DNA of 17,378 nt from Candidatus Rifleibacteriota bacterium (lineage in GTDB: Bacteria > Muiribacteriota > Ozemobacteria > Ozemobacterales > Ozemobacteraceae). The position numbers and the translations under genes are program-made. The stretch covers positions 1 to 17,378 of the forward strand of contig JBNJGH010000072.1 in assembly GCA_051747585.1 (NCBI GenBank), in the 5' to 3' direction. Shown piece by piece: positions 1-17,378 of this stretch (positions are counted from its first letter, which is position 1; the number at the start of each line of letters is the position of its first letter). The notes under the pieces were generated by a model. That model saw only the letters and a program-made list of their open reading frames with translations. It was not told where the DNA came from and searched no databases.

Positions 1-74
1 TGTTTGCCTATATACTCGACAAATAACTCATCAGTAATCATCCATTTGTTTGTTGAAACCGTTTCAAGACATTT

Positions 75-99
75 AGATTGCTTCGCTTCGCTCGCAATG
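75..99 (-). repeat. REP-like palindromic element, larger part (interrupted by the IS110; remainder ATGACA at 1342-1347)
   Basis: 75-99 is agattgcttcgcttcgctcgcaatg. Joined to 1345-1347 (aca), the minus strand reads TGTCATTGCGAGCGAAGCGAAGCAATCT, with an attgc(77-81)/gcaat(94-98) stem. It resembles a widespread intergenic GTCATTGCGAG-type repeat I recall; only one copy is in the window. Confidence 0.75.
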
Positions 100-111
100 T
101 GCTGTATTAAA

Positions 112-117
112 AGTCAA
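112..117 (-). promoter_or_regulatory. Outward-facing -35 box (TTGACT) of the IS circle-junction promoter
   Basis: TTGACT on the minus strand overlaps the transposase stop codon and lies 17 bp from TATATT (1339-1334) once the ends are joined through one core. Confidence 0.8.
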
Positions 118-1115
118 GCAAAGTTTAATTTTTTTTGATAATCTGGATCAAATTTTTTGCCTGATTTTGCCAAAGCAAACGCCTGTCTCAAAAGCTTATT
201 TGAAACAGCTATTAAGGCAATTCTCCCGTTTTTTCCTTTCTCCACAAGTCTTTGATATAGTCTTTTGCAAGCTGGATTATAATTTGATGCTGACAAAGAT
301 GACATAAACAAGGCTTTTCTCGCTATTCTGTTGCCCTTTTTGGTTATCTTTGGTTTCTTTTTAACCGATGTGCCTGATATAAAGACGTCAGGGCAAAGAC
401 CAGCGTAACTGATTGCCTTTTTGGCGCTCTCAAATTTTGAAAAATCCTCATATACCGCGATTATAGTTGCCGCTAACATTTCGCCAACACCAGGAATTGT
501 AAGATATAGTTCGTAAAGCCTTTTTCTATTTGACTTTGCCACTTCACACAATAGCTTTTTAAGCTCCTTGATATCATTGTTTAATATTTTTATTTTATCC
601 CAGAGGCTGTTTGTTAAAGCGTCAAAATGAATACTTCCATTCTGCAATGCTTCTAATCTATTTGCCATTCTGGTAACATCTTTTTGATATCCGTGAATCA
701 AGTTAAGAATTGCCCGAAGTTCCATTTGATAGTCGGCCTTTGAATAACCAGGATCTGGGTCTCTTTCAAATCCATATCGAGCTAGAACCTTTGCATCAAA
801 AACATCCGTCTTGGCTTTTGTTTTTATCATTGCAGCAAAGGCCTTTATTACCAAAGGGTTTTCAACAACAGTTACAAAACTCTTTTTATTAAAAGCCTTT
901 GCAATTTTTGTGTGATAGATACCAGTGGATTCCATTACTACAAGACAATTCTCTGATTTTAAGTCGAAATGCTTTATAAGCTTATCAACAACCCTTTGAC
1001 TATTCTCTTCAAATCTTTTGCAATTGAATTTTTTACCGTCATAAAGACAGCAATCAATAAATTTTTTTGAAACATCAATCCCAAGGCAAACTCTTGCCTT
1101 CATAACATTTGTCAT
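114..1115 (-). CDS. IS110-family transposase / bridge recombinase (RuvC-like DEDD domain + Tnp domain)
   Basis: Motifs GIDVSK (D), VMESTG (E), KTDVFDA (D,D), LTIPGVG, SYAGLCP-x3-SGTS (putative catalytic Ser), ITKKGN-x3-RKALF, RLVEKGK and ALIAVSNKL. The true start may be ATG 1103, which has AAAGGA upstream at 1120-1115. Confidence 0.96.
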   Translation of the reverse strand: MTNVMKARVCLGIDVSKKFIDCCLYDGKKFNCKRFEENSQRVVDKLIKHFDLKSENCLVVMESTGIYHTKIAKAFNKKSFVTVVENPLVIKAFAAMIKTKAKTDVFDAKVLARYGFERDPDPGYSKADYQMELRAILNLIHGYQKDVTRMANRLEALQNGSIHFDALTNSLWDKIKILNNDIKELKKLLCEVAKSNRKRLYELYLTIPGVGEMLAATIIAVYEDFSKFESAKKAISYAGLCPDVFISGTSVKKKPKITKKGNRIARKALFMSSLSASNYNPACKRLYQRLVEKGKNGRIALIAVSNKLLRQAFALAKSGKKFDPDYQKKLNFA

Positions 1116-1137
1116 CCTTTCTAAATTTTTGTAGAAT

Positions 1138-1327
1138 GACCTTACCTTAAACTATCATCGTAACGATGCAGATATTAGTAGCAACCTAATGTGCTGTCCA
1201 GTTTTAGGGTAAGGGGAAGGTGTGCTAAACATTGCGAACGGTATCAGAGTACCAATGACAAGTAATTAGCTTAATCACCTTCCTTTTTCTTTCTCCTAAA
1301 GCTTATCGGAAAAAGAAAAAACTTACA
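1138..1327 (-). ncRNA. Bridge RNA (5' hairpin, target-binding loop, donor-binding loop); ends approximate
   Basis: Three consecutive stem-loops: 1284-1296/1308-1320; 1215-1222/1276-1283 with inner stems 1224-1228/1266-1270 and 1240-1243/1250-1253; and 1140-1151/1203-1214. Loop segments match the target (1253-1260, 1230-1237) and the donor (1189-1197, 1156-1162). Confidence 0.88.
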
Positions 1328-1333
1328 TAATCC

Positions 1334-1339
1334 AATATA
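1334..1339 (-). promoter_or_regulatory. -10 box (TATATT) of the circle-junction promoter
   Basis: TATATT lies 2 bp inside the left end, directly upstream of the predicted bridge RNA. Confidence 0.8.
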
Positions 1340-1392
1340 CGATGACAGTTTACAGGTTTTGTTTGTGGTTTTGCGGCTTAGGGTAGTAAGGA

Positions 1393-2655
1393 TTAATTAA
1401 TAATTTTAAGGGCGAAGTCGGCATAGGGGCTGGACGGAAAGGTTGTTCGCAGAATTTTAAGCACTCTTTGCGCTTCCTGCCGGTTTCCCATTTCGTTCAG
1501 AATTCTGATAATATAGTAGAGTGAGCCCTCTTTAACCGCTTTGTTGTTTGAGTTTTCAAAAGCCTTTTTAAAGCCGAAGTATGCCTTGGTACAAAGTCCT
1601 GTCGCATATTCTGAGTAAGCACTTAGAAATTGGTAGCGATCGAGGGGTACATTTTTCGGGTCCGGTTTGAATTGCTTCAAAATTTTCAATGCTCCCTGAG
1701 GGTTTCTTTCTTGAATATAGCATTCAGCAAGCAAATAGGACGCTTTTTGAAATTCACTGTCACTCAACCCTCCATAGAGAGCATCGGTTAATGCGATACG
1801 TGCCGACAAGTATTCGGCCTCATCAAAAAATTTCATACCCCGAGAAAGGTTTTCGCCGGCCTTCAAGGGTCTTGAATTATCTATGAGAGTTTTTTTTATA
1901 AAATCTGCAGAATATTGGTTCATCACCTCTTCGGTTAAGCCGTTAAAAGAAACCGCAAGCTCATTGCGCACATTTCCGCTTTCCATAAGTCTTTTAATAA
2001 ATCTTTTAAACGCATTGCTGCCGAAAGTTTTCAGCAAAAACCTTATTTTAAGATAATTTTCCACATATTTTTCCAGAGAAATCGGGTTGCCATCAGGGTT
2101 TTCGTCTTCGCCTCCGACATCCTGGAGATTGAAGCCCTTGCGCGTTAAAGCCTTAATGCGTGCCAGCCCCTGGTCGGCCGCGTGCACTGCAGTTCCTTCT
2201 TTAACCCACATGGGCAAAGCATCGTAAGCACGAAGTCCCATTATATCTGCCATTATTGCATGAACCATTTCATGGGTCATTTCTTCAATAAGAGTTGCCT
2301 GACCGTTTATCAGGAAATCAAGATCCAGATAGATATAATGAATAACCTTACGACCGGCGGTGTACACTGACTGTCTCTTGCCTCTCAGTCTTATACCGTT
2401 GTGGGTAAGATGATCAGAGAACAGAACTATGATATACATTTTTTCTCTTGGTTCTATTCCCAAAGTTCTGTTAATTTTTTTAAATGATTCCTGATAAACA
2501 AAAGGAAGATCTGCCAGAATTTTGCTAAAACCAGAAGAGTTCTTGAACTTTCCATTATAACTGGTATCGACATGCAAAACAGCAGAAGCAACTTGCGGGA
2601 CAACAATAATAAGCAAAACAATGAATACTTGAATTGAAACTCTTTTTTTACTCAT
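1393..2655 (-). CDS. Exported HEXXH zinc-metallopeptidase-like (peptidase MA/gluzincin-like) protein with C-terminal TPRs
   Basis: Signal peptide (MSKKR + hydrophobic stretch + ASA), THEMVH followed by PMWVKEGTA, TPR-like helices (ASYLLAECY, SLYYIIRIL) and a FPSSPYA end. Confidence 0.75.
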   Translation of the reverse strand: MSKKRVSIQVFIVLLIIVVPQVASAVLHVDTSYNGKFKNSSGFSKILADLPFVYQESFKKINRTLGIEPREKMYIIVLFSDHLTHNGIRLRGKRQSVYTAGRKVIHYIYLDLDFLINGQATLIEEMTHEMVHAIMADIMGLRAYDALPMWVKEGTAVHAADQGLARIKALTRKGFNLQDVGGEDENPDGNPISLEKYVENYLKIRFLLKTFGSNAFKRFIKRLMESGNVRNELAVSFNGLTEEVMNQYSADFIKKTLIDNSRPLKAGENLSRGMKFFDEAEYLSARIALTDALYGGLSDSEFQKASYLLAECYIQERNPQGALKILKQFKPDPKNVPLDRYQFLSAYSEYATGLCTKAYFGFKKAFENSNNKAVKEGSLYYIIRILNEMGNRQEAQRVLKILRTTFPSSPYADFALKIIN

Positions 2656-4096
2656 TTTTTTCCGCCTCTAACCCTTCTGATTTTTGTGAGTCGGCAACAA
2701 TCTTATCTTTTGCCGCTCTTATTTGAGAAGCAAGAAGATTATTGGTAACAACTTCAGGCCGGGCCAAAAGTTTGTCAAAAGTTTTTACCGGTTCAGACAA
2801 AAGATCATTTGCATGCAAAATCATTGCGTAATGAAAATCGACTTCAGCCGAAAGCTCTTTATTGTTTTCATATAATGAACCTATGATTTCAAGGGCTTGC
2901 GCATAGCTACCATTTTTATAATAAGCCCATGCCAGGGTATCCTGATTGAAAATAAATCCGGGCAGCAGTTCTACTGATTTTTTGGCCATTTCAAGAGCCT
3001 GAACCAGCTCTGTATCGGATTCAATAAAAGCATAAGCAAGATTATTTAAAACAACCGGATTTTCAGGTTCCAGTTCCAGTGCCTTTTTATAAGCCGGAAT
3101 AGCATTTTTAAAGTTCTGATAACTTAAATTCAATTCACCAAGGTGTTGCCATAAAAAGGCATCATTTTCCTGCAAAGATGCGGCCTCTGAAGCGCATCTT
3201 ACTGCCTGCTCACGATTATTGGCCAAATCATGGGCAATACTAGTTTTATAAAGATAAATTGGATTCTCGGGCTGAAGCTCACAGGCGCGTTGCAAATGTG
3301 CCAATGACTGCTGAGGCGTATGACTTGCAGGTGATGAATCGATCAATGCGCTGCCGAGAACATAATGCAGAGGCGCAAAATCTTCTTTTTTATCTAAAGC
3401 TTGACGGGCAATGCTGATCGCAGTATCGGTTCCACCTGCATCATAAGCTATTTGAGCTTTAACGTACTGTTTTGTTTCGTGGGGTTGAAAAGATAACAGC
3501 AGGAACGAAAGCAGAATTGTTGCCAGCGGCAATATAAATAGAATATTAGCAAACAAAAACCGTTTCCATTTCTTTATGTCATCGTTGCCAACCATTTTAA
3601 GCCTGGCTCTGGCCGCAACTCCCAGATATCCTGCAAACCAGACAGGCAAGAATACAATAGCAAGCAATGAAATGCGGGTTTTATTATAGCCTGAAGGGCC
3701 TACTCCCTGCGCTACCGGCCCAAATACTACAACCTCAATACAGCTGGTTAGAAAAATGGTGACCAAAAGTTGTACAATAGTAAAAACGCCGGCCTGCCAA
3801 TAACTTTCCGGACAGGCTGGAAGCCTGAAAACCCTTTTTAAAGCCCAGTAAAGACCTCCGGCAAACAAAAAGACAGTCGAGATAGTGCCGCCAATTGTTA
3901 AACCGCTTTCGATCGGACTCTTCAAACCAAGCTCAAAAGCAAAAGCCACAGCCGCAAGGATAAGAAAAAATGGAGTAAGAAAAAACAGGTAACGCTCGCG
4001 CCTGGTATTTTGTGCCAGATCAAGCCTGGCGCCACACATGACGCAGTAGCCAGTATGAATGGGACTGTTTTTACCGCACTCAGAACACTTTTTCAA
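2648..4096 (-). CDS. Zinc-ribbon / multi-pass membrane / TPR protein
   Basis: TTG start with GAGGT upstream; N-terminal CSEC-x10-CVMC; about five hydrophobic segments; TPRs (LWQHLGELNL, AYKKALELEPENPVVLNNLAY, DTLAWAYYKNG). Confidence 0.8.
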   Translation of the reverse strand: MKKCSECGKNSPIHTGYCVMCGARLDLAQNTRRERYLFFLTPFFLILAAVAFAFELGLKSPIESGLTIGGTISTVFLFAGGLYWALKRVFRLPACPESYWQAGVFTIVQLLVTIFLTSCIEVVVFGPVAQGVGPSGYNKTRISLLAIVFLPVWFAGYLGVAARARLKMVGNDDIKKWKRFLFANILFILPLATILLSFLLLSFQPHETKQYVKAQIAYDAGGTDTAISIARQALDKKEDFAPLHYVLGSALIDSSPASHTPQQSLAHLQRACELQPENPIYLYKTSIAHDLANNREQAVRCASEAASLQENDAFLWQHLGELNLSYQNFKNAIPAYKKALELEPENPVVLNNLAYAFIESDTELVQALEMAKKSVELLPGFIFNQDTLAWAYYKNGSYAQALEIIGSLYENNKELSAEVDFHYAMILHANDLLSEPVKTFDKLLARPEVVTNNLLASQIRAAKDKIVADSQKSEGLEAEKNE

Positions 4097-4098
4097 AT

Positions 4099-5121
4099 TT
4101 AACCAACCTCATGTAGTTCTCCGACAAAAGATTTCTGCATCATCGAATCAATCGTGGCAAGATCATCGGTTTGTCCCAGAACCCACATAAGTTTGACCAG
4201 AGTGGTTTCAGGGGTCATATCCATGGCAGGGATAGCACCGGCATCAAGTGCTGCCCTTCCGACTTGATAAAGTTCCATTTCAGTAGAGCCGACCATGCAT
4301 TGAGTACAAACAACGACCGGAACATTTCGCTGAGTCGCCTTTTGAATAAAGGGTATCAATGATTTTTTCTCGTTGGGCAGGTTGCCTGCGCCATAACCTT
4401 CAAGAATTACACCATCATGATTTTCGGCCAGAAAATCTAAAATTTCAGGATTCAAGCCCGGGTAGACCTGCATCATCGCAACCCTATCGTTCAAAAAGGC
4501 TCGAAGCAAAGGCTTCTTTCTGGTTCGCATTCGAGCAAACCTGCTGAATTTAATAGAAAGACCAATAGTACCAAGAGGAATTTCATTTGCAGAAGTAAAA
4601 GCCTGCATATCGAAAACCGAAGTTTTTTTTGCCCTCGAACCTCTGATGATTAAAGATCCAAAGACCACCGCCACCTCAGCCAGATCTGAAATAGCTACCC
4701 TGACAGCATTAATCAGATTAGCTCTGCCATCTGAACTCACTTCTTCAAGGGGGACCTGAGCCCCGGTAATAACTACCGGCTTGTTAAGCTCTTGAAGCAT
4801 GAAAGAAAGCGCGGCAGAAGTATAGCAAAGTGTATCTGTTCCGTGCGTAACAACGAAACCATCGTAATCTCGCATCTTCTGATATATTGCTCTTGCAAGG
4901 CTTACCCAGAGTTCAGGAGTGAGATTACTGGAATCTACGTTCGCCAGGGGAAAAATATCGATATCAGCAAGCATGTTCAGCTCCGGAATTCTATCTACAA
5001 GTTCACCTGCATCATCGCATGGTTGCAAACTTCCCGTCTCTCCACGAAGCATGGTAATGGTTCCTCCGGTCGTAACCATTAGAATTCTTGGCTTGTGCTG
5101 CATCGGGTGATGTAATCGCAT
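4099..5121 (-). CDS. ansA: Type I (cytoplasmic) L-asparaginase
   Basis: Motifs TGGTI, DSSN, VTHGTDT, KPVVITGAQ, LEGYGAGN and DMTPETTLVKLMW. Start moved from the track's 5172 to ATG 5121, which has GAGGT 8 nt upstream. Confidence 0.9.
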   Translation of the reverse strand: MRLHHPMQHKPRILMVTTGGTITMLRGETGSLQPCDDAGELVDRIPELNMLADIDIFPLANVDSSNLTPELWVSLARAIYQKMRDYDGFVVTHGTDTLCYTSAALSFMLQELNKPVVITGAQVPLEEVSSDGRANLINAVRVAISDLAEVAVVFGSLIIRGSRAKKTSVFDMQAFTSANEIPLGTIGLSIKFSRFARMRTRKKPLLRAFLNDRVAMMQVYPGLNPEILDFLAENHDGVILEGYGAGNLPNEKKSLIPFIQKATQRNVPVVVCTQCMVGSTEMELYQVGRAALDAGAIPAMDMTPETTLVKLMWVLGQTDDLATIDSMMQKSFVGELHEVG

Positions 5122-5168
5122 TTGATTAGACCTCAATATTCCTGTTCCAGATATCCAGCCGCTCATCA

Positions 5169-6551
5169 TCAAAACTGATACTCCAGGCCAAAATTAACAT
5201 CTTTCTGATCTGCAATATCATCGACTCGCAGCTCGAACCTGATATTCGGGTTAAGCAGGTAACCTGCCTTGAACCTTATTTCTGAGTCGGTGGTGTCGAT
5301 AAAATCAAGGCTCAAAGCAAGGTTTTCAGCCATTATATAATCTACACCCGCTCCAATTTTTGAACTTATAATGCCTGCCCGGCGAATGAAGTTAGTGTCA
5401 GCTCCCCTTGCAATCATCATGTTAAACAGATCTTCGCCGCCCACATCTTCTACACCAAGCCGGTAGAATGATTTTTCACCGGGATAAAGATCGACATAGA
5501 GATCTGAGTAGAAAGTTTCATTGTCTTCTCTGTATCTGAGAAGATATTTAAAATCAACTTTGGTCTGACGAATATTGAGGAAAACTTTATCGACTGCCTG
5601 AGCAAGCTTGTGAGCATCGTCAAGGCCTCGATTAACCTTCTTGCGAATCTGTTTATCGACAACAATTTCTTTTACTTCGCGAGTAATTTCGCGAGCATTT
5701 TCTGAAGCACCTCTGAGCGATTCAATTGTATCGCGTAAATCATCGGTCATTTTGTTATTTTTATTCAAATCTGCAATCATTGCATCCAGTTTTTCGGTAG
5801 TTTTTCTGACATTGGCCACAATGACTTTTACATCGTCGCGATTATCTTTGCTAATAGAATCAAGTCTGCTGCTGAACTGCTTGAAGTTGGCAATCATCAC
5901 CCTTATCTCATCACGATTGTGTGAGATTTCTTCGTCTACCTGGTTCAAAATGCTGGCAAGACTTTCAACAATTCTATCACTGCGCTTCTGAACCGAGGCG
6001 ATTATCGCCTCCATATGTTCTGAAGCATTACGAGCGTTTCTAAAAATCATTCGGGTATTTTCTTTGAGTTCAGGATCACCAATAACATCTTTTGCCGAAG
6101 CGGTAAGTTCCTGAAGCTTTTGAATTAAAACGTTGCCACGCTCAAACAACTCATCCATACGGGTCGGATCAGTACCGGCAACCACTTCGCCGTCATCGAC
6201 ATAGGGAGAAGTATAATCTCTGGTAGGCATGATCTCGACATACTTTTCTCCCATCAATCCCGATGTTGAAATGGTAAAGTTGCTTTTCTTACGAATATGA
6301 AGCTGCTGATCTTCGACATAGACGTAGACGTATACCTGATCATCTCGAATCTCGATTTTTTCGACTTTACCAATTTTAACCCCGGACATGGAAACAGAAG
6401 AACCCTTATTTAAGCCATTAACTGAATAAAAGCTGATAACAAAACGATATCCCTGCTCTGTAAGACTGAAGTCTCCAATTATAAAAACCATATAAGCCAT
6501 AAGAACAACTGCAAGTAATGTCATCAGACCAACTTTTAATGTCGAATTCAT
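5169..6551 (-). CDS. mlaD: Long MlaD/MCE-family protein (TM anchor, MCE domain, long helical region, C-terminal beta-rich domain)
   Basis: LKVGL + TM helix; MCE motifs GLNKGSSVSMSGVKIGKV and SGLMGEKYVEI; about 200 aa of heptad-like helix; ends FGLEYQF; directly follows mlaE and mlaF. Confidence 0.9.
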   Translation of the reverse strand: MNSTLKVGLMTLLAVVLMAYMVFIIGDFSLTEQGYRFVISFYSVNGLNKGSSVSMSGVKIGKVEKIEIRDDQVYVYVYVEDQQLHIRKKSNFTISTSGLMGEKYVEIMPTRDYTSPYVDDGEVVAGTDPTRMDELFERGNVLIQKLQELTASAKDVIGDPELKENTRMIFRNARNASEHMEAIIASVQKRSDRIVESLASILNQVDEEISHNRDEIRVMIANFKQFSSRLDSISKDNRDDVKVIVANVRKTTEKLDAMIADLNKNNKMTDDLRDTIESLRGASENAREITREVKEIVVDKQIRKKVNRGLDDAHKLAQAVDKVFLNIRQTKVDFKYLLRYREDNETFYSDLYVDLYPGEKSFYRLGVEDVGGEDLFNMMIARGADTNFIRRAGIISSKIGAGVDYIMAENLALSLDFIDTTDSEIRFKAGYLLNPNIRFELRVDDIADQKDVNFGLEYQF

Positions 6552-6569
6552 TTTATTCTCCTGTATCCT

Positions 6570-7316
6570 CTAAACCAGTGTCATGGGGCCGTGGGCTTCG
6601 CCTTTGATAAATTGCTGCACTACAGGACTGGGAGAGTTTATTATTTCTTCTCTAGTGCCAATTTGAACAATTTCTCCGCCATAATGCAAAGCCATTCGAT
6701 CACAGACCCGGTATGCTGATTTAAGATCATGTGTAACTACTATTGAAGTAACTCCCAGCCTTTCTTTAAGACTGAGATGTAATTCATCTATTGCTGAAGT
6801 CATAATAGGATCAAGGCCTGTGGTTGGCTCATCATAAAGAATGATTTCAGGCTCCATGGCTATTGCCCTGGCCAGGCCGACCCTTTTTCTCATACCACCG
6901 GAAAGCTCTGAGGGCATGAGATAGTTGGTTCCCGGCATACCCACCATTTCAAGTTTTTCAGAGACTATATGATGAACCGCTCTGGTACTGAGTTTAGTAT
7001 GTCTCTTCAAGCCAAAACCAACGTTATCTTCTACGTTCAAAGAGTCAAACAAAGCTGCCGATTGAAACAACATTCCCATGCGCATTCTCAAGGCATCAAG
7101 ACGCCGCTGTTCAAACATGGTTATATCTTCACCGTCGATCAGCACCTGCCCCTTATCAGGCTTCATCAAACCGATGATGTGCTTGAGCAGAACACTTTTT
7201 CCACAGCCTGAAGGGCCAAGAATGCCCAGAGATTCGCCATCGTAAATTTTGAGGTTTATTCCTTTTAAAACCTCTTTGGCCCCAAAACTCTTATAAAGGT
7301 TTGAAATTATAATCAT
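6570..7316 (-). CDS. mlaF: MlaF/Mkl-family ABC ATPase
   Basis: Walker A GPSGCGKS, FQSAALFDSL, ELSGGMRKRVGLARA, YDEPTTGLDP, VTHD; ATGA overlap with mlaE. Confidence 0.95.
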   Translation of the reverse strand: MIIISNLYKSFGAKEVLKGINLKIYDGESLGILGPSGCGKSVLLKHIIGLMKPDKGQVLIDGEDITMFEQRRLDALRMRMGMLFQSAALFDSLNVEDNVGFGLKRHTKLSTRAVHHIVSEKLEMVGMPGTNYLMPSELSGGMRKRVGLARAIAMEPEIILYDEPTTGLDPIMTSAIDELHLSLKERLGVTSIVVTHDLKSAYRVCDRMALHYGGEIVQIGTREEIINSPSPVVQQFIKGEAHGPMTLV

Positions 7317-8104
7317 TGTAAGTATGCGGTATTAAAATTATTTATTCCAACTGTTAAAAAATAATTAACTGCTAGAATCAACATGATAGAAACAACAACT
7401 GCACTGGTAGTGCTGGCACCAACTCCCTCAGCACCTCCCTCGGTGGTAAAACCTTTATAGCAACCAACAGTAGCTATAATCGCGCCGAAAACCGTAGCCT
7501 TAAAAAGGCCTCCAACCAGATCCTGAATTAAAAGCATTTGCAAAATAGACTCTTTAAAGGCAATTAGAGTCATACCTATCTGATGAATGGCAACAATTGA
7601 ACCGCCAATCATACCTATGACATTTGTAAAAACTGTAAGCATAAGCAGCATGATGGTACAGCCCCAGAATCTTGGGACCACCAGATAATCAACCGGGTTA
7701 GTTGCAAGTGTTTCAAGTGCGTCTATCTGTTCGGTTATTTTCATGGTTCCAATTTCAGCGGCAATGGCGCTACCTACTCTACCGGCGACAACAATAGAAG
7801 TCAAAATTGGAGCCAGCTCTCTTGCCATTGCAAGACTCACAACGCCGCCAACGTATCTCTCAGCACCCATCTGGGCAAACTGGTAACCGATCTGAACCAC
7901 AAGAACAGCACCGGTTGAAAACCCTGTAATTGCAACCATTGCCAGAGAATCAACTCCAATGCGAGACATCTGATCGAAAAGGTTTTTAGCCGAAAACCTG
8001 CCATTTTTTAATGCATTAAAAGTCCAATATACTGCTTGCATAAACAGTATGGTCATACCGCCTAAAGCTTCAATCAGACTTTTTATATATTTAGCAACAA
8101 ACAT
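7313..8104 (-). CDS. mlaE: MlaE-family ABC permease
   Basis: RELAPILTSIVVAGRVGSAIAAEIGTMKITEQIDALE, YLVVPR, GGAEGVGASTTSAVV. Confidence 0.96.
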   Translation of the reverse strand: MFVAKYIKSLIEALGGMTILFMQAVYWTFNALKNGRFSAKNLFDQMSRIGVDSLAMVAITGFSTGAVLVVQIGYQFAQMGAERYVGGVVSLAMARELAPILTSIVVAGRVGSAIAAEIGTMKITEQIDALETLATNPVDYLVVPRFWGCTIMLLMLTVFTNVIGMIGGSIVAIHQIGMTLIAFKESILQMLLIQDLVGGLFKATVFGAIIATVGCYKGFTTEGGAEGVGASTTSAVVVSIMLILAVNYFLTVGINNFNTAYLQ

Positions 8105-8107
8105 CAG

Positions 8108-9922
8108 TTATTCCTCGCTTAAGGTCAGGGTTGTATCAACCCTGCCGGTAACAACCAGATTTGTCGGCTGAATTTCAATATCTCTGCCATTCAGCTTAAT
8201 TTTTCTCATTTCATCACCTTCGAGCGTGAGGTGAAAAAGAAGATCAGAATTTTTCGGCGAATTTGCCCAGCTTCTTACAGCAGAATCAAAGTCAAGCGAC
8301 ACAGGTTCACCGGGTATTATTTCCTTTCGAGTTTCTGAATTCTCCGTAAACATATTGGTATCGTCTATTTTCATATTGAGTCCGTATACAGAAAGCGTAA
8401 GGCTTTCTCTACCCAGTTCCTGCGGAATAGGCAACTTCACCCTGCGAATAAAGCTTTTTTCTCTGAATGGTTTTAAGGTGATTTCTACATCGAGAACACC
8501 GCCACTGGAAATAGAAGAATTCTTGATTTCTACTTTTTCTATTGAAACTGTCTTGCGTTTTTTCTCAATCTCTATATTCAAAATAAGCCTGGTAGGCAAC
8601 ACAGCCTCTATTTCGCTATCAATAACCATGTCAGTAAGATTTGTAAGCTCACTTACCAAGGTTTGAACTATATCAGACTTTGAATAAAACATATTTTCGC
8701 GACGAAAATTATACTGCTCACCATCTTTATTGGCACAATCAAGAGATATGCCCATAACAGCGGTGCCACCGCCGGCTCTGTCAATTACGCCTTCAAGAGC
8801 CTGAAAAAGAGTGGTCTCGAGCGTCATTTTAAAAACAGAAGGATCTCTGACAATCTGATAATTAATACTTTTACTGATTCCCAGATCTTTTTCGAACACA
8901 TCCAATTGTACCGGAACCATTTTGGGCATGCGCCCGATTTCTCCGGCCAGCCCTTTTTCTCTATCCTGAGTAATAATCCCCAGCATTTCTGTCGGAGCGC
9001 CAATTTTAAAAGGCATTTGCACACTGGCAAAAGAATGATGAATATGGGCTCCAGTCATCAGATAATTTACATTCCCTTTTTTCAGAAAGGAATGGGCCAG
9101 CATGAGAATTCTGTTTTTATTTCGGTAAGTTAGAGTGCCAAGAGTAGAAAGATTAATATCTCCCCTTGCCAGCTGAATACCTATAGGCGAACCAGGTTCA
9201 TATGCGCCGGAGGCCGGAGGTGGAATATCTTCTTCTTTCTCCTCGGTAATGTAATGTCCGGGATAATTCTGTACCAACTTCATCTTACGCTTTTCGGCCT
9301 TCTTCTTAAAATAGTTGAAAGCACGACCATCAATACCCTCAACAAAAACTTCTGCAGCTGCTCTTTTAAAAAGCAGGGTTTGGGGTTCAGTTTTAACATT
9401 TTCGGAAACAGAGTTAACTTCAATAATTTTATTTATTATCCGGTTGTTCAATTTAACCGGTTTTTTCAACACCCATTCGACCTCATCCGTATCACCGGGT
9501 TTACAGACAAGATCAGGATAATCAAGAATTTTGAGCATTTCTTCGATAGGAGTTACCAGACCAACAGTATGATCTGTCATTACCCATCCCGAGCTGATTC
9601 CACCAACAAGTTTGCCGTCAATGTAAACCGGGCTGCCACTCATGCCTGCAGCTATTCCCCCGGCTTTTTCAATTGCTTCGCCACTAACCTTCACCAGGAC
9701 TGAGTTACCATTTATAAGCATATTTTCATTAACCTTGTTATTGGTAAGCAATCCCAGAACCTCTACATCAAAAGGCTCTATTTGACGACCGCGAACAACA
9801 GTCTTTCCCATGCCTTTCATCCCGAGCTTGACTTCATGAAGAGGCATAATCTCATCAACGGCCCCAAGAAAGCCGGCTTGCAAAACCAGTATAATTGTTA
9901 AAATCCGTTTAAATAAATTCAT
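8108..9922 (-). CDS. Exported SpoIVB-like peptidase (S55 domain) protein
   Basis: Signal peptide; GKTVVRG...FDVEVLG; GGIAAGMSGSPVYIDGKLVGG; LGTLTY...LAHSF; ITQDR. Confidence 0.85.
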   Translation of the reverse strand: MNLFKRILTIILVLQAGFLGAVDEIMPLHEVKLGMKGMGKTVVRGRQIEPFDVEVLGLLTNNKVNENMLINGNSVLVKVSGEAIEKAGGIAAGMSGSPVYIDGKLVGGISSGWVMTDHTVGLVTPIEEMLKILDYPDLVCKPGDTDEVEWVLKKPVKLNNRIINKIIEVNSVSENVKTEPQTLLFKRAAAEVFVEGIDGRAFNYFKKKAEKRKMKLVQNYPGHYITEEKEEDIPPPASGAYEPGSPIGIQLARGDINLSTLGTLTYRNKNRILMLAHSFLKKGNVNYLMTGAHIHHSFASVQMPFKIGAPTEMLGIITQDREKGLAGEIGRMPKMVPVQLDVFEKDLGISKSINYQIVRDPSVFKMTLETTLFQALEGVIDRAGGGTAVMGISLDCANKDGEQYNFRRENMFYSKSDIVQTLVSELTNLTDMVIDSEIEAVLPTRLILNIEIEKKRKTVSIEKVEIKNSSISSGGVLDVEITLKPFREKSFIRRVKLPIPQELGRESLTLSVYGLNMKIDDTNMFTENSETRKEIIPGEPVSLDFDSAVRSWANSPKNSDLLFHLTLEGDEMRKIKLNGRDIEIQPTNLVVTGRVDTTLTLSEE

Positions 9923-9923
9923 G

Positions 9924-11501
9924 TCAACTTTCTGTTATAAGGATTCCGTTAGAAATCCTTCTTTCACAACCATCTGAAGGTCTGTTTTTAATCTTGCCCT
10001 TAATTATCATAGAAGAGGATCCTCCACCATCTAGATTTATTGCATGTCTTGCGCCTAGTCTGCGCAGATAAATTGCAAGTTCCTTTAAATTCATTCCCAC
10101 ACTGTTTTTAGAACGTCCGTCGACCACAACAAATATCAGGTCCCCGTCAAAAGTCAGAGCAACAGCAGTTCGAGGGTGTCTGCCATGAATAATTGAATGA
10201 CTGAACTTTTCTTCTTTTCCGTTAATGTCAATCTTTCCATCTGAGACAAGTCGGGGACCGCCACAAACCCCATGTTTAATCAGATTCCAGGGTTTATCAA
10301 TTGTATAGTCAAGCTTGATAGTATCACCAAGACTAAGTTTCTTCAATCGTTCGGCTTTAGGCCCGGCTGCAGAAACCACAACCCCATCAGGCGGTATTAG
10401 CGAGTCTTTTTTGTTAACCCCTACAATTTTATCTCTTACGATCACAAACTCTACTCCGTCAATTGTTGTAAGAGTACTTCGCGCATATTCAGGAGTATAT
10501 ATAACGATTCCGTCTCTTTGTCTTGGCTGATTTACTGCGTTTATTTTCAAAGATATACCACCAGCCTTGAGTCTGCCCGAAAAATCAGGATTGCCAAAAA
10601 CATGGGTCTCGTTACTGGTTATGCCAAAGACGGAACGACTGTATAATGGAGAGCTGATAAGACGACGATTAATAATCAAGGTTCCTATTGGATCGCCACG
10701 GGAGGTAAAATACGCTCCGTTAATTGCAGCAATAGCATTGTATCTTTCGGTCATCGAAGAAAGTCTCTCTTTTTGAGCTATTCCTTCATTGGCCAGCACT
10801 GGGAAAACCTTGATTGAATCAGCAAAAGGCTCTATGCGTAAAATATGAACGTCGGAAAAACTTTTTTTGATTGGAACTCGATCTCTATAATAAGTTACTC
10901 CATCTGCAATTCTCTGCCCCCCAGGAACCATGAATTCCCTTCTTTCAGATTGAAAAGGGATGGTCAGCCTGAAAATATTTTCACTACTGCTGCTTGCAAT
11001 ATACGGATCACCAATACGGCCGCCGGCAGCAAAAAGAAGCTCAGTATATTTATTGGTTTGATAAATAGAAAATTTCTCGAATTCAGACTCAATCCTTTTA
11101 CGTTCAGAGTCACTGAATGACTTAATTCCAGGAATCAGGCGCAATCGAAGCAGCTTACCACCCTGGTTTTTTCGGTAAATCTTAACCTGCTTATTCAATT
11201 GTATTTCTGCCACCGAAAAGACTTCCTCTGCACGCATGTTAACAGCTTTAACTTCTGCTTTTTCTTCGGGCAAATCTTTCTGCGGCTTTTCTGAATTAGC
11301 GTTTTCTTTTTCGAATTGAGGTTCAGGCATCTGATCTTCAGTAAGATTATCAAGAACAACGTCTTCTTCGGTAAACCCCGGAGCTTTCATTTCAAGATCC
11401 AGAACCATTTCTTGCTTGTCTTCAATATCAGAGTAGCTGACTTCGTCGGATTTAATAATAGCTCCGACAAGAAATATCTGCCCGATAATCAGCAGAATCA
11501 T
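9924..11501 (-). CDS. Exported phosphodiester glycosidase (NAGPA/DUF2233-like) family protein
   Basis: AAINGAYF, GGPRLV, HPRTAVA, VVVDGR, AINLDGGGSS, NRPSDG-x-ER; hydrophobic N-terminus followed by an acidic low-complexity linker. Confidence 0.88.
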   Translation of the reverse strand: MILLIIGQIFLVGAIIKSDEVSYSDIEDKQEMVLDLEMKAPGFTEEDVVLDNLTEDQMPEPQFEKENANSEKPQKDLPEEKAEVKAVNMRAEEVFSVAEIQLNKQVKIYRKNQGGKLLRLRLIPGIKSFSDSERKRIESEFEKFSIYQTNKYTELLFAAGGRIGDPYIASSSSENIFRLTIPFQSERREFMVPGGQRIADGVTYYRDRVPIKKSFSDVHILRIEPFADSIKVFPVLANEGIAQKERLSSMTERYNAIAAINGAYFTSRGDPIGTLIINRRLISSPLYSRSVFGITSNETHVFGNPDFSGRLKAGGISLKINAVNQPRQRDGIVIYTPEYARSTLTTIDGVEFVIVRDKIVGVNKKDSLIPPDGVVVSAAGPKAERLKKLSLGDTIKLDYTIDKPWNLIKHGVCGGPRLVSDGKIDINGKEEKFSHSIIHGRHPRTAVALTFDGDLIFVVVDGRSKNSVGMNLKELAIYLRRLGARHAINLDGGGSSSMIIKGKIKNRPSDGCERRISNGILITES

Positions 11502-11597
11502 AAATTGTTTCAGTGTTGATTTAATGGCTGCTTCCTTATAAAAAACAATTATCCGGTAATTCTATCGGCACTTCGGGGCCTAAAGCTTTAGAAAATA

Positions 11598-11741
11598 CGT
11601 CAAATCTTTGACAGATTTTTTTCAGCGTCAATATTCTGACAAAAAGTAACAACCCCGGCTATTAAATCACACTGTCTTCTTAGCAGAGATTTTTTATAGA
11701 TTGATAAAGTTTTTATGCGTCAAAATACTGACGCATAAAAA
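11598..11741. promoter_or_regulatory. Three GTCA-N6-TGAC palindromes, candidate enhancer (UAS) sites for a sigma54 activator
   Basis: cGTCAaatcttTGACa (11598-11613), cGTCAatattcTGACa (11626-11641), and tttttatgcGTCAaaatacTGACgcataaaaa (11710-11741, 13-bp perfect arms). Confidence 0.7.
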
Positions 11742-11808
11742 ATAAAAAGAACTGTTTTAACTCGGATATACTTTCAATAAGGGGCAAAACAAACACTTTC
11801 TTAAAATC

Positions 11809-11824
11809 TGGCACATCCCTTGCT
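11809..11824 (+). promoter_or_regulatory. Sigma54 (-24/-12) promoter
   Basis: TGGCAC-atccc-TTGCT has exact consensus spacing and lies upstream of an AGGAGG RBS and ATG 11862. Confidence 0.9.
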
Positions 11825-11861
11825 TTTACTATTTACAACTAAGATTTTTCAGGAGGAAATC

Positions 11862-12431
11862 ATGAAAAAAAATTTAATTCTATTACTGGCCATTATTATT
11901 TTCAGCGGCGCTTCCGTGCTGCAAGCACAATCTGAAAACAAATTTCAGCGACAAAATGAAGGAAAAGAATTTAATCTAACTAAAGTGCTGAAACGTATGG
12001 AACAAAAGAAACAAGAAGTTCTTACAAAAATAAGGAACAGATTCGAAAAGCTTAACAACAGATTGAGCAAGCTTTCTAAAAGAGTTAACAATGCATCAGA
12101 AAGAATTGCTAAATTTCGGAATGAAAACTCAGATAATGAAACCAGAGCAAAAGGAGAAGAAAAACTCAGCGAGAGAAAAGCAAAAGCAACCCAGCGATAT
12201 AATCAATTCAAAGAAAATATAACCAAACGCAAAGCACAGCTGCAGGAACAATTCAGCAAACGAAAAGAAAAGTTGATGAAACGTTTTCACCAGCTTGATG
12301 ACAGCGACAAAAACAAAGTTCTCGCTGCTTTCGACGGTATCAAGACTGAAATAAAACAGGAAGTGGAAAAACTATCGGCTGAAGCGCTTAAGAAAATTGA
12401 AACAACCTACCAGAAAATCATGGCCCTGTAA
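11862..12431 (+). CDS. Secreted, highly charged alpha-helical/coiled-coil protein of unknown function
   Basis: AGGAGG RBS then MKKNLILLLAIIIFSGASVLQA (signal peptide). The mature part is K/E/Q/R-rich with no Cys, Pro or Trp. The track's TTG 11820 lies inside the -12 box, so it is not the start. Confidence 0.85.
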   Translation: MKKNLILLLAIIIFSGASVLQAQSENKFQRQNEGKEFNLTKVLKRMEQKKQEVLTKIRNRFEKLNNRLSKLSKRVNNASERIAKFRNENSDNETRAKGEEKLSERKAKATQRYNQFKENITKRKAQLQEQFSKRKEKLMKRFHQLDDSDKNKVLAAFDGIKTEIKQEVEKLSAEALKKIETTYQKIMAL

Positions 12432-12442
12432 TAGATTTTTGC

Positions 12443-13837
12443 TCAAAGCCCCAGACGCTTCATTCTATAAATAAGCTGGGTTCGCGGAATTTTAAGTTCT
12501 TCTGCAGCCCGGCTTTTTACATTGTTATTGTTTTGCAAAGCCCGAATGATAAGATTTTTTTCGAGAGCCTCTAACCTGGCGATAAGCCCTGAGCCTTCTA
12601 AAGCAGCAAGTTCTCCTGCATTTTCCTCACTTTTTTCGTCCAAATAATTTTCTTCCGCAAGATTAAAATGTGCCGCATCTAAAACATTGTCTTCAGCCAT
12701 TACAGCAGCTCGCTCAAGACTATTTCGCAACTCTCTTATGTTTCCAGGCCAGTATAACTGCTTCAGTCTTGCCAGGCATTTTCTATCAAGCTTTAGATCA
12801 ACTTTCTGCAGATCGGCAGAGATTCTTTTTAACAAATGACTGCAAATTTCTCCAATATCTTCGATCCTCTCGCGAAGAGGTGGAACCGGTATTTTTACTA
12901 CCGACAGGCGATAAAACAAATCTTCACGAAAGAGTTGTTCTTCAACCATTTTATTCAGATTACGATTTGTAGCCGCAACAATTCTTACATTAACAGCGCG
13001 AGGCCTGGTTGTACCAATTCTGGTAATCTCCTTTTCCTGCAGAACTCTTAAAAGTTTGGCCTGTAATTCAATTGGTATTTCTCCGATTTCATCGAGAAAA
13101 ACCGTTCCTCCATCTGCGGCTTCAAAACAACCGGGTTTGGCTTTATCTGCACCGGTAAAGGCACCTTTTTCATAACCGAATAATTCAGACTCAAAAAGAG
13201 TTGAAGGAATAGATGCGCAATTTACCTTTACAAAAGGCTGTTCGCATCGACTGGAAAGACGATGCACCGCTCTTGCTACCAATTCTTTGCCTACTCCGGT
13301 TTCACCAGTTATCAATACCGTCGAAGGGTAAGGAGCTACTTTAATTATAAGTTGTTTAACCTCCTTATTTTGCCAGCTACTTCCAGCAATCTGATCGAGC
13401 TCTCCGCTCATCCCCATCTCATCTAACAATTTATGCTGCTGCTCTTTAAGGCTCTGGTTTTTAATTTCAATATCGCGAAAATTATTGATTCGATCAATAC
13501 GAAAAGCAAACTCTTCCATTGAAACAGGTTTGGTTAAATAATCTACCGCCCCAAGCTTCATTGCTTTTACTGCGGTTTCAACCGAACCAAAAGCGGTCAT
13601 TAAAATTACTTCAGGAGCAGGAACTAAATTATTATTACGTGCTTTTGCCGCAATCTCCAGCCCTTGCCCATCAGGAAGCTTGAGATCGGTAATTACAAGG
13701 TCAAAATTCTGTTCATCCAGAATCCGACAGCCGGCTGCAACGGTTCCGGCGGTAAAGCACTCATGTTTCTGCTGTTCCAGAAATATTTTCAAGCCCCTGA
13801 CCAGCGACGCATTATCATCTACAAGCAAAATTTTCAT
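12443..13837 (-). CDS. NtrC/AtoC/ZraR-family sigma54-dependent response regulator
   Basis: Receiver domain (LVDD, ITDLKLP, MTAFG, KP); AAA+ domain (GETGVGKE, ESELFGYEKGAFTGA, FLDEIGE, FREDLFYRL, WPGNIRELRN); Fis-type HTH. Confidence 0.96.
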   Translation of the reverse strand: MKILLVDDNASLVRGLKIFLEQQKHECFTAGTVAAGCRILDEQNFDLVITDLKLPDGQGLEIAAKARNNNLVPAPEVILMTAFGSVETAVKAMKLGAVDYLTKPVSMEEFAFRIDRINNFRDIEIKNQSLKEQQHKLLDEMGMSGELDQIAGSSWQNKEVKQLIIKVAPYPSTVLITGETGVGKELVARAVHRLSSRCEQPFVKVNCASIPSTLFESELFGYEKGAFTGADKAKPGCFEAADGGTVFLDEIGEIPIELQAKLLRVLQEKEITRIGTTRPRAVNVRIVAATNRNLNKMVEEQLFREDLFYRLSVVKIPVPPLRERIEDIGEICSHLLKRISADLQKVDLKLDRKCLARLKQLYWPGNIRELRNSLERAAVMAEDNVLDAAHFNLAEENYLDEKSEENAGELAALEGSGLIARLEALEKNLIIRALQNNNNVKSRAAEELKIPRTQLIYRMKRLGL

Positions 13838-15345
13838 GCAAACAAAACCTCTATATAAAAAACAACTTTATTACTTTCGTTTTTACAATATATTTCTCCG
13901 TTATTGGCTTCGACAAGTTTGCGCACCAGAGCAAGGCCAATACCATTTCCACCTTTTCTGGATGTAACGAACGGAGTAAAAAGCCGAGTTACAAGCTCTT
14001 CTACAATTGGTGGCCCGTCATTTTCTATTGTCAATAACCAGCTGGAGTTTGTTTTTTCAGCCGAAAAGACAATCTTAATTTTTCGATCAGCCCCACTCAA
14101 GGCAGCATTCTCAATAATATTGTCATAAACCTGCTGAAGCATGGTTTTATCAAAGGTTATCCAGAAATCTTCTCTAATGGCAAAATTGCACTCAAGATTA
14201 TTATAAATCTGTTGTTTACTTTTGGCGACCTGCTCGACAAAAGATCTTAACCGAATCTTTTCTTTCACCGGTTCAACTTTACGTGAATAATTGAGAAAGG
14301 TTTCAATAAGTGTGCGCAGGTGTGCAAGTTGTTCGGAAATTTCTCTTATTGGGTTTTCAAACTTCGAGATCTCAGCACCCATCTGCTGCTTTAACAAGCT
14401 GAAATGTACCTCAATCGCAGAGAGTGGATTTCGAATTTCATGGGCTATAGTGCCGCCGGTAAAATCAAGTTCATCAAGCTTTCTGGTAAAAACTCTTCTT
14501 AAATGTGCATCTTTAGTTTTTAATTCAGCAGCCAGTTTTATCAAGCACTCATGCAGGCGATTAAATTCATCTATATGCAATTCTTTTTTTTGAGGAATCT
14601 CAAAATTTTCAACCTTATCAAGCTCGCCAAGTAAAAATTTAAACTTCTTTGCAAGATTACCCGCCAGGATAAGCGAGATTACCAGACTTAAAAACAGGCT
14701 GACCAGAAGAAGTCGAGCCAGATAAACCCTCATCTGCTCCTGTAGTTTCAGATATTTCATATCTGCTTCAATTACAACAACAGAATCAAGCATTTTTAAC
14801 TGATCAAGCAACGGATAAATAACTATTTTAAATCTTCGCGCTGCATCTTCACTGAAAGGGTCAGGCATTACGACCTCACCCTCTTCAAGCTCATTGATAT
14901 AAGAAAAAACCATATCTTCTGCCTGATCTGCTGTAGGCGGCTTCAAGCTCGCCCTCTGAGGGGTCTCGCTGGTAAATGAAGCTATAAATAAAGGTTTCTC
15001 TCTGGTAACATCAAGCCAATATAGATTTTGAATCCATCCTGCAGATTTTTCGTATTTCCAGAAACTTTCAATCAGATTTATTTTAGAATCAATTTCATAA
15101 TTCTCAATTCGACCCAAGTCTTCGGCTATAGTTTTTGCAAGCCTCTCAAGCCTGCTTTCGGCTTCCGAATTTAGAGAAACAAAGAACTGATGATAAAACC
15201 AGCCCCAGGCGGAGCCAAGGATAAGCAAACAAATCAGAAAGACAGCCAGGAAAATTCTTGAAAAAATACTGGCCGGAACAAATTTTTCCAGAAAAGAGGT
15301 ACTCGATTTATTCATGCCCTTCAATATAACAAAAGTTTTAAGCAA
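13834..15345 (-). CDS. Membrane sensor histidine kinase
   Basis: Two TM segments around a periplasmic domain; H-box IAHEIRNPL; NIIENA, NDGPPI, LFTPFVT, GNGIGL; 4-bp overlap with the regulator. Start uncertain (TTG 15345 or ATG 15315). Confidence 0.93.
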   Translation of the reverse strand: MLKTFVILKGMNKSSTSFLEKFVPASIFSRIFLAVFLICLLILGSAWGWFYHQFFVSLNSEAESRLERLAKTIAEDLGRIENYEIDSKINLIESFWKYEKSAGWIQNLYWLDVTREKPLFIASFTSETPQRASLKPPTADQAEDMVFSYINELEEGEVVMPDPFSEDAARRFKIVIYPLLDQLKMLDSVVVIEADMKYLKLQEQMRVYLARLLLVSLFLSLVISLILAGNLAKKFKFLLGELDKVENFEIPQKKELHIDEFNRLHECLIKLAAELKTKDAHLRRVFTRKLDELDFTGGTIAHEIRNPLSAIEVHFSLLKQQMGAEISKFENPIREISEQLAHLRTLIETFLNYSRKVEPVKEKIRLRSFVEQVAKSKQQIYNNLECNFAIREDFWITFDKTMLQQVYDNIIENAALSGADRKIKIVFSAEKTNSSWLLTIENDGPPIVEELVTRLFTPFVTSRKGGNGIGLALVRKLVEANNGEIYCKNESNKVVFYIEVLFA

Positions 15346-15367
15346 ATATGATGCAAAAAATTATTTG

Positions 15368-17101
15368 TTATAAAGTTGCATCAACCTCGCGCCAACTCAT
15401 AATTTCTTTTTGGATTGAAAGCTCATAAAGCTTGGTATAGTCGATCTTTTTATCGACAGTGTAATCATAGCTCGATCTTGATAAGACTTCCTGCCAGTTA
15501 TAATAGGTAATTCTAATATCATTAGGCATTTCACGACGATCAAAATAATCCACAGAAAGGTTTCCGACAACATCCATATTACACAGCTTTTTCATCGAAG
15601 AATCTGTTTTCAGTTCGAGCCCACCCTCTGCATGGAAAGCACCTTCGAGCCTTGGGCTTAAATTTCTGAACGGATGTGTTACACCGAACCTTGACCAGTC
15701 AGAATCATGATGAGGTTGGTAAATTATTTTTCCCGTTTTGGGATTTTCGTGGGAAGTATCCCAGTCTTCTCTGAGAGCTATAATGCCGGCACATGATTCA
15801 AGTCCTGAATCATCCTGGAGGCTCAAAACATCGCCGCCAACATAGACATTACCTTCTACGACAAGCAGCCCCTTGCCCTTGACCCAGCCTTCGAGAAACA
15901 CATCGCCCTTAATATAGGTTAATCCATTGATTTCGACTGCTCTACTGGTATCGTGAGCCTTGGTCGGGTTACCAAAATAGCGACTGTATTTATTGGGAAC
16001 CTTTCGCCAGTCTCCCCATCCATAAAGAGGAACAACATCTTTATAAGTAACTTTATTGCGACCGAAAGCTTCTTCAAAAGTCACATTGGTAAAGTATTTA
16101 CCTTGAGAAGGAGTTTCGTCTGGGTCTACAACCCGGTTTGCAAGTCTTTTGTAAACATCTTTGCTGTAAAGATTTATTTTTTTATTGTCATATTCTTCGA
16201 CTTTACGAGTACGGGAATGGTAGGGTTCGGCAACCTTTTTCCACCAGGGCCATCTAAATACCCCCTGCCATTTATGATACTGTCGTCTAACAGGGTCATC
16301 AGTGTATTCAAGATCCGTCTGGCTAAAATCGCCACCGCCATTCCAGCCGGTCCAGCCCATGCCCATATCAAGCCAGGGATGATCAAGTTCATTGCGCATA
16401 CGCGTAATCATAAGCCATTTAGGCAGATCAACTTTTGGACCATCTTTCATATAAGTTTTACCGCCTACGACGAAAAACCCCCAGGGATCCCAGAAGTCAA
16501 ATTTTTCAATGTTAAAAGAGTCAGGCTTGGCTTCATTAAAATAAAGACCGTGTTCGGGGGCAATCATGCCTACGGCATTGGCATTAAAAGGACCTTTAAT
16601 AAGCATTGCTTTAAGTGTTTTTTCAACTTCTATCTGCTTGCTCGCGCGGTGAAAATTTCCCTGAGAGTTAATGGTCAATGTTCCCTGGCGAGCTATCTCC
16701 CTGGGAACACCTTCTTCAACCAGATCCTGCATAGCTCTGTGATCAAGTTTCCAGCTTACCCTTGCTTTAACAGAACCATCTTCGACAATAGGCTCGACTT
16801 TATCTGTCCCTTCGGCAAGCCTGGACAAATCAATATCCACACTGCCTTCATCCTGTTTGGTAATTAAATCATAAAATGGATTCTCGGGATTGTTCATCTG
16901 GCCTTTAATTGTGAACAGAGACTCTTCGACACCCGCCTCAGCCAGCAACAGAGCCACTGTGTTATCAATGTAACCTTCGGAATGATACACCTCGCCCCGC
17001 ATGAAATAGATCATACCAAATGCTATAATGCTTATTACAAGTACGGTGCAGATCGTGAAGAATAAAGCCACACCGGACTTTTTATTTTTTGTCGCGTACA
17101 T
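15368..17101 (-). CDS. Large PilX-like minor pilin / pseudopilin
   Basis: AAGGAG RBS; basic leader KNKKSG followed by VAL and a hydrophobic helix lacking Glu5; ALLLAEAGVEE motif; beta-repeat segment GLTYIKGDVFLEG...GLLVVEGNVYVGGDV; C-terminal SWRE. Confidence 0.7.
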   Translation of the reverse strand: MYATKNKKSGVALFFTICTVLVISIIAFGMIYFMRGEVYHSEGYIDNTVALLLAEAGVEESLFTIKGQMNNPENPFYDLITKQDEGSVDIDLSRLAEGTDKVEPIVEDGSVKARVSWKLDHRAMQDLVEEGVPREIARQGTLTINSQGNFHRASKQIEVEKTLKAMLIKGPFNANAVGMIAPEHGLYFNEAKPDSFNIEKFDFWDPWGFFVVGGKTYMKDGPKVDLPKWLMITRMRNELDHPWLDMGMGWTGWNGGGDFSQTDLEYTDDPVRRQYHKWQGVFRWPWWKKVAEPYHSRTRKVEEYDNKKINLYSKDVYKRLANRVVDPDETPSQGKYFTNVTFEEAFGRNKVTYKDVVPLYGWGDWRKVPNKYSRYFGNPTKAHDTSRAVEINGLTYIKGDVFLEGWVKGKGLLVVEGNVYVGGDVLSLQDDSGLESCAGIIALREDWDTSHENPKTGKIIYQPHHDSDWSRFGVTHPFRNLSPRLEGAFHAEGGLELKTDSSMKKLCNMDVVGNLSVDYFDRREMPNDIRITYYNWQEVLSRSSYDYTVDKKIDYTKLYELSIQKEIMSWREVDATL

Positions 17102-17261
17102 AATTTGGCTCCTTTCGAGCTTTGAACCGTACTATTAATAATAACAATCTGATGCACTACTGGCAAGGATATAGATAGAATTCTCGGTCAGCGACTATTA
17201 ACTCGTTTCAGAAAAGAATTTGCCTCACACCACCTCAAAGCCGCAAAGAAAATAACCACAG

Positions 17262-17368
17262 AGCCCTCAGAGTTGCACGGAGTAATCTTTTTCAGCCGTG
17301 GATTGGCCACAGGCCAATCAGCCGGCGGTTTCACCGTCCGGCTTTCACATCAACAGCAAGCCCTCAGA
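17262..17368. other. Cluster of three abutting hairpins flanked by a 10-bp direct repeat (candidate structured RNA or repeat element)
   Basis: agccctcaga at 17262-17271 and 17359-17368; stems 17276-17280/17296-17300, 17301-17308/17312-17319 and 17320-17329/17333-17343. Confidence 0.35.
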
Positions 17369-17378
17369 AAAACACCAG

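Follow-up and report, generated by a model that had tools for sequence, protein, structure and literature searches.

A candidate IS621-type bridge recombinase element directed at host repeats in Candidatus Rifleibacteriota

The element and its recombinase

The window analyzed here, a 17,378-nt stretch of a Candidatus Rifleibacteriota genome (contig JBNJGH010000072.1), carries on its minus strand an IS110 element whose parts are collected in Table 1. In a domain search of the recombinase, annotated in the public record as a 329-aa protein with its start at 1103, both PF01548 (DEDD RuvC-like) and PF02371 (Tnp, with the catalytic serine) were detected above cut-off in the 333-aa version, and the only solved relatives found were the recombinases of ISCro4 and IS621 (E about 3e-29). 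The five residues listed in the table were invariant in 23 of 23 aligned proteins and align with the catalytic set named for IS621 (PMC11208158). Upstream of the element, and oriented as it is, lie genes for a peptidase-MA-like TPR protein and a membrane TPR protein (1393-4096, minus), read-through from which could express a linear copy of the element.

Taken together with the RNA described below, these features point to an intact IS621-type IS110 insertion sequence (1343-97, minus) with a bridge system that has its own target and donor, a reading to which we assign a probability of about 0.9. The preliminary description of this DNA had proposed an intact orthologous system of this type, and the recombinase family, the catalytic residues, the three-part RNA, the guide polarity, the promoter and the covariation were all found to be present. 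It counts against this reading that only one full copy was assembled in the genome of the window (G000). A scan of the genome contigs with the single protein gave 196 pattern matches, none of them confirmed, and the plasmid collection searched gave no match to the element.

Table 1. Features of the IS110 element and its flanks (positions in the window)
Feature	Positions	Strand	Basis or remark
Right target arm and body of host CGTC-like repeat	75..96	-	
IS110 element, core to core, 1,247 bp	97..1343	-	Empty alleles in C81 and C325; homologues with the same boundaries
Right AT core copy	97..98	-	
Left donor arm (element right end)	99..105	-	
Putative -35 box TTGACT, overlapping the stop codon	112..117	-	
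IS110 recombinase, 333 aa from first ATG	114..1115	-	D14, E62, D104, D107, S247
Second internal GTC-AT site, at the RNA end	1136..1140	-	One public contig (run X5 record 24) stops there, joined to a repeat half
Predicted bridge RNA, approximate ends	1138..1327	-	Fold and consensus fold
Donor-binding stem-loop	1140..1214	-	Fold and consensus fold
Right donor guide (1163-1157) and handshake GA (1156-1155)	1155..1163	-	
Left donor guide	1189..1197	-	9/9 match
Target-binding stem-loop	1215..1283	-	Fold and consensus fold
Right target guide (1237-1231) and handshake GU (1230-1229)	1229..1237	-	
Left target guide, 7 nt and core	1255..1263	-	As DNA, also an internal target-like site where stubs end
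5' hairpin, 13 bp	1284..1320	-	Fold and consensus fold
Putative -10 box TATATT	1334..1339	-	Predicted promoter; spacing from our reading of the circle string
Right donor arm	1337..1341	-	4/5 matched by the right donor guide
Left AT core copy	1342..1343	-	Core-binding guide bases and handshake logic
Left target arm, 7 nt, ending in the host-repeat TGTC tag	1344..1350	-	Empty allele in C81

Bridge RNA, guides and core

As the preliminary description had anticipated, the minus strand of the RNA region folded into three stem-loops (z -3.67). The plus strand folded at least as well (z -4.73), which counts against the reading given above, in such a way that folding energy does not fix the strand, and its assignment rests therefore on the guide polarity, the G-U pair and the promoter. 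The 13-bp hairpin with one U-G pair on the minus strand was recovered on folding; on the plus strand these two bases do not pair. Also the order of hairpin, target loop and donor loop, and the guide polarity of the IS621 bridge RNA, were found in the element as claimed. In the consensus fold of 7 sequences 6 of the 42 pairs are compensatory, and an Rfam search gave four weak matches only, all far below the gathering scores. A promoter-like site at 1109-1137 (plus, 10/12) points antisense into the bridge-RNA region, 9 such sites being found against 4.5 expected.

When the element ends are joined, the two boxes of Table 1 are separated by 17 nt, generating a match to the sigma-70 consensus that exists in the circle only; a circle-junction promoter of the same kind was described for IS621 (PMC11208160). 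As expected, a scan for promoters in the linear sequence did not return it. The circle joint was looked for in four runs, all of them in the form of contigs, from which rare forms are dropped, and was found in none of them, and the single RNA run among them gave no coverage of 1138-1327. Twenty runs had been screened, 16 of them with small word shares, and two of these 16 were among the four examined.

Every string quoted in the preliminary description is present at its position, and the four guide segments it reported are indeed readable: all four matches occurred together in 0 of 20,000 dinucleotide shuffles. The longest exact matches across the core measure 8, 8, 9 and 7 nt, and taken singly they have shuffle frequencies of 0.0078, 0.0066, 0.0012 and 0.022, respectively. 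In a 7+2+5 frame, the matches were 7/7 for the left donor, 4/5 for the right donor, 5/7 for the left target and 5/5 for the right target. The left target guide had been placed at 1260-1253, a position that has to be shifted to 1263-1255 (5/7 at non-core bases), the last two bases of the former segment, UG, opening the inner stem, an arrangement seen also in the IS621 bridge RNA of the Durrant supplement. For both right guides the reported matches are real, but the final G is a handshake position and not a guide base.

As for the core, given before as CAT or AT, our reading of the register is that it is AT and not CAT, the shared C being position 7 of both target and donor. The 2-nt core was found at both ends of the element and as a single copy in the empty sites (C81 and C325), and in each of the 20 parsed loci the guide bases that bind the core are AT, although the parser demanded an AT-containing motif in the target loop of these loci. 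If the core is AT, two Watson-Crick pairs are made by the handshake bases before the exchange and four after it, and by our own reading the handshake bias of IS621 (PMC13626964) runs in the same direction. An AT core is functional even for IS621 (PMC11208158). The same bridge system with a 3-bp CAT core would agree with the presence of CAT at both element ends and of a C common to all the complete homologues viewed, but it is highly improbable: the 7+2 register sets AT at positions 8-9, in such a way that the donor then aligns with the 14-nt donor of IS621, the base after the AU of each right guide is a handshake position, and published orthologue rows carry AT at the core columns.

The guide-to-flank covariation foreseen in the preliminary description was studied in relatives. 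A metagenome scan gave 80 loci, the 14 closest of which (L010-L023, 42-49% identity) were counted together with six from genomes; L024, L025 and L042 were viewed, and the other 63 fall outside the counts. In the 20 parsed loci, guides fitted their own flanks better than the flanks of elements that have other guides, with scores of 4.38 versus 2.49 of 5 for the right target (n=16), 5.06 versus 4.29 of 7 for the left target (n=16), 7 versus 6 for the left donor (n=16) and 3.2 versus 1.6 for the right donor (n=19). The permutation values of the four comparisons (0.002, 0.003, 0.06 and 0.0003) overstate the effect because the 20 loci represent about three lineages with duplicates. In 3 of 16 loci (L015, L022 and L023) the right flank fits a sister guide rather than its own, which may reflect either a bridge RNA acting in trans or an assembly chimera.

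In Ca. Rifleibacterium amylolyticum (G042, whose contigs are those of G059, a member of the window's family), the right junctions match the right guide at 5/5 in 8 of 9 cases, four of these eight being apparently outside repeats, and seven left flanks match the left guide at 4-6 of 7 positions. Among 8 distinct near-identical left ends, 8 of the 15 variable columns fall within the 12 non-core target-guide columns of 185. A pattern match at L093, with no recombinase nearby, was treated as chance. In run X1, record 4 (window 1285-1347) is a left-end variant with a different target-loop sequence, from a related population.

The target repeat and comparison with known systems

As judged from the guides and the empty alleles, the element targets the TGTC-AT head of a CGTC-like host repeat; that the target is a repeat abundant in the host went unmentioned in the preliminary description. 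Full-pattern copies of this repeat number 122 in the genome of the window and 152 in a genome of the same family (G018), and none was found in five genomes of the same genus; 71 of the 74 genomic sites with at most one mismatch to the guides are repeat copies. The repeat has a TGTC/CGTC tag, AT next to it as the first stem bases, head-to-head dimers and a high copy number. The tag, the AT and the dimers are common to the CGTC-tagged REPs (PMC3733652), for which a stem of 8-9 bp is given; the stem of the repeat is imperfect, with five clear pairs by eye. The target of metagenome locus L010 closely resembles the NTS motif printed for the NTS/SRM repeats (PMC11893778). In G000 the degenerate SRM consensus gave 15 matches, none of them the target repeat, and the empty sites of both the window and L010 fail it.

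The empty target reported in the preliminary description stands as far as the 14-nt target is concerned, which is intact in C81, whereas the empty alleles of the two joined flanks sit on two contigs, C81 and C325; because of this the flank join in the window may be an assembly chimera or a rearrangement. On balance we favor that the flanks were paired either by the assembly, joining two insertion loci, or by a real rearrangement made by the element: C81 begins at the left flank, next to which lies an empty repeat, and at the end of C325 a different left flank leads through an empty core into the 99-bp right flank of the window, although no examined contig spans the element. Since the 5-nt right arm is common to the two loci, the guide analysis holds in either case.

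We compared the element with IS621 and ISCro4/IS622 (PMC11208160, PMC11208158, PMC13626964, 10.1101/2025.05.14.653916). Common to them are the recombinase domains and catalytic residues, a left-end RNA with a 5' hairpin, a target loop and a donor loop, the guide polarity, the 7+2+5 register, the handshake bias, the junction promoter, a similar donor, and a host palindromic repeat as target, the repeat itself being different. The recombinase is distant from both, the core is AT in place of the CT of IS621, the right end is very short, with only 15 nt after the stop codon, unlike in IS621/ISCro4, and the guide-coding DNA matches the minimal target at 11/11 versus 9/11 in IS621. In Supplementary Data 1 of Durrant 2024, AT stands at the core columns, within GTC-AT-TGCGA, in about 17 of the 20 orthologue rows listed (by eye). 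Some of these orthologues share the right target guide and loop layout of the element, but their left donor guides differ, and its 9-nt donor guide is absent as a guide from the searchable Durrant files, though other supplements may hold the element. ISPpu9/MITEPpu9 (PMC12288879) and the REP-targeting IS110s (PMC1525189) show IS110 elements in palindromic repeats and mosaics, as here, and no IS110 targeting of dRS3 was seen in the accessible part of PMC9778887. Already published are thus the IS110 bridge class, REP targeting by IS110s (PMC1525189), AT-core tolerance (PMC11208158) and AT-core orthologues on the same repeat base. A literature search returned no paper on IS110 in Riflebacteria. 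The element would add a distant, intact AT-core bridge recombinase with fully readable guides, useful for ortholog screens and in itself unsurprising.

By analogy with IS621, the element would circularize, and its joined ends would make a sigma-70 promoter from which a bridge RNA of about 190 nt would be transcribed from the left end. The donor loop would read the circle junction and the target loop the head of the TGTC/CGTC-tagged host repeat, with strand exchange at the AT core by the DEDD and Ser recombinase. Within the clade, the guide positions that read the repeat tag and the core stay constant and the distal ones are retuned to different repeat subfamilies, a natural case of target-loop retuning. 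The left-end stubs and left-junction repeats described below are probably by-products of the residence of the element in host repeats.

Left-end stubs and repeats beginning with the left junction

Three genomes hold left-end stubs whose end coincides with the DNA for the left target guide, which is an 11/11 minimal target. In G000, a stub of about 88 nt (C28:30709-30592, minus) ends in left-guide DNA and is joined at the core to a repeat half, and this junction is the sole 14/14 target in the genome. Two other stubs, of 67 nt (C14:23474, minus) and about 37 nt (C5:1677, minus; diverged and derived from a related element), have their ends elsewhere than at a core. In all, the stub lengths are graded, at about 12, 37, 67 and 88 nt. 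A decayed stub of the same form as that in C28 was detected in G042 (L110), and in G041 (L094:780-1050, contig C452) two left ends lie in tandem, joined so that the second starts precisely on the core within the guide-coding DNA; the two 121-bp copies differ at four positions, one of them within the guide. In a contig from another study (run X5 record 24, corresponding to window 1135-1347) the whole RNA-coding left end is joined to a repeat half at 1137. Record 13 of run X2 breaks off at the left guide, 7 letters being unseen, and is taken as a hint only.

Contigs of G042 that stop at the left guide (L098, L116, L117 and L121) were rejected as stub evidence because contigs there extend for 122-125 nt inside the element at either of its ends, and the join in L118 and the indels in L102, L113 and L122 at the same point were treated as scaffold artefacts. 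In the same genome, L110, L123 and L106 are decayed left-end scars joined to repeat halves or tails. The recombinase pieces in run X5 are only about 87% alike.

The motif of the left junction, or leader, occurs 44 times in G000, three being the element and two stubs and the other 41 host repeats (for example, C1:402-416, C71:4923-4937 and C291:1633-1647), and once each in 2 of 86 other genomes of the phylum, one of which carries the element clade. We attribute the leader to the element on the ground that a 46%-identical element in a different host begins likewise and carries the matching guide; its element-specific bases amount to 7 nt beyond the core, because TGG occurs also in the hairpin arm. 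The leader has two alleles, CG and TA, and the donor has the same two in the clade. Leader modules lie in the repeat-dimer slot in 19 of 48 cases, the repeat itself in 99 of 216 and other GTCAT-tagged modules in 2 of 193, a difference whose Fisher value (3e-13) overstates because module copies are not independent. They are found in the slot with both spacer types and in both orientations, and often end by regenerating the repeat head. They hold the left element end only, with a target-like right boundary, and not the two ends expected of a non-autonomous IS110.

That the stubs ending at left-guide DNA are ordinary microhomology deletions or slippage, without any action of the recombinase, has in our judgment a chance slightly below even. 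There are 8 nt in common between the guide-coding DNA and every target repeat, and 5 nt between it and the right junction, and the stubs of C14 and C5 end away from any core; however, the tandem copies of L094, with their junction at a core and their four differences, are better explained by a sister element having inserted than by fresh slippage, and fusions at internal GTC-AT sites recur (G000 C28, G042 L110 and run X5). For the left-junction repeats, the explanation that we lean to is that they are one or two old insertion scars in a host repeat module, spread by gene conversion or host repeat-copying, as suggested by the existence of graded stubs, by the mosaic repeat arrays, by the hairpin without a leader in G024, and by G018 (67% complete), where the repeat is abundant and neither the leader nor a close recombinase was found. 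Such a scar on both dimer arms and with both spacer types would still require several independent events, and three matches to the GIY-YIG and Y1 families (flanks of two read) yielded no gene flanked by repeats. No tagged repeats surround the 99-aa GIY-YIG protein, which may be a UPF0213-like protein, or the Y1 protein in the loci read.

It is doubtful, on the other hand, that these repeats are non-autonomous passengers of about 90-150 bp copied into the repeat core by the bridge recombinase through a half-match. The right-donor arm of the element and a target-like left arm would be available as passenger ends, and the near confinement of the leader to G000, the same start in the 46%-identical element, the occupancy of the dimer slot like that of the repeat itself and unlike that of other GTCAT modules, and the match between leader and donor alleles are consistent with it, as are half-site recombination reported in vitro (10.64898/2026.08.31.748434) and RD-only, one-sided boundaries in expanded IS110s (10.64898/2026.08.14.744561). 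MITEPpu9 (PMC12288879) adds plausibility to a module moved by a recombinase, but it is a non-autonomous element that keeps both ends, whereas the modules here lack the left-donor end and have only 7 specific nt. Moreover, the hairpin body occurs without the leader in 4 of 20 untruncated cases by our reading, and in 33 of 64 hairpins by a stricter motif, target-target recombination fails in IS621 (PMC11208158), and no circle of a module was observed.

Joining both kinds of remains, it is conceivable but unlikely that the bridge recombinase itself builds part of the host repeat landscape, through self-insertion at the guide gene and half-match copying of the module. Since the left-guide DNA is a perfect minimal target, the element might recombine into its own guide gene, yielding left-end stubs and RNA-only copies, and a module of about 100 bp, with a right-donor arm and a target-like left arm, would be copied into repeat heads with the target regenerated at each insertion. 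A partial precedent for self-targeting is a row of Durrant file 5 that starts with IS621's own donor-guide DNA; the literature found on IS110 bridge RNA and self-targets, in the parts available, consisted of reviews only. If true, the CGTC-type repeat module, apparently without a dedicated transposase in the CGTC-tagged REPs (PMC3733652), would have an RNA-guided mobilizer, half-match copying would bear on the spread of such repeats, and self-recombination at the guide gene would be a hazard to reckon with in designing bridge editors that are expressed in cis. At the start of one contig of G000 (C236:1-150), a long perfect inverted duplication surrounds a leader module, either as a fold-back artefact or as a real palindrome.
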